Assembly (NCBI GenBank): GCA_963731865.1
Contig: CAVSXG010000003.1
Coordinates: 363,596-427,595, forward strand
DNA length: 64,000 bases
Direction: 5' to 3'
Source of the DNA: an uncultured Chloroflexia bacterium
Lineage (GTDB): Bacteria > Chloroflexota > Limnocylindria > Limnocylindrales > CSP1-4
Position numbers and translations under genes: made by a program. The first letter of the stretch is position 1; each line of letters begins with the position of its first letter. Below, one piece after another: positions 1-64,000 of the stretch. The notes beneath the pieces were generated by a model. The model had not been told where the DNA came from, did no database searches, and worked only from the letters and a program-made list of their open reading frames with translations.

Positions 1-13
1 TCGAAGGGCCCTT

Positions 14-22
14 TGCTAGAAT
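14..22 (+). promoter_or_regulatory. Extended -10 promoter element (TGcTAGAAT) for the gap operon
   Basis: TGn-TAGAAT match about 185 nt upstream of the gap ATG. Confidence 0.55.
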
Positions 23-207
23 GGGCCTGTAACCCGAGCGCGTGACGCGAGAGGGTTCCTCCAGCCACCAGGGCTGGTCCTCGTGCGCGATCGGGTCGGG
101 TCCCCTCGGCCGGGTGGTCGAGACGGGGTCTGGCGTTCCGAACCGATCATCAAGTCCCACGATGCGCCCGGCTTGCGGCCCGGCGCCCACCCAGGAGGTC
201 CCGCATC

Positions 208-1228
<1,021 letters not shown>

Positions 1229-1234
1229 CGGGCC

Positions 1235-4314
<3,080 letters not shown>

Positions 4315-4345
4315 CCGGGGGCTCAGCTCCCAGCGCAGAATCGAA

Positions 4346-4370
4346 ATCGCCCCGGGTGACCCGGGGCGAT
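4346..4370. terminator. Hairpin between convergent genes, probable bidirectional terminator
   Basis: Perfect 11-bp stem ATCGCCCCGGG/CCCGGGGCGAT with a 3-nt loop. Confidence 0.65.
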
Positions 4371-4393
4371 CGTCGTTGAGCGGGCCGCTTCAG

Positions 4394-5050
4394 CTACTTG
4401 GTGGCGGTCTTCTTGGGCTTGACGGCGGCCTTCGGCGCCGCCTTCGCGGTCGCCTTCGCCTTCGCGGGCGCGGACGTCTTGCGCGTGGCGGCCTTGGCCC
4501 TGGGTGCGGCCTTTGCCGCCGGGGCCTTTGCGGTCACGGGCTCGGCGGTCGCCGTCGAAGCCTCGGCGGCGGCCTTCGCGGCAGCGGCCTCGGCTCGGGC
4601 GGTCTTGCTCAGCGCGGCGCGTGCCTTGCCGGCCGCGGTCTGGGCGCCCTTGGCCTTGCCGGCCTTGCCTGCCGCGATGCGCGCCTTGGCGGCCTTGGCC
4701 GCGGCGGCCTTGCCCGTGGTCTTGACGACGCGAGAACCGGTCTGCTGGGCCGCGCCACCGATGGCCGCATTGACCTTGATGGTGAGCCGAGACTTGCGGC
4801 GCGCGGCCGCGTTCGGGTGGATCGCGCCGGCCTTCGCCGCGCGGTCAAGCGCGCTGAGCGCTTCGAGGAGGGCGGCGGCAGGGTCGATCGAGTCGGTCGG
4901 CTGCGTCACAGCGGCCAGGGCCTTCGCGACGTACGTCTTGGCGGCGCTGCGCCGAGGCTGGAGAACCTCGCGCCGACGCTCCGCCTGACGGACGCGCTTG
5001 AGCCCCGACGGTGTGCGAGCGCCCGTCCAGGTGCGGGGCGTCTTGGCCAC
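4394..5050 (-). CDS. rpsT: 30S ribosomal protein S20 with a long Ala/Lys-rich C-terminal extension
   Basis: SGLKRVRQAERRR and LDRAAKAGAIHPNAAARRKSRL S20 signatures; GTG start with GAGG SD; TGcTACCAT -10 at 5126..5134; lies near lepA. Confidence 0.9.
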   Translation of the reverse strand: MAKTPRTWTGARTPSGLKRVRQAERRREVLQPRRSAAKTYVAKALAAVTQPTDSIDPAAALLEALSALDRAAKAGAIHPNAAARRKSRLTIKVNAAIGGAAQQTGSRVVKTTGKAAAAKAAKARIAAGKAGKAKGAQTAAGKARAALSKTARAEAAAAKAAAEASTATAEPVTAKAPAAKAAPRAKAATRKTSAPAKAKATAKAAPKAAVKPKKTATK

Positions 5051-5182
5051 GTGGCAAACCTCAGTGTTGGTGGTGGGTTTCGAACATGCACGGCGGCGCG
5101 TGACAGGCGCCGGGCGCGAAGACGGATGGTAGCACAGGTATCCCGAGCCGCCGGCGGTCGCGAGGGTTCGTATCATCCGCCC

Positions 5183-6202
5183 ATGGAGGCAGACCGAGCG
5201 GAATCGATGCTGGCGGTGGCCGAGCAGATCGGCCCCCAGGTCCGTGGACCGGACCCAAAGTCCGCGCTCACCAAACTCGACGAACGGCATGACGACCTGC
5301 TCGCGGCGACGCGATGGTTCGTCGACGCCGGTCGCACCGACGATGCCCTTCGTCTTGTGAACGCCCTCTACCCGTACTGGATCACGCAGCAGGGGTTCGA
5401 AGAAGGCGCCACCTGGTTCGACCTGGTGCTGGAACAGCCCGGTGGCGAAGCTCGCCTTCGAGGTCAGGCCAGCATCTATGGCGGGTTCATGCCGTTCTGG
5501 CTGGGTCGGGACGAACGCGCCGCCGCCTTGTTCGCCGAGGGCCTCGAGATCGGGCGAACGTTCGGCGATCAGGCGATGGCGTCGCAGGCGTTGGGCGGCC
5601 TTTCCCGCGTCGCCCTGCGATCGGACGTCCCCGAGGGCAGGAGGCTCGCCCGCGAAGCGCTCGACACGAGCACGGCCGCCGGAGACGAGCCTGGACGGTC
5701 GAACGCGCTGCATCTCCTCGGCGTCGGCGCCCAGATCGCCGGAGACCTGGTGGAGGCTCGCGAGTGGATGACCCAGCGGCTGGCCCTGGTCCGGTCAGCT
5801 GGCAACGAGTTCCTGGTCGCGTCCGAAGCCTGCAATCTGAGCATGGTCGAGCGCCAGCTCGGAAACCTCGACACGGCCGAAACACTCGCCCGCGAGGCGC
5901 TCGAAATCGAGGAGCGAACGGGCCACCGGTTCACGACGCCATTTGCGATCAGCGGGTTGGCCGCCATCGCCATCGAGCGCGCCGAGCACGAGCGCGCAGC
6001 CACGCTGGTCGGCGCGGCCGAGGCGATCATGGAGGCCCAACAGATGGCCTGGCCACCCGATGAGCGGCCCCACTACGAGCGGATGTTGGCCGTGCTTCCC
6101 GAGGCGATGGGCATCGCCGAGTTTGAAGGCGCGCGGGCGGCCGGCCGGGCCATGGAATCCCCGGAAGCCGTCGCATTCGCCCTGGGCCGTCGCCGCCCGT
6201 GA
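5183..6202 (+). CDS. Tetratricopeptide-repeat protein
   Basis: Repeated helical motifs (LFAEGLEIGR..GD..ALGGL; LAREAL..GD..ALHLLG); ATG 6 nt after TATCAT. Confidence 0.75.
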   Translation: MEADRAESMLAVAEQIGPQVRGPDPKSALTKLDERHDDLLAATRWFVDAGRTDDALRLVNALYPYWITQQGFEEGATWFDLVLEQPGGEARLRGQASIYGGFMPFWLGRDERAAALFAEGLEIGRTFGDQAMASQALGGLSRVALRSDVPEGRRLAREALDTSTAAGDEPGRSNALHLLGVGAQIAGDLVEAREWMTQRLALVRSAGNEFLVASEACNLSMVERQLGNLDTAETLAREALEIEERTGHRFTTPFAISGLAAIAIERAEHERAATLVGAAEAIMEAQQMAWPPDERPHYERMLAVLPEAMGIAEFEGARAAGRAMESPEAVAFALGRRRP

Positions 6203-6215
6203 CTGCGACCCGCGG

Positions 6216-6797
6216 TCAGAGGCGAAAGCCCGGTGGGGTCGCCAGGTCCGGGTGGTCGCGCTCGAATGCGCGGGCGGCGTCGAGCGTGCGGATCCACTCG
6301 TAATACACGCCCTTGGCATGCCGGACCTCAGCGCCGGCGTCCCGCATGTGGCGCAGGCCATGCGCGTGCATGACGCCGGGCGAGAACGTGGCATCCGTTA
6401 CGACGACCACGCGATACGCCCGGTCCATCAGGCCAACGGCTGACTGCGCGACACACACGTCGGTCTCGGCGCCGACGATCACGGCGGTCCGGCGATTGGT
6501 TGCCGAAATGGCGGCAAGGATCTCGGGGACCTCGGTCAGGCCAAAGACTCCTTTCGCCAGGACCGGCGACGCGGCCGGCAGCCAGCGCGTGATCGCTTCG
6601 TCGGTGGGTCCGTTCGTGGCGGCATCCTCCTCCGTCACCACGATCGGCACACCGAGTGCCACCGCGACGCCCGCCAGCCAGCCGGCCACCGCGCGCGACG
6701 CGGCGGCCGTCCGCGCCGTCTCGTCGTCGGCGCCGGAGAACCCCGGTTGGGCGTCGACCACGACCAGCACCGAGTCCGATCGATCGAGCAAGGGCAT
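6216..6797 (-). CDS. Isochorismatase/cysteine hydrolase family protein
   Basis: LVVVDAQ, K..F and GAETDVCVAQS (D-K-C triad pattern). Confidence 0.85.
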   Translation of the reverse strand: MPLLDRSDSVLVVVDAQPGFSGADDETARTAAASRAVAGWLAGVAVALGVPIVVTEEDAATNGPTDEAITRWLPAASPVLAKGVFGLTEVPEILAAISATNRRTAVIVGAETDVCVAQSAVGLMDRAYRVVVVTDATFSPGVMHAHGLRHMRDAGAEVRHAKGVYYEWIRTLDAARAFERDHPDLATPPGFRL

Positions 6798-6854
6798 ATC
6801 GCGCCTCGATGCCTCCGAATGCGACGCTGTGCAGCCTGGATCGCGAGGATGGGG

Positions 6855-7403
6855 TCAGGCCGGTGCGGCCGAATCCCTAAGCGCCTCGAACTCATCGCGA
6901 GTGATCGTGTAGACCGCAGCGTCATGCCACTGGCCACGGTTGTACCAGCTCGCCCGAGCGATCGCTTCCTGGGTGAACCCGGATTTCTCGACGACGCGGC
7001 GTGACGCCTTGTTGTCGACGTGCACGTTGGCCCGGATCCGGTTCGCGTGCCCGGTGTCGAAGAGCCAGCCGGTCAGCAGCCCGAGGGCTTCGGTCGCGAT
7101 CCCCTTCCCGCGCTCGGCCTGATCCAGCAACCGATAGGAGACCTCGATGTCCGGAAGGTCCCCGTTGAGGTGCTCCCAGCCAACGATCCCGACCATCCGC
7201 TCGCTGCGATCGACGATCGCGAAGATGCCTTCGTCTTGCGACCAGAATCCGGATGCGGCGAAGGCTGCCTCGAACTTGGTGAGCGGCGTGCCTGGCAGCG
7301 GGTACCAGGGCCCTCGAGTCTCCAGATCCAGAGAGCTGGCATGGAGCGGTCCGATGTCATCGCCACGGAGCGGGCGAAGGCTGATCTGGCGTCCAGTAAG
7401 CAA
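6855..7403 (-). CDS. GNAT N-acetyltransferase (RimJ/RimL type)
   Basis: RGKGIATEA acetyl-CoA motif; [12 protein letters not shown]. Confidence 0.85.
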
Positions 7404-7545
7404 GGCTCGACCCTCCCTTGCGTCTGCCCGCGATCCCGATGGTCACGGTCATGTCCGGGCGATCAGTGTGGCGCCGGGGGTCAACGCTCGCCGGCCCGGC
7501 CGAACCCGGGATGTCGGCCGGCCCGACCCGATACACTCCCGCCCC

Positions 7546-9357
7546 GTGACCATCCCCCAGGATCGCCTCCGCAATTTCAGCATCATCGCGCACATCGACC
7601 ACGGGAAATCCACGCTCGCCGACCGGCTGCTGGAGTTGACCCACACCGTCGAGGGCCGGCAGATGATGAGCCAGGTGCTCGATTCGATGGATCTCGAGCG
7701 CGAGAAGGGGATCACCATCAAGGCCCGGGCCGTGCGCCTCGAATACAAGGCCCGGGACGGCCTCACGTACGGCCTCAATCTCATCGACACGCCTGGACAT
7801 GTCGACTTTGCCTACGAGGTGAGCCACAGCCTGCAGGCGTGTGAAGGCGCGATCCTCGTCGTTGACGCCAGCCAGGGGATCGAGGCCCAGACGCTCGCCA
7901 ACGTCCACCTCGCCCTGCGCGAGGGGCTGACCCTGATCCCCGTGCTCAACAAGATCGACCTGCCGTCCGCCGACCCGGACACGATCATGGAAGAGCTCGA
8001 AAACGTGCTGGCGATCCCCCGCGAAGAGGTGATCCTCGCCTCCGCCAAGGAGGGGACCGGCGTCCCCGAGATTCTCGAGGCGATCGTCTCCCGGATCCCG
8101 GCCCCCAAAGGGGACCCGGCGATGCCGCTCCAGGGTCTGATCTTCGACAGTCACTACGACGCCTACAAGGGCGTTGTCGTCTACGTGCGGCTCGCCCAGG
8201 GCACGCTCCGTCTCGGCGACCCGGTCCGGCTGATGGCCAGTGGCGCGGAGGCCGACCCGCTCGAGCTCGGCGTCTTCAGGCCGCAGCTCGTCCCGGTCAA
8301 GCAGCTCGTGGCCGGCGAGGTCGGGTATGTGGCCACGGGACTCAAGAACGTTCGCGACGCACAGGTGGGCGACACGCTGACCACCGTCGCGCGTCCCGCG
8401 CCGGAGCCGCTCCCCGGGTACCAGGAGGCCAAGAGCCTGGTCTTTGCGGGCATCTATCCGGTCAGCGGCGAGGACTACCCGCTCCTGCGCGAGGCCCTCG
8501 AGAAGCTCCACCTCAACGACGCCTCGTTCACCTACGAGCCGGAAAGCTCGGTGGCACTCGGGTTCGGCTTCCGCTGCGGGTTCCTTGGCCTCCTCCACAT
8601 GGAGATCGTGCAGGAGCGTCTCGAGCGCGAGTTCGACCTCGAGCTCATCGCTTCTGCGCCATCGGTCGAGTACCACGTCAACCGGACGCTCGGCCGCGGG
8701 ATGCTGGCGATCGACAACCCGGCACGGCTCCCGAACCCGACCGACATCGAATCGATCGAGGAGCCATGGGTGACGCTGAGCGTGGTCACGCCGACCCAGT
8801 ACATCGGTCCGCTCATGGAGCTCTCGACCAACCGACGGGGCACCTTCATGACCATGGAGTACCTCGACCCGACCCGCGTCGTGCTCCATTTCGAGATGCC
8901 ACTGGCCGAGCTGATCGTCGACTACTTCGACAAGCTCAAGAGCCGGAGCCAGGGATACGCATCGATGGACTACGAGGAGCTTGGGTACCGACCAGCGAAC
9001 CTCGCCAAGGTGGACATCCTGGTCAACGGCGAGCCGGTCGATGCCCTCTCATTGATCGTCCACCGCGATCGCGCCCAGTCGACGGGGCGCGCCCTGACCG
9101 AACGGCTCAAGGAGCTCATCCCCCGCCAGATGTTCGAGATCCCGATCCAGGCCGCCATCGGCTCGAACGTGATTGCCCGCGAATCGGTCCGGGCCATGCG
9201 CAAGAACGTGCTGGCCAAGTGCTACGGTGGCGACATCACCCGCAAGCGAAAGCTCCTCGAGAAGCAGAAAGAGGGCAAGCAGCGGATGAAACGGGTTGGA
9301 TCCGTCGAGATCCCGCAGGAGGCCTTCCTGGCGATGCTCCGCATGGACGAGGGCTGA
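7546..9357 (+). CDS. lepA: Translation elongation factor 4
   Basis: [46 protein letters not shown] and [14 protein letters not shown] motifs. Confidence 0.97.
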
Positions 9358-9367
9358 CGCTCACCCG

Positions 9368-10138
9368 ATGGACGACTTCATCATCCTGTCGCGGTCGTTG
9401 ATCGCGGTCGGCCTGACGCTCCTGCTGGCGATGCTGCGGGTCGACGCCGAGCGCTTCGGGACCGCCGAGTACTACGAGGCAACAGGAGCCGGCGAACGAC
9501 CGAGGGTCCGTCGCCGGCTCGCGTGGTACGGGCTGGGTTTCGGGATCGCTGTCCTGATCCTGACGATCCATCCAGCCGCCCGTTCGGAGCTGTTCCTGGG
9601 ATCGGGCGACAGGCTCGGTGCGGTGCTCGGCGGGATCGCATTCGGTGGCCTGGGCGTGCTCGTCGCGGCGGGCTTCGCCAGCTACCGGTATCACCGCATC
9701 CGACTGCCGGCCGAGAGCTCGTATCCGGGGGCGCTGCTCAACTCCACGGCCACGGCCTTCATCGATGAGGTCGCCTTCCGTGGCGCGCTGTTTGGCCTCC
9801 TCCTGAGCGGCGGCATCGACCCAACGCTCGCCAACCTCGGCCAGACCGTCGTCTACGCGCTGGCGACGAGACTCGGCGCACCTGGCCGTGACCGCTACCT
9901 GCTCGGGCTGACGCTCGGGATCGGGTTCATCGGCGGCTGGCTCACCGCGGTCACCGGTGGGATCGCGGCGTCGTTCCTGGGGCACGCGGTCACCCGGTTC
10001 GCCGTTTTCCTGTGCACCGGACACATCGGCCAGACGCTCCCGCGCGGCCGAGAGGTCGAGGAGATCGAACGCCGTCGACGGCCGCCCGACGGCTGGCGGG
10101 TCATCGGTACGCGGGAGTCCCCGACGCGCGATCGTTGA
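9368..10138 (+). CDS. CPBP (Abi/CAAX) family intramembrane glutamic endopeptidase
   Basis: Multi-TM protein; DEVAFRG (EExxFR-like) and GHAVT (HxxxN-like) motifs, partly degenerate. Confidence 0.7.
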   Translation: MDDFIILSRSLIAVGLTLLLAMLRVDAERFGTAEYYEATGAGERPRVRRRLAWYGLGFGIAVLILTIHPAARSELFLGSGDRLGAVLGGIAFGGLGVLVAAGFASYRYHRIRLPAESSYPGALLNSTATAFIDEVAFRGALFGLLLSGGIDPTLANLGQTVVYALATRLGAPGRDRYLLGLTLGIGFIGGWLTAVTGGIAASFLGHAVTRFAVFLCTGHIGQTLPRGREVEEIERRRRPPDGWRVIGTRESPTRDR

Positions 10139-11419
10139 GGGACGTCGTTTCGCCGACCCTGCCAGCGGGCGAGGCCCCGCCCGCGCCTCGGGCGCTCGCA
10201 CCGATTGCCGGTCCTCCAGTCGCCCTCTACATCCACGTGCCGTTCTGCGTCTCGCTCTGTCCGTATTGCGACTTCGTGGTCTACGCGGGTGCGGCGGCGC
10301 GCGGACCTCGGGCACGCGTGGAGGCGTTCCTCGCGGCCGTGGCGACCGAGGTCGAGCTTCGGGCGGACGCGCTGGACGCGACGTTCGGGATGACTCGATC
10401 GCCGCTCGAGACCGTCTATCTCGGTGGAGGAACACCGTCCCTGTTGCCGGCGGACGCCGTGGCGTCGTTGCTCGAGCGTGTCGCCGCGCGGTTCGGTCTC
10501 GCGGCGGACGCCGAGGTCACGATCGAGGCCAACCCTGGGCCGGACGAACGTGGTGACGCGGCCGCCCTCCGCCACGCCGGCGTCACCCGCATCTCGCTGG
10601 GTGCGCAGTCGCTCGCCGACGACGAGTTGCGGATTCTCGGTCGACGCCATCGCGCCACGGACGTGGCGGCAGCGGTCGAGGCGGCGCGCGACGGTGGGAT
10701 CGCGTCGGTGAGCCTCGACCTGCTCTACGACATCCCGGACAGCTCGATGGACACCTGGGCTTCGACGCTTGACGCGGCCCTGGCGCTCGAGCCGGATCAC
10801 CTCTCGCTCTACGCTCTGACCCTCGACGACCCGGAGGCGGAGGGGCTGACCGGAACGAGCGGCGACCACCTGCCGACCACGAGCGGGGCGCGCCGGTGGC
10901 GTCAGCGAGCCCGTCCACGACAGGACGAGGATCGAGCCGCCGACCAGTACCTCCACGCGGTCGCTCGCCTGGCAGCGGACGGCTGGCGCGGCTATGAGAT
11001 CAGCAACTGGGCACGACCGGGGCACATAAGCCGGCACAACCTCGTCTATTGGCAGCATCGGCCGTACGAGGCGGTCGGCCCCGGAGCCCACGCGTTCGAC
11101 GGGGTCACGCGACGCTGGAATGGGGCCCGGCTCGACGGCTACCTGGCGGCGCTCGTGCCGCCCGCGGGCGATCGTGCGCGGCTGCCGCCGGGCGACTGCG
11201 AGCATCTCGACCCGGATACCATGGCGGCCGAGGCCATCATCGTGGGACTCCGGACGGACCATGGTGTTCGGGGAAACGGCCGCCTCGGACGACAGGTTCC
11301 GCGACGCATTCCAGTGGGCCGGTACGGCCGGCCTCATCGACCGCACCGCGGACGCCCGCATCCGATTGACGACCCGGGGCCGCCTGCTCTCGAACGAGCT
11401 CTTCGCGCGGTTGCTCTAG
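10135..11419 (+). CDS. hemW: Radical SAM heme chaperone HemW (HemN-like), with a +1 frameshift near 11270
   Basis: LYIHVPFCVSLCPYCDF, GGGTPS, EANP, YEISNW and HNLVYW; C-terminal LTTRGRLLSNE in the next frame; directly upstream of hrcA. Confidence 0.88.
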
Positions 11420-11432
11420 CGCCCGAGCCGCG

Positions 11433-11462
11433 TTGACACTCGGCCTCCCCGACTGCTACGAT
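11433..11462 (+). promoter_or_regulatory. Sigma-70/A promoter of the hrcA operon
   Basis: TTGACA-18 nt-TACGAT. Confidence 0.8.
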
Positions 11463-11476
11463 GCCGATCCACACCG

Positions 11477-11503
11477 TTAGCACTCTCCACGTTAGAGTGC
11501 TAA
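11477..11503. promoter_or_regulatory. CIRCE element (HrcA operator)
   Basis: Exact TTAGCACTC-N9-GAGTGCTAA. Confidence 0.97.
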
Positions 11504-11516
11504 CTCACTCGGGAGA

Positions 11517-12587
11517 ATGGCCTTGGCGCGACGACGCCGCCCCATTGGCCCCCTGGACCTCCGCGCGCAGGCGATCCTTCGGGCCGTCATAGAGGAATAC
11601 GTCACAACCGCCACACCGGTCGGCAGCATGGCGCTCGTCGAGCGGTACGGCCTTGGTGTGTCCAGTGCCACCGTTCGCAACATCCTTGCCGAGCTCGAGG
11701 CCAACGGCCTGCTGACGCATCCGCACACCTCCGCGGGCCGGATCCCGACCGATGCCGGGTACCGGTTCTTTGTCGAGTCGATCGTGGAGGCCGTGCCGCT
11801 CCCCGCCGTCGAGCAGCTGATGATCCGCCACCAGTTCGGCCAGGTCGAGTTCGCGAGCGAGCACTGGTTCCGCCTCGCGGCGACGACGCTCGCGTCGATG
11901 ACGCGCTCCGCCGGGATCGCCACGCCGGCCAAGCCGCGCGACGCCCATATCCGCCGGATCGACCTGGTGGCCATCAACGAACGGATGGCGAGCCTGATCC
12001 TCGTGCTGCGTGAAGGGTCGATCAAGCAGGCGGTCATCTCGGTCGATGGTGACGAGACCCTCGACCAGCCAACGCTCAACCAGGCGGCAGCGCTGCTCAA
12101 CGATCGCCTCGTCGACCTCACCGCGTCGCGGGCGACGGCGCGGCTGGCGTCCCTGGGAGACGGGCCGGTCGAGCGCCTTGCCCGCCGGGTCGGCGAGCGG
12201 ATCGTCAGGATCGTCAAGGAATACGATGCCGCGACGATCGAGGAAGTCTTCAGCGACGGCTTGCTCAACGTCATGGCGGCGCCCGAGTTCGCCCAGAGCG
12301 ACAAACTCCGGCGGGTCTTCAGCGCGCTGGAGAACCGGGCGTATCTGGGCCAGCTCGTCGGCAGCGTGGCCGGGGCCGGTCGGATCCAGGTCTTCATCGG
12401 TCACGAGAACCAGCCGCTCGAGATGCAGGACGTTTCCCTCGTCCTTGCGCCGTACGGCCAGCCGGGCCGCGCGATGGGCGTGGTCGGCGTGCTGGGGCCG
12501 ACGCGGATGTCCTATTCCCAGGCGATCGGCACCGTCCGGTTCGTGTCTGGACTCATGAACGAATTGGTGGATCACCTCTATGCCTGA
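11517..12587 (+). CDS. hrcA: Heat-inducible transcription repressor HrcA
   Basis: PVGS, SSATVRN, HPHTSAGRIPTDAGYR and GVLGPTRMSY; adjacent CIRCE. Confidence 0.96.
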   Translation: MALARRRRPIGPLDLRAQAILRAVIEEYVTTATPVGSMALVERYGLGVSSATVRNILAELEANGLLTHPHTSAGRIPTDAGYRFFVESIVEAVPLPAVEQLMIRHQFGQVEFASEHWFRLAATTLASMTRSAGIATPAKPRDAHIRRIDLVAINERMASLILVLREGSIKQAVISVDGDETLDQPTLNQAAALLNDRLVDLTASRATARLASLGDGPVERLARRVGERIVRIVKEYDAATIEEVFSDGLLNVMAAPEFAQSDKLRRVFSALENRAYLGQLVGSVAGAGRIQVFIGHENQPLEMQDVSLVLAPYGQPGRAMGVVGVLGPTRMSYSQAIGTVRFVSGLMNELVDHLYA

Positions 12588-13179
12588 ACGACGACGCACG
12601 CGCGCCCAGGAGCGCGCGGACGCCATCGATGTCTCGGGGACCGCCCTGGTGGCCCAGATCGAGAAGCTGACCGGCGAGCTCGACACGGCACGCAAGGACA
12701 GCGACGAATTGGTCAATGCCCTCCAGCGCGAGCGTGCCGAGTTCCAGAACTTCCGCCGGCGCACGGCCGAGGAACGCCTCCGCGAGCTCGGTCTGGCGGG
12801 CGAGGACCTCATCCGCAAGGTCCTGGTCGTCGCCGACGATTTCGATCGCGCCATCGAGGCGCGACCGTCGTCGATCGCGCATGACCCGTGGTTCGAGGGC
12901 ATTGCCGCCATCGATCGCAAACTGCGCCAGCTCCTCGAGAGCGAGGGCGTGACCGCCATCGATGCGTCGGCGGGCAAGCCGTTCGACCCACGCGAGCACG
13001 AGGCGATCGCAAACGTGCCCGGCACCGGTCGCGAGGAAGGCGAGATCGTCGAGGAGGTCCGGCGCGGGTATCGCCTCCGCGATCGCGTCATCCGCCCGGC
13101 CCTGGTCGCCGTGGCCGCCAACACCACTGATGAAACGGCGGAGGCCGACTCCGCTTCCCGACCCCCGCACATCAACTAA
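12580..13179 (+). CDS. grpE: Nucleotide exchange factor GrpE
   Basis: RAEFQNFRRR, FDPREHEA and GYRLRDRVIRPALV. Confidence 0.95.
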   Translation: MPERRRTRAQERADAIDVSGTALVAQIEKLTGELDTARKDSDELVNALQRERAEFQNFRRRTAEERLRELGLAGEDLIRKVLVVADDFDRAIEARPSSIAHDPWFEGIAAIDRKLRQLLESEGVTAIDASAGKPFDPREHEAIANVPGTGREEGEIVEEVRRGYRLRDRVIRPALVAVAANTTDETAEADSASRPPHIN

Positions 13180-13194
13180 GGAGCAACACACGAC

Positions 13195-15132
13195 ATGGGC
13201 AAGATCATCGGCATCGATCTGGGCACGACGAACTCTGTCGTCGCCGTGATGGAGGGCGGCGAACCGACCGTCATTCCGTCGGCCGAGGGTGGCCGGACGA
13301 TCCCGTCCGTGGTCGCCTTCACCAAGACCGGCGAGCGCCTGGTCGGCCAGCTGGCCAAGCGCCAGGCGGTCACCAACCCGGCCAACACCGTCTTCTCTAT
13401 CAAGCGCTTCATGGGGCGCCGCTGGGACGACCCGGAGGTCAAGCGCTCCAAGGGCCTCGTGCCCTACGAGATCGACAAGGACGCCAAGAGCGACGGCGTG
13501 ATGGTCAAGGTCGGTGACGACAAGAGCTACACGCCGCCCGAGATCAGCGCGATGATCCTGCAGAAGCTCAAGACGGACGCGGAGGCCTACCTCGGCGAGA
13601 AGATCACCGAGGCGGTCATCACCGTCCCGGCGTACTTCGACGACACCCAGCGCCAGGCGACCAAGGACGCCGGGCGGATCGCCGGGCTCGAGGTCAAGCG
13701 GATCATCAACGAGCCGACCGCGTCGGCGCTCGCGTACGGCCTCGACAAGAAGCACGACGAGAAGATCGCCGTCTACGACCTGGGCGGCGGCACCTTCGAC
13801 ATCTCGATCCTCGAGCTGGGTGAGGGCGTCTTCGAGGTCAAGGCAACCAATGGCGACACGCACCTCGGTGGCGACGACTTCGACCAGCGGGTCATCGACT
13901 GGCTGCTGGCCGAGTTCAAGAAGGAACAAGGCATCGACCTGGCCAAGGACCAGCAGGCGTTGCAGCGGCTCAAGGAAGCCGCGGAGAAGGCAAAGATCGA
14001 GCTCAGCTCGACCGCCACGACCGAGATCAACCTGCCGTACGTCACGGCCGACGCCACGGGCCCCAAGCACCTGGTCGTGTCCCTGACGCGCGCCAAGCTC
14101 GAGGACCTGGTCGCGGACCTCGTCGCCAAGACCGAGGGTCCGGTCAAGGCTGCGCTCAAGGATGCCGGGCTCAAGCCCGGCGACATCGACGAGGTGATCC
14201 TTGTCGGTGGCATGACCCGCATGCCGGCGGTCGTCGAGGCCGTCAAGAAGATGTTCGGTGGCAAGGAGCCGCACAAGGGGGTCAACCCCGACGAGGTCGT
14301 AGCCATTGGCGCGGCGATCCAGGCGGGTGTCCTGGCCGGCGACGTCAAGGACGTCCTGCTCCTGGACGTGACCCCGCTGTCGCTCGGGATCGAGACGCTC
14401 GGCGGCGTGATGACCAAGCTCATCGAGCGCAACACCACCATCCCGACGTCCAAGTCGCAGGTGTTCTCGACCGCGTCGGACAACCAGAACCAGGTCGAGA
14501 TCCATGTGCTCCAGGGCGAGCGCGACTTTGCGGCCGACAACAAGACCCTGGGTCGGTTCATCCTCGACGGGATTCCGCCAGCGCCACGCGGGATCCCGCA
14601 GATCGAGGTCACCTTTGACATCGATGCCAACGGGATCCTCGACGTCAAGGCCAAGGATCGCGCCACCGGCAAGGAGCAGCAGGTCCGGATCACGGCGTCG
14701 TCCATGCTCGACAAGAGCGCGGTCGACCAGATGGTTCGCGACGCCGAGGCGCATGCCGACGAGGACCGCACGCGGCGTGAAGAGGTCGAGATCCGCAACC
14801 AGGCTGAAGCACTCAGCTTCCAGGGCGAACGGACCATCAAGGACCTAGGCGACAAGGTCTCGTCCGAGGACAAGGCCGAAACCGAGAACCGGATCGAGTC
14901 GCTGCGCGAAGCCCTCAAGGGCTCCGACATCGAAGCGGTCAAGACCGGGATGACGGCCCTGGCCGAGACGCTCCAGCGCGTTTCGACGGCCGCCTACCAG
15001 GCAGCCTCGTCTGCCGGGGAGTCAGGCAATGGCTCGACCGACGGGACGGGTGCGGCCGATGGCGATGCCCCCGAGGGTGAGGCCGCGTCGCCGGACGAGG
15101 AAACGGTCGAAGGAGAATTCAAGGAGGTCTGA
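13195..15132 (+). CDS. dnaK: Chaperone DnaK
   Basis: [23 protein letters not shown] and [19 protein letters not shown]. Confidence 0.98.
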
Positions 15133-15157
15133 GCCGCGACCTCGCCAGTGCCTGAAC

Positions 15158-15188
15158 AACGACCCGCGGGCCGATCCCGCGGGTCGTT
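15158..15188 (+). terminator. Hairpin after dnaK
   Basis: Perfect 13-bp stem AACGACCCGCGGG/CCCGCGGGTCGTT. Confidence 0.7.
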
Positions 15189-15189
15189 C

Positions 15190-15240
15190 GATTCGCGGCC
15201 GGATTCGCGGGCCGGATTCGCGGGCCGGATTCGCGGGCCG
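15190..15240. repeat. 13-bp minisatellite (GATTCGCGGGCCG) x4
   Basis: Read directly; the first copy lacks one G. Confidence 0.9.
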
Positions 15241-15282
15241 GGCGACCCGCGGGGCCGCAGTCCGGCCGAAGTCGGGCCGTTT

Positions 15283-15459
15283 GTGCCAGTTGGTCCCCAG
15301 GCGGGCGTTGGTCACGCGTTTCGTGACAATCGCTCGCCATGCGGACGATTGTCACGCCCGGCGCGTTGAGTCCTCCGCTTGCAAGCGTGGACGATGGTCC
15401 GTGATCGGCCGCACACGGGAAACCCTGTGACGAGTGCCCGCCTCAGGAGCATCTGTCAC
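15283..15459. repeat. Cluster A of 33-bp imperfect palindromic repeats (15283-15315, 15323-15355, 15427-15459)
   Basis: GTGMC...GTCAC arms with exact 33-bp length; 7-bp spacer between the first two; the third is inverted and lies inside the nuclease CDS. Confidence 0.8.
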
Positions 15460-16119
15460 GAACCAGACGCCGTGCATGGTCCCGACGGGCGATCTCAACC
15501 ACCTCCGGATCGCCACGTTGCGACCCGGCAGGGCCGCTCGAAGGGTCGCTGCGTGGGAGTCGACGCGTCGCCGAGCGGTTCGATCGTTTGGCAGGACCAG
15601 CAGCCGCGTCACGGAGACGGCCCGCCACCCGCGGTCGCGTGCCACATCCCGCCCAAGCCGACCCTTTCGGTCGAGGGAAACCAGCATTGCCTGGAGGTCC
15701 GGGACCACCGATTTGACTTCGACGACCAGGAGCGAACCCGTCGCCGGATGGAATCCGAGGACGTCGATCGACCCACGTTCGCCTCGGATGTTGAATGAGG
15801 CCTCTGGCAGCGCCTCCCAGCCGTTCGCCTTGAGGAGAGCGACGGCATATTCGACGAGACTTGCGTGTTTGGCGTCGCGCAGGCGATCAAGACCCTCGCC
15901 CTGCCATAGGAGCCGGAGTTCGACCCTGGCTCCCAGGGCGGTGACAACGCTCTCGAGGGTATGTACGGCTACCCGATCGGCACCCCCTCGTTCGATGCGC
16001 CCAACGACCGGTCGAGACAAACCGGCCCTGACGGCCAGGTCATCCTGTGACCACCGACGTCGCAGGCGAAGCGCACGCACGCCAAGCCCGAAGCGCACGA
16101 CTTCCACGGAGAGGAGCAT
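15352..16119 (-). CDS. XRE-family HTH protein fused to a PD-(D/E)xK nuclease-like domain
   Basis: N-terminal RALRLRRRWSQDDLA..GLSRPVVGRIERG HTH; C-terminal EASF..GERGSIDVL..LLVVEVKS (E..D..ExK). Confidence 0.8.
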   Translation of the reverse strand: MLLSVEVVRFGLGVRALRLRRRWSQDDLAVRAGLSRPVVGRIERGGADRVAVHTLESVVTALGARVELRLLWQGEGLDRLRDAKHASLVEYAVALLKANGWEALPEASFNIRGERGSIDVLGFHPATGSLLVVEVKSVVPDLQAMLVSLDRKGRLGRDVARDRGWRAVSVTRLLVLPNDRTARRRVDSHAATLRAALPGRNVAIRRWLRSPVGTMHGVWFVTDAPEAGTRHRVSRVRPITDHRPRLQAEDSTRRA

Positions 16120-16191
16120 CGCGGGCAGGCATGCACCACGGCTTATCCCGCTCAGCTCGGAGCGGATAACACGTGACCTGGGCCGGACAGG

Positions 16192-17578
16192 TCAGCCGAG
16201 GAAGAGACGCACGTTGGGTGCCACGGCACCAGCGACCAGGACGACGGCATATCCCACGAGCAGCGCGAGCCCGGCAAGGAGATGCAGCTTGACGTTGACG
16301 CCCATGACGGCCATCAACCCGTACGGGTTGTTGTAATTGGGTGCGAGTCCGCGCGACACCTGGAGTGCCAGCGGGATCGTGACCAACATCAGCAGCGCGG
16401 GGACGGGCAGCAGCCCGAGGATCACGCCGACGGCGAGCGCCACGTAGGCGCCGGCGGCGGCCACGTTGTAGCCCGCGATCACGGCCCGCGGCGAGAACCG
16501 GACGGGGAGCGTCCGTTTCCCGGCGTGGGCGTCGCCGCGTCGATCGGGGATCTCGTTGACGTACAGGATGAGGGCGACGAGCAGGGCAACCGGGATCGAC
16601 GCCGCGAACGGCTCCCAGGACAACGCCCCACGCGTCTGTACGACGTACGCGCCGACAAGCATGAACGGACCAAACCCGAGCGCCACCGCGATCTCGCCCA
16701 GCCCGCGGTAGACGAACTTGAGCGGTGGCGCCGTGTACCCGAGGCTGACGACCAGCCCGACCACCCCGATCAGCAGCAACGCGGTCGAACCTCGCATGGC
16801 CAGGAGGGCGAGGCCGAGCAGGCCCGCAAGGACGTAGAACGCGGTCGACAACGCGGCCATCTGCCGAAGCGAGACCAGCCCGTACTGGATGACCCGCGAG
16901 CCGCCGCTGAACTGCGTCGGCGTCACGTTCGCGTCGTCAGCGCCCTGGATCGTGTCGAAGACATCGTTGGCCACGTTCAATCCGAGCTGGACGAACGACG
17001 CGGCCACGATCGTCAGGAGGGCGGCCACGAGATCGAACGAACCCTGCCGCGCCGCGACGAGGATCCCGAGCGCGACCGGAACGAGTGTCGCGGTCAGGAA
17101 CGGCAACCGGGTCGTGCGAAGGGTCAGGAAGCCAAGCGACAGGCGGGGCTTGACCGGCGTGCCACGTTCCGCAGACAGCGCATCGAAGTACTTGCGGGAT
17201 TTCCCGACGGACCGCTCCGAGTACTCGAAGAAGGGAACTTCGGCTTCGTCCCAGCCCCAGGCGTCCTTGGCGCGCAGGACGACGACGCCATCCTGGACCA
17301 GGGCCGGACCCCAGACGGTGACGTGTCGTCGCTGGTCATAGCCATACCCTGGCTGCGGTCGGATGTGGGATCCGGTCAGGGAAATGTCGTGGGTTGCCGG
17401 GATGGCGAAGCCGGCCGGTGCCGGAAATCGCGCCATTCCGGCCGCGGGGTCGATCCGGGCGTTGACCGCGACGCTGATCGGATACCCGTCAGCGTCAACC
17501 CACGTGGCGACCTGGAACGGATACGTCGCCAGCTTGTCGAGCCCCGCGCCGGGCATCGATCTCGGGGGTGCTGCGCAT
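16192..17578 (-). CDS. MenA/UbiA-family prenyltransferase with an extra ~135-aa N-terminal split-barrel-like domain; start probably the ATG at 17578 with a +1 error near 17555
   Basis: NVANDVFD, GGSR, YTAPP and NEIPD..D...GKRTL MenA motifs; TGATG coupling and GGAGG SD at the upstream gene's stop. Confidence 0.8.
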
Positions 17579-18060
17579 CACGCTGCCTCCGCATCGATGA
17601 GCGTCGAGGCCGGGGCGATCGTCGTGTCGCCGCCGGGCCAGAAGAGCACGCGGTGCGGAACGATCTCGATCAGCGCCCGCTCGAAGAACAGCGGCAGCGC
17701 AACCCGTGCCTTGAGGAACATGACGATCGACGGTTCCTTGCGCTCCCAGGTCGGCAGCAGCCGCTCCCAGCCACCGTGGGGATCCTCTTCGATCACCCGC
17801 GCATCACCCTGGATCGTGGCCCGATCGAGCGATCCTCCAACGGCCACCGGATCGGTGATCGACAACGAGACACGCGGGTTTGCCCGGATGTGCTCGAGCT
17901 TGCGGCTGAACAGCGTCGAAGACGTCAGGTAGATCCGCCCGCCGTCCCACAGCGGGATGAGCGGATAGGTGACCGGGCGCCCACGTCCATCGATGACGGT
18001 CAGCTCACCGACGAGCGCGGTCTCGAGCAGCCTTGCGACGGGGTCGGGCATGGTGGCCAT
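17578..18060 (-). CDS. Pyridoxamine 5'-phosphate oxidase-like (flavin/F420-binding split barrel) protein
   Basis: LTVIDGRGRP, RKLEHIRANPRVSLSI and IQGDA; AGGAG SD. Confidence 0.8.
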   Translation of the reverse strand: MATMPDPVARLLETALVGELTVIDGRGRPVTYPLIPLWDGGRIYLTSSTLFSRKLEHIRANPRVSLSITDPVAVGGSLDRATIQGDARVIEEDPHGGWERLLPTWERKEPSIVMFLKARVALPLFFERALIEIVPHRVLFWPGGDTTIAPASTLIDAEAA

Positions 18061-18185
18061 GGCGGTTCAGGCTCCTGGTTGCCGGGCGCTGGAAACACCC
18101 GTTGGCAGCGGGATCATACCACAAGAATGCTACCTGCATGTAGCATGTTTCAACACTCGAGTGGGCTGCGGTACGATGCGCCCCC

Positions 18186-19124
18186 ATGTCCGAGACACCC
18201 TCGAATGCGCTTATCCATGCCCGCCAGCTGACCAAGCGGTTTGGCGCCTTCACCGCCGTCGACGCCATCGACTTCGACGTTGCGGCCGGCGAATCGTTCG
18301 GGTTCCTCGGGCCAAACGGCGCGGGCAAGACTTCCACGATGCGGATGATCGGATGCACCTCGCCGATCACCGATGGAACGCTCGAGGTCATGGGCATGAC
18401 CCCGGCCATCCATGGTCCGCAGATCCGGGCACGCCTGGGGGTCGTCCCCCAGCAGGACACCCTGGACAGCGAACTCACGGTCCGCGAGAACCTCGTCATC
18501 TATGGGCGCTATTTCGGTCTGAGCCGGGCGGAAGTGGGCCGGCGGGCAGACGAGCTGCTCGAGTTCGCCCAGCTGACCGAGCGAGCCAACGACCAGGTCG
18601 AGCCATTGTCCGGCGGGATGAAGCGGCGGTTGACCATCGCCCGGTCGCTCATCAACGAGCCAACCCTCCTGCTCCTCGATGAGCCCACCACCGGTCTCGA
18701 CCCGCAGGCGCGACACCTCCTCTGGGATCGCCTCTACCGGCTCAAGCAACGGGGCGTGACCCTCGTCCTCACCACCCACTACATGGACGAGGCCGAACAG
18801 CTGTGCGACCGCCTGGTCGTCATGGACAAGGCCAGGATCGTCGCCGAAGGCAGCCCTCGCGAGCTGATCGATCGCTACTCCACTCGCGAGGTCACGGAGC
18901 TCCGCTTCCCGCCCGGGATCGCGGAGACGCTCGACGGACAGCTCGACGGGATTGCCGAGCGCGTGGAGCGACTGCCCGACCGGATCCTGCTTTACGCCGA
19001 CGACGGTGAGGCCGCGGCGGTGGCTGTCCATCAGCGGGGCCTGAACCCTGAGACGGTCCTCGTCCGGCGGTCCTCGCTCGAGGACGTCTTCCTGCGCCTG
19101 ACCGGCAGGTCACTGATCGACTAG
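18186..19124 (+). CDS. ABC-2 exporter ATP-binding protein (NodI/DrrA-like)
   Basis: GPNGAGKT, LSGGMKRR and LLDEPTTGLDP. Confidence 0.92.
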   Translation: MSETPSNALIHARQLTKRFGAFTAVDAIDFDVAAGESFGFLGPNGAGKTSTMRMIGCTSPITDGTLEVMGMTPAIHGPQIRARLGVVPQQDTLDSELTVRENLVIYGRYFGLSRAEVGRRADELLEFAQLTERANDQVEPLSGGMKRRLTIARSLINEPTLLLLDEPTTGLDPQARHLLWDRLYRLKQRGVTLVLTTHYMDEAEQLCDRLVVMDKARIVAEGSPRELIDRYSTREVTELRFPPGIAETLDGQLDGIAERVERLPDRILLYADDGEAAAVAVHQRGLNPETVLVRRSSLEDVFLRLTGRSLID

Positions 19125-19136
19125 GCGGAGATACCG

Positions 19137-19973
19137 ATGACCGCCATCGACCATCCGACATCGAGCGGCGCGCGGCCTGCGGCGGCGCGCCGCAGCTCGA
19201 CCGTGGGGCGGGTCTTCGAACATCGCTGGCTGCAGTATCGACGCACGTTTCGCGCGAGCATCTTCACGTCGTTCCTGTCCCCGGTCCTGTTCCTCACCGC
19301 GATGGGGCTCGGCCTCGGCTCGTACGTCTCGGACTCGGCGATCGACGATATCGGCGGGGTGTCCTACCTCATCTTTCTCGCCCCCGGGCTGCTGGCGGCG
19401 ACCGCCATGCAGGCGGCCTCGTTCGAAGCCACCTTCCCGATCATGGGCGGGCTCGTCTGGACCAGGATCTTCCACGCGATGCACGCGACGCCGATCTCGC
19501 CGCGCGACATCGCCCTTGGCAACCTGCTCTGGATCGGCGCCCGGCTGACCCTCATTTCGGCGGTCTTCACCGCGGTGATCGTGCTGTTCGGCGCGGCGTC
19601 GTCCCCGCTGATCATCCTGGCTATCCCGGCGGCGACCCTCACGGGCCTCGCATTCGCCGCTCCGATCGCCGCGTTCTCCGCCACCCAGAAGACGCCGGAA
19701 CGGTTCGCGGCCATCTTCCGCTTCGGCGTCACGCCGCTCTTCCTGTTTTCGGGCACGTTCTTCCCGCTCGACTCGTTGCCCGAGGCCGTTCGGCCGCTGG
19801 CCTGGATCACCCCGCTCTATCACGGGGGCGCGTTGACCCGCGGGCTCTCGCTCGGGACGCTGCTCGACGATCCGCTCCTCGCGCTGATCCACGTCCTGGT
19901 GCTTGTGGCATGCGTCGTTGCCGGGACGGTGGCCATGATCCACACGATCGACCGCCGGCTGGTGCGCGGATGA
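19137..19973 (+). CDS. ABC-2 type permease
   Basis: YLIFLAPG, FSGTFFP and TPLYHG; multi-TM. Confidence 0.88.
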   Translation: MTAIDHPTSSGARPAAARRSSTVGRVFEHRWLQYRRTFRASIFTSFLSPVLFLTAMGLGLGSYVSDSAIDDIGGVSYLIFLAPGLLAATAMQAASFEATFPIMGGLVWTRIFHAMHATPISPRDIALGNLLWIGARLTLISAVFTAVIVLFGAASSPLIILAIPAATLTGLAFAAPIAAFSATQKTPERFAAIFRFGVTPLFLFSGTFFPLDSLPEAVRPLAWITPLYHGGALTRGLSLGTLLDDPLLALIHVLVLVACVVAGTVAMIHTIDRRLVRG

Positions 19974-20770
19974 TCGCCCTGCGCCTGACCCCCGCCTGGT
20001 CGTTTGGCAGCCGTCGCTCCGCCCGACTGATCGAGCGGAACCTGTACGTCTACAAGCACAGCTGGCTCGTCCTGCTCTCCGGGTTTTTCGAGCCGCTCTT
20101 CTACCTGCTCGGGATCGGCTTCGGGTTGGGTGCCCTCATCGGGACGATTCCTGGACCCGGTGGCGTCGAGATCAGCTACCAGCTGTTCCTGGCCCCGGCC
20201 CTGCTGGCCAGCTCGGCGATGAACGGCGCGATCATGGAGAGCACGTTCAACTTCTTCTTCAAGCTCAACTACAACAAGACGTTCGCATCGATCCTCGCCA
20301 CGCCCTTGTCGCCGGGCGACATCGCCCTTGGTGAGCTCGGCTGGGCACTGATCCGCGGCGGCCTCTACGCAGTCGGGTTCATGGGCGTGATGGTCGTCTT
20401 TGGCCTGGTCGTCACGCCATGGGTCATCCTTGCCGTGCCGGCGGCACTCCTTCTGGGCTTCGCATTCGGGGCCGTCGGGATGGCGGCCACGTCATTCATG
20501 AAGACCTGGCAGGACTTTGACCTGATCCAGCTCGTGGTCCTGCCGATGTTCCTGTTCTCCGGCACGTTCTATCCGCTCGACGCGTATCCGGAGGCGTTGC
20601 GCGTGCTCGTCCAGCTCACCCCGCTCTACCAGGGCGTGGACCTCATCCGCTCGCTGACGGTGGGTCACATCTCGCCGATCCTCCTCTTCCATGTGGCATA
20701 TCTGGCCGTGATGGGGTGCATCGGGTTGGTCGTCACCTCGCGGCGCATCGACAAGCTCCTGCTGAAGTAG
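19970..20770 (+). CDS. ABC-2 type permease
   Basis: ATGA overlap with the previous gene; FLAPAL, FSGTFYP and TPLYQG. Confidence 0.88.
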   Translation: MIALRLTPAWSFGSRRSARLIERNLYVYKHSWLVLLSGFFEPLFYLLGIGFGLGALIGTIPGPGGVEISYQLFLAPALLASSAMNGAIMESTFNFFFKLNYNKTFASILATPLSPGDIALGELGWALIRGGLYAVGFMGVMVVFGLVVTPWVILAVPAALLLGFAFGAVGMAATSFMKTWQDFDLIQLVVLPMFLFSGTFYPLDAYPEALRVLVQLTPLYQGVDLIRSLTVGHISPILLFHVAYLAVMGCIGLVVTSRRIDKLLLK

Positions 20771-20788
20771 GCGAACGGTGGTCGCCGC

Positions 20789-21490
20789 ATGACTGACCTT
20801 GCGGCGCTCGATGCCCTGACGGCCGAGATCGTCGCCTGCCGCCGATGCCCGCGCCTGGTCGCGTGGCGCGAGCTGGTGGCCCGCGAGAAGGTCGCCCGGT
20901 TTCGTGAGGAGGCGTACTGGGGTCGCCCTGTCCCCGGATTTGGCGATCCTGACGCGCGGATCATGATCGTCGGCCTCGCGCCGGCGGCTCATGGCGGTAA
21001 TCGGACCGGCCGCGTGTTCACCGGCGATGCCTCGGGCGACTTCCTGTTTCGCGCGATGCACAAGGTCGGTCTGGCCAGCCAGCCGACCAGTCGCCGCGCG
21101 GACGACGGGCTTCGCCTGCCGGGTGCCTATGTCGCCGCCGCGGTGCGCTGCGCGCCACCCGCCAACAAGCCACTGCCTTCCGAACGCGACAACTGCGCGC
21201 CGTTCCTTGCCCGCGAGCTCGAGCTTCTGACGGGCGTCAGGGTCCTGCTCGCCCTCGGGGCCTATGCATGGGAGTCCGCGTTCCGGGCGATCGCGTCGAC
21301 CACTGGAGATGACCTCCGACCGAGACCACGGTTTGGCCACGGCGCGGAGGCGAGTGCTGGCCGCTACGCGGTGATCGGCTCATACCACCCGAGCCAGCAG
21401 AACACGTTCACGGGACGGCTTAGCGCGTCGATGCTCGATGCGGTCTTGAGACGTGCCATCGACCTCACGACCGCTCGGCAAGTTATGTGA
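20789..21490 (+). CDS. udgB: Family 5 uracil-DNA glycosylase (UdgB-like, Fe-S)
   Basis: CRRCPRL, GLAPAAHGGNRTGRVFTGD, RCAPPANKP and HPSQQN. Confidence 0.88.
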   Translation: MTDLAALDALTAEIVACRRCPRLVAWRELVAREKVARFREEAYWGRPVPGFGDPDARIMIVGLAPAAHGGNRTGRVFTGDASGDFLFRAMHKVGLASQPTSRRADDGLRLPGAYVAAAVRCAPPANKPLPSERDNCAPFLARELELLTGVRVLLALGAYAWESAFRAIASTTGDDLRPRPRFGHGAEASAGRYAVIGSYHPSQQNTFTGRLSASMLDAVLRRAIDLTTARQVM

Positions 21491-21531
21491 CATTGCATCT
21501 ATTGACAAATCACATATTGCAGTGTCATTGT
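21484..21531 (+). promoter_or_regulatory. AT-rich promoter with interleaved inverted repeats, candidate MarR operator
   Basis: TTGACA at 21502-21507; TATGTGA/TCACATA and TGACATTGCA/TGCAGTGTCA inverted pairs. Confidence 0.55.
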
Positions 21532-21570
21532 GTTCCCGACAGGGTTGACCGCCCAGACGGAGGCACGGAA

Positions 21571-21846
21571 GTGCACGACATCCTCATCCAGATCGAGACC
21601 GACGACTTCGCCGCCTGGGAGGAGCAGCACAATCTTCACGCTGCCAATCGGGCGAGCTACGGCATCGAAGATGGGCCGGCCTACCGGGACCTCAACAACC
21701 CCAACGCAGCCATGTTCCACATCAGGTTCGAGGACATGGATCGAGCCATGGGCTGGTTCCAGTCCGATACGTTCAAGGCCGCGACCAAGCTGGCAAAGGT
21801 CACGGGACGGACGCTGTACGACGCCCATCCTCGCAGCCGAGGCTGA
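21571..21846 (+). CDS. Small dimeric alpha-beta barrel (ABM/cyclase-like) protein
   Basis: GTG after GGAGG; DDFAAW, YRD..NPN and F.D...A..W..S pattern. Confidence 0.6.
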   Translation: MHDILIQIETDDFAAWEEQHNLHAANRASYGIEDGPAYRDLNNPNAAMFHIRFEDMDRAMGWFQSDTFKAATKLAKVTGRTLYDAHPRSRG

Positions 21847-21895
21847 CGCGCCCTCCCTGCCGGCCGGGACGAGGTTTCCGCTGGCGACGCGGCAA

Positions 21896-22420
21896 GTGAC
21901 CGAAGACGATCGCCTGGCAACCTGGCGAGATCTGCAATGGGCGACGAGTCTGATCATGAGCCGGTTCGCCCATGACCTGGCCGAGCAGGATCTGACGCTC
22001 GAGGAATTCGACGTCCTCGTGCACCTGGCATGGGCTCCGGATGGCGTGATGCCGTTGCGTGCCCTCGTGGCCTCGATGGTCACTGGGTACCAGCTGAGTC
22101 GAAGCGGCATTACGCGACTACTGGACAGGATGGAACGAGACGGCCTCGTCGATCGAACCCTGAGTCGCACGGATCGGCGGCAGTTCAACGTCGCCATCAG
22201 TGCCCAGGGCCGAGAGGTCTTCGACCGGGTGTGGCCGGGCCACCTGCAAGGAATCCAGCGCTACTTCTCCGAACCGTTGACCGATCCTGACGTGACGGTC
22301 ATGAAGCGTCTCCTTGCCAAGCTGATCCGCGCCAACGCGCCGTCCCTCGACCGTTCATCGAAGGCCGATTCCATGGGAACGCGACAGCATCGGGCGCTGG
22401 CCGAGGTGAAACTGCGCTAA
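21896..22420 (+). CDS. MarR-family transcriptional regulator
   Basis: LTLEEFDVL, LSRSGITRLLDRMERDGLV and DRR..IS.QGR; start approximate. Confidence 0.85.
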   Translation: MTEDDRLATWRDLQWATSLIMSRFAHDLAEQDLTLEEFDVLVHLAWAPDGVMPLRALVASMVTGYQLSRSGITRLLDRMERDGLVDRTLSRTDRRQFNVAISAQGREVFDRVWPGHLQGIQRYFSEPLTDPDVTVMKRLLAKLIRANAPSLDRSSKADSMGTRQHRALAEVKLR

Positions 22421-22513
22421 CGCGCGTCTGGCGGCTTGTCCCGCAAGGGGACTGATCGGCCTGTGGCGGCCTCCGGCCAGCGTGACGATCCTCCCGTATT
22501 CTTCTCGTCCCGA

Positions 22514-23629
22514 ATGGCCACCACCGAACGCGACTACTACCTGATCCTCGGCATCGAACGCGGGGCGACTGACGCCGAGATCAAGCGCGCCTATCGGAAG
22601 CTCGCCCAGCAGTGGCACCCCGACGTGAATGCCGATCCGGGCGCCCACGACCGGTTCACCGAGATCAACGAGGCGTACCAGGTCCTCTCGGACCCTGAAC
22701 GACGAGGCCGCTACGACATGTTCGGCCAGGCCGGTCTGGGTGGCGCCGGCGCCGGGTTCGAGGGCTTTGGCGGCTTCAATGACATCTTCGACGCCTTCTT
22801 CGGCGGCACGGCCGGCGCCGGTTCGGCCCGTCGTGGCCGGCCACAGCCGGGCTCGGACCTGCGCTACGACCTCCGGATCACGTTCGAAGAGGCGGTCAAG
22901 GGCACCGACAAACAGATCGAGTTTTCCGTGTTGCAGCGCTGCGAGACCTGCAACGGCAGCGGCGCTGCGCCCGGGACCGAGGCGATCGGCTGCACGCAAT
23001 GCGGTGGTCGCGGCGAGGTCCGGTCCGTCCGTCAGACGATGCTCGGCCAGATGGTCAACGTCACCGCGTGCCCGCGGTGTCGCGGCGAGGGCAAGGTCGT
23101 CGAGTTGCCATGCGATACCTGTCGCGGCGACGGTCGCACCGAGCGCCGTCGTACGCTCCAGGTCTCGATCCCCGCGGGCATCGACGAAGGTCACCAGATC
23201 CGGCTGTCGAACGAAGGCGAGGTCGGCCCGCGCGGCGGTCCGGCGGGCAGCCTGTACGTCGCGGTCCACGTCCAGCCGCACCCCTCGCTCAAACGGGAAG
23301 GCACCGAGCTGTTCTATGAAGCCGCGATCTCGATCGCACAGGCGGCGCTCGGGACGCGGATCACGGTCCCGACGGTGGAAGGGTCCGAGGAGGTCGAGGT
23401 CAAGCCAGGGACGCAACCGGACACCGAGATCCGCCTGCGCGGCAAGGGCGTCCCGCACCTCCGGCGCGGCGGCGCACGGGGCGACCTCCACGTGCTCGTG
23501 GACGTGGTCGTGCCAACCAAGCTCTCGAAGAAGGGTCGCGAGCTCCTCGCCGCGTATGCCGAAGAGACCGGCGAAACGGTCGGCGCGGGCGGATCGGGCG
23601 GGCTGCGCGAGAAGCTCGGGCTCGGTTGA
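22514..23629 (+). CDS. dnaJ: Chaperone DnaJ
   Basis: HPD J-domain, G/F region and four CxxCxGxG repeats. Confidence 0.96.
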   Translation: MATTERDYYLILGIERGATDAEIKRAYRKLAQQWHPDVNADPGAHDRFTEINEAYQVLSDPERRGRYDMFGQAGLGGAGAGFEGFGGFNDIFDAFFGGTAGAGSARRGRPQPGSDLRYDLRITFEEAVKGTDKQIEFSVLQRCETCNGSGAAPGTEAIGCTQCGGRGEVRSVRQTMLGQMVNVTACPRCRGEGKVVELPCDTCRGDGRTERRRTLQVSIPAGIDEGHQIRLSNEGEVGPRGGPAGSLYVAVHVQPHPSLKREGTELFYEAAISIAQAALGTRITVPTVEGSEEVEVKPGTQPDTEIRLRGKGVPHLRRGGARGDLHVLVDVVVPTKLSKKGRELLAAYAEETGETVGAGGSGGLREKLGLG

Positions 23630-24594
23630 GCGGCTCAGGGAGCCGCCCGCCCAGCGTTCCTCCTGCGTCCGGGGCCTGGCTCGAGCTCTCCGTCGAGGCC
23701 GATATCGAGGCGGTCGAAGCCGTCAGCGAGATCCTCGGGCGGACCGCGCAAGGCGGCACGTCCGTGGAGCCTGGGTTCGAGCTGACCGACGAGGGGCTCG
23801 GCGCTCGCATCGATCCGTCAAGACCGGCGATCGTGCGCGCCTATCTCCCGGCGCGAGACGGGGCCGCCCTCGAGCGTGCGGTCGCCGACACGACCGAGGC
23901 TCTCGGTCACCTGCAGGCCTTTGGCCTGCGCCCCATCGGCGAGCTGCAGACGCGGCTCGTTGACGAGGCCGACTGGGCAGAGGCATGGAAGAACTACTTC
24001 CCGGTCATGCGGATCGGCCGCCGCCTCGTGATCCGGCCGACCTGGCGTCGTCATCGCCGGGCCCCTGGCGACGTCGTGCTGGCACTCGATCCGGGGATGG
24101 CGTTTGGGACCGGGCTGCACCCGACGACCCGCCTATGCCTCGCCAAGCTGAAATCGATCGCCGACGACGGCCGGGTGCGCGGCGCGCGGGTCCTCGACGT
24201 CGGCTGCGGCTCAGGCATCCTCGCGATCGCGGCTGTGAAGCTCGGGGCGTCCGATGCCCTTGGCGTCGACACCGACCCGATCGCCGTCGAATCGACCGTG
24301 GCGAACGCCCGCCGGAACCGGCTCGCCCGGCGAGTGCGTGCCCTGGCCGGCAGCCTGCCGAGCGGCGAACCGCCCTTCGATGTCGTCCTCGCCAACCTGA
24401 TCGCCGGTGTCCTCGTGCCCCTGGCTGGTTCTCTGCGAGACGAGCTGCGGCCAGGCGGGACCCTTGTTGCATCGGGCATCTTCATCGACCGCGAAGCCGT
24501 GGTCCGTTCTGCGTTCGAGGCGACCGGGCTCCGAATCGGTGGTCGCGCGGCTGAGGGCGACTGGGTGGCGCTGGTGGCCAGCCGCCCTCGTTGA
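23626..24594 (+). CDS. prmA: Ribosomal protein L11 methyltransferase
   Basis: DWAEAWK, LDPGMAFGTGLHPTT and LDVGCGSGILAI; follows dnaJ. Confidence 0.93.
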   Translation: MSGSGSRPPSVPPASGAWLELSVEADIEAVEAVSEILGRTAQGGTSVEPGFELTDEGLGARIDPSRPAIVRAYLPARDGAALERAVADTTEALGHLQAFGLRPIGELQTRLVDEADWAEAWKNYFPVMRIGRRLVIRPTWRRHRRAPGDVVLALDPGMAFGTGLHPTTRLCLAKLKSIADDGRVRGARVLDVGCGSGILAIAAVKLGASDALGVDTDPIAVESTVANARRNRLARRVRALAGSLPSGEPPFDVVLANLIAGVLVPLAGSLRDELRPGGTLVASGIFIDREAVVRSAFEATGLRIGGRAAEGDWVALVASRPR

Positions 24595-24604
24595 CGCAGG
24601 GTCC

Positions 24605-25714
24605 CTAGGTCGCGGGGCGCCAGCTCGGCGAGTCGCCCTGGAGGAATCGCGTCAAGCCGGTCCCATCGGGCCGGATGAGGTTGATCCAGCCACCGCTCAC
24701 GAAGCTCAGCGTCGAGCCGTCGGCTGTCCATGCGATCCTCCCCCCGGAGTACTCGCTGGTGACGTGCCGACTGTTCGTCCCATCGGTCTCCATGATGAGA
24801 AGTCCAGGTTCCGGGCCGTAACTCTGGTAGGCCAGGCGTGAGCCGTCGCGCGACACGGCGAAGACGTTCTCCTCACCGTCTCGATAGTCCGTCAGCGGAG
24901 TCTCGACACCCGTTGTCAGGTCGACGCGGACGATCTCGAGGCCGCCACCACCGATCTCGTCGCGCACGGCCAGCAACACATCCTCGGCGATCAGCGCCGC
25001 CCCACCTTCGAGGTGGGTATCTGGTTCCTCGTACAACAGCTGCTCGTTCGAGCCGTCGAGGTCCACCCGATAGATCGCGAAATTCTCAGATCCTGTTGGT
25101 CGACCGAACACAAGCGTACTGCCGTCCGGCGAGAACGATGGGGCTATCTCGGCCTCCGAAGTCGACGTGACAGGCGTCGCGCCCGAGCCGTCTGCCGCCA
25201 TCACGTAGACGTCTCCGTCTCGTAGGAACGCGATCGATCGGCCGTCGGGGGACCACGATGGGTACATGTCCTGTGCGGGATCCGTCGTCAAGCGGATGAC
25301 GCCGGTGCCGTCCCCCTGGGCGAGGTAGATATCCCGGTTGCCGTCGACCGACGCGTGGTACGCGACCTGTCCGGTCGCCGTCGCGGGGTCCGGGTCTGCC
25401 GTGGCCCCGCTCGCGGACGGTGACGGTCCAGGAGGCGACGGTGCCGTCGACACGGGTGGGCTCCCAACACCTGATGATTGACCGAGAAGGCCGCCGCCGA
25501 CTATGACGAGGACCACGACGACAACCGCCGCCGAGGTGAGTACCGCAATGCTTCGCATCATCGAGAAGATCCTCCAGTCGAGGCGCGACCCGCGGCGGTG
25601 GATCCGACGTGTCTGCTCGAAGGTGACCTCGAGCAGACGATCGGGAGCCTGCGGTGGCGCGTCCGATACGAGCCACGCCGTGATCCGGTCTTCCGGAGTC
25701 GCATTGGTATTCAT
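24605..25714 (-). CDS. Putative anti-sigma membrane protein with an extracytoplasmic TolB/PD40 beta-propeller
   Basis: Short cytoplasmic N-terminus, one TM, Pro/Ser linker, then PSWSPDG/PSFSPDG repeats; coupled to the ECF sigma gene. Confidence 0.75.
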   Translation of the reverse strand: MNTNATPEDRITAWLVSDAPPQAPDRLLEVTFEQTRRIHRRGSRLDWRIFSMMRSIAVLTSAAVVVVVLVIVGGGLLGQSSGVGSPPVSTAPSPPGPSPSASGATADPDPATATGQVAYHASVDGNRDIYLAQGDGTGVIRLTTDPAQDMYPSWSPDGRSIAFLRDGDVYVMAADGSGATPVTSTSEAEIAPSFSPDGSTLVFGRPTGSENFAIYRVDLDGSNEQLLYEEPDTHLEGGAALIAEDVLLAVRDEIGGGGLEIVRVDLTTGVETPLTDYRDGEENVFAVSRDGSRLAYQSYGPEPGLLIMETDGTNSRHVTSEYSGGRIAWTADGSTLSFVSGGWINLIRPDGTGLTRFLQGDSPSWRPAT

Positions 25715-26265
25715 GCTGTCCGTCCATTGGTGACGGCGACGGTCGATCGAGCGTCCGCCTCGAGCGCGGCGCGCAAGATCCCCGTCGCGTAATAGACCCG
25801 GGACTTTGCTGTGCCTTCCGGGATGCCGACCAGCTCGGCGATCTCATGGAAGGGAAGCCCCAGGTAGTAGTGGAGGACCACGACGACCCGGTGCTCCGGC
25901 TTCAGTCGACGGAAGCCGCGCTCGAGTTGTTCGCGGTCGGCGAGGGTGGAAGTGCCGTCGGCCTCTGCCGGTTCGGCATGGACAACGCGGATGTGGGCTT
26001 CGTATCGACGACGATGGCGCCGCACATCAGCGCACGCGTTGATGAGCAGACGATGTAGCCACGCGTCGAAACGGTCTGGATCCCGGATCTTGTGCAGATT
26101 TCGCCACGCGTCCGTCAGGGCGGACTGGACCGCGTCCTCGGCATCGTGCGTATCGCGCAGGATGAGACGAGCGATGGCGTAGAGCCGATCCACGACGGCG
26201 GCCGCCAGGACCTCGAACGCTTCGTGGTCCCCGTCCCGCGCCGCCTCGACGAGCTCTCGCTGCAC
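25711..26265 (-). CDS. ECF RNA polymerase sigma factor
   Basis: DAEDAVQ, FDAWLHRLLIN and EIAELVGIPEGTAKSR; GTG start after GAGG. Confidence 0.9.
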   Translation of the reverse strand: MQRELVEAARDGDHEAFEVLAAAVVDRLYAIARLILRDTHDAEDAVQSALTDAWRNLHKIRDPDRFDAWLHRLLINACADVRRHRRRYEAHIRVVHAEPAEADGTSTLADREQLERGFRRLKPEHRVVVVLHYYLGLPFHEIAELVGIPEGTAKSRVYYATGILRAALEADARSTVAVTNGRTA

Positions 26266-26434
26266 CGACACGCCTCGTGTTCCTGGCCGGTCGAGGTGAC
26301 CGCCTTCAATGCCTACGACTCGCCCAGCGCCAGGTCGGTTCGATCTACGCGGGCGTCGGGCCGCTGCCGTGGTCCCCATGGACTGTCACCGGCCCCGAAT
26401 GCCGGCCTCAGTCGCCCACCCTACAATCGGATCG

Positions 26435-26893
26435 ATGCCGTCCTTCTTCCCGATCCTGCTCGGCACCCACATCGTGCTCGCGGTCGGGCTGTTCCTGCCA
26501 TCGATCCTGTTGCCATTCGCGCTGCGGGCGCGCCGCGCCACGGTCGAGTCGACGAGCGGCGTCGTCCAGGCGCTCCTGTGGGCCCAGACCCACGGCACGA
26601 TCGTCGTCGGGGCAGGGCTCGCGCTGACCGGCATCGGGCTGATCGCGGTCCTCGGTCCCGAGATGGTCCGCCAGCCATGGCTCCTCGTGGCGTTGTCCAT
26701 CTACTTCGTGAACCTTGCGATCGCCTTCTTCATCCAGCGTCCGAGTCTTCGACGCCTTGTCGGGATCCGGGCGTCCGCGGACGATCGAGCCTGGACGGAA
26801 CGCGCCCGGCGCCAGCGCTACCTCTCGTACCTGATGGCGGGCCTGGTCGGCACGATCGGGTTCCTGATGAGCTCGAAGCCGGTGCTGTGGTGA
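26435..26893 (+). CDS. Four-TM membrane protein (DUF2269-like)
   Basis: HI..AV start, TM pattern and C-terminal LM..KP; ATG 7 nt after TACAAT. Confidence 0.7.
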   Translation: MPSFFPILLGTHIVLAVGLFLPSILLPFALRARRATVESTSGVVQALLWAQTHGTIVVGAGLALTGIGLIAVLGPEMVRQPWLLVALSIYFVNLAIAFFIQRPSLRRLVGIRASADDRAWTERARRQRYLSYLMAGLVGTIGFLMSSKPVLW

Positions 26894-27240
26894 ACGAGTC
26901 GGACTGCCTGTTCTGCCGCATCGTCGCGGGCGAGATCCCGTCCACGCGGCTCCATGACGACGACCTGGTGATCGCGATCCGCGACATTGCCCCGCGCGCG
27001 CCGACCCATATCCTCATCCTGCCGCGGCGGCACATCGGGTCCGCGGCCGACCTCGGTGAGGCCGATGGGCCACTGCTCGGACGGATCTTCGGGGTGGCCG
27101 CCGATCTCGCCCGGTCCGAGGGGATCGCGGACGCCGGCTACCGGCTGGTGTCGAACGTTGGACGATGGGGCGGCCAGAGCGTGGACCATCTCCACATCCA
27201 CCTGATGGGCGGACGCTCGTTCACGTGGCCTCCTGGGTGA
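26890..27240 (+). CDS. HIT-family (Hint) nucleotide hydrolase
   Basis: DCLFCRIV, P.APTHILILP, QSVDHLHIHLMGG and WPPG. Confidence 0.92.
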   Translation: MNESDCLFCRIVAGEIPSTRLHDDDLVIAIRDIAPRAPTHILILPRRHIGSAADLGEADGPLLGRIFGVAADLARSEGIADAGYRLVSNVGRWGGQSVDHLHIHLMGGRSFTWPPG

Positions 27241-27764
27241 AGCGGGTCGCGGCGGTCGTGTTCGGCGCCATCCTGCTCGCGGCGTGTGCCCCGGGCAACC
27301 AGCCGGTCGGCAGCGTGCCGGTCGCGACGGTCCGGCCGGCGATGACCGTGTCTCCCACCGTCAACCAGACGCGCGCGGAGCTGGTCCGCGTCCTCTCGAC
27401 GGCGAACCTCATTCTCGCGGACTCGCAGGCGCCGATCCGCCCGGCCGAATTGCCGCTCCTGGTCTCGGCCCCTCGGGCGGTGTTCCAGGTGACGTTGCCG
27501 GCCGACCCGACGCGCGGCTTCATCGTCGTCTATGAGTTCACCGACGCGGCCAGGGCATCGGAGGCCGCAGCGGAGCAGCAGCAATATCTCGCGAGCGGCC
27601 CGGGCCGGATCCAGACACCGGAGGGCACCGTGTACGTCCTGCGCCAGGTCGGACCGACCGTCGTCCTGTACGAATGGTTGCCGGGTGCGGCGAAGGATCC
27701 AGCGGCCCCTGACATCCAGCGCACGCTCGAGACGCTCGGCGTCGGATACCCGATCGCGAGCTGA
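27237..27764 (+). CDS. Hypothetical lipoprotein
   Basis: Signal peptide with lipobox LLAAC; GTGA overlap with the HIT gene. Confidence 0.7.
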   Translation: MKRVAAVVFGAILLAACAPGNQPVGSVPVATVRPAMTVSPTVNQTRAELVRVLSTANLILADSQAPIRPAELPLLVSAPRAVFQVTLPADPTRGFIVVYEFTDAARASEAAAEQQQYLASGPGRIQTPEGTVYVLRQVGPTVVLYEWLPGAAKDPAAPDIQRTLETLGVGYPIAS

Positions 27765-27765
27765 G

Positions 27766-29445
27766 TCAGTCCGCCGGCGCGGTGTCGGCGATCGCCCAGG
27801 CGCGCACCGGGGCACGCTTGATCTTGAGCGTATGGGTTCGAGGGAAGTCCTCGTCGGGCCAGAGCCGCCAGCCGTGGATCCGCTGGTTCGGGCCAAGGGC
27901 GGCGTTCGCGGCCTTGACCGTGGCGTCGATCCGCGCCCGCATGACGGTGACGTCCGACGCGTCGCCCGTGCCGGAGCCCGCGGACGTGGCTGCGCCTGTT
28001 GGTGCGGGCGCGGCGCCGGCCGTTGCCGCGGCGGCGCTGGCCAGGACGATCGCCTCGATCCGACCGGGTCGTGTTTCGACCACGACCGAATCCCGCAGAC
28101 CCGCCACGCGCAAGGCGTTCTCGATGTCCTCGGGATACACGTTGAAGCCATTGGGCAGCACGATGATGTCCTTCGACCGTCCCGACAGGATCAGCCGTCC
28201 CTTTGCGTCGAGATGCCCGATGTCGCCGGTCTTGTACCAGCCGTCGGTCGTGAAGGCGGCGGCCGTCGCGGCCGGGTCGTTCCAGTAGCCCTTGAACAGG
28301 GTGGGGCCGCGGAACTGGACCTCCCCGTCGTCGGCGATGCGCATCTCGATGCCGGGCGGTGGCCGCCCGACGGTCCCGAGCCCATGATCGTCGAGCGTGG
28401 TGCACGAGCCGGTGCCGGTCTCGGTGGCGCCATAGCCCTGCAGGACCGTGACCCCAAGGTCCTCCCAGCCCTGCTGGAGGGCAGGCGGCAGGAACGCCCC
28501 GGCGGAGAGGAAGAGCCGGAACTGGCCGCCGAGCTGTGCGTGGACGCGCCGGAACAGGAGTCGTCGGAGCCCGACCGGGAGGCGCCGGGCGATCGCCCGC
28601 AGGCGGTTGAACGCGGCCGTCCGACCGCTCTTGCCGACTTCGCGCTCGATCGCGCTCCAGAACAGGTCGAGGACCTGGGGGACGACCACCATCGAGGTCA
28701 CGCGCTGGTCCCGCAATGCATCGAAGATCACGCGCGGGTTGCGGCTCCGGACATACAGGATGTCGGCGCCGACCGACAGGGCGTAGCACAGCCCGACGGA
28801 CTGCTCGAGCAGGTGCGAGAGCGGCAGGAGCGACACCAGCCGGTGCTCCATCTTGGGGACGATCTGGTGGAAGGTCTCGATCGAAGCGAAGACGTTGTCG
28901 TGGCCCAGCATCACGCCCTTGGGCGTACCGGTCGTGCCCGACGTGTACACGAGCTCGTAGATCTCCTCCGCGGCGGGAGCGGGCCACGCGGCCACTCGCG
29001 ACTCCCAGTCGTCCGGGAACGTGTCGTCGGGCTCGGCCGAGAGCGCCTCGACGGACGTCGTCGGGAACTGCGCGAGACCGGCCTCGCGGGGATCCGGGGC
29101 ATCGCGCCCGGTGCCCAGGACAAGGTGCCGGGCCTCCGACGAGCGAACGATGCCCTCGACGGCGTCGGACGACATCCGCAGGTCGAGCGGGACGATGATC
29201 AGCCGTGCCCGCATCGCGCCGAAGTAGGCGGCCGGGAGCTCCGGGGTGGACGGCGACCAGGTGAGGAGGCGATCGCCCGGTTCCAGCCCGAGCGCTCGCA
29301 GTCGCCATGCCGCAATCCGCGAACGCCGGTCGAGCTCGAGGTAGGACCACGCTGTTGTCGAACCGTCGTCATGTCGGAGGCTCAGGGCCGTTCGTTCGCC
29401 ATATCGAGCGACCGCGTCCGCGAGGAGGTCGAGCAGGGTGGGCAT
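27766..29445 (-). CDS. Long-chain acyl-CoA synthetase-like AMP-binding enzyme
   Basis: YTSGTTGTPKG, QGYGATE, WYKTGD, GRSKD and T.KIKR. Confidence 0.88.
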   Translation of the reverse strand: MPTLLDLLADAVARYGERTALSLRHDDGSTTAWSYLELDRRSRIAAWRLRALGLEPGDRLLTWSPSTPELPAAYFGAMRARLIIVPLDLRMSSDAVEGIVRSSEARHLVLGTGRDAPDPREAGLAQFPTTSVEALSAEPDDTFPDDWESRVAAWPAPAAEEIYELVYTSGTTGTPKGVMLGHDNVFASIETFHQIVPKMEHRLVSLLPLSHLLEQSVGLCYALSVGADILYVRSRNPRVIFDALRDQRVTSMVVVPQVLDLFWSAIEREVGKSGRTAAFNRLRAIARRLPVGLRRLLFRRVHAQLGGQFRLFLSAGAFLPPALQQGWEDLGVTVLQGYGATETGTGSCTTLDDHGLGTVGRPPPGIEMRIADDGEVQFRGPTLFKGYWNDPAATAAAFTTDGWYKTGDIGHLDAKGRLILSGRSKDIIVLPNGFNVYPEDIENALRVAGLRDSVVVETRPGRIEAIVLASAAAATAGAAPAPTGAATSAGSGTGDASDVTVMRARIDATVKAANAALGPNQRIHGWRLWPDEDFPRTHTLKIKRAPVRAWAIADTAPAD

Positions 29446-29559
29446 CCGGGCCTCGGGTGAGTGGCGTTCGAACCGGTGACGCGCTCCGGCGCCGGCCGTT
29501 ACCGCCGAGTGTTGCACGCCGGTGTCGATTTTGCCCCGAATCGATGGTCTGGCCGGCGT

Positions 29560-29588
29560 TTGACCTCCTCGGGGGCCTCGGCTATGCT
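29560..29588 (+). promoter_or_regulatory. Sigma-70/A promoter for rpsU
   Basis: TTGACC-17 nt-TATGCT. Confidence 0.7.
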
Positions 29589-29690
29589 CCGCCAGCCCTT
29601 GACGGGTTTGCCGTCGAGCGTGCGTCGGAGCCGGTGGCCGCGAGCCCGACGCGACAGTCGTGACCCCAGGCCTGGGGAGGTGAACCGGGA

Positions 29691-29876
29691 TTGGCAGAAG
29701 TCCGAGTGGGTGAGAACGAGACGTTCGAAAGCGCCCTGCGTCGCTTCAACAAGAAGATCCAGCAGAGCGGCATCCTCGCCGAGGCTCGCCGACGCGAGCA
29801 CTACGAGAAGCCCTCTGTGAAGCGAAAGCGCAAGGAAGCAAAGCGCAAGAAGAACGCCCGAACGCAGGTCGGCTGA
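29691..29876 (+). CDS. rpsU: 30S ribosomal protein S21
   Basis: ESALRRF and [14 protein letters not shown]; SD GGAGGTGA. Confidence 0.95.
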
Positions 29877-29958
29877 GCGGGCTCAGCCCGACCACCATCC
29901 CTGCCCCCCCGCGGGCCTAGCGAGGCAGGCCGCCACGGCGGCAGTCCTCACGCCCGAG

Positions 29959-30450
29959 GTGCCAGATCCGGTGTCCCTTCGAGATCGCCTTCAGACCGAT
30001 ATCGCCGTCGCCATGCGCGGCGGTGACGCCCTGCGCCGCGACACGCTGCGGATGGCCGCCAGCGCGGCATACAACGTCGAAAAGCGCAATGGCCATCCGT
30101 TGACCGAGGACGAGTTCCTTGCCGTCCTCAGCCGCGAGGTGAAGACACGCCGCGAATCGGTCGAGGCCTTCCGCAACGGCGGTCGCGAGGACCTCGCGAC
30201 GAAAGAGGAAACCGAGATCGAGATCCTCTCGGAGTACCTGCCCCAGGCGCTCACCGAAGACGAGATCCGCGACCTGATCCGGGAGGCGATCTCGGCGACC
30301 GGAGCCGCCTCCGCGCGGGACATGGGCAAGGTGATGGGCTGGCTCGCGCCGCGAACCCGTGGTCGGGCCGACGGCAAACGGGTCAGCGAGCTGGTCGTCC
30401 AGACCCTCGCGGCCGCCGATCTCGCCGCGCACGACGGCAAGACCCACTGA
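29959..30450 (+). CDS. GatB/YqeY domain protein
   Basis: K.RRES...F..GGREDL, YLP.AL and DMGKVM..GRADGK; follows rpsU. Confidence 0.9.
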   Translation: MPDPVSLRDRLQTDIAVAMRGGDALRRDTLRMAASAAYNVEKRNGHPLTEDEFLAVLSREVKTRRESVEAFRNGGREDLATKEETEIEILSEYLPQALTEDEIRDLIREAISATGAASARDMGKVMGWLAPRTRGRADGKRVSELVVQTLAAADLAAHDGKTH

Positions 30451-30463
30451 CGCCCGCACGACC

Positions 30464-32594
30464 ATGTTGACCTCCCGCGCACCCGCACTCGTCCGCTTCA
30501 CCCGCGGTGATGCGTCGCGCCTGGCGATCGCCTCGCTCGTCCTGATCGCCGCGCTCACGGCGATCCTTGGGGTCGACATCCTGCCCGACGAACCGCTCCA
30601 GGTGAACGCCGGTGAGCTCGCGCCGCAGGACATCGAGGCGCCGCGGGCGATCGACTTCGTCAGCGTCGTCCAGACGAGCGAAGCGCGCGCCGCTGCCCGG
30701 TCGGCCGTTGAACCGCAGTACGACTTCACGAGCGAGAACGCGATTGCCATCGCCGAGGAGCAACAGCGCGAGTTCGAGGATCGAGTCGGGCGGATCGACA
30801 CCACGTTCGCCGCCGAACTTGCCGCGGAGGAGCGGGCATCACTGCTCGAGACGGCAGTGGACGATCTGTCCGATGGCGCCCGCGAGACCCTCGTTGGCAT
30901 CGACGCCGCGCGTTGGGCGGCTGTTCGGACCGAGGCCGCACGGGTCCTGGATGCCACGCTGCGGACGGAGCTCCGCGACTCCCAGGTCGCCGAGGCGAGG
31001 TCCGACCTGTCCGGGCGAATGGCCGGTGGGCTCGACGAAGCCGAACGAATGCTGGCCGCGGAGTTGATCAGTCCCCTCCTGGTGCCCAATTCGTCGTTCA
31101 GCCCCGAGCTCACGACGCAGGCCCGCGATCGGGCGGCGGAGGCGGTCGAGGACGTTCGCGTCCAGATCCTCCAGGGCGAGGTCATCGTCCGCCAGGGCAC
31201 GCGGATCGACGCCGCGCAGATCGAGCAGATCGATGCGCTCGGACTGAGCGAAGAGGCACCCGACATCGCGAGCTTTGCCGGCTGGCTGCTCCTTGCCGTG
31301 CTCGTGGTCGGTGATGCTCTTGAGCTGGATCTGGCGCTTCCGGCCAAAGCTCTGGCACCGCGACAACGTGCTGATCCTGATCGGGGTGCTGCTCGTCGGC
31401 GTGACCCTTGCGCTCAAGGTCACGGCGGGCCGCCCGACGTTGCCATTCTTCCTCCCGACGGCGGCCATCGCGATGCTGCTTGCCGTGCTCCTCGACGCCT
31501 CGATCGCCACGATCGTCATGGCCTTCATCGCCGTGATCGGGGGCGCCGTGAACGGCGCCTCGCTCGAATTCACGACGTACACCTTCCTGGGCGGGATGGC
31601 CGGCATCGTCGGCGTCCGCAAGGGCGACCGGCTGCAGGTGTTCTTCCAGGCCGCGGTCGCGGTGTTCGTGGTCAGCGGACTGGCGGTGACCGTCTTCTCG
31701 CTCCTTGGTGCCCGCGATCTGCGCGGCATCCTGGAGCTGTGGTTCGCATCGGCGGCATCAGCGGCCGGATCCGGGATCGCGGCCGTCGGTTCGTTCGCGG
31801 TCCTTGGGTCGGTGTTCGGGATCCTGACCGTGTTCCAGCTCCTTGAGCTGGCCAACCCGTCACAACCCCTCCTGCGTCGGTTGCTCGTCGAGACGCCCGG
31901 GACCTATCACCACTCGTTGATGGTCGGCAACCTTGCCGAGCGCGCGGCCGAGGCGATCGGCGCGGACCCGCTGGTGACCCGCGTGGCGGCCTACTACCAC
32001 GACATCGGCAAGCTGGCCAATCCGCTCGCGTTCATCGAGAACCAGGCCGGGGCGGAGAACATCCACGACCAGCTCGAACCCGAGGTCAGCGCTGGCATCC
32101 TCAAGCAACACGTGGTGGACGGCATCGATCTCGCCTACAAGGCGAAGCTGCCAAAGGCGCTCATCGCGTACATCCCGCAGCACCACGGAACCGCGATCAT
32201 GGGCTACTTCTACGCTCGCGCGAAGGAGCTGGCCGGCCCGGGTGCGACCATCGTTGACGCACGGTTCCGCCATTCGGGGCCAAAGCCGCAGACCCGCGAG
32301 GCCGCCCTGATCATGCTCGCAGACGGCGTCGAGGCGTCCGTGCGGTCTCTCGCCGCGCGCGACGAGCCGGCCATCCGCGCGATGGTCACGCGGATCATCG
32401 AGGAGCGGACCGCCGACGGCCAGTTCGACGAGTGCGACCTGACGATGCGCGACATCGAGCGGATCCGCGAGGCCTTCGTCCAGCAGCTCCTGGGCATGTA
32501 CCACACGCGGATCGCCTACCCGCAGAACACGGTCGTCGAGCTCGAGTCGCGACGGATGACCGGTGGACGCGGGGGGAGCGCCTCGGCGTCGTGA
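30464..32594 (+). CDS. 7TM-HD phosphohydrolase, PgpH-like (c-di-AMP phosphodiesterase family), with a +1 frameshift near 31310
   Basis: Extracellular domain, TM bundle, PGTYHHS, YYHDIGK, QHHGT, GPKPQT and LAD..EA; lies before ybeY. Confidence 0.85.
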
Positions 32595-33145
32595 CCCGCG
32601 TGCTCCGGGTGGGGCCCTGGCGGATCGATCTCATCGCGCGCGACGGTGTCGTCGCACCCACGTCCGCGGCGTCCATGGCGCGGGCGATCGCACGGGCTGC
32701 CGAGGCTGCCGGGGCGCCGAGCCCGTCGTCGATCGGGTTGATCCTGACCGACGACGCCGAGCTCGCGACGCTGAACGTCGCGCACCTCGGCAAGACCGGC
32801 CCGACGGACGTGTTGTCATTCCCGCTCCTTCCCCCGGACGCGTTTCCGCCGCATCCGGGAGCGAGCACGTTCGCGCCGGGGTCTGGGACCTCGACCGTTC
32901 CCCGGTTCACCCTGCCCCCGCGTCGTCGGCCGCACCTCGGGGACATCGTCGTCTCCGTCGAACGGGCCGCTGCCCAGGCCGTCGAGGGTCGGGGTGGTCA
33001 GACTGGGGATGTTCGCTGGTCTCCTGCCGACGAGCTCTTGCTGCTCGTCACGCACGGCACGCTCCATCTCTGCGGTTGGGACCACGCGGACCCCGACGAG
33101 GAAGCCGCGATGCGCGCCCTGGAGAATCGCCTGCTCGCGACCTGA
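32591..33145 (+). CDS. ybeY: rRNA maturation endoribonuclease YbeY
   Basis: PTDVLSFP, LGDIVVS and HGTLHLCGWDH. Confidence 0.92.
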   Translation: MTRVLRVGPWRIDLIARDGVVAPTSAASMARAIARAAEAAGAPSPSSIGLILTDDAELATLNVAHLGKTGPTDVLSFPLLPPDAFPPHPGASTFAPGSGTSTVPRFTLPPRRRPHLGDIVVSVERAAAQAVEGRGGQTGDVRWSPADELLLLVTHGTLHLCGWDHADPDEEAAMRALENRLLAT

Positions 33146-33233
33146 TACCGCGCCCCCTGGCGACACCGCTGCTACCATCCCGGCAGGCCCTCCCACGCGG
33201 GATCGGGCCCTGTCTGGCTGCCCGGAGGATTTG

Positions 33234-33920
33234 GTGAAGCTCGTCGTCGGCCTGGGAAACCCCGGGTCGCAGTACGCCCGAACGCGGCACAACGTCGGCT
33301 GGCAGGCGATCGATCGCGTCGCGGATCGTGCCGGCTGGGCGGGCCGTGGCCGCCAGCGGGACGCCTCGAGCGTCGTGCTCGGACGGTACAAGGGCCTCGA
33401 CCTGACGCTCGTCAAACCGCTGACGTTCATGAACGACTCGGGGCTTGCCGTCCGCAAGGTGCTTGCCCGCGAGCACGCTCCGCTCACCGACATCCTCGTG
33501 GTCGCCGACGACTTCGCGCTGCCGTTCGGCAAGCTCCGCTTCCGGGAGGGTGGCGGGCATGGTGGTCACAACGGCCTGCGCTCGATCATCGACGAGCTCG
33601 GAACCGAGAAGTTCAGCCGCCTCCGGATCGGGATCGGCGATCCCGTGACAGGCGGCGCCGATCACGTCCTCTCGACGTTCCGACCCGAGGAAACGGCTCG
33701 TCTCGACGAGCTCCTCGACGCCACCGCCGACGCGATCGAGGCCTGGGGGCGCGAGGGGACGAGCAAGGCCGCCAACCGTTTCAACATGTTCGAGCTCCGC
33801 CCGGCGGACAGTGCCCTCCTCGCCGCTCCCGGTGAGGTCGACGGGCCGGCGGGTGCCGACGGCATCCGGCGAACGCGCACGGGCTGGCGGCGCATCCGGC
33901 TCGGCCGGTCGGAGGACTGA
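33234..33920 (+). CDS. pth: Peptidyl-tRNA hydrolase
   Basis: LVVGLGNPG, TRHNVG, KPLTFMNDSG and GGHNGLRS. Confidence 0.95.
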   Translation: MKLVVGLGNPGSQYARTRHNVGWQAIDRVADRAGWAGRGRQRDASSVVLGRYKGLDLTLVKPLTFMNDSGLAVRKVLAREHAPLTDILVVADDFALPFGKLRFREGGGHGGHNGLRSIIDELGTEKFSRLRIGIGDPVTGGADHVLSTFRPEETARLDELLDATADAIEAWGREGTSKAANRFNMFELRPADSALLAAPGEVDGPAGADGIRRTRTGWRRIRLGRSED

Positions 33921-33924
33921 GCCC

Positions 33925-36900
33925 ATGCCGACCCCGCCGCTCCGCGGACGGCGCGGCCGCGACCGGCGTATCGCCGAGCGGGTCGCCACGGACTTCGCCG
34001 CTCGTCACGCTCGAACGGCCGGGGAGACGCTCGACTTCGACGTCGCGGCGGTCGATGGCGAGGTCGAAGACGCGGCGCGCGCCGCTCAGACGAAGGCAAC
34101 AGCACGGACCCGAGCCGCAAGTGCGACACCCTCGAGCTGACGGGCGGACGCGACCGGGGAGCGGCCACCGGCTCCCGGACCTCTCGGCGCTCCCGCCGCT
34201 GCTGGCGGCGACCGGAACCTTCGCGGCGCTTCGTGAGCGGCTAGGCGGCAACGCCCTGCCCGAGCCGGGACCGGTAGCCGAACGATCGCGACGTGTCGGA
34301 CGCCACGTCGGCCTCGTCTCGATCCCGCACGGCGCAAAGAGCTACCTGGCCGCGGCGCTCGGCCAGGCCCCGGACGGCGAGCGACTCGTGTGGATTGCCC
34401 GGGACGCGGAGATCGGCGACCGCGTGGCGGAGGAGCTCGGCGCGTGGCTCGGGGACCCGGCCGCGGTCGTCACGCTCGAGCCCCGGACCGCGCTCGCCTA
34501 CGAGCGAAGCGAGCTCGTCGCCGACGAGACCGCCGCGCGGGTCGCGACCCTTGCCGCCTGGCGTGGAGGCCGTGCCCGCGTGATGGTGGCCGGCGTCCAG
34601 GCCCTCCTCCAGCACACGATCTCGCCCGCCGACCTGCCCGACGCAGCGCGGGAAGTGCGGCGCGGGGCGCGGATCCACCAGGAGGCGCTGCTGCGCGACC
34701 TGTTCGACCTCGGTTACGTGCCGGTCCTCGAAGTCGCCGGGCGAGGCGAGTTCGCCCGTCGGGGCGGGATCGTGGATGTCTTCCCCCCGTCGCTGCCGCT
34801 GCCCATCCGGATCGAGTTCTTTGGCGACGAAATCGACTCGCTCCGCGCCTTCGACCCGACGGATCAGCGGACCGTCGACCCGGTCGAAGCGGCCGTGCTC
34901 CTGCCCGCCTCGGAGTTCCTGCTCCCGCGCGGCGGCGCAGGGGCGATCGCCGAACGCCTTGGTCGCGGGGCCGCTCGACTGCCCGAGCGGCTCGCTGCCG
35001 ATCTCGTTCGATTCGGAACCGAACCAGCCGATGCGGCGCGACACGCGACAGAGACCCGGGCATTGCCCGTCGGCGATGCCGCCGAAGTCTGGGCGGCCCA
35101 CCTGGCGCCCGCCACTGGGCTCGACCACATCGCGCCGGAAACGCTGCTCCTGATCGACGAACCGGGGGACATCGCCGAGGCGGCCGAGTTCCTCTGGCGA
35201 CAGGCGGACGAACGTCGCGCGGAGCTGATCGAAGCCGGCGAGCTGCCAAAGGACTGGCCGGCGACCTACCTGCCCCCGCGTGACTGGAAGGGGCGGCTTG
35301 TCGGTTCGCGCACCCTCGAGCTGACCTGGGAGTCCGTTCCGCCCGAGGACAGCGCGATCGCCCGGGGCGGGTTGTCGTCCGGCGATCCGTTCGGGTGGCG
35401 CGAGCCGGTGCTTCCGGCCGGTCGTGCTGGTCGCCTCGCCGACGCCGTGGAGGCCTGGGCGGCGGATGGCGCCCGGATCGTGGTGGCGTCGGACCAGGCG
35501 CCCCGGCTCGCGGACATCCTCGCCGAGCGCGACCACGCAGCGGCCGTCGTCACGACGATCCAGACAGCGCCCCCGCCCGGTGCCGTGGCGCTCGTGGATC
35601 GAAGCCTCAACGGGGGCTTCATCGGTGGGCCCGACGGGCTCGCGTTCGTCACGGACCGCGAGCTTTTCGGCACGGTCCGCATCCGCCGGCCACGTGCGTT
35701 GCGACGTGTCGTCCCGCGGGACATCCTCGAGCGGCTGTCAACGGGCGACTTCGTGGTCCACATCGACCACGGTGTGGCCCGCTACGAACAGATGCTCCAG
35801 CGAGGCGGCAGCGGCGAGGAACGCGACTACCTGGAGCTCTCGTTCGCGGGTGGCGATCGGATCTTCGTCCCGGTCGAACAGATCAGCCGGGTGACGCGGT
35901 ATTCCGGCGGTGAGCGCCCGGCGCTCTCGAAGCTCGGCGGCACGGACTGGCTGCGAGCCAAGCAGCGCGTACGCAAGGCCGTCGACGACCTGGCCGAGGA
36001 CCTGCTCGCCTTGTACGCGGCACGAGCGGGGGCTCGCGGCCACGCGTTCAGCGCCGACACGCCCTGGCAGGCCGAGATGGAGGCCTCGTTCCCGTACGAG
36101 GAGACCGTCGACCAGATGCGGGCGGCGATCGAAGTCAAGGCCGACATGGAGCTGACCCGCCCGATGGACCGGCTCGTCGTCGGCGACGTTGGCTATGGCA
36201 AGACCGAGGTCGCCCTGCGCGCGGCATTCAAGGCCATCCAGGACGGCCAGCAGGTCGCGGTGCTCGTCCCGACCACCGTCCTGGCCGCCCAGCACCACGC
36301 GACGTTTTCCCAGCGCTTCGCCGCATTCCCGCTCGAGGTCCGGCTGCTGTCACGGTTCGTGTCGCCGTCGGCCCAGACGGGCACGATCGAGGGACTGGCC
36401 GATGGCACGGTTGACCTGGTGATCGGGACCCATCGCCTGCTGTCGAAAGACGTCCGGTTCAAGGATCTCGGGCTGGTCGTCGTCGACGAGGAGCAGCGGT
36501 TCGGGGTGGCCGCGAAGGAACGGCTCAAGCAGCTCAAGCGCGAGGTCGACGTCCTGACCCTCTCGGCGACCCCAATTCCGCGGACGCTCAACCTCGCCCT
36601 TGCGGGGATCCGCGACCTGTCGGTGATCGAGACGCCACCGGAGGACCGTCTGCCGATCCAGACGCGCGTGGCCGAGGCGTCGGCCGGGCTCGTTCGGGAC
36701 GCGATCCTGCGTGAGCTCGACCGCGGCGGGCAGGTCTTCTACGTCCACAACCGGGTCGAGACGATCGAGGCGCAGGCCGAGCAGCTCCGCCGGATGTTGC
36801 CAGGGGTCCGCTTCGTGGTCGGCCACGGGCAGATGGGCGAGGGTGCGCTCGAGAAAGTCATGATCGCCTTCGCCGATGGCGCCGCGGACGTCCTCGTGTG

Positions 36901-37765
36901 CACCACGATCATCGAGTCCGGTCTCGACATCCCCAACGCCAACACGATCGTGATCGACCGCGCCGACACGCTTGGCCTCGCACAGCTCTACCAGCTGCGC
37001 GGACGGGTGGGGCGGAGCAGCCGACGCGCCTACGCGTACCTCCTGTACCGCCGACGCGAGCGCCTGTCGGACGAGGCCCGCAAGCGGCTCCAGGCGATCT
37101 TCAACGCGTCGGAGCTCGGCGCGGGGTTCCAGATCGCGCTGTCCGACCTCGAGATCCGGGGCGCCGGCAACATCCTGGGCGGCGAGCAATCGGGACATAT
37201 GGCCGCGGTCGGGTTCGACCTGTACACGCGGCTGCTGGCCGAGGCCGTGGAGACGCGCAAGGCGACAATGGAAGGCCGTGCGCCGGTGATCGCGGCACCC
37301 CAGGCCGTCGTGGACCTGCCGGTCGAAGCGCACCTGCCGACCGAGTACGTCCCCGACGAGGCCCAGAAGCTCGAGCTCTACCGCCGGCTGGCACGCGCCC
37401 GAACCCCGGGTGATCTCGCCGCGTTCCGCCAGGAAGTGCTCGACCGCTTCGGGGCGCTGCCCGGGCCGGTGTCGCGTCTGATCGAGGTGGCCGAGCTGCG
37501 CCTCGCAGCGGAGGCCGCTGGCGTCCAGTCGATCTCACGCGAGGAGGGCTGGCTGGTGGTCCGGTTCGGGGCAAACCTCACGCGTGCCACGGCCATGCGG
37601 CTGCTTGCCGGCCCGGCGCTCCAAGGCGTCCGCCCGACCGACGTCGCGTTCGCGAGCAACCAGGTCCGCATCCGCCTTCCGCGAGATCCGGGCAAGGGTT
37701 GGACGCTCACCCAGGCGGTCGTGGCTCGATTGACCGTGGCAGCCAGCGAGCCGCTTGCCGGGTGA
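33925..37765 (+). CDS. mfd: Transcription-repair coupling factor; the N-terminus probably starts at 33925 across a +1 frameshift, with the main ORF at 34055..37765
   Basis: RGGIVDVF, VHIDHGVA, GDVGYGKTEVA, DEEQRFGV, SATPIPRTL and QLRGRVGRS; GGAGG SD before the 33925 ATG. Confidence 0.93.
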
Positions 37766-37798
37766 CCTGGGTCGCGGGAGCCCGCGCCAAGCCAATTC

Positions 37799-37965
37799 GT
37801 GCCGGATGTTCGTCAGGCGGTCATAGGTCACGGCCAATCCGGAAGCCATCGCGGCACTGAGCGTGGAGCGCCTCGCTCAGCCTCTCAGTCGCTGTCAAAT
37901 GATCACGTCGGCGACCAGTTGGCACAGATCTCGTGACGAGCGCTCACTCGAGGAGCATTTGTCGC
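37799..37965. repeat. Cluster B of the 33-34 bp palindromic repeats (37799-37831, 37892-37925, 37933-37965)
   Basis: Same arms and length as cluster A; 7-bp spacer between the last two. Confidence 0.75.
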
Positions 37966-37976
37966 GATCCGCCGCC

Positions 37977-38093
37977 GCGCGCCTCAGGGGCGCACCTCAG
38001 GAGCGTGCCTCAGGCAGCGCGCCTCAGGAGCGTGCCCCAGGAGCGCGCCTCAGGGGCCGCCTCAGGGGCGTGCCCCAGGAGCGTGCCTCAGCA
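37977..38093. repeat. 13-bp minisatellite (GCGYGCCYCAGGR) x9
   Basis: Nine 12-14 bp tandem units, read directly. Confidence 0.9.
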
Positions 38094-38100
38094 GCGCGCG

Positions 38101-38214
38101 CCGCCTCCCTGGCCGGCGCTCCATGGCCGGCGCTCCATGGCTGGCCGCTCCCCGGCCGGCCGCCTCCCTGGCCGGCCGCTCCCCGGCCGCCTCCCTGACC
38201 GGCCGCTCCCCGGC
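38101..38214. repeat. Degenerate ~14-16 bp GC-rich minisatellite (CGCTCCCYGGCCGGC-like), about 8 units
   Basis: Read directly. Confidence 0.8.
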
Positions 38215-38221
38215 GAGCTCG

Positions 38222-39490
38222 TCAGCCGGCGAACCGGGGCAGGTGCGCCCGGTTGGCGTCGAGGAGCGCGGCCAGTAGCGGCTCGGCGATTGCCCACTCG
38301 CCGACGAGCGGGTTGGCGATCAACGCCCGGAGCGCCGTCCGGCGATCTCCGCTTCGAGCCGCGTCCACCGTCAGCTCCTCGTACGCCTTGACCGCCTGGA
38401 CGAGGCCGCGCATCTCGGGCGCGAGTGGCGCGAGGGGCACCGCGTGGGCGCCCTCGCGATCGATCCGGGCGGCGATCTCGACCACCGCCGAATCGGGCAG
38501 GTCGGGAAGCGCCCCGTCGTTGCGCATGTCCACGACCTGCAGGTCGCCGGCGCCGTCGTAAAGGGACGCGATCAGCTGGGCCGCGGCTTCGCTGTAGTGC
38601 GCGCCACCGCGATCGGCCAGCAGCGCCGGTTTCTCGGCCAGGCCCTGGTCGCGGTACAGGTCGAGCAGCCGAGCCTCGATGTCGATCACGTCCTGGGCAC
38701 GTGTGTGGCCATTACGCTGCTCGCTGATGACGCTGGCCGTCTCGTAGTAGTAATGCAGGTAGTACGACGGGATCGCGCCGAGCGCCCGAACGAGCTCTAG
38801 CGGCAGGCCGACGTGGTCGGCCAGCCACGCGCCGTCGCGCTCCAGCAGCTCGGGCAGCCGATCGACGCCATCGACCCGGGCGGCACGTTCCCAGCTCAGG
38901 TGATTGAGCCCGACCTGCTCGAGTTCCACGCGCTCAGGCGGAACGCCCAGACGATCGGCGATGGTCCGCTGGATGTTGATCGCGACATTGCACAACCCGA
39001 GTGCCCGATGGCCCTCGTCGAGCAGGGCCTGCGTGACGATGCCCACGGGGTTGGTGAAGTCAACGATCCACGCCCCGGGCGCCGCTCGCCGGGCGGTCAA
39101 CTCGGCCAGCTCGAGGACGATCGGGACGGTCCGCAACGCTTTTGCAAACCCGCCGGCACCCGTCGTTTCCTGGCCGATCACCCCAAATCGCGGCGGCAGG
39201 GTCTCGTCGACGAGACGCGTGGCCTGACCTCCGACGCGGAGCTGGATGAGGACGAAATCGGCCCCGTCGACCGCCGCGTTCCGGTCGCCGGTGAGTCGGA
39301 GTCGGCCGACCCAGTCGAGCCGATCGAGCATCCGCTGGGCCAGGCCGCCCACGACCTCGAGACGCTCGGCGTCGATGTCGAGGAGCACCAGCTCATCGAT
39401 CGGGAGCCGATCGGCTCGCCGGACGAAGCCTTCCACCAGTTCCGGGGTGTACGTACTGCCGCCACCGACGACGGCGATCTTGACGCCCAG
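38222..39490 (-). CDS. GH4 NAD+-dependent 6-phospho-beta-glucosidase (LicH/ChbF-like); apparent CTG start
   Basis: KIAVVGGGSTYTPEL, QLRVGG, GQETTGAGG, FTNP, GLCN, GLNH and RGGAHYS. Confidence 0.9.
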   Translation of the reverse strand: MGVKIAVVGGGSTYTPELVEGFVRRADRLPIDELVLLDIDAERLEVVGGLAQRMLDRLDWVGRLRLTGDRNAAVDGADFVLIQLRVGGQATRLVDETLPPRFGVIGQETTGAGGFAKALRTVPIVLELAELTARRAAPGAWIVDFTNPVGIVTQALLDEGHRALGLCNVAINIQRTIADRLGVPPERVELEQVGLNHLSWERAARVDGVDRLPELLERDGAWLADHVGLPLELVRALGAIPSYYLHYYYETASVISEQRNGHTRAQDVIDIEARLLDLYRDQGLAEKPALLADRGGAHYSEAAAQLIASLYDGAGDLQVVDMRNDGALPDLPDSAVVEIAARIDREGAHAVPLAPLAPEMRGLVQAVKAYEELTVDAARSGDRRTALRALIANPLVGEWAIAEPLLAALLDANRAHLPRFAG

Positions 39491-39511
39491 GGTGGGTCTC
39501 CCTTGCGGGGC

Positions 39512-39557
39512 TTGACAGGATTGCTTATAACGTTATCAGCAATCGACGCTCGCGCAA
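39512..39557. promoter_or_regulatory. Divergent promoters with a palindromic candidate GntR operator
   Basis: Perfect palindrome ATAACGTTAT at 39527-39536; TTGACA on + strand; TTGCGC-16-TAACGT on - strand. Confidence 0.6.
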
Positions 39558-39599
39558 GCCCCCGGAACAGCCACCCTCGACTGAGGTCCCGACTGCCGA

Positions 39600-40401
39600 A
39601 TGGCCCGTTTCCGACTCGAGCTCGGTCCCATCCCCCTGCACCACCAGGTCTATCTCGACCTGAAGGCCGCCCTCGACGGACGCGAGTGGACGCCGGGCGA
39701 TCGGCTGCCCACGGAGCGCGAGCTAGCCGAACGCTACGGCTGCAGCCTGATCACCGTCCGGCGCGCCCTGGGTGAGCTCGTTCGCGAAGCTCGACTGGAG
39801 CGAACGCGGGGTCGCGGCACGTTCGTGCTCCCGCCGCGCTTCGACGTCGACTTCGCGGGCACGCTGAGCTTCACCGAGGAGATGCAGACCCGTGGCCTCG
39901 ACCCGGCGACCCAGGTGGTCGCCGCCCGGCCCGAAGCCGCGGGCGAGACGGTGGCGGCCGCGCTCGATCTCGAGCTCGGTTCGCCGACGCTCTATCTCGA
40001 ACGGCTCCGGCTGGCCGATGGAGAGCCCCTGCTCCTCGAGCAGGTCCATCTGCCCGCCGAACGCTTTCCTGGTCTGCTCGCCTCCGACCTGGAGCACGGC
40101 TCGCTCTATGACCTGCTCACCGAACGGTACGGCGTGCGCGTGGGCAAGGCCCGCGAGGCAATCGAACCGGTCCTGCTCCGCGCTCGGGAGGCGCGGCTGC
40201 TGGGTCGCAAACCTGGGACACCCGCCCTGCTGATCGAGGGCGTTGCGTCCACCTCGGATGACCGGCCGGTTGAATTCGGCCGGACCTACGTGCGCGGTGA
40301 TCGGACGCGCTATTACGTCGAGCGGGTGGTCGTCCGCCCGCGTTGGATCGCGTTGGAAGAGGAGGAGCGTAACGCATGGCATCGAGGTACGACATGGCTA
40401 G
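39600..40401 (+). CDS. GntR-family (HutC/UTRA) regulator; true stop uncertain and apparently lost to an indel
   Basis: LPTERELA, TVRRAL, GRGTFV and a UTRA domain; the candidate TAG at 40399-40401 requires a one-base correction. Confidence 0.85.
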
Positions 40402-41832
40402 ATCCGTTCATCGGCTGGGGGCGCTTGCTGGCGATCCTGGCATTGGCCACCGCGGCCTGCGGCGGGACCACCACCAGCCCGGCGGCGAGCGCGGCGGCTG
40501 GCGAAAGCGCGGCCCCATCGGCCGCGGCGAGCGAGGCGGGCGGCGAGGTCGTCGAGATCCGCTGGTTCTGCTGTCTCGGCGGCGGTGACGCTCCCGAGCA
40601 GGTCGAAGTCGAGAACGCGGTCGCCGAGGCATTCAACGCGGCCCACCCCAACATTCACGTGACATTCGAAGCGGTCCCGTACGCCGGCGCCCGTGACGCG
40701 CTGGCGACCATGATCGGATCGGGCAACGGCCCCGACATCGTGGGACCGGTTGGTATCGGCGGCGCGGAGGCGTTCCACGGGCAGTGGCTCGACCTCCAGC
40801 CGCTCATCGACAGCACCGGCTACGACATGAGCCAGTTCCCGGAAGCCACCGTGTCGCTCTACAACGTCGGAGGCGAAGGCCAGGGTGGCATTCCGTTCGC
40901 CGTCTACCCGTCCGTCCTGTTCTACCAGAAGGACCTCTTTGAAGAAGCCGGTCTGGAGGAGCCGCCGCACGAGTGGGGTGGCAAGTACACGATGCCCGAC
41001 GGGTCCGAGGTCGACTGGGACTACGACGCGGCGCGCGAGATCGCGATGCTGCTGACCGTCGACGAAAACGGTCTCGATGCCACGCAGGATGGCTTCGACC
41101 CGGACAACATCGTCCAGTGGGGCTTCGAGCCCCAGCGCGACGACCTTCGTCAGACCGGTGCGTACTGGAAGGCCGGGGCACTGATGGCCGATGACGGCAC
41201 GACGGTCCAGATCCCCGACGCCTGGGTGGCCGGCTGGAACTGGTTCTACGACGGCATGTGGACCGATCACTTCGCGATGACCGGACCGGTCTTCGAGAGC
41301 GTGGACTTCAACCCAAGCGACTATCCGTTCTTCACGGGCAACGTGGCCATGAGCCAGAACTACCTGTGGTCGACCTACGGGGTGGGCGACTCGGGCGAGG
41401 ACTGGGACATGGCCGCATCGCCGTCGTACCAGGGCCAGACCACGGCCGCGTTCAACGCGGACACGTTCCGGATCCACAAGGACACCAAGAACCCGGAGGC
41501 GGCGTTCGAGGTCCTGACCTATCTCCTCGGAGACGCGTCGGGCGATCTGCTCAACACGTACGGCGGCATGCCTGCCCGTCCGGAGGAGCAGGACGCCTAC
41601 TTCGTGAGCGCTGCGGAGAACTTCCCGCAGGAGATCGACTGGAACGTCGCCAAGGAGGGCGTCAACTACGCCGACGTGCCCAACTTCGAGTCGTACATGC
41701 CGGCGTACAACGAGTCACTCGACCTGATCGGGACGTTCGGCACGAACTGGCAGGCCACCCCGGGTCTCGACATCGATGCCGAGGCCGAGAAGCTGAGGAC
41801 GCAGACTGCAGGCCGTCTGGGACAGCCAGTAA
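40376..41832 (+). CDS. Sugar ABC transporter solute-binding lipoprotein, with indels near 40423 and 41804
   Basis: GAGGAGGAG SD then ATG; lipobox LATAAC; LFYQKDLF; removing one base restores the LQAVWDSQ-stop end. Confidence 0.85.
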
Positions 41833-41843
41833 CCCCGCATCGA

Positions 41844-42791
41844 ATGACCGCGGCACCTCGGCGCGCGCGTCGCCTCCAGCCCCGCATGTCGGGGCTGGCC
41901 TGGCGCCGCGCGCGCTGGGGCTATGTCTTCATCGCGCCGTGGATCGTCGGGTTTCTCGCGTTCACGCTGATCCCGATGGTCGCGACCCTCGGCTTCACGT
42001 TCACCAACATCAACCTCGGGCAGGAGGAGCCGCTCCAGTTCGTCGGCCTGCGCAACTACCAGACCGTGCTCGGTGACCAGCAGACCTGGGATTCACTGGC
42101 GGTCACGTTCAAGTTCGCGCTGATCGCATTGCCCGTCGCGGTCATCCTGCCGTTTGCGGTCGCGCTGCTGCTCAACGCGCGCCACCTGCGTGGTTCGCCG
42201 ATCTTCCGGATGCTGTTCTTCCTGCCGTACGTCATACCGTTCGTGGCCGGCGTGCTCATCTGGCAGGGCATGCTCGAGGTCAATTCCGGCTGGGTCAACG
42301 GGTTCCTCGAGGCGATCGGGGTGGACAACCCGCCCGCCTGGCTCGACGACCCGGGCTGGATCTACCCCGCGCTCGTGATCATGGGCGTCTGGGGGATCGG
42401 CGCCGGCATGATCGTCTACCTGGCCGGGTTGAAGGGGATCCCGAGCGAGCTCTACGACGCCGCCCGGATCGATGGCGCCGGCGGGTGGGCCGTCCTTCGA
42501 CACATCACGGTCCCGATGATGTCGCCGGTCATCTTCTACACGCTCGTGCTTGCGATCGTGGAAGTGCTCCAGTACTTCCTCGTCCCACTGGTGCTCAAGA
42601 ACGGAACCGGTGAGCCGGGTGGCTCGACGCTGTTCTTCAACCTGTACCTGTACAAGAACTTCTTCAGCTTCCAGGACATGTCGTATGGCGCGACCCTTGC
42701 CTGGTTGTTGTTCGCGATCACGCTCGTGATCACGCTCGTGCTCTTCCGCACGTCGCGCCACTGGGTCTACTACGCGGGCGAGGCGCGCTGA
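41844..42791 (+). CDS. Carbohydrate ABC permease
   Basis: FVGLRNY and EAA-loop LYDAARIDGA. Confidence 0.9.
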   Translation: MTAAPRRARRLQPRMSGLAWRRARWGYVFIAPWIVGFLAFTLIPMVATLGFTFTNINLGQEEPLQFVGLRNYQTVLGDQQTWDSLAVTFKFALIALPVAVILPFAVALLLNARHLRGSPIFRMLFFLPYVIPFVAGVLIWQGMLEVNSGWVNGFLEAIGVDNPPAWLDDPGWIYPALVIMGVWGIGAGMIVYLAGLKGIPSELYDAARIDGAGGWAVLRHITVPMMSPVIFYTLVLAIVEVLQYFLVPLVLKNGTGEPGGSTLFFNLYLYKNFFSFQDMSYGATLAWLLFAITLVITLVLFRTSRHWVYYAGEAR

Positions 42792-42797
42792 ACCCGG

Positions 42798-43832
42798 ATG
42801 CTGGCCATCGCCCGCGGCAACAACGGGCAGTCGTTCCTGCTTACCCTGATCGCCGTCCTGCTGGTCGCCGCGTTCCTGTCGCCCCTGCTCCGGGCGGCAA
42901 CGAGCTCGGTGAAGAGCACCGAACAGCTTGGCCAATCAGGCGCGCCGCTCCTGCCCTCCGACATCGCGACCTTCGAGTTCGAGGGCGAGCCAGTCGAGCT
43001 CTACAAGCTCCCGATCGACGGGACGGTTCGGGAGATGGGGCTGCTCAAACGCGGCCGCACCCAGAGCGACTTCATCGATCCGGCCAACCCGACCGCGGCG
43101 CCGATCACCTGGCAGGGTTCGTGGCGAACGCTCGAGCCTGTCTGGGTGCTGGCGCCGCATTTCGAGAACTATGGCCGGGTCTGGGACCTGATCGACTATC
43201 CGCGCCTGCTGTTCAACACGATCGCGATCGCGCTCATCAGCACATTCGGGACGCTGGTGTCGTGCGTGCTCGTGGCCTACGGCTTCGCGCGGTTCCGATT
43301 CCCGGGTCGTGGGCTGTTGTTCACGCTCCTGATCGCGACGATCTTCCTGCCCGCCGCCGTGACGATCATCCCGACATACACCATCTTCGTGAAGATCGGA
43401 TGGGTCGGCAGCTGGCTGCCGCTCCTCGTGCCGGCGTTCTTTGCCAACGCCTACGACGTGTTCCTGATGCGGCAGTACTTCATGACGATCCCGACCGAGA
43501 TGGACGAGGCCGCGGCGATCGATGGGGCGGGCCCGTTCCGGACGCTCTGGTCCGTGCTCCTTCCCCAGGCATGGCCGGTGGTCATCGCGGTCGGCATCTT
43601 CCACCTGGTCTATTCCTGGAACGACTTCTTCGGGCCCCTGATCTACCTGTCCTCCAAGCCAGAGCTCCAGCCGCTCGCGGTGGGCCTGTCACGGTTCAAC
43701 GGGGTCCACTATCGGGATCCGGGCCTGATCCAGGCCGGAACGCTCATGACCATGGTCATCCCCGTCATCGCGTTCCTGCTGACACAGCGCTTCTTCACGC
43801 GCGGCATCGTCATCACGGGCGTCGAGAAGTGA
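42798..43832 (+). CDS. Carbohydrate ABC permease
   Basis: AYGFARFRF, MDEAAAIDGA, WNDF and QRFF. Confidence 0.9.
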   Translation: MLAIARGNNGQSFLLTLIAVLLVAAFLSPLLRAATSSVKSTEQLGQSGAPLLPSDIATFEFEGEPVELYKLPIDGTVREMGLLKRGRTQSDFIDPANPTAAPITWQGSWRTLEPVWVLAPHFENYGRVWDLIDYPRLLFNTIAIALISTFGTLVSCVLVAYGFARFRFPGRGLLFTLLIATIFLPAAVTIIPTYTIFVKIGWVGSWLPLLVPAFFANAYDVFLMRQYFMTIPTEMDEAAAIDGAGPFRTLWSVLLPQAWPVVIAVGIFHLVYSWNDFFGPLIYLSSKPELQPLAVGLSRFNGVHYRDPGLIQAGTLMTMVIPVIAFLLTQRFFTRGIVITGVEK

Positions 43833-44450
43833 GCGAGCTGCGTGTGGCGCTCACGTTCGACACCGAGCACCCGGACCGCCCGGCGCTGCCCGGCACGACC
43901 GAGGCGCTCATCGAGCGACTCGCGGAGCACGACATCCGTGGCACGTTCTTCATCCAGGGACGCTGGGCAGAGACGTACCCGGAAACCGTGGCGAGCATCG
44001 TGGCGGGCGGGCACCTGATCGGGAGCCACTCCCACTACCACGCCCGCATGCCGTTGCTGACCGATGCCGGCCTTGCCGAGGATCTCGCCGATGCCGCCGT
44101 GGCGATCGAGGCCAACGGAGGCGGCGACCCGCGGCCGTGGTTCCGCTGTCCGTTTGGCGCCGGCGTGGATGACGCGCGCGTCCAGGCGGGCGTGGCCGCC
44201 GCCGGGTATCAACACGTCGGGTGGCATGTCGCCGCCGACGACTGGGAGCCGACCCGAAGCGCGGATGTCATCGCTCGAGACATCGTCGACGGGGTCCTCG
44301 CCCATGGCGACGAGAGCCGTGGTCCTGCTCCACGCGTGGCCGACCGCAACGCTCGAGGCGCTCGATTCGATCGTGACCCGCCTGTCCGATGCGGGGGCGC
44401 GGTTTGTCCGGGTCGATGAGCTCGCCGACCCACCAGTCGGCGTTTCGTGA
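43829..44450 (+). CDS. CE4 polysaccharide deacetylase, with a +1 frameshift near 44313
   Basis: ALTFD, TFF, HSHYH, FRCPFG and DW; VVLLH in the next frame. Confidence 0.82.
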
Positions 44451-45495
44451 CCGCCTCGCGCCCGACGGCGGCGATCCTCGCGGTCGACGGTGGCAATTCA
44501 AAGACCGACGTCGCTCTCGTGTCCGCCGATGGGCGGCTCCTGGCCGCCCTCCGCGGCCCGACCACGTCCCACCAGCAGGTCGGACTCGAATTCGGCGCCG
44601 ATCGGCTCGCGGCCCTCGTCCGTGAGGCGTGGGCGCTGGCGGGCATGCGCGAGGACGATCCGCGCCCGGCCGTGGGCGTGCTACGCCCTGGCCGGTGCCG
44701 ATGCGCCGGCCGACCACGGCAACATCAGACGGGCATTCGATGGCACGGGACCTCGCGCGCGAGACCCAGGTCGTGAACGACGCATTCGCCCCGATCCGGG
44801 CCGGATCCGATCGCGGCTGGGGGGTCGCCCTCATCTGTGGCTCGGGGATGAACGCGGCCGGCATCGGCCCGGACGGTCGTCGCGCCCGGCTTGCGGCGCT
44901 CGGCGGGATCTCGGGGGACTGGGGTGGTGGCGGTGACGTCGGCCTCGCGGCGCTCGGTGCCGCCGTCCGGGCGCGCGACGGCCGCGGTCAGCGGACAGCG
45001 CTCGAGACCGCGGTGCCGGCCTTCTTCGGGCTGTCGCGCCCGCTCGACGTCACCCGGGCCATCGAGGATGCGGTCATGCCGCAGGCGCGGCTCCGGGAGC
45101 TCGCGCCAACCGTATTCCGGGCGGCCGCGGATGGGGACCCGGTCGCGCGGTCGATCATCGACCGCCTGTCGGACGAGCTCGTGGTGATGGCCGGGGCGAT
45201 CATCCGCCGGCTCTCGCTCACGCGGCGGCAACCCGACGTCGTTCTCGCGGGGGGCATCTTCGCAACGACGGACCAGTCGTTCCATTCCCGGATCCGCGAG
45301 GGCGTGGAGGCCATCGCGCCAGGCGCCACCGTTCGGCGGTCCGAGGCGTTGCCGGTCCTCGGTGCCGCGCTGCTCGGTCTCGACGCGCTCACCGGCATGA
45401 CCGCAGGAGATCATCGAGCCGCCGAGACGCTGCTCAAGGATGAGCTGGGTACTTGGCGACCGGCCGACGACCGTCCGTCGCCGTCTGGTTCGTGA
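44447..45495 (+). CDS. BadF/BadG/BcrA/BcrD-type sugar (N-acetylglucosamine-like) kinase, with two +1 frameshifts
   Basis: AVDGGNSKT, ALAGAD, VVNDA, CGSG.N, GDWGGG and VLAGG spread across three frames. Confidence 0.82.
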
Positions 45496-45712
45496 CAAAT
45501 GCAACTGAGGCGGACCTTCGTCACAACAGTTCACGAGCTATCGGGCTAGCCAGGCGATGCTCACGCTCGGGAGCCGGCGGTGAGCCGCCGGATTTGTGAC
45601 AGATGTCCCGCCCGCGGAACATTCGTCACGCAGCCCGTGGCGAATGCCCGCCTGAAGGGCATCTGGCACGAAATGCGGGCGTCCGGCGCCGTTCAGCGAT
45701 GTCGCCGGGCAC
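45492..45712. repeat. Cluster C of the 33-34 bp palindromic repeats (45492-45524, 45596-45629, 45637-45669; degenerate copies 45532-45564 and 45679-45712)
   Basis: 45492-45524 matches the reverse complement of 15427-15459 at 27/33; 7-bp spacers. Confidence 0.8.
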
Positions 45713-45742
45713 AAACCTGCGGTCTGGCGGCATGCTTCACCG

Positions 45743-47167
45743 ATGCACCCACACCCTCGCGACGATGGCCTGTGGTCGGCCAATCGCCGCGCCCTGACGA
45801 TCGGGCTGGTCCTGACGATCACGCTCGTCGCATTCGAGGCGCTCGCCATCTCGACCGTGATGCCGCAGGTCGCTCGAGAGCTTGGCGGGATCGAGCTGTA
45901 CGGCTGGGTCTTCTCGGCGTTCTTCCTCGGTTCGCTCATTGGCATTGTCGTCGTTGGCGGGGCGATCAACAGCCGCGGCCTCGCGCTGCCGTTCGCGCTG
46001 GGGCTGGGCCTCTTCGGGATCGGCCTGCTGGTCGGAGGGCTGGCGACATCGATGCCGATGCTCGTCGCGGCGCGGTTCGTGCAGGGTCTTGGTGCGGGGA
46101 CGATCCCACCGATCGCCTACGTCGCGATCGGGCGGAGCCTGCCTGAGCCACTCCGCCCGCGGATGTTCGCGACGATGTCGACGGCCTGGATCCTGCCCGG
46201 AGTGCTTGGGCCCGCAGTCGCTGCGACCATCGGCGAGACCTTCAGCTGGCGCTTCGTGTTCCTGGGTCTCCTGCCGCTGATCGCGGTGTCCGGGGCGCTG
46301 ACGCTCGGTGCGCTCCGCGCCGTCGTGGCCGCGCCGGGCCGTGCGGGAGCCGAAGCCACGGCGTCGGCCGCGGATCGGGGCCGCCTGCCGTTGGCGATCC
46401 AGGTGGCCGTGGGTGCTGGTCTCGTCACTGGCGGACTGACGTCGGGCGAGCCGCTGCTCACGATCGTGCTCGTCGCAATCGGGCTGCCAATCGGGATCCA
46501 TGCCCTGCGCCGGCTGACGCCACCAGGGACGCTCCGGGCCCGACCGATCCTGCCCGCGGCGATCCTGCTCCGCGGGTTCCTCACGTTCATGTTCTTCGCG
46601 GTTGACGCGTTCGTGCCGCTCGCCCTGGTCGAGTGGCGCGGCCTCTCGCTGACCGAATCGGGGATTGCCTTGACCGCGGCGACGATCGTGTGGACCGCTG
46701 GGTCGTGGACGCAGGCGCACTGGTCGGGCCGATGGTCCAGTGCCAAATTCGTCACGGCCGGCTTTGCCGTTGCCCTCGTCGGGCTGGCCGGCTTCATGCT
46801 CGTCCTGCGCCAGGACGTGACCTGGCTGATCGCCATTCCGACCTTTGCCCTGACTGGGTTCGGGATGGGCCTGTCCTACTCGCCGACCGCCCTCATCGTC
46901 CTCCGCGAGGCATCACCCGAGCTGCAGGGGGCCGCCTCGAGCGCGCTTTCCCTGACGGACACGTTGGGCACGGCCCTGGGAACGGGCGTGACTGGCGCCA
47001 TCGTCGCCGCGGGGGTTCGCGCCAGCGGCCAGCCGGTGCCGGGTCTGACGATCGCCTTTGCCCTGGCACTTGCCGTCGGTCTGGCGGGCCTGCTCCTCAC
47101 TGGCAGGCTGCGACACCGCGCCCCACGAGAGCTCGTCAGCGAGACGAGCCCCGGCATCGGCCCCTAG
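45743..47167 (+). CDS. MFS transporter (DHA2-like)
   Basis: Multi-TM; RFVQGLG, GP..A and WRFVF. Confidence 0.85.
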   Translation: MHPHPRDDGLWSANRRALTIGLVLTITLVAFEALAISTVMPQVARELGGIELYGWVFSAFFLGSLIGIVVVGGAINSRGLALPFALGLGLFGIGLLVGGLATSMPMLVAARFVQGLGAGTIPPIAYVAIGRSLPEPLRPRMFATMSTAWILPGVLGPAVAATIGETFSWRFVFLGLLPLIAVSGALTLGALRAVVAAPGRAGAEATASAADRGRLPLAIQVAVGAGLVTGGLTSGEPLLTIVLVAIGLPIGIHALRRLTPPGTLRARPILPAAILLRGFLTFMFFAVDAFVPLALVEWRGLSLTESGIALTAATIVWTAGSWTQAHWSGRWSSAKFVTAGFAVALVGLAGFMLVLRQDVTWLIAIPTFALTGFGMGLSYSPTALIVLREASPELQGAASSALSLTDTLGTALGTGVTGAIVAAGVRASGQPVPGLTIAFALALAVGLAGLLLTGRLRHRAPRELVSETSPGIGP

Positions 47168-47253
47168 ACGGTCCGAGCGCCTGCGGTAGACTCTCCGAAC
47201 GCCCACGCCGCCGCTCACCGGCGCCGCGACGCCGACGATGGAGGTCCACAGAC

Positions 47254-47775
47254 GTGTCTGCCGAGGAGCTGCGCGCGAAGATCCGCGAGGTCCCCGACTT
47301 CCCCAAGCCCGGCATTCTGTTCTACGACATCACCACGCTGCTCAAGGATGCCGGCGCATACCGCGAGGCGATCGATCTGATGCTCGCCCCCTATGCCGGC
47401 GAGAAGATCGACATCGTGGTCGGCATGGAGTCCCGCGGGTTCATCTTCAGTGCGCCGATGGCCTATCAGTTGAACGCAGGCCTTGTCCCGGTTCGCAAGC
47501 TGGGCAAGCTCCCGGCGGAGACGATCACCGTGGAATACGCGCTCGAGTACGGGTCCAACACGCTCGAGATCCACCGTGACGCGATCCAGGCCGGCCAGAA
47601 GGTGCTTGTCGTTGACGACCTCCTCGCGACCGGCGGCACGGTTCACGGGACGATCGAGCTGGTCGAGCGGCTCAAGGGCGAAGTCGTCGGGCTGGCGTTC
47701 CTGGTCGAGCTCGACTTCCTCAAGGGCCGCGACCGGCTCGATGGCCGTCGGGTCACGAGCGTGATCCAGTACTGA
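47254..47775 (+). CDS. apt: Adenine phosphoribosyltransferase
   Basis: PDFPKPGI.FYDIT, ESRGF, LEYG and VDDLLATGGT. Confidence 0.95.
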   Translation: MSAEELRAKIREVPDFPKPGILFYDITTLLKDAGAYREAIDLMLAPYAGEKIDIVVGMESRGFIFSAPMAYQLNAGLVPVRKLGKLPAETITVEYALEYGSNTLEIHRDAIQAGQKVLVVDDLLATGGTVHGTIELVERLKGEVVGLAFLVELDFLKGRDRLDGRRVTSVIQY

Positions 47776-47800
47776 CCCGGGACCGATCGAGGCCACGCCG

Positions 47801-49249
47801 TTGACCGAACCAGTCGGCGATCCAGGAAACGGCGCCCCCGGCCCGGCGCTCGGCGACCCGGCGGTGACACCCGCGCCGGCCGTCGACCCGACCACGGCGT
47901 CGGCCGACCTCGGTCGGCGGCGGTTCTTCCGAGCGTTTGCCGGCGAGCTGATCCAGACCGCGGCGACGGTGGCTGGGGCGGCACAGGCGCTGCAACGCGC
48001 ATCCGCCGAGGCGGCCAGCGCAATCCTCGACCCTGACAGCGCGGCCGGCCGGCTCGCGGATGAGGCCGGCTCCGCCGCCGGGATCGATGCCAGCTCCACT
48101 GCCGCTACCGGGCCCGGCGGTTTCCGGACCGCGTTCCGCGAGGACGATGGCGTCCTGTTCCTCGTCGACCAGCGTCGCCTCCCGGACGCCCTCGTCGAGT
48201 ACCCATGCCGGTCCGCTGGGGAGGTCGCATTTGCGATCCGCGAGATGGTCGTCCGCGGTGCACCGGCGATCGGTGCCGTGGCCGCCATCGGGCTCGCCCT
48301 GAGCGCCGCGAAAATGCGGGCGTCCAAGCCCTATGCCCGTCGAGCGACGTTGCGGGGTGGCGCCAATGCCCTGATCAACAGCCGTCCGACGGCGGTCAAC
48401 CTTCGTTGGGCGGTGGACCGGGTGATGGCCCGCTACGACGAGGTCGGCGACCTGTCCGAGGACGGCGACGCCATCGCCGCGGCCATGCGAGCGGAGGCCG
48501 ACGCGATCGTGATGGAGGCGACGATCGATCATGGGCGGCTCGCCACCCACGGGCTGGCCATCCTGCCGATCCCCGAGGATCGGCCGGTTCGCGTCCTCAC
48601 CCACTGCAACACGGGCCCGCTCGCGTGCGGCCAGTTTGGCACCGCGCTCGGTGTCGTCCAGGCGGCACACCATGCGGAACGACCGATCCATGTCTGGGTC
48701 GACGAAACACGACCGTACCTGCAGGGGGCGCGGCTGACGACCTGGGAACTCGCCCAGGCCGGCGTGCCCCACACGCTGATCCCCGACGTGGCCGCCGGTC
48801 ACCTGATGGCCAACGGGGAAGTCGACGTGATCCTTGTCGGCGCGGACCGCGTGGCCGCGAACGGCGACACCGCCAACAAGGTTGGCACGTACACGCTGGC
48901 CGTCCTCGCAGCACGGCACGCGATCCCGTTCTACGTGTGCGTGCCGACGAGCTCCGTCGACCTGGCCACGCCCGATGGGTCCGCGATCGTGATCGAGGAG
49001 CGCAAACCCGAGGAGGTGCTCGAGATCCGGGGGGTCCGCATCGCCCCACCGGGGACCCAGGTCCGGAACCCGGCCTTCGACGTGACACCGGCCGAGCTGA
49101 TCGCCGGGTTCGTCACCGAGGAGGGCGTGATCCGCGCACCGTTCGAGACCGGCCTCCGGGACGCCGTCGAGGGATCACGGACGCGCTGGGCAGCAACCCG
49201 CGGGACGGCGCTGCTCGGCGGAAGCGACAGCCTGATGGGACCCGGCTGA
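47801..49249 (+). CDS. mtnA: Methylthioribose-1-phosphate isomerase with a ~110-aa N-terminal extension
   Basis: [43 protein letters not shown] and NPAFDVTP. Confidence 0.9.
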
Positions 49250-50115
49250 TGGCCACCGTTGCGCTCGGACGCCGCGAAGGCATCGTCGCCCAGGTGACGA
49301 CCGATCGAGCGTTGCTTCGCTCGTTCCTGGAGGGGGACCGGCTCTACGCGGCGTATGCCATCTGCGACCTCGAGGAACGGGAGTTTGCCCGAACCCGCTG
49401 GGGCCTGGCCTGGGATGGGGACGAACCGATCGCGTTGGTCCTCGAGTACAACGGTCCGACGCCACAGCCGCTCTTCCTGATGGGCCGCCGGGATGGGATC
49501 GAAGCCGTGCTGCGGGACCTGATCCGGCCGAGGCTGGCATACGTTGCGGTCCCGCCGGCCATCGTGCCCGCCATCCAGACCGCGTACCGGGTCGACCCCG
49601 GCCCGACGATGGTCCGGATGTGGGTCGACAAGGCGCGGTTCCGCCCATATCCGGCCACGGTGCAGCGGCTCCTGCCGGTCGAGATCGGCGACCTCAATCG
49701 GCTGTACCAGCTCGGGTTCGCCTCGTGGTTGCCGCCATCCATCGTCGCCGACGGGGTGTACTACGGCATGCGCGTCAACGGATTGCTCGTGGCCGCCGCG
49801 GGGACCCACGTGATCAGCCCTGGGGCCCGCCTGGCGGTCGTCGGCAACGTGTTGACCCACGTGGACTTTCGGGGTCGTGGTTTCGCCACCGCGGTGACCG
49901 GCGCCGTGACGGCCGAGCTGCTGCGGACGTGCGACCAGGTCGTGCTGAACGTCCGTGCCGACAACCCCCCGGCACTCAACGCCTATCGTCGCCTGGGCTA
50001 CACCGAGCACCTGCGCTTCGAGGAGCGCCTCATCCACCGGCTCGGCTCGCCGTGGCCGGCCCTCACCGCGCCGCTCCGGCGCTTCTTCACTCGCAGGGAG
50101 ACCGATCCTCGATGA
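49249..50115 (+). CDS. GNAT (FR47-like) acetyltransferase
   Basis: GNVLT, FRGRGFA and N.PA..Y.RLGY; coupled to both mtnA and ahcY. Confidence 0.82.
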
Positions 50116-51386
50116 CAACAATCATGGACACCCCCCACGACGTCACGGACCTCGGCCTCGCCGCCGAAGGCGTCCGGCGGATCGAGTGGGCGGAACGCGA
50201 GATGCCCGTCCTGCGGCTGATCCGCGAACGGTTCGAGCGTGAGCGACCGCTTGACGGGCTGCGGATCGGGGCGTGCCTGCATGTCACGACCGAGACCGCA
50301 AACCTGATGCGCACGCTCAAGGCCGGCGGGGCGGACGTGGTGCTCGCGGCGAGCAACCCGCTTTCGACAAAGGACGACGTCGCGGCCGCCCTGGTCGCCG
50401 AGTACGGGATTGCCGTCCACGCACGGCGCGGCGAGGACCGCGACACCTACTACGCGCACCTGAACGCGGTGGCGGACACCATTCCGCAGCTGACCATGGA
50501 CGACGGCTGCGACCTCGTGTCGCTGCTGCACAGTGACCGGCCGAACCAGGTCAAGGACGTCCTCGCGGGGACGGAAGAGACCACGACCGGGGTGATCCGG
50601 CTGCGGGCCATGGCGGCGGATGGCGCCCTCGGGTTCCCGGTCATCGCGGTCAACGAGGCGCAGACCAAGCACCTCTTCGACAACCGCTACGGAACGGGCC
50701 AGAGCACGCTCGACGGGATCCTCCGCGCCACCAACATCCTGATCGCCGGACGCAAGGTGGTGGTCGCCGGATACGGCTGGGTCGGCAAGGGGATTGCCTC
50801 CCGCATGGACGGCCACGGGGCGCACGTCGCGGTCGTGGAAGTCGACCCCGTCCGCGCGCTCGAAGCCCTCATGGACGGCTACGCCGTCATGACCCATCGC
50901 GATGCGGCCGCGTGGGGCGAGCTGTTCATCACCGCGACGGGCAACGTCAACGTCTTCCGGCGCGAACACTTCGAGCAGATGCAGGACGGCGCGATCATGG
51001 CCAACTCCGGCCATTTCGACGCCGAGCTCGACCTGGCGGCGCTGCGCGCCCTCGCCGAGGGCCACGTCCGCGATGTCCGCGAGAACGTCCAGGAGTTCGA
51101 CATCGGCGGCAAGCGCATCAACCTCATCGCCGAGGGACGGCTGGTCAACCTGGGCGCCGCGGAAGGTCATCCGGCAGCCGTCATGGATATGAGCTTCGCC
51201 AACCAGGCACTCTCCGCCGAATACGTCGCCAGACACCACGCCGAGCTTGCGCCACAGGTCTACGTGGTGCCCGAGGCAATCGACGCGGAGGTCGCGCGGC
51301 TCAAGCTCGCGGCCCTCGGGATCACGCTCGAACCGATGACCGCGGAACAGACCGCCTACGTCGCTTCGTGGCGCCACGGGACGTGA
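50112..51386 (+). CDS. ahcY: Adenosylhomocysteinase
   Basis: [43 protein letters not shown] and GHP..VMDMSF. Confidence 0.96.
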
Positions 51387-53433
51387 TCGAGCGACCCGAA
51401 TGGCCGCTGGGGCCAGACCAGCCTGACGTCCCCGAGCCGCGCGCGCCGACCGTCGCGCCGTTTGGATCCTGGGTCTCGCCGATCCGGATCGACGATATCG
51501 TCGGCGATGCCATCGGTCTCGCCGAGGTCTGGATCGATGGCGACGACATCTACTGGCTCGAAGGGCGCCCGTCCGAGGGCGGCCGTCGCGTGCTGGTCCG
51601 ATCGGCCGTGGACGGGACCATCTCCGATGTGACCCCGCCGCCCTTCAATGTCCGCACCAGGGTCCACGAGTACGGCGGCGGCTCCTATGTCGTGGCCGGC
51701 GGGGTCGTGGTGTTCTCGAACTTCGCCGACGGACGGCTCTACCGGATCGATCCGGGTGCGGATACGCCCGTGGCAATCACGCCCGAAGGTCAGTGGCGAT
51801 ATGCCGACCTGCGGCCCGATCCCACGCGCCGGCGGTTCCTGGCCATCGGGGAGGACCACGGCAACAACGGGCAGCCGGTGGCCGCGATCGTTGCGGTCCC
51901 GATCGACGGCCTGGAGCCGCCGACGGTGCTGCTGCTCGGCCCCGACTTCCTGGCCGCGCCCCGGATCGCCCCTGGCGGCGGTCGTGTCGCCTGGTTGGAG
52001 TGGGACCACCCGGACATGCCCTGGGACGCCAGTCGCCTCCGGATGGCCGCGATCCACCCGGATGGCACGCTGGGCGAGCCGGTCCTGGTCGCGGGCGGCC
52101 CCGAAGAGTCGATCGCCCAGCCTGAGTGGTCCTCCGACGGCGTCATCCATTTCGTCTCGGATCGATCGGGCTGGTGGAACCTGTACCGGTTGCTCGACGG
52201 CCCGACCCTCGACGCACTCGCTCCGGTACCCGCGGAGTTCGCCGATCCGGCCTGGGTCTTCGGGCGGTCGTCGTACGCGTTCGCCTCGGAAGGATCGATC
52301 GCCGCCGTTGCCCGGCACGACGGTCGCGATCACCTTGTCCACGTCCGACCGGGCGACCTCGTCGGCGAGGTCGAGTCGACGTACACGGAGTTCGAGGGCC
52401 TCGTCGCTGGTCCACCCGGGATCGTGACCATCGCTGGCTCGCCGGGCGAACCAACGGTCGTGGCGCGGCTCGATCCGGACACGCTCGCCGTGGCCGGGGT
52501 CCTCCGTCGGGCAAGTGGCGTCGTGGTGGACCCGGCACTCGTCTCGATCCCCGAACCGATCCGCTTCCCGACCAGCGGTGGGCGAACCGCACACGCCCTG
52601 TTCCATGCGCCGCGCAACCCACGATTTGTCGCTCCGGCCGGTGAGCGCCCGCCCCTCGTGGTCGTCACCCACGGCGGCCCGACGTCCAACGCGTCGACCG
52701 CCCTCGACCTGGCCAAGGAGCTGCTGACCAGCCGCGGGATCGCCGTCGTGGACGTCGACTACGGCGGCAGCACGGGCTACGGTCGGGCGTATCGCCAGCA
52801 GCTCAACGGCGCCTGGGGCGTCGTCGATGTCGACGATTGCGTCGCGGCCGCCGAGTTCCTCGCCGATCGTGGTGACGTCGACCGCGAGCGGATGGCGATC
52901 GCCGGCGGGAGTGCCGGCGGGTACACGACACTGGTGGCGCTCACAGCTCGGGACGTGTTTGCCGCCGGGATCAGCCTGTTCGGGGTCGGCGATCTGGAGA
53001 CCATGGCCCGCGACACGCACAAATTCGAGTCGCGCTACCTGGACCGGTTGGTCGGGCCGTACCCCGAGGCCGCCCAGACCTACCGCGAGCGGTCGCCCGT
53101 TCACTACCTCGACCAGATCTCGTGCCCGGTGCTCGTGATGCAGGGGCTCGATGACAGGGTCGTCCCGCCGTCCCAGGCGGAGACGATCGTGGCGGCCCTG
53201 GCGGCCAAGGGAATCCCGTATGCCTACCTCCCGTTCGAAGGGGAGGGCCACGGGTTCCGTGGCGCGGCGGCAATCCGGCGCTCGCTCGAGGCGGAGCTGT
53301 CGTTCCTCGGCCAGGTCTTCGGCTTCGAGCCTGCGGACACGCTCGATCCGGTCGAGCTGATCGGCCGGACGCAATGGCGCTCGGGCGATCCCGGGCCAGG
53401 TGCCGCGGTGCCGGCGGCGCACGCGCGCGTTGA
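51383..53433 (+). CDS. S9-family (prolyl oligopeptidase/acylaminoacyl) peptidase; end approximate because the stop is lost to an indel
   Basis: APFGSW.SP, HEYGG, HGGP, GGSAGG nucleophile, D.VVP and EGHGF. Confidence 0.88.
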
Positions 53434-54998
53434 TCGAGCTCAGCCCGATCGAGCTGGTCCTCGGCCTGCTCGTCGTCGCAATCGCGCTGGCCTATGCGGC
53501 GCGCCGGCTCGGGATCGCCTATCCGATCCTGCTCGTGCTTGGCGGGTTGGCGCTCGGGTTCCTGCCCGGTCTGCCGGCGATCGAGCTCGAGCCCGACGTG
53601 GTTTTCCTGCTGCTCCTGCCACCGATCCTGTTCGCGGCCGGGTTCAGCACGCCGATCCGCGACTTCAAGGCCAACGCCCGACCGATCGCCCTGCTTGCGA
53701 TCGGTCTCGTACTGTTCACAACGGCGGCGGTCGGGATCGTCGCGAACGCGCTGGTCCCCGAGCTCGGCATCGCCGCGGCCCTCGCGCTTGGCGCCATCGT
53801 TGCACCACCCGATGCCGTGGCCGCGACCTCGATCTTCCAGCGGCTCCACGTTCCTCGTCGGATCGTCACGATCCTCGAGGGCGAGAGCCTGATCAACGAC
53901 GCATCGGCGTTGATCGCCTACCGCTTTGCGGTCGCAGCCGCACTCGGTGGTCTGTTCTCACCGGTCGAGGCGGGCCTGTCGTTCCTCTTCGCGGCCACAG
54001 TCGGCGTCCTGATCGGCCTCATCGTTGGCGTGATCGTAACGGAGTCCTGGCGGCGAACATCCGATCCGACGCTCGAGATCATGGTCTCGCTCGTCGGGCC
54101 ATTCGCGGCGTACCTGCCGGCGGAGACGCTCGGGGCCAGTGGCGTGCTGGCCACCGTGGTTGCCGGTCTGGTCGCGGGACGGCGCGCCGCCCGGGTCCTG
54201 TCGCCATCGGCCCGCTTGATGGGTCGTGGCGTGTGGGACATCGTGATCTTCCTGATCAACGGCTTCGCGTTCATCCTGATCGGGCTGCAACTGCCTGGGA
54301 TCCTGGACCATCTGGCGCCACGGTCGTCGCTCGAGCTAATAGCGCTTGGCGTCGCCATCAGCCTGACCGCGATTTTGGCCCGGATCGTCTGGGTCTTCCC
54401 GGCGACGTACCTGCCGCGCCGGTTCAGCGAGCGGATCCGCGCCCGGGACCCGTATCCACCCCCAAACGCCGTGTTCGTGGTGAGCTGGGCGGGCATGCGG
54501 GGGGCGGTCTCGCTCGCCGCGGCGCTCGCGTTGCCACTGGACGTCCCTGAGCGCGAGCTGATCATCTTCCTCACGTTCTGTGTGATTGCCGCGACGCTCG
54601 TCGGACAGGGACTCAGCCTGCCCTGGCTCATTCGCCGGCTGGGCGTCGTTGCCGGCCCGGCGGTCGAGACGGAGGAGACGACCGCTCGCCTGGCCACGGT
54701 CGATGCGGCGATGACCCGGCTCGGCGGGCTCGCCGAAGAGTTCCCGGGTCACCTCGAGCTCGTCGACCAGCTGCGCGCTCGATACAGTCACGAAATCGGG
54801 CACGTCCCGAACGCCGTCGAAGGGCCGCGGGACGAGAGCGAGGAGGAGCTGCTCGAGCATCTCGAGATCCGCAATGCTGTCCTGGCTGCGCAGCGCGACG
54901 CAGTGATCCAGCTTCGCGACGGCGGCGTGATCAGCGACGAGGTCCTCCGACGGATCGAACGCGACCTGGATCTCGAAGCCCTTCGCTCGGGCGCGTGA
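53430..54998 (+). CDS. CPA1 (NhaP-type) Na+/H+ antiporter
   Basis: [30 protein letters not shown] and LVGQG. Confidence 0.9.
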
Positions 54999-55068
54999 GC
55001 TCCTGCCGCGTAGCTGGTACCTGCGTCCCATCCCGGATCCTCCGGTACCCATGCTAGGCTTCGCGGCC

Positions 55069-56295
55069 ATGAGCATCGTCGACGCCGCCCACTACCTGTT
55101 CACCTCGGAATCCGTGACCGAGGGGCACCCGGACAAGCTCTGTGACCAGGTCTCCGACGCGGTCCTCGACGCGTTCCTGCGCCAGGATCCGTATGCCAGG
55201 GTGGCGTGCGAGGCGGCGACGACGACCGGTCTCGTCCTGGTCCTGGGCGAGGTGTCCACGAGGGCCGAATACGTCGACGTTGCCGCGATCGTACGCGAGA
55301 CGGTCAAAGAGATCGGGTACACCAAGGCCGAGTACGGCTTCGACTACCTGACGTGCGGCACGCTCGTGTCGATCAAGGAGCAGTCAGCCGATATTGCCCA
55401 GGGCGTCGATGCCGCCCTCGAGGTTCGCGACGACGCGGCACCTGCCTACGAGCTCGGCGCCGGCGACCAGGGGATGATGTTCGGGTTCGCCTGCCGCGAG
55501 ACCCCCGAGCTGATGCCGCTCCCGATCGCCCTCGCCCACCGAATGGCGCGGAGGCTCGCGGAGGTCCGCAAATCCGGCCAGCTGCCCTACCTGCGACCCG
55601 ACGGCAAGACCCAGGTCACGGTCGAGTACGAGCACGGCGTCCCGGCCCGGGTCAAGACCGTGGTGGTCTCCGGCCAGCACGACCCCGACGTCCTACCGGA
55701 GCGGCTTCGCTCGGACATCGTCGAGGCGGTCATCCTGCCGAGCATCCCCCATGATCTACGAGACGCCGACCCGATCATGCATGTCAACCCGACCGGTCGC
55801 TTCGTGACCGGTGGTCCGATGGGTGATGCCGGGCTGACTGGTCGCAAGATCATCGTCGACAGCTACGGCGGCATGGCCCGCCACGGTGGTGGCGCGTTCA
55901 GCGGCAAGGACCCGACGAAGGTCGATCGTTCGGCCGCCTATGCCGCGCGCTGGGTCGCAAAGAATGTGGTGGCCGCAGGGCTCGCCGACCGGTTCGAGGT
56001 CGAAGTGGCCTACGGCATCGGGATCGCGCGCCCGATCAGCTTCTCGGTCGACTCGTTTGGCACCGGGCGGATCGATGACGCCGCCATCCAGACGCTCATC
56101 GAGCGCCACTTCGATCTGCGCCCGGCTTCGATCATCGCGGCGTTGGACCTGCGCCGCCCGATCTACCGCCAGACCGCGTCGTACGGCCACTTCGGCCGGC
56201 CCGATCTCGACCTGCCGTGGGAGCGAACCGACAAGGCGGAACTCCTCGCGGCCGATGCTGGCTTGCCGCAGCCGGAGCCCAGCCCCGTCGCCTGA
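55069..56295 (+). CDS. metK: S-adenosylmethionine synthetase
   Basis: [36 protein letters not shown] and GGGAFSGKD. Confidence 0.97.
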
Positions 56296-56313
56296 CCGGC
56301 CGAAGCGCCCGAC

Positions 56314-57262
56314 CTAGCTGTTCTTGCCCGTCGGGTTGTTGACGGGCGCGCGGCTGATCGGCGGCTGCCCGGCCAAGCTCCAGTGTGGCCGACGGCGGTT
56401 ATAGAAGTCGATGAAGCGGCTGAGGGATGTCGTCCGCTCGGCGGTGGTGACAAACGGGCGAGCGTAGGCCCACTCGTGAAGCAGGGTCCGTACGAGACGC
56501 TCGGCCTTGCCATTGGTCTGGGGTCGATACGGCCGGGTTCGGCGATGGCCGATGCCAAGCTCGTCGCAGGCCTCGGCGAAGGCCTGGCTGCGGTACGGGC
56601 TGCCGTTGTCGGTCAGGACGCGCTCGACCGTCACGCCGTGGCTGGCATAGAAGCGCCACGCGCGACGAAGGAGGGCGGCGGTCGTCTCGGGGGACTCGTC
56701 GGCGAGCTCCTCCGCATACGCCAGGCGGCTGTGATCATCGATCGCCAGGTGGACCTGGTCCCAGCCGATCCTGCGGTGGCGAACCGCCTCGGAGCGGTCG
56801 TGGACCCGGTGACCGCCACCCTGGCCGATCCGGCCCAGACGCTTCGTGTCGAGGTGGACGAGCTCGCCCGGCCGAGCTCGCTCATAGCGGACCACCGCCG
56901 GTCGTGGGTCGAGGCGGTCCAGGCGACCGAGGCCCTGCCGGCGGAGAAGGGGCGTATACGGTCGAGCGAGCAAGGCCCGTCTCCCAGGCCAGGACGTGGG
57001 GTCCGACGCGAAGCGCCCGCCTGCGGGCGCATAGCTGAGCCACAAGTTCCGGTGGGTGGGCACGAGCCTGGCGGTGGACGGCGCTGGACCGATCGACCAG
57101 GCCAGACTCGCCCTCCCGCTGAAAGCGAGTCCACCACTTCGACCCCGTCTGGCGACTGATCCCAACGGCCCGCGCCGCCCGGGTGATCGTCCAGCCTGAT
57201 GAGATCGGATCGACCAGGAGCCGCCGACCCAACGGGGTAAGACGGGCACTAGCATGGGCCAT
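56314..57262 (-). CDS. IS481-family DDE transposase, with one +1 frameshift near 56950
   Basis: HASARLTP.GR, RYER.RPGEL.HLDTK, IDDHSR, TDNG and PQTNGKAER. Confidence 0.9.
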
Positions 57263-57350
57263 GAGGGTCCCTTCCTCGACTGCGGCTTCGACACCTGCAG
57301 CCGAACGATAGGGGCCCTCAGCCCGTCAACAACCCGATTGGGAACCTCAG
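56318..57350 (-). mobile_element. IS481-family insertion sequence (1033 bp) flanked by duplicated CTAG
   Basis: 30-bp imperfect terminal IRs at 56318-56347 and 57321-57350 (24/30); CTAG at 56314-56317 and 57351-57354. Confidence 0.9.
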
Positions 57351-58142
57351 CTAGGCCGCGATCCCGGCGACACCCAGGAGCTGCGGCAGCACGGTCCCGA
57401 ACAGGTATCCCGCGATCCCCGCGACCGCCGCCAGGGTCAGGATCTCGAGCCCGGAAGACAGCGCGGACCGATGGGTCCAGCGGCTCTTCACGACGCCGAT
57501 CCCGAACAACGCCATCCCGGTCGCGATGGCTGCACCTGGAAGGGCGGCCCAGACCGGCAGGACCAGGAATGGGATCACCGGGATCGCGGCCCCGAGGCCG
57601 AACGCGCCGCCCATCAGGATGGCGCCGCGGAGCACGCCGCCGTGCTCCGCATCGACCTGGATGCCCAGCTCCTTGCTGACCATCGTCCGGAGCAGCACCT
57701 CGGGATGGCGGGCCAGGATCGCGGCGACGCGCTGGGCGTCGTCGTCGCCCAGGCCCTCCTCCGCCAGCATGAAGGCGACCTCGGCCTCCGCTTCCCCAGG
57801 CCGATCCTCGACTTCGGTGCGTTCGCCCGCCACCTGGGCGTCGAAGATCTCACGCTGGCTCTTGGAACCGATGTACTCGCCGGCGGCCATGCTGAAGACG
57901 CCCGCGAGACCGGTCGCAACGCCCGCGACGACGATGGGAAATGCCTGACCGTACGCGCCCGCGACGGTCGCGACCACGGCGAGTGTCGAGACCAGTCCGT
58001 CCTGCGCGCCGAAGACGATCTCCCGGATCTCGCTGAGGATCGAGCTTGCCTGGCGTTCCTCGGCCAGGTGCTGCTCGAGCCATTCCTGCGGGTATGCCGC
58101 GGCCGGCGCATCCACGGGCGGTCGTTCGGTTGTGGTCGTCAT
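57351..58142 (-). CDS. VIT1/CCC1-family Fe/Mn transporter
   Basis: FGAQDGLVS, SMAAGEY and KELG. Confidence 0.88.
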   Translation of the reverse strand: MTTTTERPPVDAPAAAYPQEWLEQHLAEERQASSILSEIREIVFGAQDGLVSTLAVVATVAGAYGQAFPIVVAGVATGLAGVFSMAAGEYIGSKSQREIFDAQVAGERTEVEDRPGEAEAEVAFMLAEEGLGDDDAQRVAAILARHPEVLLRTMVSKELGIQVDAEHGGVLRGAILMGGAFGLGAAIPVIPFLVLPVWAALPGAAIATGMALFGIGVVKSRWTHRSALSSGLEILTLAAVAGIAGYLFGTVLPQLLGVAGIAA

Positions 58143-58244
58143 CGGTTCAGGATGCCACGATCGTCGCTCGCAACCCAACCTCGGAGACAGAGCCGGGTTT
58201 CGAAAGCCGCAACCCGAGATCAGCGCCCGCTCGGCTGATCTGGG

Positions 58245-59207
58245 CTAGCTTGCCGTGTCTGCCGTCGCCGCACCAACGAGCGTTCCGGCCGCCCCGCCGC
58301 CCCTTCGTCTCGCACTGCGCGCCAGGACGGCCTGGCCGACGATCAGGATCGTGAGGGTCAGGAGGAGCATCATCGCAGCCACGGCATTTGTCTCTGGCGA
58401 CACGCCGCGCTTGACCTGACCGAATACGAAAAGCGGCAGAGTCGAGGACCCTGGTCCCGAGACGAATGAGGTGATGACGTAATCGTCGAAGCTGAACGTG
58501 AACGCCAAGAGGAAGCCAGCTACGATCGCTGGCAGCAACTGAGGCAGCGTGATCTGCCGGAAGGTCCTCCATGGCGTGGCGTACAGGTCGGCGGACGCTT
58601 CGACCTGCGTCCGGTCCATCGTCGACAGCCGGGCACGGACCAGCAGCAGGACGAGGCTCGTGTTGAACAGGACATGCGCCGCGACGATCGTCGCGTGTCC
58701 GAGACCGAGCTTGAATCCGCCTGTCTCGCCACCCTGGATCGTCACGAGGATCGGATTGATGACATCAAAGGCTGATGCGAACAGGACGAGGGTAGATAGC
58801 GCGATGACGACCTCGGGGACGATGATGCTTACATAGGTCAGCCCGTCGAAGCCCAGGCGAACGTGCCTGGAAACTCGTTGAAGCCCGAGCGCGGCCATCG
58901 TGCCGAAGGTGGTTGCAAGGATCGCGTTCGGAACCGCGACCAGGAAGCTGTTGACGAGCGCCCGCTGGACCGTCCGGTCGTTGAGCGCAACGGCGTACCA
59001 CTCGGTCGAGAATCCGGTCCAGATCGTCGCGAGACGATTCGAATTGAAGCTGAAGATCACCACGATCAGGATCGGGAGGTACAGGAATAGATAGACCAAT
59101 GCGGTATGCGCCCGGAGCCAGACCTCCACGGCTTGCGCCCTGCGGTCGACCCGTGGGAGGACGCGTCCAGCTCCCCGATGGGTAACCGTGATCGCGGGAG
59201 CGCTCAC
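58245..59207 (-). CDS. Polyamine ABC permease (PotC-like)
   Basis: FLYLPI, FSFN, EASADL and SFDDYV. Confidence 0.85.
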   Translation of the reverse strand: MSAPAITVTHRGAGRVLPRVDRRAQAVEVWLRAHTALVYLFLYLPILIVVIFSFNSNRLATIWTGFSTEWYAVALNDRTVQRALVNSFLVAVPNAILATTFGTMAALGLQRVSRHVRLGFDGLTYVSIIVPEVVIALSTLVLFASAFDVINPILVTIQGGETGGFKLGLGHATIVAAHVLFNTSLVLLLVRARLSTMDRTQVEASADLYATPWRTFRQITLPQLLPAIVAGFLLAFTFSFDDYVITSFVSGPGSSTLPLFVFGQVKRGVSPETNAVAAMMLLLTLTILIVGQAVLARSARRRGGGAAGTLVGAATADTAS

Positions 59208-59214
59208 TTCGTCA

Positions 59215-60104
59215 TCACAGGACGCTGACCTCGCGGCTCTTTCGGCCGCGGTTGACGAACAAGAGGTATGCGCTGATCGTCAAGAACATGAGGGCGATGA
59301 GCCCAACTGCTTTGGCGGCCCCGGCGGGCCAATTGCGGAACTCGAGGAAGTCGAGGACGAGCGCATTGCCGACGAGGAACACGCGCCCGTAGCCCAGGAT
59401 CTGCGGGATGACGTACTCGCCCATCATCGGGATGAAGACGAGGATGCTGCCGGTGACGAGCCCCGGCAACGCGATGGGAAGCGTGATCTGGCGGAAGGTC
59501 GCCCAGCGACCCGCACCAAGATCCTTCGAGGCCTCGACGAGCGTGCGGTCCATCCGTTCGAGCGTGACGTAGAGCGGAAACACCATGAGCGGCAGGTAGC
59601 CGTAGACGAGTCCGATGCCGACGCCTACCGGAGTGCCGAGGATCCTGAAGCTGCTGTCGCCAACCAGGTCTCCGATCCACCCGCCCAGAACACCCGGCCC
59701 AAGCACGATCAGCCACGCGTAGGTCCGGATCAGGAAACTCGTCCAGAAAGGGATTACCAACAGAGAATCAGGAGGCTTTTGCGCCCCCCTGCCCGGGTCG
59801 CGATGAAGTAGGCGAGCGGAAGCGCGACCAGCAGGCATGCGATCGTGCCAGCAGACGCCATGACGAGGCTGGTGATGAACGGGTCGATCTTCTCGACCGC
59901 GTTCTGATAGTTGTCGAGCCCAAAGCCCGGCACGTACCCGCCATTTGGTCCTCGGCTGCCGAACGAAAAGAGCACGACGATGACCATCGGCGCGACCAGC
60001 AGGAGCACGTACCACAGTCCGGCCGGCAACAGGAGGACGGACGTCAGGAGGACTGACCGCCATCTTCCGCGCGAGGCCGGTCGTGGCTTCGCCGCGCTGG
60101 TCAT
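59215..60104 (-). CDS. Polyamine ABC permease (PotB-like), with a frameshift near 59765
   Basis: PFWTS.LIRTYAW, YLPLMVFP and EASKDLGA. Confidence 0.85.
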
Positions 60105-60134
60105 CAGAGTCCCGGGTGCTGCGCGAGGCTCCCC

Positions 60135-61340
60135 TCAGCTGCCGATGTTCGACTTGAATTCGGCCCAGATATCGTTGCGTTGCTGCACGCCCGAGTGATC
60201 GAGGCTCCCCTCGAGGTTTGCAACGACTGCGTCAGCAGGGAATATGGCCGGGTCGTTCTGGACCTCATCCGGAAGGAGCTCCTTGGCCGCATCGTTCGCC
60301 GTTGCGTAACCGTTGGAGATCGTCTCCTCCGCCTGGATCGCGGGTTCGTGGATGAAGTTCAGCCACGCGTACGCGGCGTTCGGGTTCGGGGCGTCGGTCA
60401 GCAATGTCCAGACATCCATCCAGAACAACCCGCCCTCGCTCATTTCGGTATATGTGGCGTCAGCAGTGTCAGGGTTTGCCTTGAGGTCGACGAGAGGCCC
60501 CGACCAACCCAGGACCAGGGCGGCCTCCTCTGAGGCCAACTTGTCGTCGTAGTTGTCGGAGTCCAGGGCGAGCAAGTGGGGCGCGAGTTCGAGGAGGATG
60601 TCGCCGGCTTCCTTGAGATGCGCTGGGTCGTTGTCGTTGAGCGAGTAACCGAGCATCTTGAGCGGGAACGGAAATACGTCGCCCATCGAGTCAACGAAGA
60701 CGACCTTGCCCGAGTACTTGCCTTTCGTGAGCTCGTAGAATTCCCGCCAGGACGTGACTGGCTCAGAAACCAGCTTCGTCCGGTACATCACGCCGGTGGT
60801 GCCAAGATCCTTGGGGACGATGTACTCGTTGTTTGGGTCCCATGCCGTGTTCCGGTATGCGGCGTTGATGAACTCGTAGTTCGGGATCCTTGACAGGTCG
60901 AGCTTCTGGAGGTAGCCAGCCTCGATCATGCCGGGGACGTACTCCGCCGTTGGGCAGCAGATGTCGTAGCCGGGGTTGCCGCCGGCAGCCTGGAGCTTCG
61001 CGAGGAGTTCTTCGTTGCTCGCAAAAATGTCCTCGGAATAGGCGACGCCGGTGCGCGCCGTAAACTCGGCGATGTTCTTCGGCGATACGTACTCGGACCA
61101 GTTGTACGTCAGTAGCTCGGCTTCGAGCTCGAAGCTCGCAACAGCGCTCCCGGCGGCTGACGCGGCCGCCGATGCCGCGGACGCCGCGGCCGACGGCGCG
61201 GTCGATGCCCCACCGGGCGAGCTGCATGCGGCGAGCGCCGCCGACGCTCCCGTCAGGCCCGCCGCCGCCAGGAATCCTCGCCGGTTGACCTTGGTATGGG
61301 CCATCCGGCGAAGCAGCGCGTCCAGATCCCGTTCAGCCAT
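60135..61340 (-). CDS. Polyamine ABC solute-binding protein (PotD-like), Tat lipoprotein
   Basis: RRGFL Tat motif, LAAC lipobox, YNWSEY, SNEELLAKL and AYAWLNF. Confidence 0.88.
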   Translation of the reverse strand: MAERDLDALLRRMAHTKVNRRGFLAAAGLTGASAALAACSSPGGASTAPSAAASAASAAASAAGSAVASFELEAELLTYNWSEYVSPKNIAEFTARTGVAYSEDIFASNEELLAKLQAAGGNPGYDICCPTAEYVPGMIEAGYLQKLDLSRIPNYEFINAAYRNTAWDPNNEYIVPKDLGTTGVMYRTKLVSEPVTSWREFYELTKGKYSGKVVFVDSMGDVFPFPLKMLGYSLNDNDPAHLKEAGDILLELAPHLLALDSDNYDDKLASEEAALVLGWSGPLVDLKANPDTADATYTEMSEGGLFWMDVWTLLTDAPNPNAAYAWLNFIHEPAIQAEETISNGYATANDAAKELLPDEVQNDPAIFPADAVVANLEGSLDHSGVQQRNDIWAEFKSNIGS

Positions 61341-61381
61341 GTCGTGCCTCCTCCAGCCCGTTCATCCGGGCACTGTCGAAC

Positions 61382-62572
61382 TCAACCCACGAGAACGAGA
61401 TTGGCCTCCTCCCGCCAACGGACCGTGACCGGGTCCCCCGGCCCCAGGCCCTGTCCCGCCCCCGCGCCCATGGCGTTCTGACGACGGACGATCAACTCGC
61501 CCGCCCCATCTGTTTGCACCCTGTACTCGGTCTGATCGCCGATGTAGGTGCCCTGGTGGATCCGTCCCGAGACGGCGGTCCAACCCGCCGCCGTCTCCGC
61601 GTCCTGCGGTCCGACCTCGAGGCGCTCGGGCCGGGTCACGACCGTCACCGCCTGTCCAACCGTCGGGCTGACCGACGCGTCGGTGACCCAGCCGCGCAAC
61701 GCGAGGTCGCGATCCGTGCGGACGACGACGCGACCCCCGTCGCCCTCGACCGTCTCGATCGTCCCGGACATGAAGTTGGACGAGCCGATGAAATCGGCGA
61801 CGAACCGCGTGATCGGTCGCTCGTACAGCTCGGTTGGGCCGCCCAGTTGCTGGATCAGCCCGTCACGCATGACCACGATCACGTCGCTCATGGTCAGGGC
61901 CTCCTCCTGGTCGTGGGTCACGTACACGAACGTGATCCCGACCTCCCGCTGGAGGGCCTTGAGCTCGAGCTGCATCTCCTTGCGGAGCTTGAGATCGAGC
62001 GCCCCGAGGGGTTCGTCCAGGAGCAATACCGTGGGTCGGTTGACGAGCGCGCGAGCCAGTGCGACCCGCTGCTGCTGGCCGCCCGACATCTCCCACGTGC
62101 GCCGTCGCTCATACCCGGTCAGGCGGACGAGCGCCAGCGCCTCGGCAACCCGTCGCTTCTCCTCGGCCTTGTCCGTGCCACGCTGGCGCAGCCCGTAGCC
62201 CACGTTCTGGGCCACGTCCATGTGGGGGAACAACGCGTAGTGCTGGAACACCGTGTTGACATTGCGCCGGTACGGCGGCACGCCGGCAATTGGCTTGCCC
62301 GCCAGCAGGATCTCGCCCTCGGTCGGCTGCTCGAACCCCGCGATCATGCGTAGGGTCGTCGTCTTGCCGCAGCCCGACGGGCCAAGGATCGAGTAGAACT
62401 CCCCATGGGCGATCCGCAGGTTCATCCGGTCGACGGCCACGACGTCGCCAAACCGCTTCGTGACGTCGAGGATCTCCACGTCCGGTGGCGCATCCGATGG
62501 ATCCGGGGCGGCCCCAGCTCGCGCGTTCGCGGCGCCGGTAGCCAGGTCAGCGGGCGTCGGGGAGGCGATCAA
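61382..62572 (-). CDS. Polyamine ABC ATP-binding protein (PotA-like)
   Basis: GPSGCGKTT, NTVFQHYALFPH, SGGQQQR, LDEPLGALDLKLR and a TOBE-like tail. Confidence 0.9.
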   Translation of the reverse strand: MIASPTPADLATGAANARAGAAPDPSDAPPDVEILDVTKRFGDVVAVDRMNLRIAHGEFYSILGPSGCGKTTTLRMIAGFEQPTEGEILLAGKPIAGVPPYRRNVNTVFQHYALFPHMDVAQNVGYGLRQRGTDKAEEKRRVAEALALVRLTGYERRRTWEMSGGQQQRVALARALVNRPTVLLLDEPLGALDLKLRKEMQLELKALQREVGITFVYVTHDQEEALTMSDVIVVMRDGLIQQLGGPTELYERPITRFVADFIGSSNFMSGTIETVEGDGGRVVVRTDRDLALRGWVTDASVSPTVGQAVTVVTRPERLEVGPQDAETAAGWTAVSGRIHQGTYIGDQTEYRVQTDGAGELIVRRQNAMGAGAGQGLGPGDPVTVRWREEANLVLVG

Positions 62573-62733
62573 TCAAGGCCCTCGCGGTGCAGATCGGCGC
62601 TCGGGACGTGCTGTAGCGGCGCTACAGGATCGCTGCATGGTACGGGCGAGGGAGGCGACCGTCAACGCGGAATCGGTGCGAATCTCGCAGTGACTCGGAC
62701 GGAAACGCAACCGCGTCGAACCGTGGCTGTACC

Positions 62734-62752
62734 TATACTTCAGTTTCTTGAA
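62734..62752 (+). promoter_or_regulatory. -10 box with an overlapping TTCA-N6-TGAA palindrome, candidate autoregulatory operator
   Basis: TATACT at 62734-62739; TTCAGTTTCTTGAA at 62739-62752. Confidence 0.45.
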
Positions 62753-62775
62753 GCCAGTCTGCGGAGGGGCGGTCG

Positions 62776-63330
62776 ATGGCCACGGAGCTCCAACTCGGCG
62801 CACGGATCCGCGCCCTCCGGCAGGCCCGTCGGCTGACCCTGCGGGACGTGTCCGAACGCGCGGGCGTGACCGAGAGTTTCCTCTCGCAGGTGGAGCGCGA
62901 CGTGACGAGCCCGTCGATCGCGACGGTGCAGCGGATCGCGCACGCGCTCGACCTCTCGATCGCGCAGCTGTTCGCCGAAGAACCCGCGACGGGCCGGGTC
63001 GTCCGGCGCGAGGCACGCCGACGGGTCACGTACCCGGGGCTCAAGGCCGTCGACGAGTTCCTGACGACGAACATGGCGGGCAAGCTCCAGGTCATCCTCT
63101 CGACGATCGAGCCGGGCGGGGGTACCGGCGCGGAGCCGTATACGCACGACTCGGACGAGGAGGTGGTCGTGGTGCTGGCCGGCGTCCTCGATCTGTGGGT
63201 CGGTGACGAGCACTACGTCCTGCGCGAAGGCGACGCGATCACGTTCCCGTCGCGGCTCCCACACTGGAACATGAACCACGGCGATGTCCCCGTGTCGGTC
63301 CTGTTCTGCGTCACGCCGCCAAGTTTCTAG
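62776..63330 (+). CDS. XRE-cupin transcriptional regulator (PuuR-like)
   Basis: N-terminal HTH (LSQVER..PS) plus cupin (H..EE, L.EGD, PH); divergent from the pot genes. Confidence 0.88.
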   Translation: MATELQLGARIRALRQARRLTLRDVSERAGVTESFLSQVERDVTSPSIATVQRIAHALDLSIAQLFAEEPATGRVVRREARRRVTYPGLKAVDEFLTTNMAGKLQVILSTIEPGGGTGAEPYTHDSDEEVVVVLAGVLDLWVGDEHYVLREGDAITFPSRLPHWNMNHGDVPVSVLFCVTPPSF

Positions 63331-63361
63331 CGCGTTGAACCGACCCTAGAATGGAGCCCGC

Positions 63362-64000
63362 ATGTATGCCGTGATCATGGCCGGCGGCGGCGGGACGCGG
63401 CTCCACCCGTTGAGCCGGCCCGAACGACCGAAGCCGTTCCTGCCGCTGGTCGACGACGGCTCGCTCCTGCAGGCGACGGTTGCTCGACTCGAGGGCGTCA
63501 CGGACGACGTGACGGTGGTCACGGACCGGCGCTACGAGCGACTCGTCCGATCCCAGCTGCCGGGCGTGGCGGTCCTCACCGAACCGCTTGGACGGAATAC
63601 GGCGGCCGCGATCGCCCTCGCAGCCCTGGCCATCGACCGGCCCGAGGATGCGGTGATGCTGGTCCTCCCGGCGGACCACACAGTCGAGCGCGGCGACGCA
63701 TTCGGTGGCGTGCTCCGCGGCGCCGAGCACCTCGCGATGGGCGCGTTCGGGATCGACGACCCGCTCGTGACGCTCGGCATCGAGGTCGATCGTCCGGCCA
63801 TCGAGTATGGCTACCTGATCCCGGACCTGCAGCGTGGGGCCGATGCTCACGGGCTCCGGGCCTACCCGCTCCAGCGCTTCGAGGAGAAACCCAGGCCGGC
63901 ACGAGCGGACGAGCTCGCCGAGCAGACCGGTGTCGCCTGGAACGCCGGGATCTTCCTGTGGCGACGGCGCGCGATCACGGCGGCGCTCGGCCGCTACACC
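63362..64000 (+). CDS. manC: Mannose-1-phosphate guanylyltransferase-like protein, truncated by the window end
   Basis: MYAVIMAGGGGTRLHPLSR..RPK.F, EP.GRNTA, PADH, F.EKP and WNAGIF. Confidence 0.88.
   Translation, partial: MYAVIMAGGGGTRLHPLSRPERPKPFLPLVDDGSLLQATVARLEGVTDDVTVVTDRRYERLVRSQLPGVAVLTEPLGRNTAAAIALAALAIDRPEDAVMLVLPADHTVERGDAFGGVLRGAEHLAMGAFGIDDPLVTLGIEVDRPAIEYGYLIPDLQRGADAHGLRAYPLQRFEEKPRPARADELAEQTGVAWNAGIFLWRRRAITAALGRYT

Follow-up and report, generated by a model that had tools for sequence, protein, structure and literature searches.

A predicted XRE-HTH/PD-(D/E)xK nuclease gene and a dispersed three-arm repeat form a candidate nuclease-repeat partnership in Chloroflexota

RESULTS

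A predicted nuclease gene next to dnaK

The window (the whole 64,000-nucleotide stretch of DNA analyzed here, from an uncultured soil Chloroflexia bacterium) contains an open reading frame for a 255-residue protein on the minus strand at 15352..16119. Between this gene and a convergent dnaK gene lies a 185-bp element (15279..15463, minus strand) composed of a left arm, a spacer, an inner arm, and a right arm, in the order L - spacer - inner - R, with the L arm inside the coding sequence.

The N-terminal part of the protein, residues ~10 to 69 (15913-16092, minus strand), is an XRE-family domain of the helix-turn-helix (HTH) type. It scored above the curated Pfam cutoffs for both HTH_31 (E of 1.5e-8, 35.3 bits, cutoff 27) and HTH_3 (E of 1.5e-7, 31.8 bits, cutoff 23), and Foldseek matched it to HigA2, C.AhdI, and HipB. 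The current annotation of the gene family, "XRE-family regulator," goes no further than this domain. The AF2 model of the protein (pLDDT 90.1) confidently predicted a PD-(D/E)xK fold at residues ~77 to 221 (15457-15891, minus strand). Foldseek matched this C-terminal domain to the restriction-like endonuclease (RLE) domain of R2 (E of 4e-5), NucS/EndoMS, SduA, AF1548, and Hjc. Residues 222 to 255 were modeled with low confidence and are predicted to form a disordered tail; the translated tail reads ...GVWFVTDAPEAGTRHRVSRV...

The structure prediction agrees with the active site of the E/D/ExK type suggested by the sequence-only reading of this DNA. In an alignment of 45 diverse homologs (35 to 73% identical to the query), D119 (15763-15765, minus strand) and E134 (15718-15720) were invariant, and K136 (15712-15714) and E106 were at least 90% conserved, which gives the E...D...(D/E)xK arrangement typical of the fold, with E134-x-K136 as its last element. 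The protein is predicted to carry a restriction-endonuclease-like core, with a putative metal-dependent nuclease activity.

Sequence searches reached little beyond the HTH domain. It alone was covered in 65 of the 66 matches from a PDB sequence search (E up to 0.01), the remaining one being a restriction endonuclease matched weakly (E of 0.003, profile positions 86-132). A MmcB-like Pfam match had an E of only 0.029 and fell under its cutoff, NCBIfam returned HTH-level matches alone, all under their cutoffs, and PADLOC matched controller proteins and capH, again at the HTH level alone. No GIY-YIG domain was detected by the Pfam, NCBIfam, or fold searches. Upstream of the gene, at 16131-16160, is a palindrome that was weighed as a true operator; among orthologs, only its GATAAGC word is conserved.

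The gene-linked element has three arms

The sequence-only reading had described three 33-bp units at the 3' end of the gene, and all three were found at 15283-15315, 15323-15355, and 15427-15459. They are the cores of three longer arms. The L arm (15422..15464, minus strand; core 15427-15459) covers codons 219-232 of the nuclease gene, and its reverse complement encodes VTDAPEAGTRH at the protein's C terminus, as had been claimed. Its TTC foot is the codon for Phe220, and it encodes the start of the disordered tail. The inner arm (15318..15360, plus strand; core 15323-15355) and the R arm (15278..15320, plus strand; core 15283-15315) follow the stop codon region. The inner arm supplies the TGA stop itself, since plus-strand positions 15352-15354 are the TCA of its GTCAC end. 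It is the best palindrome among the three arms of this locus. The R arm runs in the opposite orientation to the L arm and bears the R-type signature GCGTTGGTCAC.

L and R arms differ from each other at conserved positions (CTCGTCA versus TTGGTCA), and the same L-type and R-type distinction was seen again in orthologous loci and in dispersed copies in genome G010, whose elements also have the same inner arm. The consensus of 18 arms was nnTTC-GTGnCAAATGCTCCTCAGGCGAGCATTCGTCAC, with TTC as the foot and no GTAG. The inner and R arms of the window are set in a 40-bp register, singled out earlier as a feature to check; it recurs at C2:1440388/1440428 and in relatives.

The L arm is a constrained part of the coding sequence

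The arm codons are unusual in how they are conserved. Among 19 orthologs, third-codon identity in codons 219-232 was 0.72, as opposed to 0.39 in the HTH and 0.46 in the nuclease domain, whereas amino acid identity in the same codons was lower, 0.54 versus 0.66-0.67. The third bases of codons 222 and 229 were invariant at an amino acid identity of only ~0.2. The stretch encoded by the L arm is variable and predicted to be disordered. The tail beyond it is poorly conserved, with an amino acid identity of 0.22, and the number of residues to the stop varies from 214 to 272 across loci. The gene's 3' end had been thought to be built from the repeat. The alignments instead place the arm at a conserved position of the family, with no inserted repeat; the L arm is a coding part under nucleotide-level constraint that starts at the near-invariant Phe220 codon.

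Homologs of the gene do carry the repeat at their 3' ends, as the sequence-only reading had anticipated, and about half of the family loci have a detectable 3' inverted repeat. Of the 44 loci with a complete gene, 24 had an L arm and 23 had an inverted R arm. By a test that uses no model of the repeat, 21 of 43 loci and none of 43 internal controls had a 3' inverted repeat that scored above every one of 100 shuffles; among 26 loci from additional genera, the same test was positive in 8. The window's own locus scored 22 in the first inverted-repeat test, below the null maximum of 31, and 32 under a second setting, which beat the shuffles. Moreover, 14 of 47 loci had an L arm whose best partner was its own downstream region; chance would give about 1 (p of 7e-13). 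These comparisons show that, locus by locus, the L and R arms of the gene family co-evolve. In seven loci (L004, L006, L008, L019, L025, L027, and L039), unit hits also occurred upstream of the gene.

Complete elements are dispersed in intergenic DNA

Recurrences of the unit 22 and 30 kb away from the gene, at 37799 and 45492, proved genuine, and each has an inverted partner. The first belongs to dispersed element 2 (37794..37970), with an R-type arm at 37794-37836 on the plus strand and an L-type arm at 37928-37970 on the minus strand. It begins 30 bp past the stop of an mfd-like gene; this gene and a GH4 gene are convergent. The second belongs to dispersed element 3 (45487..45674; arms at 45487-45529, plus strand, and 45632-45674, minus strand), which has a weak inner unit at 45591-45634 (plus strand) and is upstream of an MFS transporter gene. 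Nine clear units had been reported for the window; we counted eight, one of them weak.

The motif was expected to exceed shuffled sequence, and this held for the strict pattern only. The window holds 8 matches to GTGMC-N23-GTCAC, at 5 places (3 of them counted on both strands), as opposed to 0.51 expected, and none of 100 shuffles reached 8. The looser pattern GTG[AC]C-N23-G[GT]CAC was not enriched genome-wide, with 21 matches at a spacing of 23 and 11 to 39 at other spacings. The repeat signal resides in the full 33- to 43-bp profile, not in the end pentamers, and genome-wide arm counts were therefore taken from a profile search instead of the loose pattern.

This search found eight elements of the window's type in the genome, each consisting of an inverted pair of arms 140 to 187 bp apart; all strong arm hits genome-wide paired at less than 200 bp. 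The inverted-doublet layout known from REPINs was present in these 8 pairs and in 20 loci fetched from G010. The G010 loci had the same L - spacer - inner - R order and a common spacer motif. Since the copies share both layout and spacer motif, the copied unit is the whole element of ~185 bp, and not the single 33-bp palindrome that was first proposed.

Dispersed copies of both repeat families in this genome are enriched in intergenic DNA, as the sequence-only reading had supposed: 11 of 14 had less than 20% of their length under crude ORFs, compared with 26.6% of random segments (p of 7e-5). None of the 14 was located between divergent genes, and most were just 3' of genes. The genes beside them are unrelated housekeeping genes, and no recombinase was linked to the elements. 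A RAYT or another transposase flanked by the repeat would have offered a rival partner; a search with PF01797 (RAYT/Y1 transposase) found nothing in the genome, although at its completeness of 78.7% a transposase could have been missed.

Element positions and numbers vary among relatives

The gene family comprises 361 clusters at 50% identity (E up to 1e-30). It was found in 26 of the 301 genomes sampled, all from one class of Chloroflexota, at 1 to 8 paralogs per genome, and dnaK adjoins the gene in 29 of 48 loci. Congeners had 0 to 35 units each, with any units at all in 8 of 18. The 12 genomes compared from a sister family lacked both the units and the gene. Genomes with the repeat family are kin, and the co-occurrence of gene and repeat does not represent independent events.

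Three elements of this genome (element 2, element 3, and that at C2:1417394) were compared with five relatives each, and no unit was present at any of the orthologous sites. For element 2, we also found no unit in 80 metagenome loci around mfd relatives, which were at most 96% identical in amino acids and had different neighbors, and in a ~91%-identical contig, 39 other letters replace 37766-38230, where the element would be; the other junctions in that contig comparison had short flanks or low similarity and were set aside. The intergenic DNA of the available relatives is too diverged to align, and element ends and target duplications are unreadable there; inspection by eye of the flanks of the aligned elements of this genome and of the G010 loci showed no direct repeat. 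The enzyme may mobilize the repeats, as suggested by these non-orthologous positions and by the variable copy number. Public sequencing runs shared at most 0.15 of the stretch, and no RNA run was listed among those that matched it.

Paralogs are paired with different repeat families

Arm sequences were wholly different between paralog groups. Of the five paralogs in this genome, C4 had an arm pair of its own (score of 45 versus a null maximum of 27), and its arm variant was found in seven dispersed elements and one solo arm. Copy numbers were low, with 8 elements in this genome for each of the two families. A paralog in G266, from another genus, had a third variant, whose dispersed hits included one complete pair. 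Cognate families were thus found for three paralogs (the window paralog, C4, and the G266 paralog): each gene has repeats of its own at its flank, and the repeat family differs from one gene type to another. The remaining variants were sparser: no dispersed copies were found for that of C2b and a single weak dispersed hit for that of the G313 paralog, while C6 and C2a had no detectable 3' inverted repeat. Dispersed arms were nearer to the gene-linked arms of their own genome in 14 of 15 cases in G000 and in 34 of 41 cases in G010, the latter comparison being favored by a larger reference set.

Alternative readings of the arms

The protein could be mainly a transcription factor or a DNA architecture protein, with the PD-(D/E)xK domain as a dimerization or sensor module or a rarely used nuclease. 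The arms would then be operators, and the dispersed elements would be a small regulon or a set of roadblock or looping sites, whose origin would be ordinary duplication and drift rather than anything the enzyme does. We consider this unlikely, yet the strongest of the alternatives. The N-terminal domain is a typical XRE HTH, nearest to HigA2, HipB, and the controller proteins of restriction-modification systems. Furthermore, the arms are sequence palindromes with conserved mismatches, as would be sites for a dimer, rather than covarying stems: within arms, the RNA-type covariation analysis gave 71.5% paired, compared with 71.4% in shuffles. Arms paired ~140 bp apart could allow looping, and diverging repressors would also give paralog-specific arm variants. 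However, the gene-linked site occupies the gene's 3' end rather than its promoter, and none of the 14 dispersed elements lies between divergent genes. The catalytic residues are invariant or nearly so across the diverse homologs. A conserved regulon should hold its positions, whereas relatives lack these elements at the matching sites and range from 0 to 35 in their unit counts. The shared architecture and spacer motif also point to copying, not to convergent sites.

It is less probable still that the element acts at the RNA level, as a long 3' stem-loop (a terminator, a stabilizer, or an RNase target) that the protein does not recognize, the 3' hairpin of the gene being merely the source of copies. 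The gene-linked element does fold well when single-stranded: besides the pairing of L with R, the inner arm makes a hairpin of its own, and the energy of -100.7 kcal/mol (z of -4.72) was matched by none of 200 shuffles. A stem would also explain why L and R co-evolve at each locus, and the elements lie downstream of genes, as do REPs. Against this, dispersed element 2, folded as single-stranded DNA, was no better than shuffles (z of +0.60), and six of the seven window arms were unexceptional hairpins, the inner arm (z of -4.61) being the only exception. The conserved CTCGTCA versus TTGGTCA differences would be mismatched in a stem, and pairing within arms did not covary beyond shuffles. A search of Rfam 15 with window positions 14000-47000 (E up to 1) gave no match. 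Nor does a stem-loop give a reason for paralog-specific dispersed families or for the spread of copies.

Inverted repeats with one arm inside a coding sequence have the geometry of shufflon-type and Gin/Hin-type switches, but it is highly improbable that the arms, one of which does lie inside the CDS whose end the inverted repeat spans, are recombination sites that invert the ~110-bp segment and switch the C-terminal tail, or else chance remnants of local inverted duplications, since the protein's tail beyond the arm is disordered, with little conservation, stop positions vary, the dispersed copies are outside genes, and no recombinase is linked to them.

DISCUSSION

The sequence-only reading proposed a nuclease-repeat system analogous to REPs and their nucleases, and comparative genomics supports this proposal, with binding, cutting, and spreading as putative activities of the enzyme. 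On balance, we lean toward a partnership of the REPIN/RAYT or Ssn/NTS kind that is built on a PD-(D/E)xK enzyme, in which the protein would bind, cut, and copy its repeat. A more specific version has, in our view, a chance that falls a little short of even: the system may represent a class of bacterial nuclease-repeat symbiosis that evolved independently, the third after the HUH RAYT-REPIN and GIY-YIG Ssn-NTS pairs. An HTH-guided PD-(D/E)xK nuclease would copy its own ~185-bp three-arm element into intergenic DNA, the master copy would lie partly in the codons of the protein's disordered tail, and joint diversification of enzyme and repeat would give several cognate pairs in one genome.

Under this partnership, a protein dimer would recognize each arm in a sequence-specific manner, and the nuclease domain would cut at or near the arms. 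In the proposed geometry, the HTHs would contact the outer GTGAC words and the paired nuclease domains would occupy the middle. Cutting would now and then lead to the placement of whole-element copies in intergenic DNA, 3' of genes. As the master copy, the one linked to the gene would keep enzyme and repeat co-inherited, so that each paralog could evolve a cognate repeat family of its own. To our knowledge, PD-(D/E)xK nucleases alone do not carry out strand transfer, and the proposal therefore lacks a copying mechanism.

REPIN-RAYT systems consist of REP doublets and REP-associated tyrosine transposases (PMC3116915, PMC3337134, PMC5581495, 10.1101/2021.07.10.451892), and repeats overlapping the ends of RAYT genes have been noted (PMC3733652). 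The system described here is similar in that short imperfect palindromes form inverted doublets with a less conserved spacer and are dispersed intergenically, and in that the nuclease gene is flanked, and here also overlapped, by its own repeats. Both are vertically inherited at a syntenic position, which here is adjacent to dnaK, and in both different gene copies pair with different repeat families and copy number varies among relatives. Unlike in REPIN-RAYT systems, the enzyme combines an XRE-HTH with a PD-(D/E)xK domain and is not an HUH/Y1 (IS200/IS605-like) transposase. The foot is TTC, the Phe220 codon, whereas the REP foot is 5' GTAG. The unit has three arms in ~185 bp, one of them a constrained coding sequence throughout the family, and the genomes hold 1 to 8 paralogs and low numbers of copies.

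The second system of this kind pairs Ssn, GIY-YIG (cd10448-type) single-strand nucleases, with hairpin repeats termed NTS/SRM, and a function of Ssn in restricting single-stranded DNA during transformation has been demonstrated (PMC11893778). Ssn-NTS/SRM systems and ours have in common a small non-transposase nuclease gene flanked by cognate semipalindromic repeats, a distinct repeat variant for each homolog, repeat numbers that vary strongly between species, and a nonpalindromic flank that orients the repeat. They differ in the enzyme, which here is a PD-(D/E)xK protein with an added HTH domain, as judged from its sequence and predicted structure, and in the repeats, which for Ssn are described there as single hairpins of ~30 bp in hundreds of copies and here are three-arm elements in roughly 8 to 17 copies. 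HUH RAYTs (PMC3733652) and GIY-YIG Ssn proteins (PMC11893778) are the enzyme classes with dispersed palindromic repeats of their own described in these sources.

The elements also resemble MITEs, being short and noncoding, with terminal inverted repeats, an intergenic dispersal, and a terminal sequence that also occurs at a protein-coding "master" locus, where the ORF extends into one of the ends. In contrast to MITEs and insertion sequences, both arms occupy the gene's 3' end, with no autonomous element between the ends, they have no linked transposase of the DDE, serine, or tyrosine type, and the gene keeps a conserved chromosomal position. A target-site duplication, as in MITEs, was not seen by eye in the flanks compared, where there was no clean empty site to fix the ends.

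The fold and the E...D...ExK site are common to the restriction-like endonuclease domain of R2, NucS/EndoMS, Hjc, and the Shedu protein SduA. Like these, TnsA and Rpn/YhgA are PD-(D/E)xK nucleases that target DNA as part of mobile or recombination systems. We found no HTH/PD-(D/E)xK-repeat system described in the open-access literature searched and, among the PD-(D/E)xK proteins compared, none described there with a cognate dispersed repeat mastered in its own coding sequence.

Should a PD-(D/E)xK/HTH partnership of this kind be real, long-lived, vertically inherited partnerships of nuclease and repeat would have arisen repeatedly on unrelated catalytic scaffolds. Recognition would be readable from the genome, each paralog holding its target in its own gene and several cognate pairs being present per cell. 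With paralogs that carry their own targets and cognate pairs that coexist, specificity swaps and co-evolution would be directly testable, and the system could yield a family of sequence-specific nucleases with long sites of ~33 bp. The L arm also offers a clear natural case of a nucleic acid element that overlaps a coding region, with a constraint at synonymous sites that can be measured.

Anatomy of the element

The window comes from a genome assembly of 3.76 Mb (7 contigs, 68% G+C, completeness 78.7%), and records of related loci carry the label Candidatus Limnocylindria/Limnocylindrales, phylum Chloroflexota. The sequence-only reading had described three 33-bp units, starting at 15283, 15323 and 15427, at the end of a nuclease gene (15352..16119, minus strand; 255 amino acids, tail ...GVWFVTDAPEAGTRHRVSRV...). 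The window sequence bears this out: the third unit encodes VTDAPEAGTRH in the C-terminus, and the TGA stop falls within the GTCAC end of the second. The window has 8 occurrences of GTGMC-N23-GTCAC where 0.51 would be expected, a count that no shuffle out of 100 reached. With the end pentamers relaxed, no enrichment was seen across the genome; thus, the signal resides in the whole unit.

When the genome was searched with a profile made from five clear units, the matches formed inverted pairs, 140 to 187 bp apart. There were eight such elements: the gene-linked one (15279-15463), element 2 (37795-37970) and element 3 (45487-45673) in the window, and five on contig C2. These copies are old, and their arms could be aligned but their interiors could not. 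The 18 arms yield the consensus nnTTC-GTGnCAAATGCTCCTCAGGCGAGCATTCGTCAC, nearly palindromic over 33 bp and with the TTC foot only on the arm's outer side, and a covariance model retrieved the same 18 strong arms from the genome.

Twenty loci fetched from G010, a congener with more copies, were regularly built from three arms: an outer arm of L type (..GCGCTCGTCA), a spacer of about 55 bp with a motif common to the copies, an inner arm, and an outer arm of R type (..GCGTTGGTCA). The R-type arm keeps a 40-bp register with the inner arm, as in the window. The gene-linked elements of G010 and the window are laid out identically, units 3, 2 and 1 being the L, inner and R arms. Since dispersed and gene-linked copies share this layout, the copied unit is the whole element of about 180 bp. 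The repeat does recur, as had been claimed, but not as a single 33-bp unit.

The Phe220 codon, whose TTC is the foot, opens the L arm, which spans the first residues of the disordered tail. Among 19 orthologs, third-codon identity over codons 219-232 was 0.72 (HTH, 0.39; nuclease domain, 0.46), whereas amino-acid identity was lower there (0.54 versus 0.66-0.67 elsewhere). The third bases of codons 222 and 229 were invariant at an amino-acid identity of about 0.2. On these alignments, the L arm region bears a signature of overlapping nucleotide-level constraint.

The nuclease family

Pfam identified an XRE-type HTH in the 255-aa protein (HTH_31, 1.5e-8); an MmcB-like PD-(D/E)xK match was below threshold (0.029). 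The proposed nuclease fold was recovered by structure prediction. The AF2 model was confident (pLDDT 90.1), with the fold stopping at residue 221 and residues 222-255 at low confidence. In Foldseek, the C-domain matched proteins with restriction-endonuclease-like folds, namely R2 RLE, NucS/EndoMS, SduA, AF1548 and Hjc, and the N-domain matched HigA2, HipB and R-M controller proteins. Nearly all PDB matches by sequence were HTH-only; one weak restriction-endonuclease match (E 0.003) reached the nuclease domain. Across 45 aligned members, D119 and E134 of the predicted E/D/ExK site never vary, and conservation reaches 90% or more at K136, E106 and F220; a variable stretch, residues 221-231, precedes an RVR motif.

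More than 2,672 of 8,000 candidates scored belong to the family (E up to 1e-5), which forms 361 clusters at 50% identity (E up to 1e-30). All named members are annotated as XRE-family regulators. Out of 301 Chloroflexota genomes, 26 contained the family, all within the window's class. The gene was present in 14 of 15 genomes of one taxonomic family (f1) and 11 of 15 of another (f3), at 1 to 8 copies per genome, and was not found in the other families of this sample.

Arms at homologous loci and cognate pairs

Homologs had been expected to carry the repeat at their 3' ends. Scored with the profile of the window's arms, the 44 complete loci included 24 with the L arm and 23 with an inverted R arm just past the stop. 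We also used a profile-free test, in which the 3' segment of the coding sequence is compared with the reverse-complemented DNA downstream of it (100 shuffles). In 21 of 43 loci, as opposed to 0 of 43 internal controls, a 3' inverted repeat scored above every shuffle; among loci of other genera and a second family, 8 of 26 did so. By this test, the repeat was not detectable at about half of the loci. At the window's own locus, a first version of the test failed (22 versus a null maximum of 31) and a second passed (32). Arm sequences match within a locus and differ completely between paralog groups, and a locus's own downstream region was the L arm's best partner in 14 of 47 loci (about 1 by chance; p 7e-13).

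At 29 of 48 loci, the gene and dnaK converge, so the gene has been inherited in place. In the window, the grpE-dnaK operon (12580-15132) lies directly downstream, convergent with the nuclease gene. At seven loci (L004/L056, at G010:C10:135070-135449, L006, L008, L019, L025, L027 and L039), arm-profile matches also occur 60 to 420 bp before the gene, as an inverted pair or tandem set in five; elements thus lie on either side of the gene in those genomes.

The source genome has four paralogs besides the window's gene. One of these, paralog C4, carries an arm pair of its own (score 45 versus a null maximum of 27), and its arm variant, TTTCCTGCCAAATGTCGGCC.GGTGACCCTTGGGC, occurs in 7 dispersed elements and one solo arm. 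Paralog C2b (G000:C2:889836-890557) matches in two reading frames, so the gene has a frameshift or its sequence an assembly error; it keeps a 3' arm pair (42 versus 27), and no dispersed copies of its variant were found in the source genome. No 3' inverted repeat was detected at paralogs C6 and C2a. In another genus, G266 has a third arm variant with dispersed matches, including a complete pair at C99:7587/7754; the variant of the G313 paralog had a single weak dispersed match only. Dispersed arms were nearest to their own genome's gene-linked arms in 14 of 15 cases in the source genome (1 tie) and 34 of 41 in G010 (6 ties, 1 opposite); the reference set of this comparison favored G010.

Dispersed copies and their interpretation

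We lean, with somewhat better than even confidence, toward a partnership of protein and repeat. The HTH/PD-(D/E)xK protein would recognize the arms, the master copy of the element would overlap the nuclease gene itself, and copies would be seeded into intergenic DNA. The predicted intergenic enrichment was found among 14 dispersed elements of both repeat families (window type and C4 type): 11 were less than 20% under crude ORF calls, to be set against 26.6% for random segments (p 7e-5).

That the arms serve mainly in regulation or DNA architecture is a less probable reading, although one we give some weight. Genes around the 14 elements were convergent in 7 cases, co-directional in 7 and divergent in none. 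These neighbors are unrelated housekeeping genes: mfd, GH4, MFS, rarA-like, PLP enzymes, DAO oxidoreductase, Rieske, GH57, GntR and LOG.

That the element acts as RNA only seems to us distinctly unlikely. As a single strand, the gene-linked element pairs L with R and forms a separate inner-arm hairpin (z -4.72); element 2 folds no better than shuffles, and among seven arms folded only the inner arm gave an exceptional hairpin. Covariation within arms did not exceed shuffles (71.5% of cells pair versus 71.4%), some mismatches are conserved (e.g., A11/C33), and Rfam returned no match (E up to 1) within window 14000-47000. The folding results and the lack of covariation favor arms that would be recognized by sequence rather than by structure alone; L-R pairing is possible at the gene-linked copy. 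An inversion switch, or chance, is very improbable.

Under the favored partnership of nuclease and repeat, the closest analogues are REPIN-RAYT and Ssn-NTS. Repeats overlapping gene ends are also noted for RAYT genes in PMC3733652. For Ssn-NTS (PMC11893778), it was genomic evidence that led to biochemistry: repeats flank the gene, each homolog has its variant, and copy number varies. The HTH/PD-(D/E)xK system belongs to neither family, because its enzyme class and repeat tag differ. We found no published description of it among the open-access papers searched.

Variation of copies among relatives

Arm matches occurred in 8 of 18 congeners (1 to 35 units) and were absent from the other 10; neither arms nor gene were found in 12 genomes of a sister family. 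Every genome with at least 14 units (G001, G008, G009 and G010) contains a match to the window protein at 61% identity or more. For G001 and G009, this match spans more than one reading frame, which may reflect decay or long-read indel error. G016 also has an ortholog at least 61% identical, yet only 2 units, and G005 has a partial protein match and no units.

All three of the window genome's own elements tested were absent at the matching loci in five relatives each. In one contig about 91% identical, 39 other letters replace 465 bp of the window, including element 2, and among 80 metagenome loci that surround relatives of mfd, none carried a unit. Neither a clean empty site nor a target duplication could be delimited in the relatives, this contig or the metagenome loci. 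At L087 (G016) and L209 (metagenome), about 680 bp of other sequence, readable as a small open frame that follows mfd, replaces element 2 and its tandem repeats; thus, the spacer was remodeled in the window's lineage. The spacer 3' of an mfd-like gene at L088 (G017:C3) holds two to three copies of a repeat of about 45 bp (..CCCGTTGGGTCACCCCGTGGGTGAACCAGCGT..GAGCGGCTC..), unrelated to the nuclease-gene arms.

Neighboring sequence features

G+C-rich short tandem repeats lie near three elements (window 15190-15241 and 37977-38230; G000:C2 ~1417600-1417680, L052). The first, a 13-bp unit repeated 4.1 times, is separated from the R arm by 37 bp; arrays of 13/38 bp and 15/27 bp begin 7 bp past element 2; and an array of three units of about 22 bp follows the C2:1417394 element. 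They may be a by-product of element insertion or repair, or such arrays may just be frequent in the spacers of this genome.

A palindrome of about 30 bp, TTATCCCGCTCAGCTCGGAGCGGATAA (16131-16160), lies immediately upstream of the nuclease gene. GATAAGC, about 35 to 40 bp before the start, was the only conserved word in 24 orthologous upstream regions. The upstream site may serve as a promoter or in autoregulation, apart from the arms. At 26 bp past the dnaK stop, a hairpin rich in G+C, CGAACGACCCGCGGG-ATCGG-CCCGCGGGTCGTTG (15158-15192), looks like dnaK's own terminator, separate from the element.
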